This document shows positions 1 to 64,000 of a stretch of DNA of 64,000 nucleotides, in pieces. The translations under genes were made by a program, and so were the position numbers. The notes under the pieces were generated by a model, which saw only the letters and a program-made list of their open reading frames with translations, did no database searches and was not told where the DNA came from. Position 1 is the stretch's first letter; every line of letters begins with the position of its first letter. Where the stretch lies: NCBI GenBank assembly GCA_963847625.1, contig CAWKAR010000063.1:1-64000 (forward strand). The letters are read 5' to 3'. Source of the DNA: a candidate division FCPU426 bacterium (lineage in GTDB: Bacteria; Oederibacteriota; Muellerivitia; Muellerivitales; Muellerivitaceae).

Positions 1-295
1 CCAAGATCAAATGGTCTTTTAAATTGCGGTAAAGACGGTCGGTTTTTTCAACCAAAACCACTTTGCAGAAAGGATTTTTCTTGAGGTAATTCACCATTAA
101 CCCGAAATTTTCCCTTCCTGATGCTTTGGCGGTTTCAATGTCCTCAAACTCTTGAACCACTTCTAAACCGTTATTCAAGGCATATCCCCTTAAGAGCTGG
201 TATTGTGCAGGGATCGAATAGCCTTCCTTTTCTTGATCCTTGGAAGAAACACGGACGTATAGGACAGCTTCCTTCAATTCACTTGGTTGATTCAT
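1..295 (-). CDS. Serine recombinase (resolvase/large serine recombinase family), N-terminal catalytic domain; continues beyond the left window edge
   Basis: Not in the ORF track. Manual translation from ATG 295 gives MNQPSELKEAVLYVRVSSKDQEKEGYSIPAQYQLLRGYA...SGRENFGLMV...VLVEKTDRLYRN, with the YxRVS catalytic Ser motif and the DRLxR motif. Start overlaps the end of the RHH gene. Confidence 0.92.
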   Translation of the reverse strand, partial: MNQPSELKEAVLYVRVSSKDQEKEGYSIPAQYQLLRGYALNNGLEVVQEFEDIETAKASGRENFGLMVNYLKKNPFCKVVLVEKTDRLYRNLKDHLIL

Positions 296-494
296 TGGCT
301 TCCCCCTGCTTCAAAGGTTTTTGTTTTCCGCCCTTAACTTTTTTCCTCAAGGCATTTCGGATGGTTTTTTCCGTCCAGCTTTGAAGGGTGGTTCTTAATT
401 CCGCTACCCTGATTTTAAGACGGGTATGGGTGGAAGATGAAAGCCTAATGTGAATCAGCTTCCCTTTTCTTTTGGAAATTCTCAGTTCTTCCAT
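279..494 (-). CDS. Small basic ribbon-helix-helix-like DNA-binding protein
   Basis: 71 aa; pattern LIHIRLSSSTHTRLKIRVAE...LQSWTEKTIRNAL fits a beta strand plus two helices; overlaps the recombinase start. Confidence 0.6.
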   Translation of the reverse strand: MEELRISKRKGKLIHIRLSSSTHTRLKIRVAELRTTLQSWTEKTIRNALRKKVKGGKQKPLKQGEANESTK

Positions 495-558
495 TTTTCG
501 CCTTCATTCAGGCCGAAAAGAAAACAAAGTGGATATAAATGTAGCCACTTTTCCATTT

Positions 559-744
559 TCAGGGCCTATTTACAGGTGGTTCAGAACAATTTGGAGTATT
601 TTTTTCGGCCAGGGCATGAAGAAAGTTCACGGCGGTATCGGAAAATTGGCGTGCATCTTCACGGGTTAAAGGCCGTGAAAAATACGGTTGCCAAACCTTG
701 AGCGTGTATTCGATGAACTCTTCTTTTGAAAGATTCTTTTCCAT
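559..744 (-). CDS. Small hypothetical protein (VWQPYFSRPLTREDARQ motif) upstream of the RHH/recombinase genes
   Basis: ORF 559..756, likely ATG at 744 (MEKNLS); same strand as its neighbours. Confidence 0.6.
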   Translation of the reverse strand: MEKNLSKEEFIEYTLKVWQPYFSRPLTREDARQFSDTAVNFLHALAEKNTPNCSEPPVNRP

Positions 745-795
745 GATCCCGGCCAAGAAATAAAAATTACTCTTGGCGCAAGGATACGGCTAGGA

Positions 796-859
796 GGGGG
801 TAACTACCGGGGGAAGAACTGGGATTTTAAGGGGAATCTTCTGGGAATATTATTCCCAG
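796..859. repeat. Phased GGGAA/GGGAT array (10-11 bp period) ending in an inverted copy
   Basis: Cores at 811, 821, 832 and 843; CTGGGAAT-att-ATTCCCAG palindrome at 841-859. Confidence 0.65.
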
Positions 860-1434
860 TTAAGATTCATTCGAAATGTCCCTTTGCACTCACCTGAAAC
901 AATAAGAGTTTTAAAGGCTTCTTTTTTGTTTTTGAAAACATCTCGGAGCCTTTGGCTACAAATCTCTAATCCTTCAAGTAATGCGCTTTGGTGCATTACA
1001 GGGATTCGGCTTTCAAATGCCTTCCAAAGCCTTTCAACTACACGGGATTGATTTGTGGTTAATTCATATTTTTTATCCCCCCAATTGATAAATCTGAAAT
1101 CCTCGGAATGGTTGTATTGAGGGATTTGGGGTTTCACGGGTTCAGAAACAGTAGGTGTTTCGGAGGCGGTAATAACGCTTTTTTCCATTGGAGCAGGTTC
1201 AGCTTTGACAACGGAAGTATTGGTTACATCAATGATTTGTCCATTCAGTTCCGGTTTTGGGGTATCACTGGGCTTCTCGTTCCTCTTGTAAATTTCCACT
1301 CCATCCTTTTGGCCTAACCGATAGATAAGAAACATGATCCAAGCTAAAGCAAATCCAAGCACAATACCTATTCCCAGGGTCCACCAAGCGATTTTGGCGG
1401 GTTTTTTAACTTCAATTGCTTGATCGTTAGTCAT
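850..1434 (-). CDS. Membrane-anchored protein with Pro-rich linker and C-terminal winged-helix-like domain
   Basis: One N-terminal TM helix (IAWWTLGIGIVLGFALAWIMFLIY); RBS GAGG upstream; C-terminus DFRFINWGDKKYELTTNQSRVVERLW...RLRDVFK...GECKGTFRMNL resembles OmpR-type wHTH topology. Confidence 0.65.
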   Translation of the reverse strand: MTNDQAIEVKKPAKIAWWTLGIGIVLGFALAWIMFLIYRLGQKDGVEIYKRNEKPSDTPKPELNGQIIDVTNTSVVKAEPAPMEKSVITASETPTVSEPVKPQIPQYNHSEDFRFINWGDKKYELTTNQSRVVERLWKAFESRIPVMHQSALLEGLEICSQRLRDVFKNKKEAFKTLIVSGECKGTFRMNLNWE

Positions 1435-1510
1435 GGTTCAACCTCATTAAAAGTAGTTAAATCCTAAAGGAATACTACTGTATGCTTTTATAACAGTCAA
1501 GAAATAGCAA

Positions 1511-1542
1511 GTGGGAATGTTATTTTCCCACTAGATTCCCAC
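1511..1542. repeat. GTGGGAA / TTCCCAC array upstream of the wHTH-like gene
   Basis: GTGGGAA at 1511; TTCCCAC at 1525 and 1536 (11 bp apart). Confidence 0.65.
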
Positions 1543-1723
1543 TTGGAGCTAAAGAGGGGATTTGAAGCGGTGAAAATCATTCTGAAATCAACCTATCCTT
1601 CCTCTGTCTAATCTCAAATAGCAAAACCAGAAAACACCCCCTGAAAATAAGTTCTTAAATTCGTTTAAGACGGGTCTATCCAGTGAACTGTTTAGCCAGA
1701 TCAGATTCAGATTTCATTCTGTC

Positions 1724-1878
1724 ATTCTTAGAATCATTCTTAAGAATGATTCTTAAGAATGGAATCCGAGATTAAAACATTGAAAAATATGGGTTTTTGG
1801 GTTCGGATTCGAGTCTGGCATTCTTAAGAATGATTCTGAGAATGGGTTTGTGGATTCTAAGAATGGCATTCTTAGAAT
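1724..1878. repeat. Seven palindromic ATTCT-N1-2-AGAAT repeats in two clusters
   Basis: Copies at 1724, 1736, 1749 and at 1820, 1833, 1854, 1868. Confidence 0.9.
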
Positions 1879-1993
1879 GGGTTTAGGGTGGGTTATGGGT
1901 ATAGGTTAATAAACTCATAAATAATGACTTTTAAGCCATGCCTAATGGGTTTATGGGTAATGGGTTGTGGGTATGGGCTTGTGGGTTATGGGT
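1879..1993. repeat. GGG-tract (mostly TGGGT) repeat clusters
   Basis: 4 GGG tracts at 1879-1899 and 7 GGG tracts at 1947-1992, separated by an AT-rich spacer. Confidence 0.85.
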
Positions 1994-2127
1994 TCGTATG
2001 GCTTTTGATGATTTCCGACTTCTTGGAACTTCAGAAACTTCAGAATATGGGGGATTTCCAAGGTTATAAAATTTTCTAAATGTCTTTAAATAATTTAGAA
2101 GGGCTACATCCTAAAGCTTTATAAAAT

Positions 2128-2262
2128 TTAACGATATTTCGGGTTGAGGGAGCCTTTAGCCACGTCCAGCCTGTTAGCCATCAACGACTGTGTCAAAAGA
2201 AAACCAAAAACCATGAGTGTTAAAATTTTTATATTTGGTTTCCTAAAGACAAAGTCTTTCAT
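2128..2262 (-). pseudogene. Truncated third copy (signal-peptide region only) of the 2365/3332 paralog family
   Basis: IKILTLMVFGFLLTQSLMANRLDV matches the N-termini of both paralogs; DNA at about 2173-2242 is similar to about 3103-3172. Confidence 0.75.
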
Positions 2263-2364
2263 TTGTACCTTGGGTAATCTCTCAAGAGCCAAAGGGGTTT
2301 TGGATGAATATCCGTCTTCTTCGGGGGTACACACACGGTTGGATAGTTCTAATGTCAACTAAAA

Positions 2365-3174
2365 TCAATGGCCTTTAGGATGGACGTTATCATGATGATC
2401 TCCATCCTCATCGTCCTCATCTCCATGATGCTTTTTCTTTTTGGTGGATTGGATTCCAAATTCATCCTGGAACTCTTTCTGCAAATTCAAAACAATTTGA
2501 CCCGTTTGTATTCCAGCATTTCTCAATTGAATGGCATTCCAAAAAGTATTATTTTTCTTTGAAATCACATTCAGTATCTCCCGCACCGTATAATTATTTC
2601 CATTAAAAGTCATTGAAATCAAATCAAGGTCAAAATCAACCGGTCCACTTACCACAGCATACCCCAACTTAGGATAGATTTTTCCATTAACGTTTACTTG
2701 ATATTTTCCTGGATATTCCGCTCCGATTTCATTTCTTAACAATCTTACGACTTCTCTTCGGTTTTTATGATCTATATCAAAATTCTTTAATCGAAGATTA
2801 AAAAGATAAGTTTCGTCATTTTCCGCGGCTTTGGGAAAAATGTTGATTATTCCATCCCGGACAACGTAAACATATTTTGGGTCTTGAGCCAGGAATTGTT
2901 CCAACAAATCCCTTAACCTCGTTCCATCGGAAACATTAAAAGAAACAATCTGCTTGTCATTCGCGACTTCCTCAAAATTTACAACAACATGCTTTTTAAA
3001 TGCCAATTTTGAAATTATTCCAAGCACTGCCCCACTTGGCAAATTTTTATAAGTATCCTTTCCGAACTGGTCAATGTGCTTGATGACTACAACATTTAGG
3101 TCGTTAGCCATCAACGACTGTGCCAAAAGAAAACCCAAAACCATGAGCATAAAAATTTTTATTTTTTGTTTCAT
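2365..3174 (-). CDS. Secreted protein with two STN/secretin-N0-like repeats and a His/Asp-rich tail (paralog 2)
   Basis: Start reassigned to MKQKIKIF (ATG 3174) by alignment with the paralog; signal peptide; repeats FNVSDGTRLRDLLEQFL..DGIINIFP and FNGNNYTVREILNVIS. Confidence 0.8.
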   Translation of the reverse strand: MKQKIKIFMLMVLGFLLAQSLMANDLNVVVIKHIDQFGKDTYKNLPSGAVLGIISKLAFKKHVVVNFEEVANDKQIVSFNVSDGTRLRDLLEQFLAQDPKYVYVVRDGIINIFPKAAENDETYLFNLRLKNFDIDHKNRREVVRLLRNEIGAEYPGKYQVNVNGKIYPKLGYAVVSGPVDFDLDLISMTFNGNNYTVREILNVISKKNNTFWNAIQLRNAGIQTGQIVLNLQKEFQDEFGIQSTKKKKHHGDEDDEDGDHHDNVHPKGH

Positions 3175-3194
3175 AAAATATTCTACCTTTCTTC

Positions 3195-3281
3195 TTATTG
3201 AAGACCAATCGGAAATGACGTTTGTATCCCGCATGGACTAAGAACTCAAGTATTAACCTGCCAAAGAGCAGTATGATCTAC
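3195..3281 (-). pseudogene. Relic alternative 3' end of the lipoprotein gene 4157..5230
   Basis: Translates VDHTALWQVNT*VLSPCGIQTSFPIGLQ*, colinear with the lipoprotein end VDVAGCLGNNTVVLSPGSVKTSYPITLQ*. Confidence 0.75.
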
Positions 3282-3331
3282 TCTCAAAGATGATTAACTT
3301 TAGTTGGAAGGATTTTTTGTTAACTTAGGAA

Positions 3332-4135
3332 TTAATTGTGGTGATGACCATCATCGTTTCCCTGATCATCGACATGATCGCCGTGTTGTGGCCGTTTTCC
3401 AGTTGACTGGATACCATACTGGTTTTCTTTCTCAAAAATCACATTCATTTGTCCAGTTTGTATTCCTGCGTTTCGCTGCTGAATGGCGTTCCAAAAAGTA
3501 TTATTTTTCCTTGATATGACGTTCAATATCTCTCGCACCGTGAAATCACTACCGTTAAAAGTCATTGGAATCAAATCGAGATCAAAATCAACGGACCCGT
3601 TAATTACCAGGTAGCCCAACATAGGGCGAACCTTGCCATTAATCATTACTTGATATTTTCCTGGATATTCCGCCTTAATTTCGTTAATCAACAGTGTCAT
3701 AATTTCTCGACGATTTTTATGGTCGACATCGAAATATTTCAACCGGAGATTAAAAAGATAGGTTTCATCCCCTTCAGTGGCTTTTGGAAAAACATTAATT
3801 ATTCCGTCCCTGATAACGTAAATGTAATTAGGATCTTGGGCGAGGAATTTTTCCAACAAGTCTCTTAATCTCGTTCCATCCGATACATTAAATGAAATTA
3901 TTTGTTTATCATTTGGAGTTTCTTCAAAATTGAGAATAACATCTTTTTGAAATGCCAACCGAGAAATAATTCCAAGTGCCTCAAAGCTTTGCAGATTTTT
4001 ATAAGAATTCTTCCCAGACTGTCCAAATTGATCATTATTCTTAATAACCACCACATTCAACTCATTAGCCAGTAGCGAGTGTATCAAGAGAAAACCAAAA
4101 ACGGCAAGTGTAAGGATTTTTATTTTATGTTTCAT
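3332..4135 (-). CDS. Secreted protein with two STN/secretin-N0-like repeats and a His/Asp-rich tail (paralog 1)
   Basis: Signal peptide; clearly homologous over its full length to 2365..3174; RBS AAGGAAGG. Confidence 0.85.
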   Translation of the reverse strand: MKHKIKILTLAVFGFLLIHSLLANELNVVVIKNNDQFGQSGKNSYKNLQSFEALGIISRLAFQKDVILNFEETPNDKQIISFNVSDGTRLRDLLEKFLAQDPNYIYVIRDGIINVFPKATEGDETYLFNLRLKYFDVDHKNRREIMTLLINEIKAEYPGKYQVMINGKVRPMLGYLVINGSVDFDLDLIPMTFNGSDFTVREILNVISRKNNTFWNAIQQRNAGIQTGQMNVIFEKENQYGIQSTGKRPQHGDHVDDQGNDDGHHHN

Positions 4136-4156
4136 GGTATAACCTTCCTTTCCCTT

Positions 4157-5230
4157 TTATTGAAGGGTAATGGGATAAGATGTTTTAACGCTCCCTGGGC
4201 TAAGAACTACAGTATTGTTTCCCAAACACCCAGCGACATCTACAACCTGATGCCACACCGCCTGGACATTTGGGTTGTCGCATAGTTGCGCATCATCTAT
4301 CTCCACTAGGTATTTATCAGGAAAAGAACCATCAGGAGCTGTCGCAGTGAATCCGACCCCAATTTTTGTGTCATAATTGACCCCATCCGTGATAAGTTCC
4401 GGAGATGTTTGTGAAGCATCTATTGTAGCCGATTCAGTGACAAGAAGTCCTGGCATAGCTTTTCCGAATTGGTCTTGGACCTGAAGATAACCCCAGTCAC
4501 TGGAATTTAAAGTCCCCCATACAAGACCTTCACAATCTCCCGTATATGGATTAAAAAATTGTTCGGACGTTATAACTGGTGGACTTTCCACCACTATCGA
4601 TGTTGGCTGTTGCGCGGTCAATTGCTGGGTACAGACCGTTTGGCGGGAGCCCAAGGTATAAGTCAGTTGAAGCGTGATGTCATTCATGGCCTTGCTCGGG
4701 CCTATCGCTTGTACCACAACGATATTATTCGTGACGGCGCCGTCGAGTTGAGCTTCGTCCGCTCCGGAAATGATGGACCATTGATAGGAACCAAAGGATT
4801 CACTGACAGTTGAAAAAAATAAATTAAATTCTCCACCCCGGCTGCAAAAATACTTTATGGTTGCCGGCCCTGTTATATTGCATGTAATTGGTGTTCCTGA
4901 AGGAGTTGGAGTTACTGATGGAGTTGGTGAAATTGTGGGTGTCGGCGAGATGGTGGACGTGAAAGTTGCTATTGGAACCGGGGTCGGGGTCTCAGAGGTG
5001 CATGGAACGGGTGTGGGCGTGCAAATTTCAGGAGTGCACCCATAACTGCAACCACAAGGGAAGGGGCAAGTGGGATCTGGTGGTGGGTCATGTTTTTTGC
5101 AAGTTTCCACAACAGAGGACGGGCTAAGAGGCGTAACCTTTTGGTTGCATCCAATTAGTCCAGTAATACCGCCAAAGAAAGCTAAACCCAATAAAAGCAG
5201 ACAACAATTTTGCCAATTCGAAAGTTTCAT
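4157..5230 (-). CDS. Putative lipoprotein: Cys-rich N-terminus, Pro/Thr linker, Ig-like domain and unknown C-terminal domain
   Basis: Likely start MKLSNW (5230); lipobox LIGC; TPTP repeats; C-terminal YLQVQDQFG..E..TAPDGSFPD segment. Confidence 0.8.
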   Translation of the reverse strand: MKLSNWQNCCLLLLGLAFFGGITGLIGCNQKVTPLSPSSVVETCKKHDPPPDPTCPFPCGCSYGCTPEICTPTPVPCTSETPTPVPIATFTSTISPTPTISPTPSVTPTPSGTPITCNITGPATIKYFCSRGGEFNLFFSTVSESFGSYQWSIISGADEAQLDGAVTNNIVVVQAIGPSKAMNDITLQLTYTLGSRQTVCTQQLTAQQPTSIVVESPPVITSEQFFNPYTGDCEGLVWGTLNSSDWGYLQVQDQFGKAMPGLLVTESATIDASQTSPELITDGVNYDTKIGVGFTATAPDGSFPDKYLVEIDDAQLCDNPNVQAVWHQVVDVAGCLGNNTVVLSPGSVKTSYPITLQ

Positions 5231-5346
5231 AAACCTTCCCCACAAAAAAAACGGATACACACTCTCGGGGAAGAAAGTTTAACTCTAGAGTCGATTTAAG
5301 TCAAAAAAATGTATTACCAAGTCATTTTTTTTGCAAAAATGAATTT

Positions 5347-6831
5347 TCATTTGATTTTAACGTTATTTTTTTGTTGTTTTATTATCCCATTTTTAAAAGA
5401 AAACAAATCGTAATGTCCCCATAAGCTTCTCTTGGTGTAATGCTTCTCAATCTCATCCAATAGCCATTGCGGCGGTGGGATGAGCTGGTCAAAATGTGAG
5501 ATCACTACATAATCCGGGAGCCGGGCCATAAACAAAGCTTCTAAACTCGCCCATTCTTGGGGCATCTTTGCCAAGTGGTTCACCAACGGTGTCCGCAAAA
5601 CAGCCATTTTTAAACCGGAATAAACATAGATTTGCGGTTCGGTGGACCACACGAAAAGCCGGTCACCTGGATGGGAAATGCTTTTGATATACAACCCAAT
5701 GTCCTTGGACTCTTTTGATCTTTCCAAGACATATTCCGAGTTTTCAATCCCGCTTTCTCCCCTTTGCCAAACCTGAGACCAAGGCGTTCCAAGGCAAAGC
5801 AACATCAGGCAGGTCAGGCTCCAAAATAAAAATTTCTTTTCCCAAATTTTGGTTAAACATTCCCCCAAACCCAAAGCCAACGGCAGAACCGCCATGAAAT
5901 AGTAATAAGTGTGGAAAAAGCCGCTGATAAGACAACAAAGAACAGAGGTCAGGAACCAAAGCAAAGTAAAAAAGTAGGCATTAAAGTTCCCCTTTATCCT
6001 ACCTATCCCCTTCCTCACAAGAAACCAGATGGTGATAAATGCGGGCAACCCATAAACCGAAAACATCTTTAAATGCCATTGCCAAATTTGGTGCCGGTAA
6101 TCCGGATGGGATAAAAAAATTTGCCAGCCCCATTCCGCGTAAATATGATTGAAACCCCAAAGCGCGTCACCTAACAACGGAAAACGCCCATCATTTAAAA
6201 AGGGAAAAACAACAACCAATGCGACCATATCCAAGCCCAAAACGAAGAATAGGGCTGCTTTGAGTTTCTCCTTGCGTACCAGGAGAAAATAAAGTGGCGC
6301 AAAAAACAAGCTGGTTGGTTTCGTGAAAAAGCTGATAGCCCACAAAATTCCCGATAATCCATTGGACCAATTTTTTCCAACAAGCACCAAGTAAAATGAA
6401 GCTAGTAAAAAAGGCTGCATCAAGACCTCGGCCTGGGGTGTCCAAGCCTGGAAAAAAGGCGGCAACAAAAGAAAGACGTAAACCCAACAAGTCAGCCAGG
6501 CGGTTCGTTTGCCATAGCCAAGCTTTTGAGCCAGGAGAAAAAGGAGAAAAACGTCAACCCAATGAAAAAGGACTGCATAAAGCCTTAAGGGAAGTTCGCC
6601 TGTTCCAAACAAGTCTTGGAGCCAAACGAAGTGCAGGAAAAGCAATGGGGGTTTATGGTCCCAAACGTCCAGGTACAGTTTGGCCCCGTTCCTTATTTCC
6701 TGGGCCACGCAGGTGAACATGCCTTCATTCGCGGAAAAGGGGACCTTAAAATAGGGTAATTCAATGAAAAATAGTGTAAGAGCTAATAAAATCCAGGTTG
6801 AAATATTTTTTATTTTGGAATTCAAAAGCAC
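5347..6831 (-). CDS. GT-C fold membrane glycosyltransferase (ArnT/PMT_2-like)
   Basis: Many TM helices; LYLDVWDHKPPL motif; FFTKP. Confidence 0.85.
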   Translation of the reverse strand: MLLNSKIKNISTWILLALTLFFIELPYFKVPFSANEGMFTCVAQEIRNGAKLYLDVWDHKPPLLFLHFVWLQDLFGTGELPLRLYAVLFHWVDVFLLFLLAQKLGYGKRTAWLTCWVYVFLLLPPFFQAWTPQAEVLMQPFLLASFYLVLVGKNWSNGLSGILWAISFFTKPTSLFFAPLYFLLVRKEKLKAALFFVLGLDMVALVVVFPFLNDGRFPLLGDALWGFNHIYAEWGWQIFLSHPDYRHQIWQWHLKMFSVYGLPAFITIWFLVRKGIGRIKGNFNAYFFTLLWFLTSVLCCLISGFFHTYYYFMAVLPLALGLGECLTKIWEKKFLFWSLTCLMLLCLGTPWSQVWQRGESGIENSEYVLERSKESKDIGLYIKSISHPGDRLFVWSTEPQIYVYSGLKMAVLRTPLVNHLAKMPQEWASLEALFMARLPDYVVISHFDQLIPPPQWLLDEIEKHYTKRSLWGHYDLFSFKNGIIKQQKNNVKIK

Positions 6832-7096
6832 CCGCCAAACTAGTTCTGGAATTTTTCAAATAATGAATTATGTTACAACTTCTTTTGGCGGACTAATAAT
6901 TAAAACCGAAACCAAATCATCGTAAAGCTTGCCCTATCCGTATCATTCACGATCGTCTTTTACGGCGCTTGATCGCCGTTGACTGCCCTTGACCATCACT
7001 TACAAAAAAGGCCCTTGCCTATTCGGGTCGTGAAACCCTTGCAAACAAAGGCCCTTAAAAATATGCTGGGGACTGAATTTTAAAACTTTTTCGTCT

Positions 7097-7232
7097 GGAC
7101 GGTGCAGAAACTCCAAGCAACTCCCTTGAGGGGAGAAGTCTAGAATGAGGGCGGAAATACCTTGATTTATTACTTCTCACCCTACCCTCGCCCGTAAGTG
7201 GAAAGGGTCTATATGAATTTTTAGAGGTGCCT
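7097..7232. mobile_element. Degenerate MITE/REP-like relic ending in an orphan IS5-type inverted repeat
   Basis: GAATTTTTAGAGGTGCC at 7215-7231 is the reverse complement of the IS left IR; preceded by CTCACCCTACCCTCGCCC..GGGAAAGGG-type hairpin remnants; left end uncertain. Confidence 0.5.
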
Positions 7233-7265
7233 TTAAAATTGGATTATGGGGAGCCGCCTTCAAAA

Positions 7266-7316
7266 GTGGAATGTGGGAATTTAGTGGGAACTTACTGGGA
7301 ATGTAGGAATTCTCAC
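7266..7316. repeat. Phased (G/C)TGGGAA array
   Basis: GTGGGAAT 7273, GTGGGAAC 7284, CTGGGAAT 7295 (11 bp period), plus degenerate flanking copies. Confidence 0.75.
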
Positions 7317-7453
7317 TTTGGGCTAGCAGTTCTAAACTCGTCCAATGCGGGGACCGATTAAATTTTGACTCGAGCGATGGGAAAGTCCGAAAACGTGATT
7401 TTTAAGTTATTCGAAGGGTACATAAATGAAAAAATATTTATTTCTAATAATAA

Positions 7454-8746
7454 GGGCACCTCTAAAAATTCATTGTAAAGAGGCAGTGGATTCGGTACAA
7501 GGAAGAATCGGCGCGTGAAAGCGTTGAAAATTCCTTTTGTGAGGTGTCACCCATGGGCCAAACCGGTTTTTTTGATCTACAAGATCGATTGAAATCACTG
7601 GATGAGATGGGAGACCCGCTGGAAGCCCTGAACCGGGTGATCCCTTGGGAGGATTTCCGAAGCGTGTTGCGGAAAGGTTTGCGCAACAAGGATAGAAAGA
7701 GCGAAGCGGGACGCCCGCCTTACGACGAGGTTTTGATGTTCAAGGTGCTGGTTCTACAGGCATTGTACAACCTAGCGGACGACCGGACGCAGTTCCACAT
7801 CCAGGACCGGCTGAGTTTCATGAGGTTCTTGGGGTTGGGGATGGATGCCCAAGTGCCAGACGCCAAGACGATCTGGCTGTACCGGGATATGCTGGCGCAG
7901 GGAGGGTGGATCGACCCATTATTCGATAAGCTCAACAGGCATCTGGACAAGGCTGGGTTGAAGGCACAGGAAGGTCAGATCATTGATGCCTCCATCGTGG
8001 AAGTACCCCGGCAAAGGAACAGTAAGGAGGAGAACGACCAAATCAAGAAAGACGAAATCCCGGAAGGGTGGAATAAAGAACCGGAAAAACTCAGGCAAAA
8101 AGATCTGGATGCCCGGTGGATGAAGAAAAATGGGGTGAACCACTATGGGTACAAGAACCATATCAATGTGGACAAAAAATACAAACTGATCCGGAAGTTC
8201 GAGATGACGGCGGCATCGGTGCACGACAGCGAGATTTTTGAGGTGATTTTGGACGGGAAGAACCGGAAGAAGATTTGGGCGGATAGTGCGTACCGATCAG
8301 GTAAAAAGAGTAAGGCTTTGAAGCGTAAAGGCTATGACAACCGGACTCATTATAAATCCAAACGGAATCATCCGCTAACGGCGTTCCAGGAGAAATTGAA
8401 CAAGGCCCGGTCTAAGGTTCGGGTTCGGGTGGAGCATGTATTTGGGCACATGGAAGTGGCGATGGGAGGCAATTGGTTGCGGGTGGTGGGAAAGGTGAGA
8501 GCCCGGATGAAGATTGGAATGAGGAACATCGCTTACAATATGCAACGGTTTGCTTACCTGATGGGACGAATGCGCCCAAAGACGGTTGTTGGATAGATTT
8601 TGGCTGTTTGGAAGGTTCTGAAGGCTACTGAAAGGTTGAAAGAGAGCGAAGCAGGGAGTAAAAGCCCTCCGCATCAGTGGGTTGAATGCTACGAAACGGC
8701 TTTCATCATCTGATAGCACTTCAAACAGGAATTTTTAGAGGTTCCC
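7454..8746 (+). mobile_element. Complete IS5-family insertion sequence
   Basis: IRL GGGCACCTCTAAAAATTC 7454-7471; IRR GAATTTTTAGAGGTTCCC 8729-8746 (17/18 match); 4-bp target duplication ATAA at 7450-7453 and 8747-8750. Confidence 0.95.
7553..8596 (+). CDS. IS5-family DDE transposase
   Basis: GRPPYD, DRLSFMRFLGL, VPDAKTIW, IIDASIV, YGYKNH, WADSAY and RVRVEHVFG motifs. Confidence 0.97.
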   Translation: MGQTGFFDLQDRLKSLDEMGDPLEALNRVIPWEDFRSVLRKGLRNKDRKSEAGRPPYDEVLMFKVLVLQALYNLADDRTQFHIQDRLSFMRFLGLGMDAQVPDAKTIWLYRDMLAQGGWIDPLFDKLNRHLDKAGLKAQEGQIIDASIVEVPRQRNSKEENDQIKKDEIPEGWNKEPEKLRQKDLDARWMKKNGVNHYGYKNHINVDKKYKLIRKFEMTAASVHDSEIFEVILDGKNRKKIWADSAYRSGKKSKALKRKGYDNRTHYKSKRNHPLTAFQEKLNKARSKVRVRVEHVFGHMEVAMGGNWLRVVGKVRARMKIGMRNIAYNMQRFAYLMGRMRPKTVVG

Positions 8747-9337
8747 ATAATTATCTTTTTTAGTGGAGTCGTTAATTCTGCTGATGTGGAAGAAAGAATC
8801 TATAACGCGCATTTGATAAATCACAATAAGACAACAAGGATTATTTTATCCGTAACGTTAGATCATAAAGAGCAGTGCCTAGAAAATTTGAAAATATTTA
8901 ATGGAAATTCTGAAATATTCCGTCTTTTAGAAAATAAAACTGGATGGGCGCAACCGGTTGTTGAATGTTGGCTGACTCAATTATTTTCAAACGACTTAGA
9001 TCAATTGATTTTAGAAACAGATTATATGAGCGATGGGAACAAGTTGTATATTTTGGGATGGAATGGCAAGAAAGTAGTTAATGCTTTCGGAAAAGAGCTA
9101 GTTCAGCTTTTCGATGTTAAAGATATAAACAATGACGGGAACAAAGAATTAATTATATATTCCCGTTACAAAGGTATTCATATTTATGAATTTGATCCGA
9201 AAATATTTAAATATGTAAAAAAAGATGAAAAATACAAGAAAGAATTAAAAATTCTGAACTCTCCAGCAAAAATAAATCGATTTTTTAAAATTAAAAACGA
9301 ACGTATGTTTTATTGATTTTATTGCCATTGTGCAAAT

Positions 9338-9447
9338 GGTTCGCAAAATCGTCCAGAATGGGGGGCCATTCCTGACTATTTGCGAACTACCTCAAAACGG
9401 ACGGTTCGAAAATCGTCATGAATGGGGACGGATTATGGACTCGAACC
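9338..9447. repeat. Two tandem imperfect palindromes with GTTCG...CGAAC ends (candidate att-like sites)
   Basis: GGTTCGCAAAATCGTCCAGAATGG..CCATTC..GAC..TTTGCGAAC (9338-9387) and GGTTCGAAAATCGTCATGAATGGGG..GGACTCGAACC (9403-9447). Confidence 0.6.
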
Positions 9448-9517
9448 AGGATGGGATATGGAAATAGGCTACCCCATGTTGTTGATTGGAGGACAAACGT
9501 TCGGGTGGAAATAACCT

Positions 9518-10294
9518 TTATTTAAAGGCAACCAATAGGTATCGGTTCACGCTATAGAAATAACTTTTTCTTTTAGCCTGGAATTTTAAGTCGGCCAGGA
9601 AACGCGACAGGTCTTTCTTTGAGACGCCATATTTCTTATGACCTAATCCAACTTCCAATGAACGGCTTAATTTATAACCCACCAGGTTGGGTTTGTATTC
9701 CGTATTGGTTAAAACGTAGGTTTCCAGCCTTGCATTCTTGAACAACCTCTTCTGGTGGACCCATTCCCATAATTTCCGCCCCATCCACCCCTCGGCATTC
9801 GCCATCCATTTCTGTTTCGTGTCGCAATAGGCATGCACCAATTTGCGCTCCAAATCCTTGTAACGGGTGTTCCAAACCTGGGTGTCCCAATCGGCATGCC
9901 CGACCACCATCCGGCCCCCCGGTTTCAGAACCCGGTAAATCTCCTCCAAAAGGCCGGATCTTTCCGATTCATCGAGGCATTCCAGCAAGTCCAAGGAGAA
10001 TACCGCATTGAATGAACCAGACCGAAAAGGCAGGGGAAGGGAGGCGTCGAATTCTTTCAGCTCCACTCTGCCGTTTTGGATCTCTTTTCGGAGATTTTTA
10101 GGGGCATTTTCCAAGGCTTTCTTTGAAATATCCAGGCCGCAAACCTTTTTGGCCCTTGTTGATTCGCAGATGGTTTTAATTTCATTCCCATGTCCGCAAC
10201 CGATATCCAAAAGAGTTTCACCCGGCTTGGGACCCAGCAAACCCATGAGGAATTCGTTGTATTTTCTCTCGTCCGGTGAATTTATATCCTTCAT
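9518..10294 (-). CDS. Class I SAM-dependent methyltransferase
   Basis: LLDIGCGHG motif I; LPFRSGSFNAV; RVLKPGG. Confidence 0.92.
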   Translation of the reverse strand: MKDINSPDERKYNEFLMGLLGPKPGETLLDIGCGHGNEIKTICESTRAKKVCGLDISKKALENAPKNLRKEIQNGRVELKEFDASLPLPFRSGSFNAVFSLDLLECLDESERSGLLEEIYRVLKPGGRMVVGHADWDTQVWNTRYKDLERKLVHAYCDTKQKWMANAEGWMGRKLWEWVHQKRLFKNARLETYVLTNTEYKPNLVGYKLSRSLEVGLGHKKYGVSKKDLSRFLADLKFQAKRKSYFYSVNRYLLVAFK

Positions 10295-10297
10295 TAT

Positions 10298-10996
10298 CTA
10301 TAGACCCCTTGGCGCCGATATGTTATCAACCGCAACATTTTTCTTTTTTGCCATCAAGTAGAAACCGTTGGATTTGTGCCCGTTCATGGTGGTGTAGACC
10401 GCGGGCTTAAAGGACAATTTCCGGAAACCGTCGATTAATTTCAAAATATGACTTTTAGTGTGATGCCGCAACACCGCGCCCTCAGGTAGCTCGAATACGC
10501 CATAGGAACCATATTGGCGGCGGTATTTTTCGTACCGTTCGACGTTCCGGTTGTCCTGGTTCAGCAGGTAATCACTGATATATAAGAAGCCGCCGTCCTT
10601 CAAAACCCTCCGGATTTCCGAAAATAACCGTTGCTGGGCGGTATCGTCCGTGACGCAGGTCAGGACCGAAAGGAGTATGACGGCGTCAAAACTACCATCC
10701 TGGAACGGCAGGTTTTTCCCATTTGTTTTTTCAAGCCGGAGTTCCGGGAATAGCTTGCGCCCCCGGTCGACCATGCCTTTGGAAAAGTCAACCCCGACGA
10801 GTTTTTGAAAGCCCGCCTGGTGAAGTTTCGCGAGGGTCCGGCCGTATCCGCACCCGACGTCCAGGACCCGGCTATTTTTGGTGACATGTTTTTGGAACTC
10901 GCGGATCTGGAAGGGAACGGGAAATTCTTTTTGGCCTGAGACTTTATCCCAATATTTTTCCTGGTCGTTCATTAAACCCATTTTACTCATAACCAC
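10298..10996 (-). CDS. Class I SAM-dependent methyltransferase
   Basis: VLDVGCGYG; LPFQDGSFDAV; RVLKDGG. Confidence 0.92.
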   Translation of the reverse strand: MVMSKMGLMNDQEKYWDKVSGQKEFPVPFQIREFQKHVTKNSRVLDVGCGYGRTLAKLHQAGFQKLVGVDFSKGMVDRGRKLFPELRLEKTNGKNLPFQDGSFDAVILLSVLTCVTDDTAQQRLFSEIRRVLKDGGFLYISDYLLNQDNRNVERYEKYRRQYGSYGVFELPEGAVLRHHTKSHILKLIDGFRKLSFKPAVYTTMNGHKSNGFYLMAKKKNVAVDNISAPRGL

Positions 10997-10997
10997 C

Positions 10998-12185
10998 TTA
11001 AACCGCCTGCCCGGCGGCCCAGCCGGAGGACCAGGCCCATTGAAAATTGAAGCCGCCCAATTGACCGGTCACGTCCAGGACTTCCCCGATGAAAAAAAGG
11101 CCGGGCACCTTGTGCGATTCCATGGTTTTGGGAGAAACCTCCCTCGTGTCCAACCCGCCCCGGGTCACTTCCGCATGCCGGTAGCCGAAGGTACCGGCGG
11201 GAATGAAGCGGTAAGCGTGTATGTCTTTTGCCAGGGCCAACAATTTCTCGTCCGGGAGGGACGACCAGGCCCCCCGCGCTTCCGCGTGCCAGGCGATGCG
11301 GTCCGCCAGGCGGCGGGGTATCCTTTTGGACAACCAGATTCGGAACTGCCCCCGTCCCCCGGCGGCTTTGTCCTCCTTCAATTGCTTGAAAGTAGATTCA
11401 ACGGTGAATTCCGGCACCCAATTGATCATGATCTCTTGGCCCGGTTCCCAAACCAAGGTGGCGTTGAGAATGACGGGACCGCTAAAACCCTTGTGGGTGA
11501 TCATCAGATCATCCGTTCTTTTCCACTTGCCGCAGGAAACGTACACGCGCAGGTGGATTCCCGCCAATCCCTTAAAGCGTTCCAATTCACGGGCGGGGAA
11601 AGCCAGGCCCACCAGGGCGGGGGAGGGTTCAATCACCTTGAGGCCGAATTGCCCAGCAATCCTGTAACCTAGGTCGGTGGCGCCCAGTTGGGGCCAGGAC
11701 AATCCACCGGTCGCCACGACCAGTTTCGGGGCCGAATAATTTTCCCGCCCGGCTTCGACGGTGAAAGTCCCATCCGAAAAGGCCACTTTCCCGACTTTCT
11801 TCCCCAGCAGGAGATTCACCTTGTTTTCCTTTATGCGGTCGACCAACAGATCGATGATCGCCTTGGCGCTCTTGTCGCAAAACAACTGGCTGTCTTTCTT
11901 TTCGTGGTAGGAAATGGAACGCGCTTTGACGAGAGCGATGAAATCCTTCGGAGTGAACTTCGAGAGGGCGTCTGAAACGAAACCCGGGTTCGACGTGACA
12001 TAGCGGGAAGGGGCGGCGCGCAGGTTGGTGAAGTTGCAGTGCCCACCCCCGGAAACGAGGATCTTGGGGGCTGGCTTGGCGCCTTGCTCCAGGACCAGGA
12101 CTTTGCGTCCCCGGGCGGCGGCCTCGGAGGCGCACAGGAGGCCCGCGGCCCCGCCGCCGAGAACTATCACGTCGTGTAAGTTCAT
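10998..12185 (-). CDS. HI0933/YhiN (BaiN-like) FAD-dependent oxidoreductase
   Basis: GGGAAG, KILVSGGGHCNFTN, ATGGLSWPQLG, AEVTRGG, GEVLDVTGQLGGFNFQWAWSSG. Confidence 0.95.
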   Translation of the reverse strand: MNLHDVIVLGGGAAGLLCASEAAARGRKVLVLEQGAKPAPKILVSGGGHCNFTNLRAAPSRYVTSNPGFVSDALSKFTPKDFIALVKARSISYHEKKDSQLFCDKSAKAIIDLLVDRIKENKVNLLLGKKVGKVAFSDGTFTVEAGRENYSAPKLVVATGGLSWPQLGATDLGYRIAGQFGLKVIEPSPALVGLAFPARELERFKGLAGIHLRVYVSCGKWKRTDDLMITHKGFSGPVILNATLVWEPGQEIMINWVPEFTVESTFKQLKEDKAAGGRGQFRIWLSKRIPRRLADRIAWHAEARGAWSSLPDEKLLALAKDIHAYRFIPAGTFGYRHAEVTRGGLDTREVSPKTMESHKVPGLFFIGEVLDVTGQLGGFNFQWAWSSGWAAGQAV

Positions 12186-12231
12186 GCGGATACGATAACA
12201 GCGAAGGGATTTAAGGCGGAATCAAAATCAT

Positions 12232-12723
12232 TCATTTCTTATTTGGCGGTTTGAGATCGAGGATCTGAATCGCTTTTTCCATCTCCGTTTTTTTTACCTG
12301 TAACCTCATACCGCCAAACACCATATTGGCGGAATAAATGGAAACCATTTGCTCATCCGCGACATAAGCCTCTATGCCTTCCGATTTCAGTTTACTCAGG
12401 GCTAAGTTGGCCTCCATCGGGTTACCGTATCGGGCGATGGTAACGAGGTCATCGGTTTTTTCCTCAGGTGTTAATTCCCTCAGTTGCTTTCCGCAGGAAC
12501 CACAAAATGGGCTCATGGGATTGTATTTTTTACCGCAAAAGGGGCATTTGCCTTGAGCCCAGGCATCTTCTATTTTAAGGGCCTTGAGGCATTCCGGTTT
12601 ACGGCAGTAATAATTCTCACGGCCTTCGGTGACACAACGGGAACAGAGCCAGTTGCGGCAATGGTGACAGAAACCAACTGCTTCCACTCCTGGATGGTTG
12701 ACGCAAATATGGTCGGGTTTCAT
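12232..12723 (-). CDS. Zinc-finger (B-box-like plus zinc ribbon) protein with DUF2007-like C-terminal domain
   Basis: CVNHP..CHHC..CSRC, CPFCG..CGSCG; EANLALSKLKSEGIEAYVADE..GGMRLQV. Confidence 0.75.
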   Translation of the reverse strand: MKPDHICVNHPGVEAVGFCHHCRNWLCSRCVTEGRENYYCRKPECLKALKIEDAWAQGKCPFCGKKYNPMSPFCGSCGKQLRELTPEEKTDDLVTIARYGNPMEANLALSKLKSEGIEAYVADEQMVSIYSANMVFGGMRLQVKKTEMEKAIQILDLKPPNKK

Positions 12724-13348
12724 ATTTCTAAAGACCCCATGTTGGGTTTATTAAGATCCTGTTGACCTTAAATAAGGTTTTTTATCTTACCCAATTTAAC
12801 ACGCGTAGGTCGGCAATCTTACCTTAAAGACGAATCTTTTGATCTGTCTGTAATAAGGAGAAATGGATAAAAAACATAAACTTCACTTGAGCATGATTTC
12901 CAGAATTTGTTCTTCAAATTCCAATGGCAAGAAATCACAATCGGACTTTTCGCCACTGTATTTTTCGATAATCCCGTTTAATCTTTTAAAGTTTATTCTT
13001 GTTACATTAAAATTAGTCATTGGTTCCTTTTGAGATCTATTAGGGAACCGGATTTATTTTATGTATATGCATTGATTTCTTCGATAGTTGGAATTGCTTC
13101 GTTTTATGTGGTTTTTAGGGTTAAAATCCATCTCGCGTAAACTCAAAACATGGGGATGTTAAGCGGTTAACTAGGTGCAAAAAAGGTGATTTAGCGGTAA
13201 AATATGTTCGTAGGTTTGGTGAGTCAGGTTAAAGAGTCTTATTACCGCCGGACAGGCCGGAAACTCTGTCTGGAGCGTCATTAGATTCGAGTTGAATAAA
13301 GTTAAATTTGATTGATCGATTTAACTTTAACTTAAGAGGAGGCTGAAG

Positions 13349-13804
13349 ATGATTCGTTTAAAAGCAAAAGGGTTTACATTAATTGAACTGATGATCGTTG
13401 TCGCGATTATCGGTATTTTGGCGGCTATCGCCATCCCGCGTTTCGCGCAGATGCTGGAAAAGTCTCGCGAGGGATCAACGAAAGGTAATCTGGGAAGTCT
13501 GAAGTCTGCGGCTTCGATCTATTATGGCGATGCCCAGGGAGTTTGGCCGACGACTTTACAGACTTTCAAAGTGTACTCTTTCAGCAAGTACTTGGACAAT
13601 ATTTCACCTGTGAAGGTGACGGGATCTTTTGTGGTAGGCTCGGTGAGCCCCGCGGGATCCTTAGTGACCATGACGACAATGGTTTCAGTACCAGCAGGTG
13701 CTTCACAAGGCTGGTTGTATGACAGCACTATGGGAAATGTTTTCGTGAATAGCACTGTGCAAGACTCGAAGCAAATCCCATATTCGTTTTATGGGTTTGA
13801 ATGA
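13349..13804 (+). CDS. Type IV pilin / pseudopilin-like protein
   Basis: Prepilin cleavage motif KGFTLIELMIVVAIIGILAAIAIP; strong RBS GAGGAGG; monocistronic. Confidence 0.93.
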   Translation: MIRLKAKGFTLIELMIVVAIIGILAAIAIPRFAQMLEKSREGSTKGNLGSLKSAASIYYGDAQGVWPTTLQTFKVYSFSKYLDNISPVKVTGSFVVGSVSPAGSLVTMTTMVSVPAGASQGWLYDSTMGNVFVNSTVQDSKQIPYSFYGFE

Positions 13805-13846
13805 TAAGGTTTGAAAGTTATTTGCTTTTATTGCAAAGAGAATGTT

Positions 13847-13883
13847 AAGACTTCCCGGCTAAAAGCCGGGAAGTCTTTTTTTT
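13847..13883 (+). terminator. Rho-independent terminator
   Basis: AAGACTTCCCGGCT-aa-AAGCCGGGAAGTCTT followed by a T run. Confidence 0.9.
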
Positions 13884-14067
13884 ATTACGTAAAAGGTGAC
13901 AGGCCTGAAAAAATAAAAGAAGGGCATGACAGGGGCCCAGCCCTCTAACTTATTCCTTCGCCCAGTAACCTATTGCGACATGCCACAGGGCGGGCCCATA
14001 CACAACACGGTAGGCCCTGAAATGCCCAAAAAATCAGGTAAAGCCCGGCCCCGGGAACATTTGTCCA

Positions 14068-14472
14068 TCAAAGCCCGATGGCTTTTTTCCACTCGGGCGT
14101 CGGCGGAATCAACCGCCTGGTGCGAAGGTCGAACAGGCCGAAAGTCAGCTCCAACTCCGTGGCGACAGTGCCGTTTTCCTTGATCATTAACTGCCGGTAG
14201 TGGCTGAGCAATCCCTTGGTGCCTAACAACTCAAAGGTGATTCCGATTTTCTCCCGCAGGGTAATTTCTTTTCTAAATTTCATGCTTAATTTCAGGATCA
14301 CCGGGCCCTTTTGGAGCTCCTGAACCCTCTTCAGACCATAGCCGTTCTTGGTGATGAAGTCCCACCGGGCTTCCTCGAATAGCGTCAGGTAGGCGGCGTT
14401 GTTTATGTGGCCGAAGGTATCCACGTGGGATTCGCGAATCATCACTTCGTAAATGACTTTAGGGGATGTCAT
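14068..14472 (-). CDS. Acyl-CoA thioesterase (4HBT/YbgC hot-dog fold)
   Basis: VDTFGHINNAAYLTLFEEARW; start at MTSPK after RBS AGGAGA. Confidence 0.9.
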   Translation of the reverse strand: MTSPKVIYEVMIRESHVDTFGHINNAAYLTLFEEARWDFITKNGYGLKRVQELQKGPVILKLSMKFRKEITLREKIGITFELLGTKGLLSHYRQLMIKENGTVATELELTFGLFDLRTRRLIPPTPEWKKAIGL

Positions 14473-14775
14473 GATTTCTCCTGTTCTTCCAAAGAAAAGA
14501 AACTTTCGGGCGAAGGGCCTAGCCCCCGAAATAGACCCGGCGGCCACTTAAGGATGAGGCTATATATTACAGGTTAGGATTTTCAGCCGAATAAAAAAAT
14601 ATGATGAAGCCTTGGATGAAAAAAACCGTTTGAAATTCGAAGGTTAAACTGCCCCAATCTAGGATGTCCTCTTAAATTAGTAAAACGACAATCTTCGTCC
14701 ATTGTTCCCGCGTTTGACAAATTCAGGGCCCAGGGTATACCCTTTTTAAAGATAACCCTTTTTCGGGAGGGAAAT

Positions 14776-15144
14776 ATGCCTGAAGCCAAAATGTCGATGG
14801 AGAAGCGGGCCAATCCCCGTATCTCCCTCAAGATTCCTGTCAAATACCGGTTGGTGGAAGACGAGGCGGAGATCAGGAACATTGAGGAGTGGCGAAAATT
14901 GGAGCAAAACACCTACACCCTGGACATGAGTCTGGGGGGAATGTATATCGCCGTGGACCAACCTTTGAAGGTGGGAAATATCATCAAATTCGATATTTAC
15001 CTACTTGATATGACGAATGTCGAGGGAATCTATGCCGAAGTGGCGCATGCCGACCAAAAGGGAGCCGGTCTTCATTTCCTCATGATGAAAAACAACGATC
15101 GGGAAATCATGAAGGCCTTTTTGGACAAATTCGCCGCCGATTAA
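14776..15144 (+). CDS. PilZ domain protein
   Basis: RxxxR (KRANPR) and DxSxGG (DMSLGG) c-di-GMP motifs. Confidence 0.9.
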   Translation: MPEAKMSMEKRANPRISLKIPVKYRLVEDEAEIRNIEEWRKLEQNTYTLDMSLGGMYIAVDQPLKVGNIIKFDIYLLDMTNVEGIYAEVAHADQKGAGLHFLMMKNNDREIMKAFLDKFAAD

Positions 15145-15240
15145 ATTCTTAAAAAAATAAAAATCTTCAAAAGAGCGTCGCAAGAAAATCCGCCATATAA
15201 TGCGGGGGATTCCATTTCAAATACCCGCAACGAGGTATCC

Positions 15241-16185
15241 ATGCTTTTGAAACTTTTGGTTCCGCTCGGATTGGTCCAGGAACGTTGGCACCAGGACCGG
15301 AAACTTTTCATCGAAAAAGCCAAGGAACTGGGCGCGGAAGTGCTGCTGCAGGCGGCAAATTTCAACGATGCCGAACAGAACATCCAAGACGGCAGGCTTC
15401 AGGCTCAAGGTGTGGATGTCCTGATCGTCGTTTGCCCCAACGATGGAATCGCGGCACCTCTTGTGGATGCGGCCCACGGGGCGGGTGTGGCGGTGGTCGC
15501 TTACGACCGGCTGATCTATGACTGTGATTTAGACCTGTATATTTCCTTTGACAACGTGGCTGTGGGCGAGATGCAGGCCACATACCTGTTGAAACGCAAA
15601 CCCAAAGGGAATTACGTCCTCATCGGAGGTTCCCCGACAGATGTCAACGCCAAGCTCTGCCGCCAGGGCCAGATGAATGTCCTTCAACCTTACATTGACC
15701 GGGGTCAAATCCAAATTGTGGAGAACCAGTGGGCCAAAGACTGGCTTCCCATGGAGGCCATGAAAATCATGAAGAACGCCTTGGACAAGTCCGGCAACCA
15801 AGTGGACGCGGTGCTAGCCACCAATGACGGCACTGCGGGTGGCGTCATCCAGGCCCTGGCCGGGCGGAACCTGGCGGGAAAAGTGCTCGTCACGGGCCAG
15901 GACGCTGACCTGTCGGCATGCAAAAGGATCGCCGAGGGAACGCAATGCATGACGGTTTACAAGCCGCTAAAACTGCTGGCCACCCAAGCCGCCGAAGCCG
16001 CGGTGGCGCTTGCGGCGAAAAAACCCCTGGGCGATAAAATCCGGTTGGTTCATAACGGCAAGAAGGATGTCCCGAGCATCCTGTTTCAGCCCGTCTTGGT
16101 GGACAATACCAATCTCAACCAAACCGTCATCGCCGACGGCTTCCATCAAGAGTCCGAAGTATTTGGAAAGAGACCTTCCGCCTGA
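15241..16185 (+). CDS. XylF-family sugar ABC substrate-binding protein
   Basis: ERWHQDR, AYDRLI, YISFDNVAVG, GSPTDVNA, TGQDAD, MTVYKP. Confidence 0.9.
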   Translation: MLLKLLVPLGLVQERWHQDRKLFIEKAKELGAEVLLQAANFNDAEQNIQDGRLQAQGVDVLIVVCPNDGIAAPLVDAAHGAGVAVVAYDRLIYDCDLDLYISFDNVAVGEMQATYLLKRKPKGNYVLIGGSPTDVNAKLCRQGQMNVLQPYIDRGQIQIVENQWAKDWLPMEAMKIMKNALDKSGNQVDAVLATNDGTAGGVIQALAGRNLAGKVLVTGQDADLSACKRIAEGTQCMTVYKPLKLLATQAAEAAVALAAKKPLGDKIRLVHNGKKDVPSILFQPVLVDNTNLNQTVIADGFHQESEVFGKRPSA

Positions 16186-16191
16186 ATCGCG

Positions 16192-18717
16192 TCAGCGGAG
16201 TATGAGGACTTTGCCAATGTGCCTTTCCGGGACCCCACGAGCATAAGTATCCATCACCGCATAGTATAAACCGTTAGCCACCGGTTCCTTGCAGTCATCC
16301 TGAAGATCCCACCTGAGTCTCGTTTTGGTTTCTCCATGGCAATGGTGCTTCTGACAGCAGATTTTACGGTAGCCGACCGTGTAAAAGGCAATGTCGATTT
16401 CATCATAGGGTCCGCCGTCCACATCGAAATACACCGCTTCACCATGGGTCGGGTTTGGATAGCAAGTGGGGTGGCAATGGTGCGCCGGGGTGCTTGTGAC
16501 AGTGCTTGTCGCGGTTGGAGTAAAGGTTGGAAGGGGTGTTCGGGTGGAAGTGGGGGTCGGTGTCGGCGTGTAAGTGGACGTGAAAGTCCCGGTTGGTGTT
16601 TGGGTGGAAGTGGAGGTTGAGGTAGGCGTAGGAGTGTCCGAGGCAGTCGCGCTAGGCGTCATTGTTGGGGTCGGTGTCGGCGTGAATGTGGACGTGAGTG
16701 TCTCGGTTAGTGTTTGGGTATCGCTGGGAGTGGGGGACGGCGTATCCGTGAAGGTTGGTGTGGCTGTCTGGCTGGGAGTCAGGGTGGGTGTTTCCGTGAG
16801 GGTGGATGTGAAACTGAAGGTTGTGGTCGGGGTCGCAGAGCCGGTAGGCGTGGATGTGGGGCTGGATGTGGGAGTGTTGCTGAAGGTGACGGTTGAGGTG
16901 CCAGTGGGCGTTGAGGTGGCAACCGGCGGCCAGGAGTAGGTGATTTGGCATTCATACGTCAGGCCCTGGAAAGCCCATTGGTCGGACAACTGGAAGCACA
17001 GCGCGTTGTTGCCGCCCTGGAAATAAGCGGGATTCACCGTGATCGTCGTGTATTGATCGTAGGAACATCCGGAGCCGCCCTCCGTGCCGTTCATGGTACA
17101 CACGCAATGCCCGTTCAGCCAGATGGTTACCGCCATGTCGCAGCTGAAGACAAAGCTGACGCTGGTGACTGTCACCGAGGCCGGAAGGGTGAAATTGTTG
17201 CGGAAACAGACGGGTACCAGGGTGGTCGGCAAGCCATTGGCGGTCGCGGAGATCCAGGAAGCGTTAGAACCGGAACCGCAGGGTGGGACCCATTCCGCCG
17301 GGGGTTCGGTGACTGCGGCACTCGGTGTCCACCCCGTTCCGGGATTGTAATTCGGATCGGTCCAAGGGCGCCCGTTCGCGTCAACGGGGGGAATGGGGGC
17401 GCTGGGATTGTCATAAACTTGGTTCTGGGTGGGGTTGCTGTTGATCCGCATGTCGCCCGAACATCCGCCGATGGGGGTGAGGGTAGAGGTCGGGGTGATA
17501 GTCGGGACCGGCGTGGGGGAAGGCGTCCAATTCCCGTCCAGGTTGCAGACGCAGGTGGATGGGTTGCCCGGCGTCACCGGCTCGAAACAGAAGATCCGTC
17601 CGTCTTTGCAGGCCACGAAAAGATTTCCGTCGGCTTCGGCCCATTCCACGAAGGTATATTCCACCCCATGGTGGTACCGCCACTCGATTTTTCCCGTTTG
17701 ACCGTCCAAACCATAGTAATCGCCGTGGCACGCCGAGATGAAAACCTTCCCGCAGGCCACGAAAGGCGAATTGTGGGCGTAATTCCCGGTCAGTTTGGTG
17801 CACCAGACTTTCCTGCCGGTGTACATGTCCAGGCCCCAGATGCGCCAGGAGTCGCCCGGAACGATCAACATGGTGCCGCAGATCGCCAGGTTGGCGTCGG
17901 TGTAGCCGGTTAAAGAGGAAGCCCAGACGGTGCTGCCATCGGAACGGTTGAGGCATTCCAATTCCCCCCCGTTGTTCATGGCGTACAAGTAGTGATCGCT
18001 CAGGAGAACCGAGTTTTGCCGCACACACTTGATGGTCACGTGCCACTGGCAGGACCCGTCAGCGGACTTCAGGCAGAAAAATTCGCCCTTCCGGGTCGTA
18101 AAGTAAATGAAGCCGTTGTCATAGGCGGGCGTGCAAACTGCGTCCGCGAAGGGATAACCCAGATAGTCCGAAAAATTAAATCTCCAGAGGACCTGGTGGG
18201 TGTCGGGGTCCAAACAGCAGAAACCCACGGCGCCATTCCCGACGAATAGTTTTCCCTCCACATAGAGGGGGGAGCAGTACTCCCCCAAGCCGGTCGAGTC
18301 GTTTTCCTTGAAGGACCAGAGAACCTCCCCGGTCTGCGGGGAAAGACAGACGGTGCTCCCATCCATGCGGCATAAGTAAACGACATTCCGGTCCGGGTCA
18401 TAGGCCGGAGTGAAGTAAATTTCCACGTCCGTGGGCCACATCCAAAACTGGTTACCCGTGGAACGATCGACGCACCGGACACCATGGGCGAAACAATGGA
18501 TCACACGGTCGGAGAGCACGATCGGGCCTCCCGCGGGATCCGAGACATCGGTGCAGGAGGGTGAAACCCATTTCACTTGGAGGGGATTCGTGATGGAAGT
18601 CGGGGCCAAGCTGTGGTTCTCCCGGCGCAAATCGCCGCAGCACATGGGGTAAAGGTTGACGCCCCAGGAGGGCAGGGCCGACAAATACAGGATCGCGGCA
18701 AGGATGTAGTTTCTCAT
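16192..18717 (-). CDS. Secreted PQQ-like beta-propeller protein with jelly-roll domain, long Pro/Thr linker and T9SS-CTD/FlgD-like C-terminal domain
   Basis: Start MRNYIL at 18717 (ATGA overlap with the upstream stop); repeated TG..W propeller blades; C-terminal YPNP...WDLQD...ANGLYY...KVLILR. Confidence 0.88.
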
Positions 18718-19520
18718 GGGCATGCCCCCTGGACGGGAGTTTGAAAGACCAAAGGCTGGCCTATTGGGACGGGAATAGGTGGTATATCGATGGGAAAGGC
18801 AGTCGGATCGTTCGCGTCGCTCCTTAATATCTGGTTCAGGGTGGTGTTTTCTGGCAAAAGGGGATAAATCCGGGTTTCCAAATCCGCTATGAACGCGGTC
18901 CAATCGATCCCGTAGTGCGTGCATATGTCGTCCCAGCCCATATTGAGCCTGAGGACCATGATGTCCGACGCATGGCACCCGCAAAGAACCGTCAGGCGCA
19001 TGATGATATAGGATGTATAAGGCTCCAGGTAAAGCAGGCGCACTTCATCCACCACTTGCGGGGTGCAACCAAGGGCGGAAGCCACCGCGGTATCGGAGTT
19101 GTTATATCCAATTTGGCTGACTGGAATGGAAGTGGGTGTGATAGTGATCACGAGCGTCGGTGTCTGGGTTGCGGTAATAGTCGGTTGAAAAGTGAAAGTG
19201 GGCGTGTTGGTGGGCGTGGGGCAGGAAGAAACTGTCGGTAATGGGGTCGGAGTGCTCGTCGGGGTAGGTGTATGGGGCTGGGTCGGGGTCGAAGTGGCCG
19301 TCTTCGTTCGAGTGTTAGCCGGCGTGGAGGTTGCAGTCGAGGTTGGTGTGGGAACAAATATCGTGACGCTGGAGGTTGGAGTCAAGGTTGGTGTGGAAGT
19401 CAAAGTGGGAGTAAAGGTGTTAGTGGAGGGAGTTAATTGTGCCAGGAGCCCACAAGGCATGCAACTAAAGACGGGGATAAAGACTAGTAATACCAGCTTT
19501 TTTCTCATAAAAGACTTCAT
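18714..19520 (-). CDS. Secreted Pro/Thr-rich protein with unknown C-terminal domain
   Basis: Signal-like N-terminus, about 100-aa TPT linker, translationally coupled to the PQQ gene. Confidence 0.8.
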   Translation of the reverse strand: MKSFMRKKLVLLVFIPVFSCMPCGLLAQLTPSTNTFTPTLTSTPTLTPTSSVTIFVPTPTSTATSTPANTRTKTATSTPTQPHTPTPTSTPTPLPTVSSCPTPTNTPTFTFQPTITATQTPTLVITITPTSIPVSQIGYNNSDTAVASALGCTPQVVDEVRLLYLEPYTSYIIMRLTVLCGCHASDIMVLRLNMGWDDICTHYGIDWTAFIADLETRIYPLLPENTTLNQILRSDANDPTAFPIDIPPIPVPIGQPLVFQTPVQGACP

Positions 19521-19898
19521 GAATCATTCCCTCGCTGATCGGTAAAAGACGATAAATGTTCCGCTTCGTTCGCCATTTTTCCCGGGATGGGTGAGTTTTC
19601 ATCCGGGGAAATTGGCTGACCCCCTTATCGCTATTTAACCTTCCATGCATATAGTGGTTGCTCCTGATGTTTTATTCCCTTTTTTCCAAAACTTTTTTTA
19701 TCCTTGAAAATCGTGATTTATAAAAGGTTTTTAGGACCAAAATCGGGCTGGGTCAAAATGAGAGGAATATAAAAATATTTGGTGTTTGAAATACGAACTA
19801 CAGTAAACGTGCGTATCCGCAAATCGGGGTAACTCCCCCAGTGCCCTTTTTCTATAAACTCTCCCCAAAATAGGCGAATTTATTTATCGCTGCCGAAA

Positions 19899-20375
19899 TC
19901 AGTTTTTAAATTTTGGGATCCAACGGGGGACTTCTTTGCGGTAACGACTGTAAGCTTTTCCGAACTTCCTCTCCAAGACCGGTTCCTCGTAAAAAATAAT
20001 GAATAGATTGAAGAGAGTAAAAATAATCAGGGCATAACCTGCCAAAAGCCAAATAGAATACAACACTGCTTCTCCGGCAAGGATCAATACAACCCCCACG
20101 TACATCGGGTTGCGAACCCGACGATAGAACCCCTTCATGACGATCTTTTTGGGTGGGTCAAAGGGAGCGGGTGTGCCCTGTCCCGTGACGGCGAAATCCC
20201 AGGCGCTTGAGAGGGAAAGAACCAGCCCCACTGCTATGAGGACCAGGCCCAAGGGACGCCAGCCCGCGAGAGAGAATGCACGGCCGGCCGGGCCAAGAAT
20301 CCAGCAAGGCACCAGAACGGCGACAGTTCCCGGAACCACGATGGCAAAAACCAGGGTTTTAAGAATGTTTTTCAT
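19899..20375 (-). CDS. Isoprenylcysteine carboxyl methyltransferase / PEMT family membrane protein
   Basis: GTPAPFDPP, GFYRRVRNPMY, EEPVL..KFG..Y..Y..VPRW. Confidence 0.92.
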   Translation of the reverse strand: MKNILKTLVFAIVVPGTVAVLVPCWILGPAGRAFSLAGWRPLGLVLIAVGLVLSLSSAWDFAVTGQGTPAPFDPPKKIVMKGFYRRVRNPMYVGVVLILAGEAVLYSIWLLAGYALIIFTLFNLFIIFYEEPVLERKFGKAYSRYRKEVPRWIPKFKN

Positions 20376-20387
20376 GGAATGTTCAAT

Positions 20388-20987
20388 TTAACCCGCGGCT
20401 AGCTTGGCCCCTAACTCATAGACCTTCTTGAGTTCCTTGGCGGGAAGTTCCGTGCGCGGTTTCTGCCCGGCCAATCCGTACCTCATCTGCTTGACCACCT
20501 TGGCGCCCAAGGTCTTGGCCGTTAGCTTCAAAGTGTCGGAGGAATGGGAAAACAAAATGGGCATGATAAAACCGGGCGCGGCGGAGGAGGTAAGCAGGAT
20601 GGCTTTGCGGGCTTTTCCCCGAGATCGGAACGAGGGTGCTGGCTTGTCCCAGGGCCAAAACCCTAGGGGAACCAGGCGCTCCAGGAATTTCTTGGTCATG
20701 GCGGTGGCTTGGTAGAAATTAATAGGGGAGGACAAGACCAGAATGTCGCTGGAAAGGCATTCCTTGATCAGGCCTTTCATGTCGTCCAACTGGGCGCATT
20801 CTCCGGGTTTATCACCGGGCTGTTGGGTGCAGGTCCGGCAGTTGGTGCAGAAGCGGATGTCCTTGTCCCTGAGGGCGACGAATAGAGTTTGCGCCCCCTT
20901 GGAGGCGGCTCCCGCCAATAGGGCCTTGGCTGCCTGTTCGGTTGGGCCATCCGGCCGGTAACTTCCGGACAATGCGAGTATTTTCAT
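20388..20987 (-). CDS. Flavodoxin-family (iron-sulfur flavoprotein/FMN reductase) protein
   Basis: MKILALSGSYRPDG; CTNCRTC..C..DDM; SSPINF. Confidence 0.88.
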   Translation of the reverse strand: MKILALSGSYRPDGPTEQAAKALLAGAASKGAQTLFVALRDKDIRFCTNCRTCTQQPGDKPGECAQLDDMKGLIKECLSSDILVLSSPINFYQATAMTKKFLERLVPLGFWPWDKPAPSFRSRGKARKAILLTSSAAPGFIMPILFSHSSDTLKLTAKTLGAKVVKQMRYGLAGQKPRTELPAKELKKVYELGAKLAAG

Positions 20988-21029
20988 GGGTGATTCTCCT
21001 TTTATTAAGTAAATTCTATATTTCAACCT

Positions 21030-23285
21030 TCAATGATTCATTAAAAGCATGAAGGCGATGTCACCGGTAAAAACCGGGATTTTCAGGTTCAATTTGCCGT
21101 CATCGACTTTTTTGACCCCGCCACGGGAGGTCACGCCGGTGGTGGTGTTCCACCATTTCAGTTGATAGGTCCCATCCGGCAGGTTCTCCAAGTCGAATTC
21201 CACGCCGTTCACCGGCACTGGTTTCCACCCGTTCGTATAGACATTCTTCCAATTGTCCCGCTTATCCTGGATCCAGCCCAGGATGGTGTGGTCGCCCGAC
21301 AAGCCGTACAGTTTGACCTGGTTGCCGAGCTTCATGCCGCCCAGGGTGATACCCTCCAATAAAAGCCAGTCCCGGCCCTGGTTTTCCAGGATTACCTCGT
21401 GCTGGCCCGATGGGATGGCCACCGCATAGTCTCTGTGGTAGTCGGCCACATCGGTGTTCCACTGGGGGTCCTTGTGGGTGGATTGGTAGGGATCCCCGCT
21501 ATCAGGCGAAGGATCGAAATTCCATTGCGTCACCGCCTTCCCATCCACGGAAACCTGGACATCCGCCCCTACGCTGACCTTCTCCACGCGAAGGGTGAGC
21601 GTGACACCCCGGGTGCCGTCCAACTCCAGTTTGATGGGAATGCCTTCCCGGGCGGTGGTTTTCATAAAACTCGCGAAGCTCCCGGAAACCGTTCCATCGG
21701 AATGAACTGTCATGGGTTTCGAATTTTTAGCCTCCCAGTCCCCGTCCCCCGGAAGCTCCAGGTCGGAGGGTTTGTCACCGGGTTCCACCAGGGTTTGGGT
21801 CGCAACCAGGGGTTTCCAACTCTCTGAAACCCAATCCACCGAATTTGCAAATGCCGCAACCGCTTTGAATTCCCAGAAGAGCCCGCGCTTCGACACGTAT
21901 TCCTTCCAATGGCTCAGGGGAGCCGCTGCGGATAGGGAAGCCACCCCCGCCCAAAGGGCGTTGTGAAGGTGGATTCCTAAACCCTGGGTGTCGTAATCGG
22001 CGTCGTCCTTCAGGCCGTCCAGCCCGATCTCTTCGAAGAAGAACGGTTTTTCGTAACGGGAAGTCATTTCCAAGGAAGAGAGGTGGACTTCCTCGGCCAT
22101 GTCCCACCCGCTATATCCGTGGCCGTAATAATGCTTTTGGGAATAGCCGATTTCCCCTTGGCTGAAGACCCGGCTTGCGTCATAAGGTTTGCCCCAGGGA
22201 AAGCCCTGACTGATGGTGACCATGTGCCGGTTGGGATCGTTTGACAGGAAGGTATCGGCCATTTCCTTCACCCAATCGGGCGGGGCGTTCACCTCGTTGG
22301 CCAGCTCAAGGGCGAAAAGACCGGGACACCAGCCCCAGCGGGCGGCCAGGTAACGAAGGCGGTTCTTGAAAAAAATTTTAGCCTTGGAGTTGATAAAAAA
22401 ATCCCAGGGGTTCCCGCAGGGTCCCCCGTTCTTCGAGTTGTAAGGGTTTCTCAGCCAGGCCTGCTCGTTCCAGGGGCCCTTTTCCATCATGATCTCGCTG
22501 TAGGTGCTGATGGTGAGGATGATCCGGATGCCGTATTGGCGGGCCAACTCGAAGAGCCGGTCCATTCGCCAGGCGGTCTGAAGGTTGTAACGGCCCAGGG
22601 AGCAACTTCCCAGCCAGGGGTCGTTGATGATTCCCTCCAGCGGAAGATCCCATTCGCAGTTCCAAACCCGCGTGAAATTAGCCCCGTTTTCGTGGAGCTT
22701 TTTGAAATAGTCCTCGTAGTCCTCCAAAAGCTTCTCCCGGCTGGTCCAGGCCACCGACAGGCCCACCGGATAAAAGGAACCGCCGGAGGTGAGACCGAAA
22801 TACAAGTTGTTCGGGGAACCGGGTTGAATGAATCCCGGGTTTTGGCTTTCAGCCGCAACTAGGGTGGCTGGCGGCAGGTTCATGGTTTTTTTCCCGATTC
22901 GAAGGGAAGGGGTAAAGGTATAGGCGCCGGGAAGTGCCGGGCAGAATCGAACCGTCCACTTCGGTTTTCCCGAGGAATGGAGCTGGTCGCCTCCCTCGAA
23001 ATCCTGGTCGTAAAAGCCCGGGACTTGGACCCGTGTTCCATCCGGGCGGGTGAAAACCGTATCGAAGGAGCAATCGGCCGGGTCGAAGGGATTTAAATTC
23101 CCCGGATCGGCTTCCGTGCTCCATTGGAACAGTCCGTATACCTCGGCGCGGAAGGTAGCAGGACTATTGGGGACGGAACTTTCCGGCGTGGGGGTTTCAT
23201 CTGCGAGACCCAGGCTGGTTCCTAAAGCCCAAAAAAGGATCGAAAAAAAGACAGCTACCCGATCCAAATATAATCTTTGGCGCAC
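21030..23285 (-). CDS. Secreted DUF5060-type glycoside hydrolase (clan GH-A, GH5-like)
   Basis: Signal peptide; NPFDP, VPGFYDQ, WTVRF; ARWG..LELANE (acid/base); FEEIG (nucleophile). Confidence 0.8.
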   Translation of the reverse strand: MRQRLYLDRVAVFFSILFWALGTSLGLADETPTPESSVPNSPATFRAEVYGLFQWSTEADPGNLNPFDPADCSFDTVFTRPDGTRVQVPGFYDQDFEGGDQLHSSGKPKWTVRFCPALPGAYTFTPSLRIGKKTMNLPPATLVAAESQNPGFIQPGSPNNLYFGLTSGGSFYPVGLSVAWTSREKLLEDYEDYFKKLHENGANFTRVWNCEWDLPLEGIINDPWLGSCSLGRYNLQTAWRMDRLFELARQYGIRIILTISTYSEIMMEKGPWNEQAWLRNPYNSKNGGPCGNPWDFFINSKAKIFFKNRLRYLAARWGWCPGLFALELANEVNAPPDWVKEMADTFLSNDPNRHMVTISQGFPWGKPYDASRVFSQGEIGYSQKHYYGHGYSGWDMAEEVHLSSLEMTSRYEKPFFFEEIGLDGLKDDADYDTQGLGIHLHNALWAGVASLSAAAPLSHWKEYVSKRGLFWEFKAVAAFANSVDWVSESWKPLVATQTLVEPGDKPSDLELPGDGDWEAKNSKPMTVHSDGTVSGSFASFMKTTAREGIPIKLELDGTRGVTLTLRVEKVSVGADVQVSVDGKAVTQWNFDPSPDSGDPYQSTHKDPQWNTDVADYHRDYAVAIPSGQHEVILENQGRDWLLLEGITLGGMKLGNQVKLYGLSGDHTILGWIQDKRDNWKNVYTNGWKPVPVNGVEFDLENLPDGTYQLKWWNTTTGVTSRGGVKKVDDGKLNLKIPVFTGDIAFMLLMNH

Positions 23286-23508
23286 AAACCACCTCCTGGG
23301 AGGAATCGCAGCGCACTATTTTATATGAAGGTAGGTCATCGGAAAGATTTTTAATAATGCTGTTTAGAAATCCCCGGCCTTGGCCGGTGATGAATGGCGA
23401 TCGTGCTTTTAGCACGACAAGCGAAGCTTGAATTTAGATTTTAGCGCCCCGGGCTTGGGGGTATCTACAAAAGAAAAAGTCTCCCGTTTTGCCGTGCGCG
23501 GAGGGTTT

Positions 23509-25346
23509 TTAACCCACGATCAACAGGTTCGAGGTATCGGGAAGGCTCGCGGCCAGCCGTTTCAGCATCCGGCCCCGTACCATGCGCCAGAAGAAGGTGC
23601 GATGGGAGGATCCCACGAAGACATTGCGGACTTTCAACTCCTTGGCGGCCTCGGCGATGGAGGATCCGGCGTCCTCGGCCATGCGCCAGATGGGGATGCC
23701 GTTGATCTTATATTTTTGCAGCTCCATGCAGGTATCGGTGAGAACCCGCACCGCGGCAGGGGTGGGTTTAACCACCGGTGGCAGGAAAAGGCTGGGCATC
23801 TCGTCCACGTAAACGACATAAACATTGCTCTTCCGGAGACCCTTGGTGTACACCGAAGCGTCCTCCAACAGCCGGTGGTTAACATGGTGAAGAGCCAACA
23901 AAACGGGGGAAGATTCCACCCTGCTGGCTTCCACCGCCTCCTCCAGGGTCAGGATATTGGAGGTTTCCGGCAGGTCGGCCGCGTTGGTCTCGGCCTCGGC
24001 GAAGGTTTCCTTGGCTTTACGGGAAGCGCCGATCCGGTGCCAAAGACCCAAACCCACCAGAATCAGGGAGAGGGTGCCGCCGAACATGAGAGCGTAGGGC
24101 TTGTGGAACATGTTGATGAACCAAGCGAGCAGCAGGGAAAAAGTGGTGAAGAGACCGAACCAAAATTTCCAGCCACGTACCCCGTCACGCCAGCGCAACC
24201 GGTCCACGGCGATGGAGGAGACAGAAAGGGTGCCTAAAAGCCCAAAATTATAAAGTTCCCCCAGCGCGTCTACTTTGGCGCGGGTGATCAGGATGATGGC
24301 CATGGGGACTAGGCCTGAGAAAAGGATCGAAAGATAGGGGGTGCCCAGTTTGGGGTGGCGTTTCCTCAGGAGGGAGGGGAAAAAACCCAGGTCGGAAAGC
24401 CGGACGTTCACATGGTAATTACCCACGACAGCGGTGTTGCAGGCCATGAACAAGAGGGCAGAGGCCGCCAGGACCACCGCAATCCCCATCAGGGGGCCGC
24501 CCACAGCGTATCCAAGGGCGGACAGCAGGGATTCCGACTGGGTTTGCTTCATCTGGTCCGGAAGGATGTAAAACGCGACGGCCGTTATGGGGGGGAGACC
24601 AGGATGATGGTGATGATGACCCACCACATGGCCCGGGAGGCTGTTTTTTGGACCGGTTCCTTCATGGAACCGGAAACCTGGGCCACCGTTTCCAGACCAG
24701 AATAGGCCAGCCAGGTGGTGGCATAGCCGACCATGAGGGAACTCATAGTCAGGGGCACGCCGGGATGGAATATGCTTCGCCCCAAGCCGGCCCAGGATAA
24801 GACGGGTTTATTGGTAAGGAAAAAGAAAGCCGTGGCGAGGAGCATGAAGATAACGATGATTTGCAGGGTGGCGAACATGGATGTCATCGAGGCAGATTCC
24901 CGGATGCCGATGATGTTGATCAAAATGAGCATCAGGAAAAGCACCATGGCGGCGGGGATTATCAGATCCTTTCCCTGGGGGAACATGCTGGCCAGGTAAT
25001 AAAGGCCCGAGACGCCGGAAATGGCTGAAGTCAGAAAATAGTCCACCGTGATGAAAGCGCCGCCAAGAAGGGGAAGGAACTCAAAGGCCGAGAAAGCTTC
25101 CCGGGTGATGGAAACCACACCGCCGCCGTCGGGGCACCGATCGCAGATCTCAACATATTTCAAGGCGATAGAGATAAAGACGCCGGTGGTGATGATTTGG
25201 GCCAGGGTGCCCAGGTTTCCGATGGAACCGTAAAGGATGCCGGGGGTGTAAAAGACCGAGGTTCCTATATCCGCGTAAACCACCGCGAACACCAAGATCC
25301 AAGTTAATCGCTGGGTTTTCCGGAAGGGGGTTTTTAAGGTTTTCAT
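23509..25346 (-). CDS. APC-superfamily (KimA/Kup-like) K+ transporter with C-terminal USP-like domain; frameshift at G7 run 24589-24595
   Basis: VVYADIGTSVFY, DGGG, AYSGLE motifs; two ORFs (24585..25355 and 23509..24627) joined by adding one C; downstream of a c-di-AMP riboswitch. Confidence 0.85.
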
Positions 25347-25439
25347 GAGAGGCAATCCCTTCTAAACGAAAAGGGGCCGCCCTGGTTGCGCAGAAAAGTT
25401 GGGGTAAAATAAGGAATGTTTTCCTGCATCAGTAGCGCC

Positions 25440-25575
25440 CTTCGGAGCCTAAAAGGTTAGCTGACGGGCTCGGCGCGAAAGGTCGCCGCCCCTTCCCCTT
25501 TTTTTATAATCCAAAAAGGAAGGGGTAAGCCCCGGTGATTGGTTCCCCTGTCCGCATTTACGCGGTTCGGCCTTA
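25440..25575 (-). ncRNA. Cyclic di-AMP (ydaO/yuaA) riboswitch
   Basis: Minus strand reads GCCGAACC..GGGGAACC..GGGGCTTA..AGGG..CCGAGCCCGTCAGCTAACC..TAGGC, matching the hallmark segments of the ydaO class; upstream of a K+ transporter. Confidence 0.88.
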
Positions 25576-25884
25576 AATAAACAATGCGCTATTGTAGGAG
25601 AACAAAACTGAAAAGCAAGACCTTGATCCGGCCAAGTATCATACCGCATTACGTAGCGGAATTTCCTTTTGCCAAGCCCTTTTGGAATGGATAATCCGGC
25701 AGGAATTGAATTGAAAATCGTTTTTTTTTTCCTTAAACTTGATTTACACCGTCGAAAGCATCAGTGGCGGTGGGCCGTCTAGGCCGGGCATCTTCGATCG
25801 GCATCCCTGTAACAGGAACGCGGCGGAGGGATAGTCTCGGATGCGGACGGAAAGCAAAGATGCGGAAAAGGAAGGTTTTGAAAG

Positions 25885-26088
25885 ATGCCTACGGGGCGAG
25901 TCAAGTGGTTCAACGCCGGGAAGGGCTACGGGTTCATCGAGCAGGAGGGCGGGGAAGACGTGTTCGTGCATTTTTCCGCCATCCAGGGGGATGGGTTCAA
26001 GACTTTGACGGCTGGTCAGGAAGTGACGTTTGAGATTGTGCAGGGGGCCAAGGGCAAACAAGCCGCCAATGTAACAAAGGCAGGCTGA
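25885..26088 (+). CDS. cspA: Cold-shock protein
   Basis: [37 protein letters not shown]. Confidence 0.97.
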
Positions 26089-26100
26089 ATCGACACTTTG

Positions 26101-26135
26101 AAAAGGGCTCCGGCGTTATGCCGGGGCCTTTTTTT
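26101..26135 (+). terminator. Rho-independent terminator
   Basis: GGCTCCGGC-gttat-GCCGGGGCC followed by a T run. Confidence 0.85.
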
Positions 26136-26315
26136 ATTTGTGCCGGACTTTTCGGGGAAAAAGGGGTCCGACTGTTTTCCTGGACCAGAATCAAGGGTTT
26201 GGGTAAGGCGTTTTCCAAGGCAAAAAACCCATTATCCTTTTTACTCTGTGAACGGCGGTGACTCTATGGTTCAATATTCCAACACCGAATACTCCTGAAA
26301 CCTGCTAGGTGCGAT

Positions 26316-27065
26316 ATGGCAAAAAGTAAAAAAATCCAAATTTTTGAGACCCTCTCCCCCGGAGGAACCAGCCCCCGGAAAGGTTTGGTGGACGTGTTGG
26401 CCTTCGGGGCCCACCCCGACGACGTGGAAATCGCCATGGGCGGAACCCTTCTTTCACTGAAGGCCCGTGGCGCCAAGGTGGTGGTCTGCCACCTCACGGA
26501 CGGGGAACCGACTCCCTACGGGAACCGCAAGACACGTTTAAAGGAAGCCGAAGCGGCAGCCAGGGTCCTGAAACTGGACGATTACCTGATCCTGCCCTTG
26601 AAAAATCGGGAGCTTCAAGACACCCTGCCCGCCCGGCGAAAAGTGGCCGAGGTCATGCGGCGATACAAACCCGGCATCGTCTTCGCTCCTTATTGGGTGG
26701 ATGCCCATCCCGACCATTGGGCGGCCAGTGCGCTGGTACAGGCCGCGCGGTTTTGGGCCAAGCTGGTGAAGACCGACATGGAAGGGGAACCCTGGTATCC
26801 CCCCAAGCTTTATTACCATCTCTGTTCCCACTTGCGGCCCAATGTGCGGCCTTCCTTCATCGTGGATACTTCGCCCTATCACGACCAAAAACTCAAGGCT
26901 GTGGCTTGCTACGAAAGCCAATTCATCAAGAAACCCGGAAGCCGCGCCCTGGAATTCATCAACGTCTCCAACCGATATTTCGGATCGCTAGTCGGCGTTC
27001 AAACGGGGGAGCCATTTTTCTCGAAGGAAAATATTGGCGTATCGAATCCGAGGATTTTCCTTTAG
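26316..27065 (+). CDS. bshB1: PIG-L family deacetylase, BshB1-like
   Basis: GAHPDDVE, DAHPDH, CYESQF. Confidence 0.8.
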   Translation: MAKSKKIQIFETLSPGGTSPRKGLVDVLAFGAHPDDVEIAMGGTLLSLKARGAKVVVCHLTDGEPTPYGNRKTRLKEAEAAARVLKLDDYLILPLKNRELQDTLPARRKVAEVMRRYKPGIVFAPYWVDAHPDHWAASALVQAARFWAKLVKTDMEGEPWYPPKLYYHLCSHLRPNVRPSFIVDTSPYHDQKLKAVACYESQFIKKPGSRALEFINVSNRYFGSLVGVQTGEPFFSKENIGVSNPRIFL

Positions 27066-27123
27066 CGCTGGTGCCGCAAATATATTTTTCAATAGGCCAA
27101 CGGTCTGTTCAGGAGTAACGCTT

Positions 27124-28272
27124 ATGCGACTTATTAGGGGCGCTTTTCTTTTATTCCTCTGGTTGGCGGTAGATGCGATCACAACCCCCTGCTTCGCGGC
27201 CAATTCTGTGGAATACTTCAACACTGGATTAGCTCTTTATAAGCAGGGAAATTACACGCAGGCGATCCAGTACTTCAACGCGGCCGTGTCCCTGGATCCC
27301 ACCCTTTGGCAGGCTTATCAGGGATTGGCCCAATCCGAAAAGGCCCTTGGGAAAAATGCGGAAGCCTTGGACGCCTGTGAGAAAAGCCTGGAACTCCACC
27401 CGGACAACCCCTTCCTGGTCAGGATGGACAATGAGTTAAAACCTTTGGTGAACGGCCCCCTTCAAATCCCCCTGGCCATTCCCACCATCGGGGGAAAGGT
27501 CCAAGCGGCGGGACCGGAAATGGCACCCTCTTTATGGTTCAAGGGTTCCTTCCTATATGGTTATTCGGCGGATAGCGACCTGAACAGCGCTGTGGACGGC
27601 TGGAAACACGCCCTTCCGGAATTCGGCGGTCACCAATTTAAAAGTTCCGCCGGGACAATGGGTATCGGATTTCAATTGGAGATGGGACATCCCATAGACC
27701 CGGAAAACGCATTTTCATTGGGCTTATTGAATATCTACCGGCCTGGCTTCGCCGGTAACGCCACCGGCGTGAATCCCGACACCGGTCTGCCTTTTACCTT
27801 AACCGAAAGCATCCAGCCAACCATCTATGCGATGGAATTCGGTTATTCCCATTTTTGGCCCGGCCGCAACAACCGATACTTCGTCAAATGCGGAATTGGA
27901 TATTATTACGCTTCAGTAGATCTCAATGTATTGCCGTCCGCTTCTGCTCCCGCTACTTTCTTTACTAGACCCTCCGGAATCCTCGGAAACGGCGATTTTG
28001 GGGTGTTTCTCGGCGGGGGTTATGAATTGAAGATTTCCAATTCTTGGGGCCTGGAAATTTCCGGTTTGGCGCGTTACGCATCCATCACTGATATCGTTGC
28101 TACCCGCAACGAAAACTATAACAAAATACTTTATGGGTTGGCACTCGACCCCTTGGGTTTCGTCTGGGCTATTCCTGCCTCCCAGATCGGGCAGAACGGT
28201 TACCGATTCGCGACGATCGATTTGACGGGTTTTGAGATCCATTTGGGCTTGGTCTATTACTTATTCGATTGA
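27124..28272 (+). CDS. TPR repeat + outer-membrane beta-barrel protein
   Basis: Signal peptide from MRLIRG; TPR (YFNTGLALYKQGNYTQAIQYF); alternating beta strands and aromatic C-terminus. Confidence 0.75.
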   Translation: MRLIRGAFLLFLWLAVDAITTPCFAANSVEYFNTGLALYKQGNYTQAIQYFNAAVSLDPTLWQAYQGLAQSEKALGKNAEALDACEKSLELHPDNPFLVRMDNELKPLVNGPLQIPLAIPTIGGKVQAAGPEMAPSLWFKGSFLYGYSADSDLNSAVDGWKHALPEFGGHQFKSSAGTMGIGFQLEMGHPIDPENAFSLGLLNIYRPGFAGNATGVNPDTGLPFTLTESIQPTIYAMEFGYSHFWPGRNNRYFVKCGIGYYYASVDLNVLPSASAPATFFTRPSGILGNGDFGVFLGGGYELKISNSWGLEISGLARYASITDIVATRNENYNKILYGLALDPLGFVWAIPASQIGQNGYRFATIDLTGFEIHLGLVYYLFD

Positions 28273-28380
28273 AAAACGAACCATATTTGTGAATGGTTTT
28301 ATTGGCCGGCCGATGTTCATGAAACCATAGGTTGATTTTCTCGTGAAAATAAGAAGGTATACGGTTGTATTCTTTTTTTC

Positions 28381-28409
28381 TTGACGTATCACCCACAGCC
28401 CTTTAGGAT
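28381..28409 (+). promoter_or_regulatory. Putative sigma70 promoter of recA
   Basis: TTGACG-N17-TAGGAT. Confidence 0.5.
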
Positions 28410-28547
28410 AATCGTAATTCCATAAGGAATAGGTGTTATCCAATAAAAACAATTCCTCATATAAAAACAAGCCGGTAGGCCCAACGTCCGCGGGTTGGCC
28501 GGTGTGCCGGTAGGTCCACTCGGGGAAGACAAAAAAAGGAGACTGAT

Positions 28548-29627
28548 ATGGCGATGGATAAACAGAAGGAAAAAGCTTTGGATGTGGCGATCCTGCAGAT
28601 CAAGAAGGACCATGGCGAAGGTGCCATCATGCGGCTGGGCGAATCCAAGGTGCAGGATGTGAAGAGCATATCCACCGGCTCTATCGGGTTGGATATCGCC
28701 ACCGGCATCGGAGGCGTGCCACGGGGCCGGATCGTGGAGATATTCGGGCCGGAGTCCTCCGGAAAAACCACCCTCACCCTGCACATTGTCGCCGAGGCCC
28801 AAAAGGCCGGCGGTACAGCCGTCTTCATCGACGCCGAACACGCCATGGATCCGGCTTACGCCAAGAAGCTCGGCGTGAACGTGGAGGAGCTCCTAATTTC
28901 ACAGCCCGATTCCGCGGAAGAAGCCCTGCAGATCGCCGACACGCTCATCCGCTCGGGCGCCATCGACGTGGTGGTCGTGGACTCGGTCGCGGCACTGGCT
29001 CCCCGGGCAGAACTGGAAGGGGAAATGGGCGACGCCCATGTGGGCCTTCAGGCTCGCTTGATGAGCCAGGCCCTGCGCAAGCTCACGGCTCTCCTTTCCA
29101 AGTCCAACACCTGCGCCATCTTCATCAACCAGATCCGAGAGAAGATTGGGGTCATGTTCGGAAACCCCGAGACGACACCCGGGGGAAGAGCCCTGAAGTT
29201 CTACGCCTCCATGAGGCTGGATGTGCGACGGGTGGAAAGCATCAAGGTTGGGGACTTGAACATCGGCAACCGGGTGAAGACGAAGGTGGTCAAGAACAAG
29301 ACCGCCCAGCCGTTCAAGGAAGGATTCTTCGACATTATCTTCGGGGAGGGCATTTCCAAGGAAGGCTCCCTGCTGGACACAGGCGTGGATCTGGGTATTG
29401 TTGACAAGAGCGGAACCTGGCTTTCCTTCGGTGAGACGAGGATCGGTCAGGGACGCGAGGGAGCCAAGGCGTTTCTCAAGGAGCACCCGGAGGTTTACGC
29501 CCAGATCGAGAGGAAGATCAAGGAAAAGGCGGGGTTGATTCCTGGCCCTGCGACCCCGGTAAAGGCCGACCCTAAGGCTGAAGTGAAGAAAGAACCGGAA
29601 AAACCGAAGGTGGCCTTGAAGAAATAA
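28548..29627 (+). CDS. recA: Recombinase RecA
   Basis: [36 protein letters not shown]. Confidence 0.99.
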
Positions 29628-29652
29628 CGTCGAAAGAAATCAAAAAGTATGG

Positions 29653-29683
29653 AAAAAGGGAACGAAAAAAACGTTCCCTTTTT
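29653..29683 (+). terminator. Rho-independent terminator
   Basis: AAAAAGGGAACG-loop-CGTTCCCTTTTT. Confidence 0.75.
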
Positions 29684-29835
29684 ATTTTTCCCCTGCTTTA
29701 AACGTTTTGCTTTGAGAATCACTTATTTAACAAAACCGCGTTTATCTGCGTTTTAAATATTTCATCCGCATAACTGTTACCAAAAACGCTTCTATTGAAT
29801 ACAATATGGAGCATTCCTTTCGGAGGTTGCGACAA

Positions 29836-32178
29836 ATGGAGACACAAAAGAAACCCATGAATAAGTTCCTGAGTTTCATTCTGGTGACCGCATGCGTCGT
29901 GGCCGGACTTTTCGTCGTCCTATTGGGCCTAGCGGCCATCATTATCCCCGCGAAATACCCCCCGGCAAAAATAAAAGCCATGGCTGTGGATTATTTATCG
30001 AAAACCCTCCAAAGGAATGTTTCCATTGAAGACGCCCATTTCAACATCTTTAGCGGATTCAGCATCAAGAACTTGAAAATAGACAACCGGCCAGGCTGGT
30101 TGACCGGCAATATGTTCTCGGTTGCTGATATCGCCATTTCCTACCACCTTTTTCCATTGCTCTGGGGCCAGGTCTCCCTGGGCGAGGTTCGGGTGAACCA
30201 GCCCCAAATCCTGGTGGAACGCAGGGGCCTGAACAGCTTTAACTTCAGCGATATGATGGGGGGGGCCTCGGGAGCCGTGTCCGCCCCCGCTGCTTCACCT
30301 GCTTCCAAATCCAAGGCGGCCATAAAAACCAAGGGCAAGGTAAAAGGCGTTAAAAAACGGAAGTCCCACGCGGCCCTCCCGGCCCTGGTGGGCAACCAAA
30401 CCGCCGAATTCTACTTCGTGCCGGCGGCTTGGGCCGATACCACCGCATCCTCGGGGAAGAGTTCCATGCCCTCCCTCTCGTTTTCGGTGGACAGCGTCAA
30501 CATCATCCACGGGAAAATGCTCTACCTGGATGAATCCGTCGGGGCCTCCCAGCAATACGACCTCAAGGACTTGAATCTCAACGTTAAGAATATCTCCACG
30601 ATCGGCGGAAAGACGAGCTTAACCCTCAGCACGCCACTGGACTACAACAAAATGGTTTACCAACTGTCAATGAAAGCATCCTTTAGGTATTACCTTGCCA
30701 GCCAGTCCTTGAAAGAATTGAAACTGGATGGACAGGTGAACGACTTGGGTTTTGGACTGAGCGGTTCGGCCGAGGACATGACGGGCAACCTCACCCCCAA
30801 CATGGATGGCAACGCCAGCTTGGACATGCTCAAGTTTTCCGGATTGGTTCCGAAGAACCTTTCCGCGATGCCTCAGGGGCTTTCTCTGACCGGCCCGGCG
30901 AAGGTGAATTTCCACCTGGGCGGGAATAAGAAGAAGGGACTGGAATTGTCCGGAACAGCCGATGGGTCGGAATTAGCCATTCAATACAAGGACCTCTTCA
31001 TCAAGAAGGCCAATGCCACATGCAAGATTGATTTTAAAAGCATTATGGGCGATAACTTTTACGAACTGCCTTCCTTCACTGTGACTTACCAGGATTGGAC
31101 CTTGGAAGGTTCCTTCCGCTATGAGAACGGTTCTTCCTATACTTGCAAGCTCAATTCCAAGGCACTTCCGTTGAAGGGCATTTCGGACATGGTGCCCCGG
31201 TTGAAGAAAGCCACCTTTGACGGGGAGACATCCCTGAACGTTACTCTTTCCCAGAATCTCAACAAGGCAAAATCCTTCCGGGCGAACGGCCAGGTGAATA
31301 TCAAGGACGTGGGTATCACCTTGCCCAACGAGCCTTACTTGCAAAAACTAAACGCCGTCATCCACTTTGACAATACCTTGGTGCAGATACCTTCGGCCAC
31401 GTTCCAATCTTTTGACGGTTCCGGCGCCATAGGTGTGACAGTCAACCTGGCGACGGCTGCCTATCTCTACTCACTCAATTTGAAGGGGGTGAATGCGCAA
31501 AAAGCGATCAATACCAGCGTGGACGTCTATGTGACAGTGGATCCCCAGGCAGACAAGGATAAACTCTACGGCACGATGAATTTGGCGTACAAGGGAAGCG
31601 GCAAGGGATTCACAGCGGCTGAAGCGATCGCCAGTCAGCTGGGTTCCGGAAATTATTCCATGGAGAATGCCAAGGTGAAAGGTTACGCCGCGATCTCGGC
31701 CATCAATAAATATTTCAAGGCGAGCAGCGATGAAATCGACTTCGACCAAATGGTCGGTACTTTAGGAATGAAGAATAAGGTGTTTTCCTATACTGGAAAT
31801 CTCACGGGAAAAGTGGGAGTGGTGAGGGTAGTCGGCGGGGTTAATGTCGCGACCCTGTCCTACTCGCCCGACATGAAAATCCAGTGTGATCTAAAAAAAG
31901 ATTTCTTGAATTCGGACGCTCTTCTCGCGGGTCTTCCCGGCGAGGTCAAAAGATACGTGAAAAACGTGGATTGGTTGGCTGATGATAATGGTAATATACC
32001 GGTCGATATCAAGATGACTGGGTTGGTTACGGCTAAAAATTGGTCCTACGATTGGACCAGACTTAAAAACAATCTTCTGAAAAAAGCCGGCAATGAGGCC
32101 AAGAAAGCGGTCCAAAACGCCGCCCAAAATGGAGTAAAGAATCTGGGTAACTCGTTGAAAGGCCTATTTGGCCATTAA
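29836..32178 (+). CDS. AsmA family protein
   Basis: N-terminal TM; ISYHLFPLLWGQV..V.VNQPQILVER...FNFSD; beta-rich repeats; start after GGAGG. Confidence 0.85.
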   Translation: METQKKPMNKFLSFILVTACVVAGLFVVLLGLAAIIIPAKYPPAKIKAMAVDYLSKTLQRNVSIEDAHFNIFSGFSIKNLKIDNRPGWLTGNMFSVADIAISYHLFPLLWGQVSLGEVRVNQPQILVERRGLNSFNFSDMMGGASGAVSAPAASPASKSKAAIKTKGKVKGVKKRKSHAALPALVGNQTAEFYFVPAAWADTTASSGKSSMPSLSFSVDSVNIIHGKMLYLDESVGASQQYDLKDLNLNVKNISTIGGKTSLTLSTPLDYNKMVYQLSMKASFRYYLASQSLKELKLDGQVNDLGFGLSGSAEDMTGNLTPNMDGNASLDMLKFSGLVPKNLSAMPQGLSLTGPAKVNFHLGGNKKKGLELSGTADGSELAIQYKDLFIKKANATCKIDFKSIMGDNFYELPSFTVTYQDWTLEGSFRYENGSSYTCKLNSKALPLKGISDMVPRLKKATFDGETSLNVTLSQNLNKAKSFRANGQVNIKDVGITLPNEPYLQKLNAVIHFDNTLVQIPSATFQSFDGSGAIGVTVNLATAAYLYSLNLKGVNAQKAINTSVDVYVTVDPQADKDKLYGTMNLAYKGSGKGFTAAEAIASQLGSGNYSMENAKVKGYAAISAINKYFKASSDEIDFDQMVGTLGMKNKVFSYTGNLTGKVGVVRVVGGVNVATLSYSPDMKIQCDLKKDFLNSDALLAGLPGEVKRYVKNVDWLADDNGNIPVDIKMTGLVTAKNWSYDWTRLKNNLLKKAGNEAKKAVQNAAQNGVKNLGNSLKGLFGH

Positions 32179-32200
32179 GCTTTCTAGCCGTAAAGCACTT

Positions 32201-32232
32201 AAGAGCGGGGTCTTTCGCCCCGCTCTTTTTTT
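32201..32232 (+). terminator. Rho-independent terminator
   Basis: AAGAGCGGGG-tctttcg-CCCCGCTCTT followed by a T run. Confidence 0.88.
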
Positions 32233-32377
32233 ATTCTTTCTGTTTTACTGAAAAAGTCCCTAAAACGGACTTTTTAATTTAACGACATTTGTTGAAACCC
32301 CACGATTCCCGCGGAATCTTTGGGGCCGCAGGCTGCTTTGTGAGCCTATTCTTTACAGCAGCCTGCCAAGGAAACCC

Positions 32378-33639
32378 ATGGATTTGTTTTTTTCCTATAT
32401 TTACAAGTTCTTGGCTAGGTTTCTGGGGGTCCGGCGGCAATTACCCTCCAACGCCAAGACCCTTATCTGGATGATTGGCCTTTACGATTTTACCTTCGCC
32501 CTGTCATCTGTCTTCATCAATGTCTTCCTTTTCCGGCGGCATGACGCTTGGAACGTGGTTCTTCCCTTCAATTTGATCCAATTTGTTTTTGTACCGGTCG
32601 GTTTTTGGGTGGGAGGGATCCTTTCCCCCCGGTTTGGCCACCGGATTTCTTATCAATTGGGGTTTATTTTTCAAGGCTTATTGTTCCTATCCGTCCTGCT
32701 TTTGAGGGAATCGGCCCCGGCCTATGGGAATGGGCTCGGGGTCCTGAGCGGTTTGGCCATCGGTTTTTATTACTTAGGGCAGCACGCATTGACCTTGGAC
32801 CTGACGGATTCCAAGGACCGGGATTATTTTTTTCCCTTTACCTGCTCTTGAGTTCCATCTTGAAAATTCCGGCTCCGACCTTAGCGGGTTGGGTCATTGC
32901 ATCCTTCAGCACGGGCCAGGGTGAATCCGGTGGATCCTTGACGGGCTACTACCTGATTTTCGGTTTCACCCTGCTCATTTACCTGGGGTTGATCCTCCAG
33001 AGTTTCCGGCTACATGTTCCCCATAAGACAGCTGATTACAACGTCCGAAAAATCCTCCGCCTGCCCTGGAGGGATGATTGGAAGGGGCTTTTGACGGCTT
33101 GGTTCTTCTCGGGAATCCGGGGGGGAGTTTTTTGGTTCGTCACCAGCTTGTTCGTCTATAAGGCCTGGAGAAACGAGCTGGCGGTGGGGAACTACAATAC
33201 CCTGGCCACTTTCCTAGCGGTGGTGACGGCCTATGCCTTGTCCCGGTGGGAAGGCTACCAGAACCGTCGCGGGGGAATGGCTCTTTCCTCAGTCCTGATC
33301 GTCCTATCCACCCTGGTTTTGGCTTTCAGCCTGGGGCCCATGGCGCTTTTGCTTTTCGTGATTCTATACGCGATTGGTATGACCTGGTTTCAGGTGGGCT
33401 TCAGCGCCATTTCTTTCGATGTAATCGAAAAAGCGCCGGAATCCCCCAAGCGGAAGCTGGAATATTTGACCCTTCGTGAGATACCATTGGCCATCGGGCG
33501 GATTTTGGGTTTATCCCTTTTCTGGTTCGGGCAGTCCTGGTTCGGGGAAACAGGCCTCCGGGTCGCACTGGTAGTTTTGGGGTTGACCCAATGGGGCACT
33601 TACGCTTTTTCCTTTCCCAAGAACCGGGAAAAAAAATAA
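32378..33639 (+). CDS. MFS transporter (YqgE-like); frameshift at T7 run 32827-32833
   Basis: ALSSVFINVFL, RDYF, REIPLAIGR; two hydrophobic ORFs joined by adding one T. Confidence 0.8.
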
Positions 33640-33661
33640 CCTAAGAATTGAACGGAGAGCA

Positions 33662-34330
33662 ATGATCTACGCCATTGGCGACATCCACGGTTGTTTGGCG
33701 GCCTTGAAGGATTTATTGGCCCGGTTGCCCTTGAAACCAGAGGATGAACTGGTTTTCCTGGGGGACTACATCGACCGGGGGCCCGACAGCAAGGGGGTGG
33801 TGGAGTACCTTTTGAAGAACAAAAAGCCCAATTGGAAGTTTCTCAAGGGGAACCATGAGCAAATGCTATTGGAATGGCTGGGATCCCCCAGCAACATGAC
33901 TTCCGCCAACTGGCTTTTGAACGGCGGGTACCAGACCCTTCAATCCTACGTACCAGCCCAGAAAATGGACGAGTTGCGCGGGGAAGGGGCCCACATGATT
34001 CTCCAATCCCACATCCCGACAGCCCACGTCGAATTTTTCAACTCACTATTACTCACCTATGAGACGCCGGAATATTATTTTTGCCACGCCGGCGTCAACC
34101 TGGACAGACCCCTGGGGGCCCAGGACCAGGACGACCTGCTTTGGATCCGCCGCAAATTCATCGAGGATCCCCGTCCCACGCCCAAGTTGGTCGTCTACGG
34201 CCATTCGCCCATTGAAAACGTGGACTTGAGCCGCGACCGAATCAATATCGACACCGGCTGTGTTTACGGAGGAACCTTGACTGCGCTGTTCCTCCCGGAC
34301 AAGAAGTTGTACCAGGCAAAACAGCCGTAG
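33662..34330 (+). CDS. Calcineurin-like metallophosphoesterase (Ser/Thr phosphatase family)
   Basis: GDIHG, GDYIDRG, GNHE, HAG, GHSP, IDTGC. Confidence 0.95.
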   Translation: MIYAIGDIHGCLAALKDLLARLPLKPEDELVFLGDYIDRGPDSKGVVEYLLKNKKPNWKFLKGNHEQMLLEWLGSPSNMTSANWLLNGGYQTLQSYVPAQKMDELRGEGAHMILQSHIPTAHVEFFNSLLLTYETPEYYFCHAGVNLDRPLGAQDQDDLLWIRRKFIEDPRPTPKLVVYGHSPIENVDLSRDRINIDTGCVYGGTLTALFLPDKKLYQAKQP

Positions 34331-34734
34331 GTATTTTCCACTGCGAGGGAAGAAGAAACTTCCACTTAACTTGCCAGTTTTTCCTTCATTCATCCTTTTC
34401 CATTCAATGCCTCACAATTAGCCCTAATTACGAAATCACGGTTTGTTTGATTTAACCCAACTAAGGGAACGGTTTTGGGATAGGCCAAATGTGAATGGGG
34501 TGGAGCAGGTTTCACGGGTATTAAGCGGAATTATTGGAATTAAAATGTCATTTGTAGTGGTGGATAACTGGTGGATGGTTTGTGAAGAGTATTGTCGTTG
34601 GGAAAACATTTTACGTGTACGGGCCATGATCATAAATTTTTTTTAATGATTTAGTATAAAAATTGTCGCATGTCCGTGTGAGCCAGAGGTAAAATATAAA
34701 CGTAGACAACACTTACTCCAAAGCTTTCTGCCAC

Positions 34735-34750
34735 CGTGAGTGCACTCACG
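34735..34750. promoter_or_regulatory. Perfect palindrome CGTGAGTGCACTCACG (GTGA-N6-TCAC, CRP/FNR-like spacing)
   Basis: Conserved at the same position upstream of the second HPr copy. Confidence 0.65.
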
Positions 34751-34832
34751 AAACCCTAAATTTATCCGTCCTTAACTGCTTTACATCTTGCCCACAATCC
34801 GTCGTTCTTCATTGCCTCATGAGGAGAAGTCC

Positions 34833-35105
34833 GTGGAAATTACTGAGAAGATGAAAATCACCAACCGTTTGGGACTTCATTTGAGGGCGGCCGCTGAATT
34901 CGTGAGGATTTCATCCAAATTCAAGTGTTGGATCCTAGTTAAAAATCATCACCGCACCGCTGACGGCAAAAGCCTGATCAACCTGATGACATTGGCGTCA
35001 CCCTTCGGTTCGGAACTCACCATAACTTTCCGGGGCGAGGACGCCTGGGACGCCCGTTCGGCAATTCGTGACTTGGTTTTGAATAAATTCGGGGATGAGA
35101 TTTAA
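34833..35105 (+). CDS. ptsH: HPr-family phosphocarrier protein (copy 1)
   Basis: NRLGLHLRAAA (His15 motif) and DGKSLINLMTL (Ser46 motif); GTG start after GAGGAG. Confidence 0.9.
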   Translation: MEITEKMKITNRLGLHLRAAAEFVRISSKFKCWILVKNHHRTADGKSLINLMTLASPFGSELTITFRGEDAWDARSAIRDLVLNKFGDEI

Positions 35106-35145
35106 TTTTCCCCGTTTCAAAAACGGATGAATCGTGGAGCAAACC

Positions 35146-35328
35146 ATGAAGGAATCCAATATCCTGGAACAGTTTTTCGAGGAACAGCATCGCAAGTGGA
35201 AAAAGAATATTCCTCAATTTATTCGCAAGGAAATAAACCTCCATTCGGAACCGGTTCGGCCTTTAAAACAAAGGAACCAGAGCGAACCGGTTGCTTCCCA
35301 TTCATCCCACGAGGATAAAAAAAAGTAG
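35146..35328 (+). CDS. Small hypothetical protein (LEQFFEEQH.KWKK), copy 1
   Basis: RBS GGAG; homologous to 53175..53378. Confidence 0.7.
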   Translation: MKESNILEQFFEEQHRKWKKNIPQFIRKEINLHSEPVRPLKQRNQSEPVASHSSHEDKKK

Positions 35329-35406
35329 ACCCTTTAGGGTTTCGAACTCCTGGAGCCGCCTGCTGTTAATAGGGTGAGGTATACTCATTCATAAAGGGAA
35401 ATTCAT

Positions 35407-35781
35407 ATGACACCGGTAAAGAAAAAACCGAGCCAGGAAAAGCGGCTTCATCCAAGGTTTTCGATCGAAATACCCGTTGAGTTCCGTGTGTTGGATGATC
35501 AAAAGGAAATCGATAGCTTTTTGGAGTGGATGGAAAAAGAAAAAAAAGGAAAAACTCAAGATGTTAGCCTGGGCGGCATGCAAATCGTGGCAAGCCATCC
35601 GCTGAAGAAAGGTGCCATCCTTCAAATCGATTTGATCATCCCGCCCCATAAGGAAAAACTGGTGACTTACGCGGAAGTGATTTGGCCCGGCGAATACGGC
35701 GGTGGTTTGAAGTTTCTGATGATGGCGGATGACGTCAAAAAGAACTTGAAGTCTTTCCTGGAAAAACAATTATCTCCCTAG
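35407..35781 (+). CDS. PilZ domain protein
   Basis: KRLHPR and DVSLGG motifs; paralog of 14776..15144. Confidence 0.9.
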   Translation: MTPVKKKPSQEKRLHPRFSIEIPVEFRVLDDQKEIDSFLEWMEKEKKGKTQDVSLGGMQIVASHPLKKGAILQIDLIIPPHKEKLVTYAEVIWPGEYGGGLKFLMMADDVKKNLKSFLEKQLSP

Positions 35782-35822
35782 AACAGTCAATTGACAGCTT
35801 CCTAAGTAATAAGCTATTGGCT

Positions 35823-36512
35823 TCAAACGTTTCGCGGTTTCTCGGATTTTCGGTAAGTTTTTTCGAATCTCGAGTTCGCCTGGCGAAGGGCCATTTCGGC
35901 ATGAATGCCCTTGGACTGGGCCAGCCGGACGAGTTCAAGCAGGAATTTCCCGGCGGTTTTTTCACGAGCCCCCTTTTTCCCGCTTTTCAAACTCTTCCGG
36001 AACTCCTTCCAAGCCACATCCAATTTTTCCCAGCCGGTCCTACGAGGCCCTGGGGTCCCACGCTGGGCGATTTTCTCGTGCATGCGCTGGGCCCGAAGGA
36101 GGGCGGGAAGGGCCTTGGGAAGGCCGTCAAAGGCGGATTTCCGCTGGGGTTTTTCCCACCGCTTGATTTCCTCCCACCTGCGGTTGATGTGCTCAATTCG
36201 GCGGCTGGAATTGCCAAACACATGGGGGTGCCGCCGGACCAGTTTGTCCCCGATGGTTTTGGCCACGTCCTGGAGATTGAACTTCCCCCTTTCCCTGGCG
36301 ATTTGGGCGTGAAAGACCACCTGCAGGAGCAGGTCGCCCAATTCCTCCCTTAAATGGCCTGAATCGCCGTTATCGATGGCCTCCAGCGTCTCGTGAGCCT
36401 CCTCTAGAAGGTAGGGCCTCAGGCTTTTGTGGGTTTGCCTTTTATCCCAAGGACAGCCCTTTTTTGCCCGCAATCTTGACATGATTTTTTCGAGGCGTTT
36501 CACAAAATCCAT
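35823..36512 (-). CDS. mazG: MazG family nucleoside triphosphate pyrophosphohydrolase
   Basis: GCPWD..QTH.SL..YLLEE, EELGDLLLQVVFH, KLVRRHPHVF. Confidence 0.92.
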   Translation of the reverse strand: MDFVKRLEKIMSRLRAKKGCPWDKRQTHKSLRPYLLEEAHETLEAIDNGDSGHLREELGDLLLQVVFHAQIARERGKFNLQDVAKTIGDKLVRRHPHVFGNSSRRIEHINRRWEEIKRWEKPQRKSAFDGLPKALPALLRAQRMHEKIAQRGTPGPRRTGWEKLDVAWKEFRKSLKSGKKGAREKTAGKFLLELVRLAQSKGIHAEMALRQANSRFEKTYRKSEKPRNV

Positions 36513-36580
36513 GTTGTCTCCAGTGGTTTTGGAATTTAACATGGGTGGCGGTTGTTTCCAACCCAATTAAGAGGGTTTTC

Positions 36581-38344
36581 ATGAATTTCAACGATTGGAA
36601 GAATCTCCTTCTCAAGATGCCTGGAGCGAAACAAGCCAAGGTCTATCTTGCCCGGCAAGGCCATAGTGAATCGGAAGCCGACATAGGCGGCCTGGCAGTG
36701 GCGCTCTTGTCCCTTCTCATATTGATCATCCTCTTCAATAGTTTCCTTTTCGGAATCATCATCGCCTTTTCCGAAACCCTTTGGAGCTATTGCCGGCAAA
36801 ACACGGTGGAAGCCACGGGCATAGGGATCTTCGGTACCGTCATGTTCCTGGCTATTCTTTTCAAGATGCTTCATAAAAAGGAGGAAAAACTAAAGGAACA
36901 GGATATGGAGAAGCGGCGCAAACGCCACAAGTTGGACGAGAAACGGCAGTACATCAAAAAAGGCGCCATGGGGAATTTCGAGGAGGTATTCCGCTTCCTG
37001 CTTTCGGAGAAATGCTCGGACATCGAGATCAAGTCGGTCCATACCATCGATTTAACGCCCCGCATCCGGTTTGCGGCGAGGAAGTTCATCGCGGAGGATG
37101 ATTCGGATGTGAACAAGAATTTCCAGTTATTCCGGGAAGCCCTTTTCAAGGACTCCCTGAGCGTAATTGAAATGTGCTTCCAGGTCTCGGAAAACATCCC
37201 TTCCGTCATCGTCGACGCCATGATGAGTTTCATCGACCGAAAGGCCAAATACTACGACGGCACGGTTTTAAGCGTGAAGGCCAAGCGGGAGACATTCAAG
37301 GGAATTGACCTGGAAAAAACCACCCCTTTCAAGATCCTGGCTTCATTCGACCTTCGTTACAACGACGGCATGGAGGTTCAGCCCTTGCCGGAGGACGTCA
37401 GTAAACAGGCAAGGGTGCTGGAAAAATTGAAAGAAAAGGCCCCGAAGCTCAACGTGTTCTACGAGACCAAACGCACCGCCATCAGTGATGGCTGGGAAAA
37501 GCCTAAGGACTTGGATGACGTACCGGCCAAAGCCATCGATACCCTCCGGGAAAAGAACATGAGCGAGATGCCCCTGGCCGAATTCCAGGACTTGGCCGTG
37601 GGCCTCCTGGGAAAGCTCGGTTTTGACGTGCGAAAAGTCAAAAAAATTCCCGGAGGGACCCTCCAGATACAGGCCGATTTTCCCCACCCCGTGATCGGGG
37701 GAAATTTCATGGTGCTGGCCCGCCAATACCCGGAAACCGCTCCCGTGCACCTCGACTTAGTCCGGGAGTTGGACGAATTGACTCGGGAGGAGTCCTGTAA
37801 GAGGGGAATCTATCTCGTCACGGGCCTATTCACGGAGGAAGCCAGGAATACCTCCAAGAAACTGGCTGTGGATTTGGTGGATGGCCGCCGGATCGCTGAA
37901 TTGCTGGATGGGCCGCCTTATGAGGACCGTTGGTCTATCCGGGTTGTGGACGAGACCGGCAAGGTCATGGACTTGAGCCGGATGTCCCTCCTGGACTTTC
38001 AGCAAGAAGTGGACCAATTCCTGAAAAGCATGGGTTTCAGAGTCGTGAAAATCCGGCGTGACCCGGGAGGGTCCGTTGTCGCGGTGGCTGAGCATCCCCA
38101 TCCCGTGACGGGGGGGAAATTTGCCGTGCTAGCCAGGCAATTTCCGGCCGACACCCGGGTTGAGGCGGAAGTGGTCAGCGAATTCGCCCTGATCATGAAA
38201 ACCGAATTTTGCCAGCGCGGTATTTTAATGGTGCCGGCCGAGTTCGCGAGGGACTCCCAGGCGCTCGCGCGCTTTTCGGGGGTTGAACTAGTGGACCGGA
38301 ACACCTGGGAGAACTTGCGCCGCCACAGGGAAATCAACGGCTGA
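36581..38344 (+). CDS. Membrane-anchored protein with two Mrr-like restriction-endonuclease-fold domains
   Basis: 2 TM helices; repeated FQ..V..L...GF.V, VREL...GI.VT..FT.EA....V.LVDG pattern. Confidence 0.75.
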   Translation: MNFNDWKNLLLKMPGAKQAKVYLARQGHSESEADIGGLAVALLSLLILIILFNSFLFGIIIAFSETLWSYCRQNTVEATGIGIFGTVMFLAILFKMLHKKEEKLKEQDMEKRRKRHKLDEKRQYIKKGAMGNFEEVFRFLLSEKCSDIEIKSVHTIDLTPRIRFAARKFIAEDDSDVNKNFQLFREALFKDSLSVIEMCFQVSENIPSVIVDAMMSFIDRKAKYYDGTVLSVKAKRETFKGIDLEKTTPFKILASFDLRYNDGMEVQPLPEDVSKQARVLEKLKEKAPKLNVFYETKRTAISDGWEKPKDLDDVPAKAIDTLREKNMSEMPLAEFQDLAVGLLGKLGFDVRKVKKIPGGTLQIQADFPHPVIGGNFMVLARQYPETAPVHLDLVRELDELTREESCKRGIYLVTGLFTEEARNTSKKLAVDLVDGRRIAELLDGPPYEDRWSIRVVDETGKVMDLSRMSLLDFQQEVDQFLKSMGFRVVKIRRDPGGSVVAVAEHPHPVTGGKFAVLARQFPADTRVEAEVVSEFALIMKTEFCQRGILMVPAEFARDSQALARFSGVELVDRNTWENLRRHREING

Positions 38345-38408
38345 ACCCCTTGACAGACGACGGAAGTGGAAGTATTCATTGTTACCAAATCATCCAAGGA
38401 GGTTCCCC

Positions 38409-38828
38409 GTGTCACCTAAACGCCGTCATAAGAATGAATTCATGGATGATGAAGAACCCATCGAAGAGGAAGATCTGAAAGACGATGAAGACGAGGATGA
38501 GGACGAAGGCCTGGAGGAAGAAGAGACTATCGACTTGGAAAAAGCCAAGAAAGAGGAAGAGGATGAGGAAGACGATGAGGAGGAAGAAGAGGACGTCCTA
38601 GGCGATACTGTAGCGGATATCGAGAGGCGCCGCATCTTCCAACACGAGGCCGAGGACTTGTTGGAAAACTTGACCCTGGACGACGTCCGGGATGTCCTGA
38701 AGGAAAACGGATTGGACACCGACCTCGCTTCGCGCGTTAAGAAACTCCTGGCTGAAGTGATCAGCGAGGGGGAAGTGTCGTCCATGGATGAGGCCTGGGC
38801 GGAAGCTTTCGAACGAATAGAGGATTAA
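38409..38828 (+). CDS. Highly acidic hypothetical protein
   Basis: GTG start after GGAGG; long D/E tracts; terminator follows. Confidence 0.75.
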   Translation: MSPKRRHKNEFMDDEEPIEEEDLKDDEDEDEDEGLEEEETIDLEKAKKEEEDEEDDEEEEEDVLGDTVADIERRRIFQHEAEDLLENLTLDDVRDVLKENGLDTDLASRVKKLLAEVISEGEVSSMDEAWAEAFERIED

Positions 38829-38842
38829 TCTATTCACCATTC

Positions 38843-38878
38843 AAAATGCCGGACTGGGAACCCGTCCGGCATTTTTTT
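38843..38878 (+). terminator. Rho-independent terminator
   Basis: AAAATGCCGGAC-loop-GTCCGGCATTTTTTT. Confidence 0.88.
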
Positions 38879-38937
38879 AGGCAAATGAAACCAAAACTTA
38901 TACCGACCCCACTCTTTGTGCTAAACTTGACCGCACC

Positions 38938-39465
38938 ATGCTGAAGGATTATTTCCAAAAACTGAAAACCATCTGGACGAGGACCTCCGAATTTTACGAA
39001 AACATCCTGGGCCGGGGCGATTCTTCGGAAGCGACGCGCTTCGCGGCGTTTACGGGAATCCTGGTGGCCTTGGAATTGAGTTTCGCGGAGGTTGTGAACG
39101 GGGGCTCGATGACCATGGTGGCCTTGGTGACGGTGATGATGTTTGTTTTTACGCCTTTTTTAACCTTGGCCTGGGTTTACCTTTGGGCCGGATTCATTCG
39201 GCTTTGCGGGTTGCTTTTGGGTGAGAAACTCCCCTTGGAAACTATCCAGTTGGTGGTGGCTTATTCCTCCGCGGGTTTGGTGACCCTGGGGGTCGGGTTT
39301 TTGTGGGGAAAGTGGCTCGCTCTCATCACGGTCATTTTTCAGGTTTTGGGGGCTGAAAGGGCCTTAAAATGTTCCAGAAGGATGGCGGCGGTATACGTGA
39401 TGCTGCCCGTCTCGATGGTGATGGTTTTGCTGGGGATTTTCACACTTATGTTCAAGGTGTTTTAA
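38938..39465 (+). CDS. Yip1-like membrane protein
   Basis: About 5 TM helices; T..VVAYSS motif. Confidence 0.65.
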   Translation: MLKDYFQKLKTIWTRTSEFYENILGRGDSSEATRFAAFTGILVALELSFAEVVNGGSMTMVALVTVMMFVFTPFLTLAWVYLWAGFIRLCGLLLGEKLPLETIQLVVAYSSAGLVTLGVGFLWGKWLALITVIFQVLGAERALKCSRRMAAVYVMLPVSMVMVLLGIFTLMFKVF

Positions 39466-39843
39466 ATGGCTAACCCCGTTGCTGTTAAAAAAGACTCTTC
39501 GGTTCTTCCCGAAAAAACCCGGAAAAGTCCCGCCCGAAAAACCGCCCAAGTTCCGGCTTTAGAAAATTCCAACATTGGCCAGGAAGCCAACCAGAATCTC
39601 GTCACTTCCTTCCGCTGGGGTTGGTACGGGCTTTCCTTTTTTATTCCCTTCGCCGGCATATTCATCGGCTTGTTTCTTTATGACCAGGATTCCAGGGAAG
39701 TCCGGAAAGTCGGGCGAAACTCCCTTTTGCTGGGTTTTCTCGTTTGGGTGGTATTCCCCATGTTTGTCCTGCTGGGTTTGGTTTTCCTGGGGACCCTAAC
39801 GGCCCTTTCCTGGTTATCCGACCTCATTCCTCCGATGAATTGA
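39466..39843 (+). CDS. Hypothetical membrane protein
   Basis: LSFFIPFAGIFIG..GRNSLLLG; directly abuts the upstream gene. Confidence 0.7.
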   Translation: MANPVAVKKDSSVLPEKTRKSPARKTAQVPALENSNIGQEANQNLVTSFRWGWYGLSFFIPFAGIFIGLFLYDQDSREVRKVGRNSLLLGFLVWVVFPMFVLLGLVFLGTLTALSWLSDLIPPMN

Positions 39844-39903
39844 CACTTGGTTTTTTTGAGAGTCTCCGCTGAAAGCCCAACTTTTTTTTCTAAGGATGCC
39901 CGA

Positions 39904-40635
39904 TTGCCCTCCATTCTCATAACCGGCGGTACCCGGGGGATTGGCTTAGCCCTTTCAAAAGCCTTTGCCTGCAAGGGATGGAAGGTGGCGTCCTGCTACC
40001 ACTTGGACGAGGAATCTGCGCAAAAGGCGCGTACTGAAATGTCGCGGCTCACCCCGGATTACCTGTTGGAAAAATGCGACGTCACCGTTGAAAAAACGGT
40101 TTCTAAAATGGTGAAGGAACTGGCGGATCAATGGGACGGGCTGGATTGCGTCATTCATAATGCCGGGGCTACCTCGAACGCCAGGATTTTAAATACCGAG
40201 GAGACCCAGTGGGAGGACACCCTGGCGGTCCATTTGAAAGGGGCCTTTTTGATTTCAAAGGCGGCGTTGAGGTCCATGCTCCGGCGCAGGTCCGGCCACT
40301 TGATCTTCATTTCCTCGATTGTTGGCACCACCGGGAACATCGGCCAGGGCGCTTACACGGCCGCCAAGGCGGGCCTCGTGGGGTTCTCGCGCAGCCTGGC
40401 CCAGGAATATGGCTCTAAGAACATCCGCTCCAATGTTGTCTGCCCGGGTTTCCATAAAACCGGCCTTTCCAGCGGCCTTACTCCCCAGGCCGAGGAAACC
40501 ATCCGGAAGAATCATCTCTTGGATAAGACCGCCAACCTGGATGAAGTCGCCGATTTCATGGTTTGGTTGGCCGGCGCGACCTCTATTTCGGGCCAAGTAT
40601 TCAACTTGGATTCGCGGATACCCGGTTGGCTATGA
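39904..40635 (+). CDS. SDR oxidoreductase, FabG-like
   Basis: ITGGTRGIG, HNAG, ISSIVG..GNIGQGAYTAAKAG; start position uncertain. Confidence 0.9.
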   Translation: MPSILITGGTRGIGLALSKAFACKGWKVASCYHLDEESAQKARTEMSRLTPDYLLEKCDVTVEKTVSKMVKELADQWDGLDCVIHNAGATSNARILNTEETQWEDTLAVHLKGAFLISKAALRSMLRRRSGHLIFISSIVGTTGNIGQGAYTAAKAGLVGFSRSLAQEYGSKNIRSNVVCPGFHKTGLSSGLTPQAEETIRKNHLLDKTANLDEVADFMVWLAGATSISGQVFNLDSRIPGWL

Positions 40636-40719
40636 CAGCCGGAAAACGGTACCATTAAATTAAGAAGCGCCTGATCCAAAGCTTCTTTATAGATTAAAAT
40701 ATACCTTCGGAAAATAACC

Positions 40720-41874
40720 ATGAGCTTTTTGGACGACATTCACGAAGAACTGGACGAATTGGAAAGCCAAGGCCTTCGGCGGCGCCTGAGGGAGGTGGAT
40801 TCCCTGGGGGGCATGAAGGCCGCCGTCCATAACCGGGAATGCGTCCTCTTTTGCACCAACAACTACTTGGGTTTGGCGGACCATCCGCACGTGCTGGAGC
40901 GTTCCCAACAGGCCTTGCGTCGTTATGGCGCTGGCGCTCAGGCGTCCCGGCTTATTTCGGGCCATTTTCCCATCCATCGGGAGTTGGAAGAAAAGACCGC
41001 GGCCTTCAAGGGCTCGAAATCCTGCCTGGCTTTTCCGAGCGGCTACATGGCCAACCTAGCGGGGGTCTGCGCCTTGGCGGGGGAAGGTGACGCCATCCTC
41101 TGCGACCGGCTCAACCATGCCAGCCTCATCGACGCTTGCCGCATGTCCAAGGCCAAGCTCCTAGTTTACGAACACCTCAACCTGGACGGCCTCGAGAAAC
41201 AATTGTCGCGGTCGGTAAAATACCGGCGCCGCTTGATCGTCACGGACGCCCTTTTCAGCATGGACGGGGACTTAGCGCCCCTCCTGAAAATCATGGAACA
41301 GGCCCATGGGCACGAGGCCCTCGTGATGGTGGACGACGCGCATGGCACCGGGGTCCTGGGGCCGGGGGGCCGGGGGATCACCCATCATTTTCCACTGAAG
41401 CATTTCCCGACCGTCGTGATGGGCACCTATAGCAAGGCCTTGGGCAGCCTGGGCGGGTTCTTGTGCGGCGCCGGGGAATTCATCGAGTATTTAATGAATA
41501 ATGCTCGTACCTTTATTTACACGACCGGGCTTCCGCCGGCGGTTTGCGGAGCCTCGCTGGGCGCTTTGGAGGTGCTTGAACAGGAACCCCGGAGAGTGGA
41601 ACGCTTATGGGAAAATGCCAGGAAAATACGGGAAGGTTTGAGGACCCTGGGGTATGAAATCTCCACGGGAGTCGGGCCCATATTACCGGTCATCGTCGGG
41701 GATAATGAGGAAGCGGTGAAGATGTCGGATAAACTGTTGGAAGAGGGAATTCTCGTGGTGGCCATCCGGCCACCGACGGTGCCAAAAGGTACGGCCCGCT
41801 TGAGGTTATCGGTTTCAAGCGAGCATTCGGAAGCTGATATCGACAAGCTTTTAAACGCGTTTAAAAAACTATAG
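40720..41874 (+). CDS. bioF: 8-amino-7-oxononanoate synthase
   Basis: NNYLGLA, DRLNHASLID, FSMDGD, DDAHG, GTYSKALG, IRPPTVP. Confidence 0.95.
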   Translation: MSFLDDIHEELDELESQGLRRRLREVDSLGGMKAAVHNRECVLFCTNNYLGLADHPHVLERSQQALRRYGAGAQASRLISGHFPIHRELEEKTAAFKGSKSCLAFPSGYMANLAGVCALAGEGDAILCDRLNHASLIDACRMSKAKLLVYEHLNLDGLEKQLSRSVKYRRRLIVTDALFSMDGDLAPLLKIMEQAHGHEALVMVDDAHGTGVLGPGGRGITHHFPLKHFPTVVMGTYSKALGSLGGFLCGAGEFIEYLMNNARTFIYTTGLPPAVCGASLGALEVLEQEPRRVERLWENARKIREGLRTLGYEISTGVGPILPVIVGDNEEAVKMSDKLLEEGILVVAIRPPTVPKGTARLRLSVSSEHSEADIDKLLNAFKKL

Positions 41875-41954
41875 GACCCTGACGCGCCATCCGGCTTTTT
41901 TCCGCCTGGAACCAAGTTTTATCCGGGTTTCATAAGCTTCAAAAAACGGGATGA

Positions 41955-42644
<690 letters not shown>

Positions 42645-42674
42645 GACTCGCAATGAAGAATAAAGAAATAAAAA

Positions 42675-44039
42675 ATGAATTACAAAAAATTAGCAGCGAT
42701 CGATAAAAAATACCTCTGGCATCCCTTCACCCAGCAGCAGGAGTGGGAAAAAGACCCGGATATTCCCATCATTGTCCGCGGCAAGGGGACTTACCTTTAC
42801 GACTCCATGGGCAAAAGGTACCTGGACGGGGTGTCGTCCCTTTGGTGCAACGTCCACGGGCACCGGGTTCCGGAAATCGATCGGGCCATCCAAAAGCAAC
42901 TGGGTAAGATCGCCCATTCCACCCTGCTTGGAGCTTCCAACGAGCCTGCGGTTTTATTGGCGCGGGAGCTGGTGGAAACCGCGCCGAAGGGGTTAACCCG
43001 GGTTTTCTATTCGGACTCGGGTTCGGAGGCCAATGAAATCGCCGCGAAGATGGCCTTCCAATATTGGAAACAGGCCAAACCCGCCAAACCGAAAAAAAAC
43101 CTGTTCCTGACGGTTCGGGAGGGATACCACGGGGACACCCTCGGCTCAGTCAGCCTCGGAGGGGTGGAACTTTTCCACGGAATCTTCGGCCCGCTCCTCT
43201 TTAAAACCCTGAAAGTCAAAAGCCCTCATGATTATCCCAGCCGTCATGTTTCCAATGAAAAATGGCTAGGGGACTGTGTCCGGGAAGCCAAGGGGGTGTT
43301 CCGGAAATACGGTTCCCGGCTTGCGGCGGTCCATATGGAGCCCTTGATCGAGGGGGCAGGCGGGATGCTGGTGCACCCGCGGGGCTACCTCAAAGTCCTC
43401 CGGAGGCTTTGCGATCAATACAACGTCCTTTTGATTTTGGACGAGGTCGCTACGGGTTTTGGAAGAACCGGCACGATGTTCGCGTGCGAGCAGGAAGGAG
43501 TATCGCCTGATCTCATGTGCCTGGCCAAGAATCTGACGGGCGGGTACTTACCCATCGCGGCGACTTTGACGACCGAGAGGATTTACCGGGCCTTCCTGGG
43601 GAAATTCGAGTCCCTGCGGACCTTTTACCACGGTCATACTTTCACGGGGAACCAGTTAGGATGCGCAGCGGCTCTCGCGAACCTGAAATTGATTCAGAAG
43701 AAAGGCTTCCTGGAGCGGGTCCGTGAGAAGGGGCGGTTGCTGGAAGCCATGCTGGCGCCGTTAAAGTCACATGCCCACGTGGGTGACATCCGACTTCGCG
43801 GCCTCATGGGCGGGATTGAACTGATCCGGGATAAAAAAACGAATGAGTCTTATACCTATCGCCTCAAGATGGGTTACCGGGTCTGCGCTGAAGCGAAAAA
43901 AAGAGGCGTGCTACTGCGCCCGCTAGGAAACGTGATCGTCCTCATGCCGCCATTGGCGATGACCAAGAAGGACCTGGTCTATTTGGCCCAAACCATCTTC
44001 CGGAGCATCTGCCGGGCCACAGAGGTTCGTTTTTCATAA
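42675..44039 (+). CDS. bioA: Adenosylmethionine-8-amino-7-oxononanoate transaminase
   Basis: LWHPFTQ, SSLWCNVHGH, YHGDT, DEVATGFGRTG, HGHTFTGN. Confidence 0.96.
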   Translation: MNYKKLAAIDKKYLWHPFTQQQEWEKDPDIPIIVRGKGTYLYDSMGKRYLDGVSSLWCNVHGHRVPEIDRAIQKQLGKIAHSTLLGASNEPAVLLARELVETAPKGLTRVFYSDSGSEANEIAAKMAFQYWKQAKPAKPKKNLFLTVREGYHGDTLGSVSLGGVELFHGIFGPLLFKTLKVKSPHDYPSRHVSNEKWLGDCVREAKGVFRKYGSRLAAVHMEPLIEGAGGMLVHPRGYLKVLRRLCDQYNVLLILDEVATGFGRTGTMFACEQEGVSPDLMCLAKNLTGGYLPIAATLTTERIYRAFLGKFESLRTFYHGHTFTGNQLGCAAALANLKLIQKKGFLERVREKGRLLEAMLAPLKSHAHVGDIRLRGLMGGIELIRDKKTNESYTYRLKMGYRVCAEAKKRGVLLRPLGNVIVLMPPLAMTKKDLVYLAQTIFRSICRATEVRFS

Positions 44040-44055
44040 GTTCTTGTGTTAAAGT

Positions 44056-45414
44056 ATGCCGCCCATGAAGAAAAAAAATCATAATCTTCGCTCAACCAAG
44101 ACCGTGGCCGTGATCAGCCTAGGCTGTCCCAAGAACACCGTGGATTCGGAGGTCATGCTGGGGAAACTGGCCCAGGACCATTACAAGATCGTGGCGGACC
44201 CGGCCGGGGCTGAGATTGTTATTGTTAACACCTGCGGATTCATCGAGGCCGCGAAGAAGGAATCCATCGATACCATCCTGGACATGGCGAAACTCCGGAA
44301 AACAGGAAACTTGAAGTCCTTGGTGGTGGGGGGATGCCTAGCCCAGCGCTACGGGGAAGAACTCAAAAGGGAACTGCCCGAGATCGACATTCTCTTTGGC
44401 TTGAACGACGTGGAAAAGGTGACGGAGAAAATAAAGAATTCATCGTTGGTGGTTACTCCTCATGAAGCCACCTATGTTTATGACGCTTCCTCCCCCCGCC
44501 TGCTCTCAACTCCCGGATATTATGCCTATGTGAAGATCTCGGAAGGCTGTGACCTCCCCTGTACTTTCTGCATCATTCCCAAAATCAGGGGCAGTCATCG
44601 CAGCCGTTCCATGGAAGATATAGAAAAGGAAGCGCGTAATTTGGCGGCCATGGGGGTGCGGGAAATTTGCCTAGTCGCCCAGGACAGCACTTGGTACGGT
44701 TCAGATCTGTATGGGAAGCCCCGGATTTCGGAACTGCTGGTGCGTTTGTCAAAAGTGGAAAGGTTGGAGTGGATCAGGCTTCATTATCTATATCCCAGCC
44801 GGGTGACGGATGACTTGATGGAAGTGATGGCTATCAATGATAAAATTTGCCCTTATTTTGATATCCCGTTCCAACACGCCAACGATCGAATCCTGAAATC
44901 CATGCGAAGAATAGGGAATAAAAGCCTGTTGGAGGGCCTTGTCCATAAAATCCATTCCCGAATCCCGAAAGCTTCCATCCGCTCGACTTTTATCGTTGGT
45001 TTTCCGGGTGAAACAGAGCATGATTTTGAGGAATTGCTCGATTTTTTAAAAGGTTCCCGGATGGATTATGTGGGTTTTTTCCCCTATTCTCAGGAGGAAA
45101 ACACCCCCGCCGGGGCCATGGAATCCCAGGTGCCGGAAAAGGTGAAAAAAGAAAGACTGGCCCAGGCCAGCCAAACCCAGGAGAACCTGGCCGAGAAATC
45201 TCACCAGCGATGGGTTGGGGATAAACTAACTGCAGTCGTGGAATCAATAGAAAGCGGGGAAGATGTCCAGGGGCGGACCAAGTACCAGGCACCGGAAGTG
45301 GATGGGATCGTTCATATTGAGGGGCTAAAAAAAGCGAGGATCGGACAGAAGGTGGAAGTGGTTCTCTCCCATACTCTTGGGCAGGATTTGGTGGGGGAAG
45401 CCGTTCTTAAATAA
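44056..45414 (+). CDS. rimO: Ribosomal protein S12 methylthiotransferase
   Basis: SLGCPKN.VDSE, NTCGFI, KISEGCDLPCTFCIIP, APEVDG. Confidence 0.96.
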   Translation: MPPMKKKNHNLRSTKTVAVISLGCPKNTVDSEVMLGKLAQDHYKIVADPAGAEIVIVNTCGFIEAAKKESIDTILDMAKLRKTGNLKSLVVGGCLAQRYGEELKRELPEIDILFGLNDVEKVTEKIKNSSLVVTPHEATYVYDASSPRLLSTPGYYAYVKISEGCDLPCTFCIIPKIRGSHRSRSMEDIEKEARNLAAMGVREICLVAQDSTWYGSDLYGKPRISELLVRLSKVERLEWIRLHYLYPSRVTDDLMEVMAINDKICPYFDIPFQHANDRILKSMRRIGNKSLLEGLVHKIHSRIPKASIRSTFIVGFPGETEHDFEELLDFLKGSRMDYVGFFPYSQEENTPAGAMESQVPEKVKKERLAQASQTQENLAEKSHQRWVGDKLTAVVESIESGEDVQGRTKYQAPEVDGIVHIEGLKKARIGQKVEVVLSHTLGQDLVGEAVLK

Positions 45415-45482
45415 ACTTCCAATCTTTAATCCCGCGTTTTTATACTCTATGGGTTGAACAGTTTCTTAAATCGAGGTGGCCT

Positions 45483-46151
45483 TTGGCCGAGGTAGTAAAA
45501 CCAATTAAACAATCCCGTTGGAACGCGCCCAACCTGGTGACCTTGTCCCGGATATTGGTGACGCCGATCTTCCTGGTGCTGATATTCCGCAATGAGTTGT
45601 GGGCCAAGTGGACGGCGGGAATTTTATTCGCCTGGGGCGCGTTCAGCGATTACCTGGACGGTTACCTCGCAAGAAAATACCAATTAAAAACCGCGTTTGG
45701 GACCCTATTCGATCCCCTGGCGGACAAAATCCTATTCATCTCGGTGATGCTGGCTTTCGTCCAACTCCTATTGGTTCCGGCCTGGATGGTGGTCATCATC
45801 GCCGGGCGGGAATTTCTCATCACAGGACTTCGCCAGTACGCCCAAAGCCTGAACGTCATCATCGCCGCTAGCCGGGGGGGCAAGCATAAGACCGTTTCCC
45901 AAATCGTGGCGATCTCCGTGATCCTGGCTATTGTCTGCGTGAAGGCAACGCTGGAAAAATACCAGTTGGGTAAATACCAAGGAAATTGGGATCTATTTGC
46001 CGCGCAGATGGGAACGGCGGGGGAATTGATGAATAATGTGATTTTGTACGGCCCCTATTGGCTCATGTTTTACGCCACCGTCATGTCCATCATCTCCGGC
46101 GTGGATTACCTGGTCCGGAATTGGCATGTTGTCAGCGGGAAGAAAAAATGA
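45483..46151 (+). CDS. pgsA: CDP-diacylglycerol--glycerol-3-phosphate phosphatidyltransferase
   Basis: PNLVTLSRI, DYLDGYLARK..FGTLFDPLADK, REFLITGLR. Confidence 0.95.
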   Translation: MAEVVKPIKQSRWNAPNLVTLSRILVTPIFLVLIFRNELWAKWTAGILFAWGAFSDYLDGYLARKYQLKTAFGTLFDPLADKILFISVMLAFVQLLLVPAWMVVIIAGREFLITGLRQYAQSLNVIIAASRGGKHKTVSQIVAISVILAIVCVKATLEKYQLGKYQGNWDLFAAQMGTAGELMNNVILYGPYWLMFYATVMSIISGVDYLVRNWHVVSGKKK

Positions 46152-46606
46152 AAATCATCAATTTTTTAACCGCGACTTTTTTCGGAATCGGGAAGATTCC
46201 CGGGGCCCCCGGAACCTGGGCTTCCATTGTCGCAATGTTTCTTTTTTACCATCTGGTAAACCAGCCTTTCCATCTGGGGGCGATCCTGGCGGTTGTTTTC
46301 TTCGTTGGCGTTTACGCATCAGGCCGGCTGGAAAAGGAGATGAAAGAGAAGGATCCTTCCTGCGCGGTGATCGATGAGGTTTTGGGGATGGGTGTGGCCA
46401 TGCTGGCCATCCCGGCGGTATGGTATTACGTCCTGATGGCCTTCATTTTTTTCAGGTTGTTTGACATCTGGAAACCCTTTCCCATCCGCAAGTTAGAAAA
46501 GCTTCCCGGGGGCTGGGGAATCATGACCGATGACCTATTGGCCGGCATCTACGCCAATGTCTGGATTCGAATCGGGGCCTACTTGGTTAAATTCATGTCG
46601 TTATAA
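46148..46606 (+). CDS. pgpA: Phosphatidylglycerophosphatase A
   Basis: APGTWAS, DPSCAVIDEV, FRLFDIWKP, GIMTDDLLAG. Confidence 0.95.
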   Translation: MKIINFLTATFFGIGKIPGAPGTWASIVAMFLFYHLVNQPFHLGAILAVVFFVGVYASGRLEKEMKEKDPSCAVIDEVLGMGVAMLAIPAVWYYVLMAFIFFRLFDIWKPFPIRKLEKLPGGWGIMTDDLLAGIYANVWIRIGAYLVKFMSL

Positions 46607-46620
46607 GAAGGGCGGAAACC

Positions 46621-47880
46621 TTGAACGCGGAAATCATTGCCATCGGGACGGAAATGCTTTTAGGACAGTCCGTGGACACCAACTCCTCATGGATCGCGGG
46701 CGAAATGGCTCTGTTGGGCGTGGATGTTTATTCCTTCCAGGCCGTGGGGGACAACGAGAAAAGGGCCGAAACGGCCATCAAATCAGCCTGTGAGAGGAGC
46801 CAGTTGGTGGTGACGACGGGAGGCTTGGGGTCCACGGTGGACGACGTGACCCGCAAGGCCGCCGCCAAGGCGGCACAAAAACAGTTGGTTTTCCACGAGG
46901 AAATCGCCAAGAAAATCGAGGAGCGTTTTTCCCGGTTCCAACCGGGACGCGCTTTTCCGAGGGTGAACGTGAACCAGGCTTTCGTCCCGCAAGGCGCCAG
47001 CGTCATACCCAACCCGAACGGAACGGCTCCCGGTTTCATCGTCAAGGTGGGGAAGGCCCACCTGGCCTGCCTGCCCGGTGTTCCCGAAGAAATGAAGGCC
47101 ATGTTTGAGGCGACGGTGAATCCCTTGATCAAGACCCTCTCGCCAACCGGTAACATCATTAAGTCGCGGGTTTACCGCACCACGGGGATTTCTGAGTCCC
47201 TACTCAACGAGAAAATCGTGGACCTGTTCGAGAAATCCACCAATCCCACCGTGGGAGTCCTGGCTCATCCGGAAGGAGTGGATATCCGGTTGACCGCCAA
47301 GGCCGCCACCGGGGAAGAGGCGGACGCCCTGATCGATACCTTGGGAAAGGCCCTGACTTCCCGATTGCCCAACCACCTCTATGGCTGGGACAAGGACAGC
47401 CTGGAATCCCTCGTGGGACAAATGCTCACGACGAGGCATTTGACCCTGGCGGTGGCGGAATCCTGCACCGGCGGTCTGATCGCCCATCGGATCACCTTGG
47501 TGCCGGGCAGCTCCAATTATTTCAAGGCCGGTTACGTGGTCTACAGCAATGAATCCAAAACGGAAACCTTGAAGGTGGATGCCGGTCTGATCCGTCAAAA
47601 GGGCGCCGTGAGCCTGGAAGTGGCCAAGGCTCTGGCCGAAGGCGCCAGTAAAACGGGGAAGGCCGATGTCGGTCTTTCCACGACGGGAATCGCGGGTCCT
47701 TCCGGAGGTTCAAAGGACAAACCAGTCGGGTTGGTTTACATCGGCATCGCCGACGACCAAACCAGCCAGGCTTTCGAATTCCACTTCCCCGGAAACCGTG
47801 AAACTATCAAAAAGAGAGCCAGCCAAGCGGCCTTGGATCTGTTACGACGCCATTGCCTTCAGATGGCACTGACGGATTGA
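46621..47880 (+). CDS. cinA: Competence/damage-inducible protein CinA
   Basis: IGTEMLLG..VDTN, TGGLG, GTAPG, LPGVP, AESCTGG, TGIAGP. Confidence 0.96.
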   Translation: MNAEIIAIGTEMLLGQSVDTNSSWIAGEMALLGVDVYSFQAVGDNEKRAETAIKSACERSQLVVTTGGLGSTVDDVTRKAAAKAAQKQLVFHEEIAKKIEERFSRFQPGRAFPRVNVNQAFVPQGASVIPNPNGTAPGFIVKVGKAHLACLPGVPEEMKAMFEATVNPLIKTLSPTGNIIKSRVYRTTGISESLLNEKIVDLFEKSTNPTVGVLAHPEGVDIRLTAKAATGEEADALIDTLGKALTSRLPNHLYGWDKDSLESLVGQMLTTRHLTLAVAESCTGGLIAHRITLVPGSSNYFKAGYVVYSNESKTETLKVDAGLIRQKGAVSLEVAKALAEGASKTGKADVGLSTTGIAGPSGGSKDKPVGLVYIGIADDQTSQAFEFHFPGNRETIKKRASQAALDLLRRHCLQMALTD

Positions 47881-47886
47881 GAAAAA

Positions 47887-48459
47887 TTGCGATCGCTCCG
47901 GCTTTTCACGGCTGTTTCATTGAACGATGAATTGAGAAACCTAATCGGGGATGTCCTGCGAAATGGCGCAAAGTTGAAGGCCCCGGTCAAATGGGTGGAA
48001 CCCCATCAACTGCACATGACCCTCTTTTTTTTAGGGAGCCAACCGGAAGAACGCTTGGCCTTGATCATGGATTCGCTGGATAAACCTGCCGAAAAGGCCG
48101 GCTCCTTCACCCTGGAGCTGGATGGAATAGGAGCCTTCCCCTCCCTGGAAAGGCCGAAAGTCATATTCATGCCAGCGTTGGAGGGAAAAGAAGCCCTGTG
48201 CCTTCTGGCTTCAGGCATATCAGGAGTTTTAACGCCGTTGGGCATTCAGCCGGAGGAAAGGGAATATCACGCCCACGTGACTTTGGGGCGCGTGAAAGAA
48301 CCCAAGGGCATGGAGAATGTCCTGAAACGTCTGGAAGAAGGCTGTCCGCCGGTGCTGGGGAAAATGGCCGTGGATCATTTCTCCCTCTTTGAAAGCCGCC
48401 TTACCGAGAAAGGCCCGATTTATACCGAGTTGAAAAAATACTTTTTCCCGAAAGGATGA
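47887..48459 (+). CDS. thpR: RNA 2',3'-cyclic phosphodiesterase (2H family)
   Basis: Two HxT motifs (HMTL, HVTL). Confidence 0.93.
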   Translation: MRSLRLFTAVSLNDELRNLIGDVLRNGAKLKAPVKWVEPHQLHMTLFFLGSQPEERLALIMDSLDKPAEKAGSFTLELDGIGAFPSLERPKVIFMPALEGKEALCLLASGISGVLTPLGIQPEEREYHAHVTLGRVKEPKGMENVLKRLEEGCPPVLGKMAVDHFSLFESRLTEKGPIYTELKKYFFPKG

Positions 48460-48462
48460 ACA

Positions 48463-48951
48463 ATGGCTGAGGAGACAAAGGGGAAGCAAAACCCGGAACT
48501 CAATGAAAAGGAGCTGGAGGAGCAGTTAAAGGCTTACCAGCAGGCCCAACTGAATTTCCTGCACCAGCAGTTCCAGTGGCTGATCCAGTTCATCTCCAGT
48601 TATTTTCCCGGGGATCAATTGGCCATCGAAGACGCGGGCCCGGATGTCCACTTCATCCATAAGATCATCGAAGACGGAAAACCGATAGGGGCCCTGGTTT
48701 ACCGGTTCCGGAAAATCATGGATAAAAAAGGCTATTTCAAAGAAGTGGAAGGGGATTACCGGGAGGAACTAGAAGTGCCCGAGATCTTGTTCGTGGATTC
48801 GGAAACCCAAAAATTCAGCGCCCCGGAATCCACCGATGTGGAGGGGAATTTCGTGGAGATACCGCCGGAAAAATTAAATGGGAAAATCCGGGAATTGCGG
48901 GAAGAGATCAAGAAAAGGTTCAAGGTCAAGCAACTGCGGGAGAGCGTATAG
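48463..48951 (+). CDS. Hypothetical protein
   Basis: 162-aa ORF packed within the operon, with an RBS. Confidence 0.75.
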   Translation: MAEETKGKQNPELNEKELEEQLKAYQQAQLNFLHQQFQWLIQFISSYFPGDQLAIEDAGPDVHFIHKIIEDGKPIGALVYRFRKIMDKKGYFKEVEGDYREELEVPEILFVDSETQKFSAPESTDVEGNFVEIPPEKLNGKIRELREEIKKRFKVKQLRESV

Positions 48952-50097
48952 ATGGACAAGCGAGGGGCTTCCAACCCGTCCTCCCTCATGATGTACGGGG
49001 ACAGTGAGAGGGATTCCAACCTTTATTACGCCGTGAAATTCGTGGTGCCGGACCCTTTCCTGTTTTTCCAAATCCACGGCCGGAAAATCATCCTCATGAG
49101 CGACCTGGAATTGGGAAGGGCCCAAAAACAAGCTAAAGTCGATAATATCCTTTCCTATTCGGATATTCAAACGAGGGTGAAAAAAACCGGTGCTCCGAAA
49201 CCCGGCGTGGGGGACATGGCGGCTTTCTTCCTGAAAAGTCGGAAAGTGAGAAAGATCGCTGTCCCCGAGAACTTTCCCTTGGGACTGGCGGATGCCCTGA
49301 GGGAAAGGGGGCTGACGGTGTTATCCCTAACAGAGCCTTTCTTTCCGGAGCGCGTTTACAAATCCAAGCAGGAAATCCAAATGATCACCCGAACACTTCG
49401 GCATACCGAGGCCGCCATCAGGAAGGCCGAAGACCTGCTCCGGAAGTCCCGGATTGCCGGCAAGCGAATTTATTACCGGGGAACCTTGGTCACCTCGGAG
49501 CTCATTAAAAGGGTGATCAACCTTTCCTTGATGGAAAACAACTGCGTCGGGTGCCACACCATCGTGGCCAGCGGCAACCAGGGTTGCGATCCCCATCAGG
49601 AAGGGAAGGGGCCCATTTGGGCCCACCAATCCTTAGTGGTGGATGTGTTTCCCAGGTCGGAGGATTCTTTTTATTATGCGGATATCACCCGGACTTTCGT
49701 GAAGGGAAAAGCTTCGCCGATTTTAAAAGCCCAGTATGAGACGGTCCGAGCGGCCCAGGAAAAGGGAATCAGCATGGCGCGACCGGGCGTGAACGGAAGA
49801 GATATCCACGAGGTCGTCCAAAAGGAAATGGAAAGCCGTGGTTTCAAGACTGGAAATATAAACGGCGTCATGGCCGGGTTTTTCCACGGCACCGGGCACG
49901 GCCTGGGACTGGATGTGCATGAGGCACCCCGACTGAACAGCACCAGTCATTATTTGAAAAAAGGGGAAGTTGTCACGATCGAGCCGGGGCTTTATTACCC
50001 GGGCGTGGGAGCCGTGAGGATCGAGGACCTCTTGGTGATCACCGAAAAGGGGCGCCAAAACCTCACGGTCTATCCGAAGAAATTGGAAATTAGCTGA
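48952..50097 (+). CDS. M24 family Xaa-Pro peptidase
   Basis: DVFP..YYADITRT, HGTGHGLGLDVHE, TIEPGLY, VRIED. Confidence 0.95.
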   Translation: MDKRGASNPSSLMMYGDSERDSNLYYAVKFVVPDPFLFFQIHGRKIILMSDLELGRAQKQAKVDNILSYSDIQTRVKKTGAPKPGVGDMAAFFLKSRKVRKIAVPENFPLGLADALRERGLTVLSLTEPFFPERVYKSKQEIQMITRTLRHTEAAIRKAEDLLRKSRIAGKRIYYRGTLVTSELIKRVINLSLMENNCVGCHTIVASGNQGCDPHQEGKGPIWAHQSLVVDVFPRSEDSFYYADITRTFVKGKASPILKAQYETVRAAQEKGISMARPGVNGRDIHEVVQKEMESRGFKTGNINGVMAGFFHGTGHGLGLDVHEAPRLNSTSHYLKKGEVVTIEPGLYYPGVGAVRIEDLLVITEKGRQNLTVYPKKLEIS

Positions 50098-50122
50098 GAC
50101 CCTATGCGCGAAAGGTTTCGAC

Positions 50123-50872
50123 TTGCCAAATGAGCCAATTCACTTAGTAATAGGAACCCCCTGTTACGGCGGTCTGATCACCGTTCCTAATTTTATGGCG
50201 GCTTTAAGGCTGAGGGACTATTGCGGGAAAAACGGCATCCGTTTGACCTTTGCCATGCCCTGGGGCGACGCTTTGGTCACCCGGGCCAGGCAAAGCATCG
50301 CCGCTTATTTCCTGGAAGACCCCACGGCAACCCACCTGTTGTTCATCGACGCGGATATCAGCTATGAGGTGGAGCAGGTCCTGCGGTTCCTTAGGTTTAA
50401 CTGGGAAGTTTGCGCGGGTCTTTACCCCCTCAAACGGTACGACTGGGATAGGGTCCGAAAAAAAGTCTTGGCGGGTTACGAACACTTGGAATCGGCGGGT
50501 CTTTCCTACGTCATTGATTTGAAGGAACAATACGAAACGATCGATGGGTTCGGCAGGGTTGCCCGGGCGGGAACCGGTTTTTTAATGATCAAGCGGTCGG
50601 TCTTCGAGGCCATGGCGAAACGGTACCCCGAGTTGAAATACAAGGTGGCGGGTCCCCGAGGCGAAAAGGCCCACTACGCCTTTTTCAACTGCCTGGTAGA
50701 CGAAAAGGGGGATTACCTTTCGGAGGATTACAGCTTTTGCAAGCGCTGGACAGACATGGGCGGGGAGATCTGGGCAGATTTCCAGAGCCGCTTGAACCAC
50801 ATGGGGCCCGAGATGTTCAAGGGGGATGTGGCCCGGAATTTCATGCAGACCCATCCGAAGGAGCCGTCATGA
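50123..50872 (+). CDS. GT-A fold glycosyltransferase-like protein (paralog 1)
   Basis: TPCYGG, LVTRAR, HLLFIDAD, GTGF, SEDYSFC. Confidence 0.75.
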   Translation: MPNEPIHLVIGTPCYGGLITVPNFMAALRLRDYCGKNGIRLTFAMPWGDALVTRARQSIAAYFLEDPTATHLLFIDADISYEVEQVLRFLRFNWEVCAGLYPLKRYDWDRVRKKVLAGYEHLESAGLSYVIDLKEQYETIDGFGRVARAGTGFLMIKRSVFEAMAKRYPELKYKVAGPRGEKAHYAFFNCLVDEKGDYLSEDYSFCKRWTDMGGEIWADFQSRLNHMGPEMFKGDVARNFMQTHPKEPS

Positions 50873-51636
50873 AACCTGGCCAAAAGTTTCATCTGGTGAT
50901 CGGAACCCCCGCTTACGGGGGACAACTCACGGCGGTTTACGCGTCTTCAGTCCTGCAATTCATGGAAGTCTGCGATAATCTCAGCAACCTCCAGATCGAG
51001 GTGGCGGTACAATGGGGCGACGCCCTGGTTCCCAGGGCCAGGCAGGACTTGGTGACCCGCTTTATTGAGACGCAGCAGGCAACCCACCTGCTCTTTATCG
51101 ATTCGGATATCGGGTTCCCTCCCGAACAGGTTTTCCGTCTATTGGATTTTGACGCTGAAATGGCCGCGGGGGTTTACCCCTACAAGCGTTTGGATCTGGA
51201 GAGGGCCCGGAAAGCCCATGAAAAGAAAAGACCTATTCAAAGCCCGGAACTATGGTCCTATGGGGTGGAGTTTGAAGACCCCGGGAAAATAACCGTGAAG
51301 AACGGTTTCGCCAGGGCTCTTTACGCCGGGATGGGTTTTGTCCTGATCAAAAAATCCGTCTTTCATAAAATGATAAAACAATATCCGGAGCTCAAATATA
51401 CGGGTGGTTTTCGCGCCTCCGACCCATTCCCCCAAAGTCCCAATCGTTACGCTCTGTTCAACGAATTCATCGACGAATCAACGGGCCGTTACCTCCCGGA
51501 GGACCGGAGTTTCTGCCGCCGCTGGACCCGAATGGGAGGCAAGATCTGGGTCGACACCCAAAGCCGGCTTCAGCACATGGGCCCCACCGTTTTTGACGGC
51601 GATTTTTCCACCCAATTCTCTTCCGAAAGCCCGTAG
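50869..51636 (+). CDS. GT-A fold glycosyltransferase-like protein (paralog 2)
   Basis: TPAYGG, LVPRAR, HLLFIDSD, GMGF, PEDRSFC; ATGA overlap. Confidence 0.75.
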   Translation: MKPGQKFHLVIGTPAYGGQLTAVYASSVLQFMEVCDNLSNLQIEVAVQWGDALVPRARQDLVTRFIETQQATHLLFIDSDIGFPPEQVFRLLDFDAEMAAGVYPYKRLDLERARKAHEKKRPIQSPELWSYGVEFEDPGKITVKNGFARALYAGMGFVLIKKSVFHKMIKQYPELKYTGGFRASDPFPQSPNRYALFNEFIDESTGRYLPEDRSFCRRWTRMGGKIWVDTQSRLQHMGPTVFDGDFSTQFSSESP

Positions 51637-51747
51637 GGTTTAACTATTCATGCAGCTCTTGACCAACCCACCGAGCCAGGGTTGACAAGGGATATAATGA
51701 GGCCGTTCAATAAGTCATTACATAACTTTTTATTAAGCAGGCCTGTG

Positions 51748-52524
51748 ATGAAACCCTTCTCTTACACCTGCGTCCTGTCGGCGCTTCTTTTTCTATCCTT
51801 GCCTGTTTGGGGCCAAAATCAAACTTCCCCGGGGAAGACGATAACGCCCACCCCCACATGCACCTCGACCCCGGCCGATACTCCCACTCCGCCCCCCTTG
51901 TACCCGGACTATACCAGCGCCTATAACGCGGGCGTTCAGGACGCCAACGATAAAAGTTGGAAGAACTCCCTGGCGGCTTTTCAAGCCGCCTTGAATTACG
52001 CCACCTCTTTGCAAACCCGGGACGATTGCCAAAAAGGAATCGACGAGGCGAAAGCCCAGTTAAAAAACCTACCCCCGGCCCCAGCCCAAACGTCGGCGCC
52101 TACACCCACCTTGACTCCGGCACCGGTCGAGAATCCGGTTTTTTCGCCTTTAACAGGATTGCGGCTGGCCCTCTATTACTACAAGCTTCACAACTTGAAG
52201 AAGGCCTTGTCGGAATTGAGGGCGGCCAAACCAAAAAGTTTAAGCCAAAAGGCCTGCAGGTATTTCATCCTATACCGGGTCTATACGAAAAAAGCCCAGG
52301 TGGCCCTGAAACAGGGTTCCAAGAATCATTTCCAACGCGAACAGGACAAGGCGCTGGGATACAAGGCCGAATGCCAAAAGTTGATAACCGGGAAGGGAAG
52401 CGGGCAGGCGGTGGGGCCCGGCCGCATCGATTCCATTCAGAAAAGCATCGATCCTGTGAAAACTTTCCTGGATTGTTGCGATGAGGGAAAAGGGAATTGT
52501 GGTGACATACCGTGGGATATTTAA
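51748..52524 (+). CDS. Secreted Pro/Thr-rich, helical (TPR-like) protein
   Basis: Signal peptide, TPTP linkers, helical repeats, Cys-rich end. Confidence 0.65.
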   Translation: MKPFSYTCVLSALLFLSLPVWGQNQTSPGKTITPTPTCTSTPADTPTPPPLYPDYTSAYNAGVQDANDKSWKNSLAAFQAALNYATSLQTRDDCQKGIDEAKAQLKNLPPAPAQTSAPTPTLTPAPVENPVFSPLTGLRLALYYYKLHNLKKALSELRAAKPKSLSQKACRYFILYRVYTKKAQVALKQGSKNHFQREQDKALGYKAECQKLITGKGSGQAVGPGRIDSIQKSIDPVKTFLDCCDEGKGNCGDIPWDI

Positions 52525-52762
52525 AAGGCGAGGCCGTATGTAAGATCGAAATGGAGTAAGGTGGTAAAGGGAGGGAGGGGCAATAGCCCTTTGTTCCGGC
52601 AATTTCTACATGGGAGGTATGGGAAGGGGTTTAAAACTGAGTGTTTTTAAAGGGTGCCCAGCCTAAACTCAACCCATTTTTATGATTTAATTTGCTACCT
52701 TCTAACATAGTTTAGCGATAAAATAAGAGTGTAAATAGGTACCTTTAAAAGCTCACATCCGC

Positions 52763-52778
52763 CGTGAGTGCCCTCACG
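52763..52778. promoter_or_regulatory. Palindrome CGTGAGTGCCCTCACG (second copy)
   Basis: 15/16 identical to 34735-34750, similar distance to the HPr start. Confidence 0.65.
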
Positions 52779-52861
52779 AACCCCAAAAATTGATGTTCTC
52801 ATAATACATTTCCGTCTTGTACGTGAACCATCGCTCTTAATTTCATCATGAGGAGGCTCTC

Positions 52862-53134
52862 ATGGAAATTACCGAGAAGATGAAAATCACCAACCGTTTA
52901 GGACTTCACTTGAGAGCGGCCGCCCAATTCGTGAAAACCGCGTCCAAATTCAAGTGTTTGATACTGGTTAAAAACCATCACCGAACCGCGGATGGCAAAA
53001 GCCTGCTTAACATGATGACCTTGGCGTCACCCTTCGGTTCGGAACTCACGTTGATGTTCAGCGGCGTGGATGCCTGGGACGCCCGGATAGCCATCCATGA
53101 CCTGCTTTTAAATAAATTCGGGGAAGCAAATTAA
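52862..53134 (+). CDS. ptsH: HPr-family phosphocarrier protein (copy 2)
   Basis: NRLGLHLRAAA, DGKSLLNMMTL; RBS GAGGAGG. Confidence 0.9.
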   Translation: MEITEKMKITNRLGLHLRAAAQFVKTASKFKCLILVKNHHRTADGKSLLNMMTLASPFGSELTLMFSGVDAWDARIAIHDLLLNKFGEAN

Positions 53135-53174
53135 ATTTCACCTCTTGAAGTATGTTGGAACCAGGAGGAACACC

Positions 53175-53378
53175 ATGGATCGATACAAATTTTTGGAACA
53201 ATTTTTCGAGGAACAGCACCACAAGTGGAAAAAGATTGCCCCCCTATCCGTTCGAAAAGAAAACAACCCGCTTCCGGATTCCAGCGGGCCCTTTAACCAA
53301 GCGAGCTCAAGCGAGCCGGTCACTTCAAGTTCATCAAACGAGGATAAAAATAAATCCTTCAGGTATTCAAAGCCCTGA
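53175..53378 (+). CDS. Small hypothetical protein (LEQFFEEQH.KWKK), copy 2
   Basis: RBS AGGAGG; homologous to 35146..35328. Confidence 0.7.
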   Translation: MDRYKFLEQFFEEQHHKWKKIAPLSVRKENNPLPDSSGPFNQASSSEPVTSSSSNEDKNKSFRYSKP

Positions 53379-53420
53379 AGCCGCTTTGCATTTTCTAAGA
53401 GACGAGAAGGGGGTGAAAAT

Positions 53421-53645
53421 ATGAAAAAGACAGATCAGCAAGTCCTCAAAAAATTCGGGGAGAACGTCCGCAAGATCCGCAAAATGCACGGCTGGACCCA
53501 GCCAAAGTTAGGCGCCCGGGCTGGGTTGGCGGCCAACTTCATCGGTTTCGTGGAACGCGCCGAGAGAAGTATTACGCTTAAGAATATCGTCAGGATCCAA
53601 AAGGGTTTAGGCTGCTCCATGAACAAACTCTTTGAAGGGATTTAA
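53421..53645 (+). CDS. XRE-family HTH regulator
   Basis: FGENVRKIR...WTQ.KLG..AGL...IG.VERAER.ITL.NI.RI. Confidence 0.92.
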   Translation: MKKTDQQVLKKFGENVRKIRKMHGWTQPKLGARAGLAANFIGFVERAERSITLKNIVRIQKGLGCSMNKLFEGI

Positions 53646-53723
53646 ATAAAGTAATACCAAACTTTCTAACTCCTCATGTCAACTTTCCGGAAAGTTGTCA
53701 ATGAGGCTGTTTCCTCGTATCCC

Positions 53724-54506
53724 TTAATAGAGATGTTGACGCTCGTTCATGAAAAAGGTAAAGGATGAGGCTTTACAGCCGGGGAAAGACGATTGGTTCA
53801 ACTGGATGATTTGCAAAAAAACCGCGTACCGATCTTCTCCGGGCGTCTCATTGCAGAACACACTTTTGGGTACCATGTAGGGATTATTGGGGATCGGCGA
53901 CCCGATGTGCCACAACACGTTATCTTTTCCTTTTTCTCCGACTACGATCAGGCTCATGTTCCCGGCGTTTTTGGCCCATGTACAGGTCACTCCCGATGAT
54001 CCGCTCGAGATAGCCGGGTTTCCGTTGATGGCCATAATCGTCGAGGCGTAGGAAGAGCCGCCGATTTTCACATTGAAGGTGTAGTTTTTTCCAATCGTTA
54101 CGCCCATGGTACTTTGATAGATTCCGCCGGTGATCGGCGGGACGCCGTATAGGGTGGCGACACCACTCATGGAAGGTTCCACGCCCTTGAATGACAAGAG
54201 AACTGATTTGCCGTTGCCGGCAAGGGTGACGGACGCGGTCGTGACGGCGTTGCCATTGTTATCCGCAATATACACCGTGCTGACGCCAAATAGGCCCCGG
54301 GTAGTGTTGACCGCCATCATGATGGCCTGTATGACCGGTCCGTCGCTCTGGATGGCCGATGTTTTCAACGGCGTTGCCGCCATTGTCCCCGCAGGTGAGG
54401 AATTGGCCGGGGGCACGGCCGCCGCACTCTTGGAACTGAGTGGCATGGTTACAAACAAAAAAGACAGGATGATCGGAACCAATATAAAACGCTGGCTTCG
54501 TGACAT
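53724..54506 (-). CDS. Secreted hypothetical beta-rich protein
   Basis: Signal-like N-terminus from MSRSQRF. Confidence 0.65.
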   Translation of the reverse strand: MSRSQRFILVPIILSFLFVTMPLSSKSAAAVPPANSSPAGTMAATPLKTSAIQSDGPVIQAIMMAVNTTRGLFGVSTVYIADNNGNAVTTASVTLAGNGKSVLLSFKGVEPSMSGVATLYGVPPITGGIYQSTMGVTIGKNYTFNVKIGGSSYASTIMAINGNPAISSGSSGVTCTWAKNAGNMSLIVVGEKGKDNVLWHIGSPIPNNPYMVPKSVFCNETPGEDRYAVFLQIIQLNQSSFPGCKASSFTFFMNERQHLY

Positions 54507-54793
54507 AAAACCCCCTAGAAAAAAATGGATTTCCGAATTTTTCAAGACCCTATTGAGGCATGATTATATACGCTGATTCACCAAACGAATTTTTTACTGC
54601 ACCCTCACCAAACCCGTCAGGCCGGGGCCGGCACCCGGGAAAGGGAGAAAGCCCTGGGTTCAATGAAGAATTTCTTGGATTTATTGTATTTTAGGTTCCC
54701 AAAACTTTTTAGGCATTCCTGAAATTCCAGGGAAAAGGTAATATTAAGCGTCATTTTGTCTGCTCGAATAAATTTCAATGAGGGAGAACCATC

Positions 54794-55972
54794 ATGAAGC
54801 CCATGAGGTACCTTGCCCTTGGCGTCCTATTGTTTTATCTGCCGGCCGTTTCCAATGCCAAGACACCAGCGCCTGCTAATTTACAGTCCCATCCGTTCAA
54901 TGACGGATTGGTTTTAAGTTGGACCCCGCCGGCCTTTTCGGGAATCAAGGGCTACAATATTTACATCAAACGGCCCGGATCGAAAGATTTTACCCTTGTC
55001 ACAGCCCAGCCCGTTACTGAAACCACGGTTAATTTAAAACATTTGAAAGTCGGCCAGGAATATGAATTCGCGGTGGCCACCGTCGATTCCACCGGCAAGG
55101 AAAGCCCCCTGAAGCGGCTCAAGGTGGTCCCGAAGAATCCCGTGCTTTCACCTCCCCTGGGTTTCAAGACGGATATTTCAGACAAAGGAATCCAATTGAC
55201 TTGGGATAAAGCCGATCCGGCATGGGTGTCAGGCTTCAATCTTTATTTGGCCGACAAAAACGGCAGCCCAGGGCGGAAGCTTTCCGGCGAGCCCATTACC
55301 GACAACCAGGTGACCTTGGCCAACCTCAAAAAAGATAAAACCTACAGGTTTTTATTGACGGCTTTGTCACTGGATGGCCGGGAAGGCCCGCCCACGCAGG
55401 TTTTGGAGGTCCCTTACTCTAGCCGGCCGCTTGGGACCCCGGCGTACCCCGCGGCAACGCCAGTTGCCGCCCCCGCGGAACCAAAACCAACCCCTGCGAA
55501 TCCCCATAGTTCTTATTTTGTGGAATTGGCGGGCGGGATGGATTTCCCGGTAAAAAATTGGCAACCCGCCTACCAGCGGGGTCCGGGCTGGAAAATCAGC
55601 GCGGGTTATGTCTTGGATAAGAACCTGGCTGTCCAACTGGATGTGGAAGGCTTTTATTTTTCAGGGACCAATTATTCCGGCCCCATCGCCTATACCGGAT
55701 TTCTTGTTTCGCCGACCCTCCATTACAGCTTCTTTGAAAAAGGAATAAGACCTTATCTCTTGGCTGGCGGGGGAGCGGATTTTGAATTCTTATCCGCCAC
55801 ATCAGGCCGGATTACCATTGTCAATCCGGACGCGGCGGTTGGAGCGGGCGTGGAAGTCCCATTGGCAAGGCAAACCCATGTTTTTGCCGAAGGAAAATAT
55901 AATCTCATTTTCTTTTCAAAGGTCACCGGACAGGATGTTCCTATATTGGCCGGTGTGCGCTTCAGCCTTTGA
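54794..55972 (+). CDS. Two fibronectin type III domains plus outer-membrane beta-barrel
   Basis: LSW..GYNIY..Y.FAV..ES pattern twice; PYLLAGGG; terminal GVRFSL. Confidence 0.85.
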   Translation: MKPMRYLALGVLLFYLPAVSNAKTPAPANLQSHPFNDGLVLSWTPPAFSGIKGYNIYIKRPGSKDFTLVTAQPVTETTVNLKHLKVGQEYEFAVATVDSTGKESPLKRLKVVPKNPVLSPPLGFKTDISDKGIQLTWDKADPAWVSGFNLYLADKNGSPGRKLSGEPITDNQVTLANLKKDKTYRFLLTALSLDGREGPPTQVLEVPYSSRPLGTPAYPAATPVAAPAEPKPTPANPHSSYFVELAGGMDFPVKNWQPAYQRGPGWKISAGYVLDKNLAVQLDVEGFYFSGTNYSGPIAYTGFLVSPTLHYSFFEKGIRPYLLAGGGADFEFLSATSGRITIVNPDAAVGAGVEVPLARQTHVFAEGKYNLIFFSKVTGQDVPILAGVRFSL

Positions 55973-56167
55973 GGCGATTTTATTTATTTCGGGGCCTAAC
56001 TCTACACTCCTCACTTCTAACTTTTCTTTATTTTAAGGGGGTGTATAAGGGCAAGTGCAGGGAAAGCTTGACTCGGACTTTACCCACATACATCCCCAGG
56101 GACCTATCTATGATAGGGGAGGTTTAACCAGACGCTGGAAAAACCAGCCTGACCGGAAATTCAATTT

Positions 56168-57565
56168 ATGGATCAACCTAAACCCGTTCCCCAGCCCAAA
56201 ATCGCCTGGCGCAAAACGGCGGGGGAAGCTTCCTTGCCGGAAGTCAACCGCAGCGTTCTCGTGCCGGTAACTGCCTCCTTTTGGCGGAAATTGTTCGCGT
56301 TCGCGGGCCCGGGATTTTTGGTTGCCGTGGGTTACATGGATCCGGGAAATTGGGCGACGGATTTGGCCGGCGGCGCGAAATACGGCTACAGCCTGTTGTG
56401 CGTCATCCTAGTTTCCAATTTGATGGCGGTTTTGCTCCAGCATTTGTCCGTCAAACTGGGCATCGCCACGGACCGCGACCTGGCGCAGGCGTGCCGCGAC
56501 CATTACTCGAAACCGGTGGTCTGGTTTCTTTGGGTCCTCTGCGAAATCCAAATTGCCGCCTGTGACTTGGCGGAAGTCGTCGGTTCGGCCATTGCGTTGC
56601 AACTGCTTTTCGGCCTACCGCTGATTTGGGGCTGTGTCATTTCCGCGGCCGACGTGATGGCCGTGCTTTACCTGCAAAACAAGGGTTTCCGTTTCATCGA
56701 GGCGCTGGTGATCGTGCTGATCGCGACCGTCGGCGCTTGTTTCGCGGCGGAAATATGGTGGTCAAAACCCGATTTCGCGGGAATGATGATGGGCTTTGTC
56801 CCCGGCCTGGAAATCCTCAGGAACCCGGGCATGCTTTACGTGAGCATCGGAATCATCGGCGCGACCGTCATGCCGCATAACCTGTACCTGCATTCGTCCA
56901 TCGTCCAGACACGAAAATACGAGCGCAGTCCCGGCGGCAAGCGCGAAGCTGTCAAATTCGCGACGATCGACTCGACTACAGCGCTCCTGTGCGCGCTTCT
57001 CGTCAACTGCGCGATTCTCGCGCTAGCGGCGGTGTTTTACAGGTCGGGGCACCAGGACGTGGCGGAAATCCAGGAGGCCTACAAGTTGTTGAGCCCGCTG
57101 ATCGGCATACCGGCTGCGGGCGTCCTATTCGCGGTCGCCTTGCTGGCTTCGGGGCAAAACTCCACTTTGACCGGCACGCTCGCCGGACAGATCATCATGG
57201 AAGGCTTCTTGAATATCCGGCTGAGGCCCTGGCTGCGCCGGATGATCACGCGGGCGATGGCGATTGTCCCCGCCGTATGCGTGATCGGTTATTTCGGCGA
57301 ATCCAAAACCACGGACCTGCTTGTCGCGAGCCAAGTCGTGCTTTCCGTGCAGCTCGGCTTCGCCGTCTGGCCGTTGCTGAGGTTCACCGGCGACAAGGCC
57401 AAGATGGGCGAATTCGTTAACCCGGCTTGGGTCAAAATCCTCGGCTGGACGGCGGCAGGGGTGATTATCGCGCTGAACGCGAAGCTGGTTTTGGATATGG
57501 TCCTGCCGGAGCCCTTTTTAAGGGTGTTTTGGGGCATCCTTGGATTGGGCATGCAGGTCCAATAG
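56168..57565 (+). CDS. mntH: Nramp divalent metal transporter
   Basis: GYMDPGNWAT, GATVMPHNLYLHS, GQNSTLTGTLAGQ. Confidence 0.97.
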   Translation: MDQPKPVPQPKIAWRKTAGEASLPEVNRSVLVPVTASFWRKLFAFAGPGFLVAVGYMDPGNWATDLAGGAKYGYSLLCVILVSNLMAVLLQHLSVKLGIATDRDLAQACRDHYSKPVVWFLWVLCEIQIAACDLAEVVGSAIALQLLFGLPLIWGCVISAADVMAVLYLQNKGFRFIEALVIVLIATVGACFAAEIWWSKPDFAGMMMGFVPGLEILRNPGMLYVSIGIIGATVMPHNLYLHSSIVQTRKYERSPGGKREAVKFATIDSTTALLCALLVNCAILALAAVFYRSGHQDVAEIQEAYKLLSPLIGIPAAGVLFAVALLASGQNSTLTGTLAGQIIMEGFLNIRLRPWLRRMITRAMAIVPAVCVIGYFGESKTTDLLVASQVVLSVQLGFAVWPLLRFTGDKAKMGEFVNPAWVKILGWTAAGVIIALNAKLVLDMVLPEPFLRVFWGILGLGMQVQ

Positions 57566-57583
57566 ATAATGGAGGGTAATACG

Positions 57584-58012
57584 ATGTTCAAAAAAATCCT
57601 GGTGGCGCTTGAAAACAGTCCGGCGGATGAAACCATCCTGTCGTACGCCTTGGAACTGGGGAAACAGAATGGCGTGGAACTTCTCCTGGTGCACGTGGCC
57701 GACGGCTGGGTCGCGCGTCATTTCCAACAGTTCAATCTCGCTGAATCCGAGGAAATGAAAAACGACCGTGAGTACCTGGAAAAAACCGCGGACGAATTGG
57801 GCGCGAAGGGGCTGGCCGTGACGACCGTGTTGGCTCTCGGCGATCCTCCGGCGGAAATCCTCAAAGCGGCCGACTCCGAGCATTGCGAACTGATCATGAT
57901 GGCGACCCACGGGCACCGGTTCTTCGGCGACCTTTTCCACGGAAGCACCATCTCGGAAGTACGGCACAAAACCTCCATGCCGATGTTCGTGGTCCGAGCG
58001 AAAAAAATATAA
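57584..58012 (+). CDS. Universal stress protein
   Basis: FKKILVAL, GDP..EI, MATHGH..D..HGST. Confidence 0.93.
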   Translation: MFKKILVALENSPADETILSYALELGKQNGVELLLVHVADGWVARHFQQFNLAESEEMKNDREYLEKTADELGAKGLAVTTVLALGDPPAEILKAADSEHCELIMMATHGHRFFGDLFHGSTISEVRHKTSMPMFVVRAKKI

Positions 58013-58158
58013 GACCCGGCGGGGTTGAGGAAAAACTGTTGGATTCCATTTGACTTCAAGAAGGGATTTTTAATTTTAGGGTTTTAACTTCTCACTTCTA
58101 ACTTGCCCTGGGTGACCGAAGGGGGTCGAAGGGGCATGATTATTTTCGCGGAGGTTTT

Positions 58159-58770
58159 ATGCATATCTCCATCATCCTCGGACATCCTGATCCTGAAAGT
58201 TTCAACCATGCACTGGCAAGGAAAGTGCGCGATCAATTATTGAAACTGGGCCACCGGGTCTGGTTCCATGATTTATGCGCCGAGAGGTTTGACCCCATCC
58301 TGCCCGCCGAAGAACAGGGTCGAAACGCGAAACTGCCGCCTCTGGTGAGGGAACATTGCGACGAGATCGCCCTTGCCGAGGGCATTGTCATCATCCATCC
58401 CAATTGGTGGGGACAACCGCCGGCCATCCTGAAGGGCTGGGTGGACCGGGTCCTGCGGCCGGGGACGGCTTATGAATTCGAGGAGGGGGATCTCGATCTC
58501 GGGGAAGGGGTGCCTAGGGGACTGCTCAAGGCCAGGGCCGCGTTAATCCTGAACACCAGCAATACTACGACCCAGCGTGAAAGGAGAGTATTCGGCGACC
58601 CATTGGAGACCCTTTGGAAGCGTTGCGTCTTTGAATTTTGCGGAGTCAGGAAGGTCTACCGGAAAGTTTTCAATGTGGTTGTGACGAGCACACCCCAGGA
58701 ACGGCGATATTGGCTGGCTGAGGCCTCGGCCCTGGCGGCCAAGGTATTCCACAAAGCGGGAAAACCTTAG
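58159..58770 (+). CDS. NAD(P)H dehydrogenase (quinone), flavodoxin-2 family
   Basis: GHPDPESFNHA, PNWWGQPPAILKGWVDRV. Confidence 0.93.
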   Translation: MHISIILGHPDPESFNHALARKVRDQLLKLGHRVWFHDLCAERFDPILPAEEQGRNAKLPPLVREHCDEIALAEGIVIIHPNWWGQPPAILKGWVDRVLRPGTAYEFEEGDLDLGEGVPRGLLKARAALILNTSNTTTQRERRVFGDPLETLWKRCVFEFCGVRKVYRKVFNVVVTSTPQERRYWLAEASALAAKVFHKAGKP

Positions 58771-59414
58771 AATTTCAGGGGTTTCTTTTTTGATTTAAGG
58801 ATCTGCGTCAAAGCGATGTCGATATGCTTGTATATTTCGTTGGTCTCGATATTTTTTTCGCTTGCGAGATAACCGTCCTTGATTAAATTCGGAGTTGTCT
58901 CAACCGTTAGAAAATGCATGAGGATCGGGGCCACCGAGCTGTTGATCAATTCGATCAGAAATTGGTTGTCGGAACCCTGGACCAAATATCCCTTCCGGCG
59001 GCATTCCCTCAGTGTTTCCCGCAAGAGATTCACGGGGGTGAGTACTTTTCCGTAAAAACTTTTCCGGATGATTTTATTGATCTCCGGGTCCTTCAGGATC
59101 GGCCAAAGCAAGGTCCAGTTGTCCCGGACGAAAAAAGCGGCGCCGATGAGCAAAGCACGGAGTTTTTCGACCGGGTTTTTGTATTCAATCGGCGACTTGT
59201 TCGTCGTTTTATAGAAACTATCGAATAAATCCTGGATCACCTCTCCATAGAAGCGTTCCTTGGTCTTGAAGTAATAGTGGAAAAGGCCGTGGTTCACGCC
59301 CGCCCGCTGCATCAGGTGGCGGACGGAGAGATTCGTAAAGCTGTGGACCGACAACAGTTCGCGGCCGGCCTTGATGATGGCCTGCTTCGCGCTTTTTGAA
59401 AGTTTCATCATCAT
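58767..59414 (-). CDS. TetR/AcrR family regulator
   Basis: AIIKAGRELL...SVR.LM.RAGVN.GLFHYYFKTKE. Confidence 0.92.
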   Translation of the reverse strand: MMMKLSKSAKQAIIKAGRELLSVHSFTNLSVRHLMQRAGVNHGLFHYYFKTKERFYGEVIQDLFDSFYKTTNKSPIEYKNPVEKLRALLIGAAFFVRDNWTLLWPILKDPEINKIIRKSFYGKVLTPVNLLRETLRECRRKGYLVQGSDNQFLIELINSSVAPILMHFLTVETTPNLIKDGYLASEKNIETNEIYKHIDIALTQILKSKKKPLKF

Positions 59415-59524
59415 TCCCACCCCCGGGTAGATTAGCACGGATCCACCCACGCGGAACAGGGGACAGCTTGAAAGCATTTTCAAAAGGGGTTTTCTTCGAG
59501 AATCTTCCCGGCAAAAAAGGAAAA

Positions 59525-59575
59525 ATTACACAAACGTCTAAATGCGGCTTGACCCTATTACACGGCCGTGTAATA
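59525..59575. promoter_or_regulatory. Putative TetR operators in the divergent promoter
   Basis: Perfect 20-bp palindrome TATTACACGGCCGTGTAATA at 59556-59575 next to TTGACC; degenerate copy ATTACACAAACGTCTAA at 59525. Confidence 0.8.
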
Positions 59576-59599
59576 TTACGAGAGTGTGCTGAATAGGAA

Positions 59600-61113
59600 A
59601 TGGAAACCGGGCGGGGGTGGGATGTGAGGAATGCGTTTTTAATGGCGCTGGGCCTGTGGTTTGCGGCGGGCATTGCCGGGGCTCAGCAAAAATTGCCGTT
59701 GGAGGACTACCTCAACCAGGTGAGGTCCCAGGGGCCCGATTACAAGGCGGTCCAGGCCTCCGAAGAGGGGATGGAAGAGCAATCCCACCAGATGGACTTG
59801 ATTTACTCGCCTTTTTTAACCGCATCTTATAACCATCTACACGACCAAGCCCAGCAGCCCATTTTGATTTAACCGACCAGACTTTGGTGGATTCGGCGGG
59901 TGTCTCCCTCGTGGATAAATTGCCTTTCGGGCCGTCCATCGCTGTGGGCTACTCCTTCAATAACATGAATTTTACCTACTCGCCTGAATTCTATGGCCTG
60001 ATGCAGAGTTTTGGAATTAGCACTTCTTCTCTCGGTACTTCCTATTACCAGATCTCGCCGGTGGTTTTCATGTCCGTGCCCTTGCTCAAGGATTTCGGCG
60101 GTTCCCAAACCAGCGCAGGCGTCAAGAAAGTACAATACGGCCTCGATTCGGCCGCGAAAATGTTGTCCTATCAGAGGGAAGGGGTCTTGTACACCGCCAA
60201 GGTGACCTATTGGGGCCTGGCTTTGGCCCGCCAAGCGGCAGAAATCCGCCGGGACACCCTGGACCGGAACAATAAAATATGGGAATGGACCCAGCGGCGG
60301 GTGGAGCGCGACCTGGCGGACCCCTCCGATGCCCTGCAAGCGGAAGCCTCAGTGAGGGAGGCGGAATTGGAAATGAAGACGGCCTTGGATAACGAACGTT
60401 CGGCCAGGCTGGCCTTCAACCGGTTCCGCGACAAGGATGAGGACTCTGTCCCCGAACAACTGGACGCCCTCGAAGATTCGTTGAAGAAAACCAAGGCCGA
60501 CCTGCCCGTCCAGCCGCCCGCCCGGATGGACCTCCAGGCGGTGGATGCCCAAACCCGCGGGAAAAAAGCCGCGTACGACGAAACTTACCAAAATATTTAT
60601 CCCGATATCACCGCCTACGGTTCCTGGCGTGGAAACGGCTTGGATCCGAATCTCCCAAACGCCAACGATACCGCTTTTAGTACCGATCATCCCACCTGGA
60701 TGCTGGGCGCCCAGCTCAATTTGCCATTGGACGTGTTTACCGCCTCGCGCACCGCGAAGGGGTACAAGAGGGAATATGAGGGCGCGGTGCTGAACCTGAA
60801 GGGTAAGCAGTTGGAGGTGTCCCAGGCCTGGCGTGACATCCGGGACCGCCTGTCCGACGTGGAGGAACGGCTGGCCATGGCTGTCGAGATCGAGTCCCTC
60901 CGGAAGCGCAATGCCCTCGATGAAAAAGAGAAATTGGCCCAGGGACGCACGACCCAGTTCCAGTTTTTATCGCTTGAAAACGGGTATTCGCTGTCGCGGT
61001 TGAGGAGGCTGTCGCTCATCGCGGAGAAACTGGGGCTTTTGGCGAAGGCCCAATGGTACATGGCCGGGGGAAATCCCGGCCCCGAGGCCGCGCCGCCAGG
61101 AGCCGTGAAATGA
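59600..61113 (+). CDS. TolC family outer-membrane protein; frameshift near 59862-59865
   Basis: Signal peptide, VPLLKDFGG, YPDITA, GRTT.F..L; adding one T to ATTTTG joins the two ORFs. Confidence 0.85.
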
Positions 61114-64000
61114 ACCTCGCCGAATTATCCGTCAAGAGGCCCGTTTTCGTCGGATGCATCGTTGTGCTCGTCCTGGTGCTGGGCGTGCTCTCCATATTCA
61201 CCCTCGGCGTGGACCAGTTTCCGGATATCAACTATCCCGTCATTTCTGTGATCGTGCCCTACCGGGGCGCGGCGCCGGAGGAGCTGGAGTCCCTCGTCGC
61301 CAAAAAAATCGAGGACGAACTGAGCGCGATCCAGGGTGTCAAGCACCTGACGACCACTTGCGAGGAAAACGTCGCCGTCATCGTGTGCGAATTTACCCTG
61401 GAAACGAACAACCAGGTGGCCGAGCAAAACGTCCGCGACAAGATGACCTTTATCCGGTCCCAGCTTCCCAAGGACATCGACGAGCCCATCATCCGGCGTT
61501 TCGACCCCTCGGACCAGCCGGTCTACGTCCTCGCCATGGCGGCGGACCTGTCCGAGACCGGGAAATACAATTTCGCCAACGAGGTCATGAAGCCGCGCTT
61601 GTCGCAGATCGAGGGCGTCGGGTCCATCATGCTGATCGGGGGGACCAAACGGGAAATCCACGTTCTTTTGGATCGCAACCAGTTGAACAGCCACCAGGTC
61701 TCGGCCTCCATGGTGGCGGTGCGCATCGCCACCAACAGCCAGAACGTGCCGGTGGGGAACGTCGACCGGGGGCCCAAGGAGCTGCTTTTCCGCGCGGTGG
61801 GTGAGTACAACGACCTGGACCGCATCCGCCGAACGGTCGTCAACTTCGTGGGCTCGGACGTGTCGGTGCCGGTGGGGAAACTGGGGAGGGTCGAGGACGG
61901 CTCGGAAGAACTCACGAACATGGGGTTTGTCGACGGCCGGGATTGCGTCGTCCTGGTGGTTTTCAAACAGCGGGGCGCCAACACGGTGCAGGTGGTGGAC
62001 CGCGTGGCGGCGAAGGTCAAGGCCCTGAACCAGGAGTATAAGGACCTGCCGGGAAAACCGCAGCTTACCGGCATGATGGAGACGGCCTGGATGATCCGCA
62101 TGATCCTGGGCAACGTGGAAGAGTCCATTCTCCTGGGAATCCTGCTGACCATCCTGGTGGTGTACGTCTTCCTGGGCAACGTCCGCAACACCCTTATCGT
62201 GCTCTCTTCGCTTCCTGTGTCCCTTTTGGGCGCCTTCGCCTGCATGAAGCTCATGGGGTTCACCATCAACACCCTGACGCTCATGGCGGTGTCCCTGGTC
62301 GTGGGGCTCCTGGTGGACGACGCCATCGTGGTTTTGGAGAACATCTGGCGACACATCGAGGAGGGGGAAAAACCCCGGAAGGCCGCGGTGGCCGGCACCC
62401 AGCAGGTGACGCTGGCGGTCGTGGCCACCAGCCTGGTGATTATGGCGGTGTTCCTTCCCATCGGGTTCCTGAAGGGGCTGGTGGGACAGTTCTTCAAGGA
62501 ATTCGGTTTCACCATCAGTTTCGCCATGGCGGTCTCGCTTTTCGTTTCCCTGACCCTGATTCCCCTGTTGGCGGCCTACATCCACAAGCCGGACCAGGGC
62601 CGCGGGAGGGGCCCGGAAGCCCCGAAGAGGAGCGGTTGGCTCCTGCGCCGCTCCGAGGCTTTCCAAGGGTGGCTGGGCAACAAATACGTTTCCGTCGTGC
62701 GGTGGTGCATCCGCTTCCGCTGGGCGGTGGTGCTCCTGGCGGTCCTGGTGTTCGCGGGAAGCCTGGGACTGCTGCGCTACATCCCCATCGATTTCATGGG
62801 GCGCACGGAAGTCGGCTATTTCATGGTCAACCTCAAGGCCGCGCCGGACATCAACCTGAAAGCCTTGATGGATTCGGTGAACCGAATGACCGGCATCATC
62901 ACCCGGCATCCGGAGGTGTCCAGCGTGGGAGGGATGGCGGGGGCCATGGAACTCAGGGGGGCCGGGAAGAACACGGCCACTTTATTGGTGCGGCTGGTGC
63001 CGCCGGGAAAAAGGGCCATCCGCACGTCGGATTTCATGACGGTCCTGCGCAAGGAACTGGCGCCCTACCGGGAGTCCCTCCAGCCCCAAGTGCTGGACTT
63101 CAACCCGGTCAACCAGATGTCCCCCTTCAGCATGAACTTGAAGGGCGCGGACTACAAGGACCTGACGGATGCCGCTCCCCCAGTGATGGAGAAACTCAGG
63201 GCTGTCCCCGGCCTGGCCGACCTGACCCTCAACTACGACGGGGGCAAGCCCGAGTTCCACGTCGTTTTCGACCCCAAGAAACTGGAGGCCGCGGGAGTGA
63301 TGGGCGTGGAGGCCGGAATGGAATTACGCACCCAGGTGGATGGGGCGGTGCCGGCCAAATTCCGCGAGAACGGGCTGGAATACGACATCCGGGTGAGGCT
63401 CCAGGAGGACCAGCGCGACCTGCAGAAGGATTACAAGGACATCCTCGTCCCCAACCAGAACCACCGCCTGGTGCACTTGACCACCGTGGCCGACCCCGTC
63501 ACGACCCTGGGGCCATCCTCCATCAACCGCTACAACCGCACCCGTTATATCCAGGTCAGCGGCCAACTGGCGGCCGGGGCCTCATTGGGCGACGTCCTGA
63601 AGGAAGCCCGTAAAGTCATGGCTTCCATGACCCTTCCCAAAGGCGTCACGTACGAGTTCGTGGGGCAGGCCGAGGACCTCAATGACATGATCGGGAGCGT
63701 CCTTTGGGCCATGGGCCTGGCCCTGTTCTTCATGTACCTGATCCTGGCCAGCCTGTACGAATCCCCCGTCATCCCCCTCACCATCCTGCTGGCCGTCCCG
63801 CTGGCCATCGTGGGGGCGCTCTCCGCCCTTTGGGTCACCGGAATGCCCATGGACGTCAATTGCATGATCACTTTGATCCTCCTGTTGGGGCTGGTCACGA
63901 AGAACTCGATCCTGCTGGTGGACTACATTCTCCAGGCCAGGAGAAGGGGCCTTCCGCGCGAGGAAGCCATCGTGGAGGCGGGGCGAATCAGGCTGAGGCC
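61110..64000 (+). CDS. AcrB/AcrD/AcrF family RND permease (runs off the right edge)
   Basis: Not in the ORF track. Manual translation MNLAELSVKRPVF...VDQFPDINYP...YRGAAPEELES; GLLVDDAIVVLENI; GLVTKNSILLVD; GRIRLR. Confidence 0.96.
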   Translation, partial: MNLAELSVKRPVFVGCIVVLVLVLGVLSIFTLGVDQFPDINYPVISVIVPYRGAAPEELESLVAKKIEDELSAIQGVKHLTTTCEENVAVIVCEFTLETNNQVAEQNVRDKMTFIRSQLPKDIDEPIIRRFDPSDQPVYVLAMAADLSETGKYNFANEVMKPRLSQIEGVGSIMLIGGTKREIHVLLDRNQLNSHQVSASMVAVRIATNSQNVPVGNVDRGPKELLFRAVGEYNDLDRIRRTVVNFVGSDVSVPVGKLGRVEDGSEELTNMGFVDGRDCVVLVVFKQRGANTVQVVDRVAAKVKALNQEYKDLPGKPQLTGMMETAWMIRMILGNVEESILLGILLTILVVYVFLGNVRNTLIVLSSLPVSLLGAFACMKLMGFTINTLTLMAVSLVVGLLVDDAIVVLENIWRHIEEGEKPRKAAVAGTQQVTLAVVATSLVIMAVFLPIGFLKGLVGQFFKEFGFTISFAMAVSLFVSLTLIPLLAAYIHKPDQGRGRGPEAPKRSGWLLRRSEAFQGWLGNKYVSVVRWCIRFRWAVVLLAVLVFAGSLGLLRYIPIDFMGRTEVGYFMVNLKAAPDINLKALMDSVNRMTGIITRHPEVSSVGGMAGAMELRGAGKNTATLLVRLVPPGKRAIRTSDFMTVLRKELAPYRESLQPQVLDFNPVNQMSPFSMNLKGADYKDLTDAAPPVMEKLRAVPGLADLTLNYDGGKPEFHVVFDPKKLEAAGVMGVEAGMELRTQVDGAVPAKFRENGLEYDIRVRLQEDQRDLQKDYKDILVPNQNHRLVHLTTVADPVTTLGPSSINRYNRTRYIQVSGQLAAGASLGDVLKEARKVMASMTLPKGVTYEFVGQAEDLNDMIGSVLWAMGLALFFMYLILASLYESPVIPLTILLAVPLAIVGALSALWVTGMPMDVNCMITLILLLGLVTKNSILLVDYILQARRRGLPREEAIVEAGRIRLR

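Follow-up and report, generated by a model that had tools for sequence, protein, structure and literature searches.

What is the role of a lipoprotein with an unnamed C-terminal domain, when it is encoded next to successive copies of one small gene and a scrap of its own 3' end? Such a locus is present in the window, the whole stretch of 64,000 nucleotides that was analysed. The initial annotation described a lipoprotein gene, partner 1, an 87-bp relic, partner 2 and a truncated partner 3, and read them as a polymorphic effector/partner-like cassette, of either an effector-immunity or a ligand-receptor type. All five elements are present as described, in this order and all on the minus strand, and both tip peptides read as written there.

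Layout of the locus and history of the partner array

The lipoprotein gene (4157-5230, minus strand, 357 aa) begins with a predicted signal peptide (5147..5230) ending in a lipobox-like LIGC at residues 25-28, with Cys28. It is followed by a Cys-rich region and a Pro/Thr stalk (4883..5146), a conserved scaffold present in four other genes of the family, and then by a first Ig-like spacer domain (residues 117-209, 4604..4882), which precedes the same tip in G050, L010, L087 and L108. Atlas matches of this spacer to Big_2, invasin and PKD domains were all under 0.9, and serve as leads only. The C-terminal tip domain (residues 210-357, 148 residues, 4157..4603) belongs to an unnamed family with a predicted Ig-like sandwich fold. 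No YD repeats or Rhs core were found in the lipoprotein with Pfam or NCBIfam, and it does not classify as an Rhs protein. A word-based search with its C-terminal half confirmed none of 499 candidates. Promoter and terminator scans of the locus were at chance level, and three DNA runs cover the locus in scattered pieces, with the relic spanned by none.

Partner 1 (3332..4135, minus strand, 267 aa) lies behind the tip and is likely its cognate partner. It contains a signal peptide, two STN/N0-like domains and a His/Asp-rich tail. The signal peptide of the partners was read by eye, and the partner is likely secreted.

The relic (3195..3281, minus strand) appears to be what remains of a second lipoprotein gene after decay, namely its 3' end. 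Its local alignment with the 3' end of the resident lipoprotein gene scored 63, which was reached by none of 2000 shuffles (best 34), and the relic and resident tip peptides are 70% identical. The homology claimed in the initial annotation stands, but of its 28 codons only the last 16, with the stop, are in clean frame (3195-3245), with a TGA directly before it at 3246-3248 and 1-nt indels in the 5' part. As its sequence reads, the relic is unusable as an alternative tip, owing to the stop, the indels and the 16 clean codons out of 148. The relic is followed by a purine-rich spacer and then by the intact gene of partner 2 (2365..3174, minus strand, 269 aa). The arrangement resembles the arrays of untranslated toxin-gene fragments and intact partners that form orphan CdiA-CT/CdiI and Rhs-CT/RhsI modules (Poole et al. 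2011, PMC3150448). Such modules keep a whole toxin domain after a junction motif, however, and the relic has neither, so that it cannot serve to equip the lipoprotein with a different tip. The orphan at this locus is the partner, and not, as had been proposed, an alternative C-terminus of the Rhs or CDI kind.

Over 248 aa, partners 1 and 2 share 72% identity, with dN of 0.15 and dS of about 2.3, which is near saturation (dN/dS about 0.06). The relic and the resident tip show pS of 0.58 and pN of 0.22 over 16 codons, a small sample, and the relic has a Gly and a Gln in common with the tip of G050, a genome of the same family, which are absent from the resident gene. Because silent change exceeds replacement change despite the partner dS of about 2.3, the relic appears to have diverged as coding sequence; a non-coding copy from the time of the partner split would be far more decayed. 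Passive carry-over, which had been named as an outcome that would overturn the cassette reading, is thus disfavoured, and partner 2 is best read as the orphan of a second, long-separated cassette. We suggest that this cassette, initially complete, long diverged on its own and only later lost its lipoprotein gene except for the last 87 bp, either at this site or once it had been captured, and that partner 2 may have been retained as an orphan to counter related tips from other strains. A simple tandem duplication of the terminal 0.95 kb, leaving a passive relic and a redundant partner 2, would account for partners 1 and 2 being closer to each other than to the G050 orthologue (54-57% identity), and for a relic that is non-coding and includes the spacer preceding the start codon. 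It fits poorly with partners so far apart at silent sites when the tips retain such identity and codon-patterned divergence, small as that sample is, and with the two residues that match G050 and not the resident gene. We regard it as highly improbable.

The initial annotation had inferred a duplicated unit consisting of the 3' tip plus partner. This unit was found once, as no relic precedes partner 3 (score 15, matched by 1936 of 2000 shuffles). The partner-3 stub (about 2160..2244, minus strand) retains the signal-peptide region only; 75 nt of it align to partner 2 with 89% identity, and it has lost its start codon, with AGG at the position of the ATG of partner 2. It is cut at 2159/2160, the terminus of a serine-recombinase element that is repeated in the genome (1..2159, context outside the module), and contig C57 carries such an element end with 89% identity to this one.

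Partner, tip and scaffold families

Direct search of the two partners in the window gave no STN match, and they are assigned as STN/N0-like because of matches at the level of the family. A profile search for the family returned 78 representatives at E up to 0.001. Among 68 aligned members, Pfam STN matched 22 (E up to 0.05, best 2.3e-5) and FecR_C matched 7, and both halves of the family profile aligned with the N0 domain of PilQ (E 0.0019). Neither a secretin pore nor a TonB-dependent barrel was found in the partners, which have 267-269 aa in a family of mostly 200-280 aa. The partner is thus predicted to consist of N0-like domains in tandem, behind a signal peptide and lacking a pore. Close partners are present in 2 of 99 genomes of the phylum, and in G050 the lipoprotein is accompanied by one partner. 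A metagenome scan with four close partners gave 470 pattern matches, none of which was confirmed.

The tip gave no match in Pfam or NCBIfam, none under E 0.05 in the PDB by sequence, and none at E 0.001 against PDB and viral structures by Foldseek. No known toxin domain or enzyme fold was found for it in these sequence and structure searches, in agreement with the initial annotation. Members of the tip family also stand at the C-terminal end of Rhs proteins from Pyrinomonadales and of secreted carriers from the Elusimicrobia genome G100. In G100, an iterative HMM from three seeds recovered a 62-aa fragment and five tips of full length, the latter at E 1e-42 to 1e-58. The lipoprotein-type HMM reaches the Rhs tips at E 0.009 only, and a four-seed HMM of Rhs tips did not grow. 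Homology to the Rhs tips is based on a comparison of the lipoprotein-type profile with 17 Rhs C-termini (probability 93%, E 2.5e-7, score 48.6), for which 100 column shuffles scored at most 15.3. The tip is carried by at least four unrelated scaffolds: the lipoprotein, Rhs proteins, the Cys-rich carrier of G100, and IPT/Ig carriers. The tip profile was found in 1 of 201 genomes in the phylum of G100 and in 6 of 301 in the phylum of G099.

AlphaFold2 with an alignment of 44 rows (mean column identity 17%) predicted a beta-sandwich for the tip (pLDDT 84, pTM 0.77); a single-sequence prediction of the Ig and tip region (pLDDT 38) was discarded. The top structural matches were MG4 of complement C5 (Z 7.4, rmsd 3.2, 99 aligned), TEP1, C4 and invasin/intimin (Z 7.0, rmsd 2.8, 89 aligned, for invasin), all at Z 7.0-7.4. 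Because none reaches Z 8, the modelled fold is a common Ig-like arrangement of the macroglobulin/invasin type, which says nothing on function. Weak matches to Invasin_D3 and Big_1 were found in 3 and 2 of 34 tip members, respectively, and a longer protein containing MG4 and Big_1 was matched at E 1e-4. The tip is unlike Big_1/invasin and MG4 domains in its insertions, its terminal position and three near-invariant polar, core-like residues. These residues, E57, D96 and Q119 of the domain (E266, D305 and Q328 of the protein), are conserved in 42, 43 and 43 of the 44 rows, and together in 41. Their columns alternate in phase with the hydrophobic core columns, and they likely face the core, burial being read from this alternation and not from coordinates. 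No His column reaches 15 of 44 rows and no Thr column exceeds 21 of 44; a Thr near the first strand occurs in 29 of 44.

The N-terminal scaffold of the lipoprotein was found in five genes in 3 of 31 genomes of the family, with four types of C-terminus. Two of the genes have the resident tip; in the others the tip is helical and Cys-rich (contig C17 of the window's genome), beta-rich, or, on an interrupted gene, peptidase-like by its motif but without a library match. A C39-peptidase-like reading of the G067 tip (L213) from its motif, which found no support in Pfam, NCBIfam or the PDB, was rejected. Behind each of the five genes lies a gene of its own whose start resembles a signal peptide, and the partner of another scaffold tip type was found orphaned in G050 (32% identity). 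The four scaffold genes outside the window adjoin a similar membrane glycosyltransferase gene. The carriers in G100 likewise have a common N-terminus, and end in the window-type tip, in other beta-rich tips, or in a tip bearing HExxH; a reading of the latter from this motif, for which the libraries gave no support, was discarded.

Linkage of tip and partner across genomes

A scan of genomes with the partner motif gave 67 loci, 63 of them with a partner, mostly from assemblies titled Pyrinomonadaceae and some from Elusimicrobia. Directly upstream of the 63 partners were an Rhs gene (21), a tip without visible Rhs core (8), a contig edge (2), or another gene (32), so that 32 of the 63 were scored as lacking both an Rhs gene and a tip at this place, although alignment A6 includes three Rhs tips that were counted as "other". 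Many of these loci had contributed rows to the tip profile, and 12 of the 21 Rhs genes preceding a partner fall below its threshold.

In 151 Pyrinomonadales genomes, 21 tip matches and a total of 69 partner matches were found, and 15 of the 21 tips have an N0 partner directly behind; among evaluable non-seed tips the figure is 4 of 8. In G100, which has 13 partner genes, 7 of 14 tips have a partner behind, and none of 7 non-seed tips, a membrane protein often being present instead. Other tips precede unrelated small secreted proteins. Counted with the seeds, the tip is often followed directly by a small partner gene that varies with it.

In G144 and G154, the tip-partner pair makes up one of the modules in an Rhs orphan array (L199-L201), so that relatives of the window cassette reside in true Rhs orphan arrays. 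Sibling modules in these arrays pass the curated cut-offs of the TseH-like, Tlde1 and BPSL0067 families, which attack the cell wall. Tip fragments together with a partner recur at L008, L009, L070, L085 and L086, and the module thus also exists as stand-alone or orphan cassettes. Two full-length Rhs carriers start with signal-peptide-like stretches.

The trees of tips and partners have 8 of 30 splits in common, compared with at most 3 in permutations, an agreement that is partly kinship. Mantel tests gave r of 0.40 (33 pairs) and 0.52 (27 pairs), reached in 0 of 5000 permutations, with kinship still included. In the homologues, then, the partner often lies directly behind the tip, and the trees agree beyond chance, with kinship contributing. 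A complex prediction for the tip and partner 1 from paired 33-row alignments scored 0.04 and counts neither for nor against an interaction. With the tip on Rhs and other scaffolds, a partner behind it, and a lipoprotein scaffold that swaps C-termini, the description of the locus as a polymorphic effector/partner-like cassette with STN/N0-like partners is supported.

Explanations for the cassette

The reading that we consider probable, with moderate confidence, is a polymorphic toxin-immunity cassette, comprising a binding toxin that acts on the envelope and an N0 partner as its immunity protein. The genomic position favours toxin-immunity over ligand-receptor. This assignment follows from the toxin slot occupied by the module, the swapping of scaffolds, the retention of partners after loss of the tip, and the several partner families per tip; action in the envelope is suggested by the signal peptide of the partner, and a binding mode by the predicted fold of the tip. 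An exchangeable Ig-like tip, predicted to be presented by a stalk with a lipid anchor, would attack the envelope of neighbouring cells, by binding and not by known enzyme chemistry, and the likely secreted tandem-N0 protein encoded behind the tip would neutralise it. The likeliest targets would be the N0/STN domains of envelope machines such as secretins and TonB-dependent transducers. In the simplest specific model, the partner would be a free decoy copy of the targeted N0 domain, a suggestion that we offer tentatively. It draws on N0 domains being known docking sites for all-beta domains, which they bind through beta-strands (Korotkov et al. 2011, PMC3169554). The assignment to toxin and immunity is firmer than this step, and the chemical reading of the tip considered below adds to its probability.

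Several observations run against the favoured reading: the best fold matches of the tip are binding and spacer domains and no known toxin fold, the pairing of tip and partner is not exclusive, the tree agreement is partly kinship, and the window partners give no STN match themselves. Since partners stand behind more than one type of tip, they could also have a general role as chaperone or receptor. An alternative is a non-toxic recognition or adhesion pair, in which the Ig-like tip would be an allele-specific surface ligand and the N0 protein would receive it, cap it or help it to fold, with the polymorphism serving kin recognition. The predicted fold of the tip is that of adhesins and macroglobulin domains, some family members give the weak Invasin_D3 and Big_1 matches, and beta-rich tips of several types precede partners of this family. 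Such a pair would nevertheless occupy the slot of enzyme toxins in Rhs arrays, and the window partner, with a plain signal peptide and no membrane anchor, would make a poor receptor. Partners also outlast tips, in the window, at L085 and L086, and as 32 stand-alone partners, as immunity genes do, and one tip family is paired with unrelated partner proteins. We consider the recognition pair rather unlikely.

Another possibility lies in the chemistry of the tip itself. Two core-facing acids may activate the Gln, as in ester-crosslinked Ig domains, but with the nucleophile supplied by a target, which would lead to covalent attachment or deamidation in the envelope; the partner would provide ordinary steric immunity. 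The joint conservation of E, D and Q in an alignment of such low identity, and their phase with the core columns, are consistent with this, and in ester-crosslinked Ig domains the crosslink likewise depends on a Gln together with two acids that are buried (bioRxiv 10.1101/2025.03.26.645365). In the tip, burial of the acids is read from sequence alternation and not from coordinates, and neither the Thr nucleophile nor the His base of those domains is conserved. The triad may instead bind a metal or a sugar, or hold the structure together as a network; we judge this explanation unlikely. A more elaborate version of the toxin-immunity reading, in which cross-phylum Ig-like envelope toxins would jam the N0 domains of secretins or TonB transducers, possibly covalently via the activated Gln, with tandem-N0 decoys as immunity, is speculative and rather unlikely.

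The cassette is like polymorphic toxin systems (Zhang et al. 2012, PMC3482391), for which Sec-type export is among the routes listed, in its anchoring N-terminus, a variable C-terminus on several scaffolds, a downstream partner and stand-alone cassettes, and unlike them in an Ig-like tip without enzyme fold, Pfam or NCBIfam family, and in its N0-like partner; the words "secretin" and "transthyretin" were not found in the part of the main text of that paper that was searched. It resembles the pairs of GspC-HR with GspD-N0 and PilP with PilQ-N0 (PMC3169554), where an anchored all-beta domain meets N0, and where PilP is a lipoprotein. It differs from these pairs in that the window partner combines two N0-like domains without a secretin pore, genes for secretion are absent from the vicinity, and the top matches of the tip are macroglobulin and invasin domains. 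PilP and GspC were absent from the best 50 structural matches listed, which is uninformative on their exclusion. The SitA lipoprotein toxins of myxobacteria have, as in the window, a lipoprotein scaffold, polymorphic C-termini and a downstream immunity gene. SitA tips are nucleases with cytoplasmic immunity, whereas the window partner instead carries a signal peptide.

The tip family, the partner family and the tip-swapping lipoprotein scaffold are likely new to polymorphic toxin systems, a class here predicted from genes; the tip is without a family in Pfam or NCBIfam. No paper uniting Rhs, C-terminal, Ig-like, immunity and N0 domain was found in a mostly open-access literature, and the literature matches listed made no mention of the STN domain, Pyrinomonadaceae or Blastocatellia. 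The unnamed tip and partner families are common to at least three phyla of little-studied bacteria. To our knowledge, most known polymorphic toxin tips are enzymes or pore formers. The combination of an Ig-like tip and an N0-like partner suggests that this system acts in a different way; should the partner be a mimic of the target, it would also reveal what the target is. The window offers a ready test set, with one tip, its likely cognate partner, and an orphan partner of 72% identity.

Further copies of the lipoprotein scaffold

The window's own genome holds a second copy of the lipoprotein scaffold on contig C17 (positions 7231-8755; loci L164 and L209), which ends in a helical, Cys-rich tip and is accompanied by an unrelated partner of 230 aa; this copy, with its tip and partner, gave no library match. 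A scaffold gene with a tip that we take to be peptidase-like, from a motif, and its partner family are represented at L213 (1411-3231) and L005 (6345-7259). The L213 scaffold gene is interrupted by a TAA ahead of this tip. An orphan copy of the same partner family is present near the lipoprotein locus of G050, a genome of the same family as the window's.

All four scaffold genes outside the window adjoin a gene for a PMT_2-type membrane glycosyltransferase (L005, 7557-9742; also L164, L211 and L213). The gene upstream of the window scaffold gene (5347-6831) encodes an unassigned polytopic membrane protein unrelated to this glycosyltransferase. Our guess is that the Pro/Thr stalk of the scaffold is glycosylated. 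Both window partners end in His/Asp-rich tails (2365-2430 and 3332-3400); the G050 partner lacks such a tail and carries an Asn/Gln-rich one instead.

Mobile elements and other features of the window

Positions 1-2159 are the end of a serine-recombinase element, and the window's genome contains at least five ends of this one family, with others on contigs C24 (140054-142078), C26 (55479-55977), C57 (6347-7074) and C39 (129355-132612). The ends have in common a 0.6-kb non-coding stretch with ATTCTTAAGAAT palindromes and ATGGGT repeats, and no Rfam match was obtained. The adjoining low-GC cargo includes a KAP NTPase, AbiV and an HNH/RNase H/TPR protein. The window also contains an insertion sequence with a DDE transposase and terminal inverted repeats (7451-8749), and a c-di-AMP riboswitch on the minus strand (25431-25582), upstream of a membrane transporter-like gene.

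Tips and partners in other genomes

The Pyrinomonadales genome G154 showed 91 Rhs-core matches within long orphan arrays (L200, L201 and L203), and the majority of the array tips and partners scanned had no Pfam family. N0 partners also lie behind further beta-rich tips that have no family name, at L014, L021, L034, L035, L056, L058 and L065, and at L076, L078 and L088.

A single Elusimicrobia genome, G100, has 14 matches to the tip, mounted on a shared Cys-rich carrier, along with 13 genes for the partner (L076-L089, L147-L160, L167 and L168), and additionally a membrane-protein partner family. The G100 set is a polymorphic system in its own right, so far undescribed.
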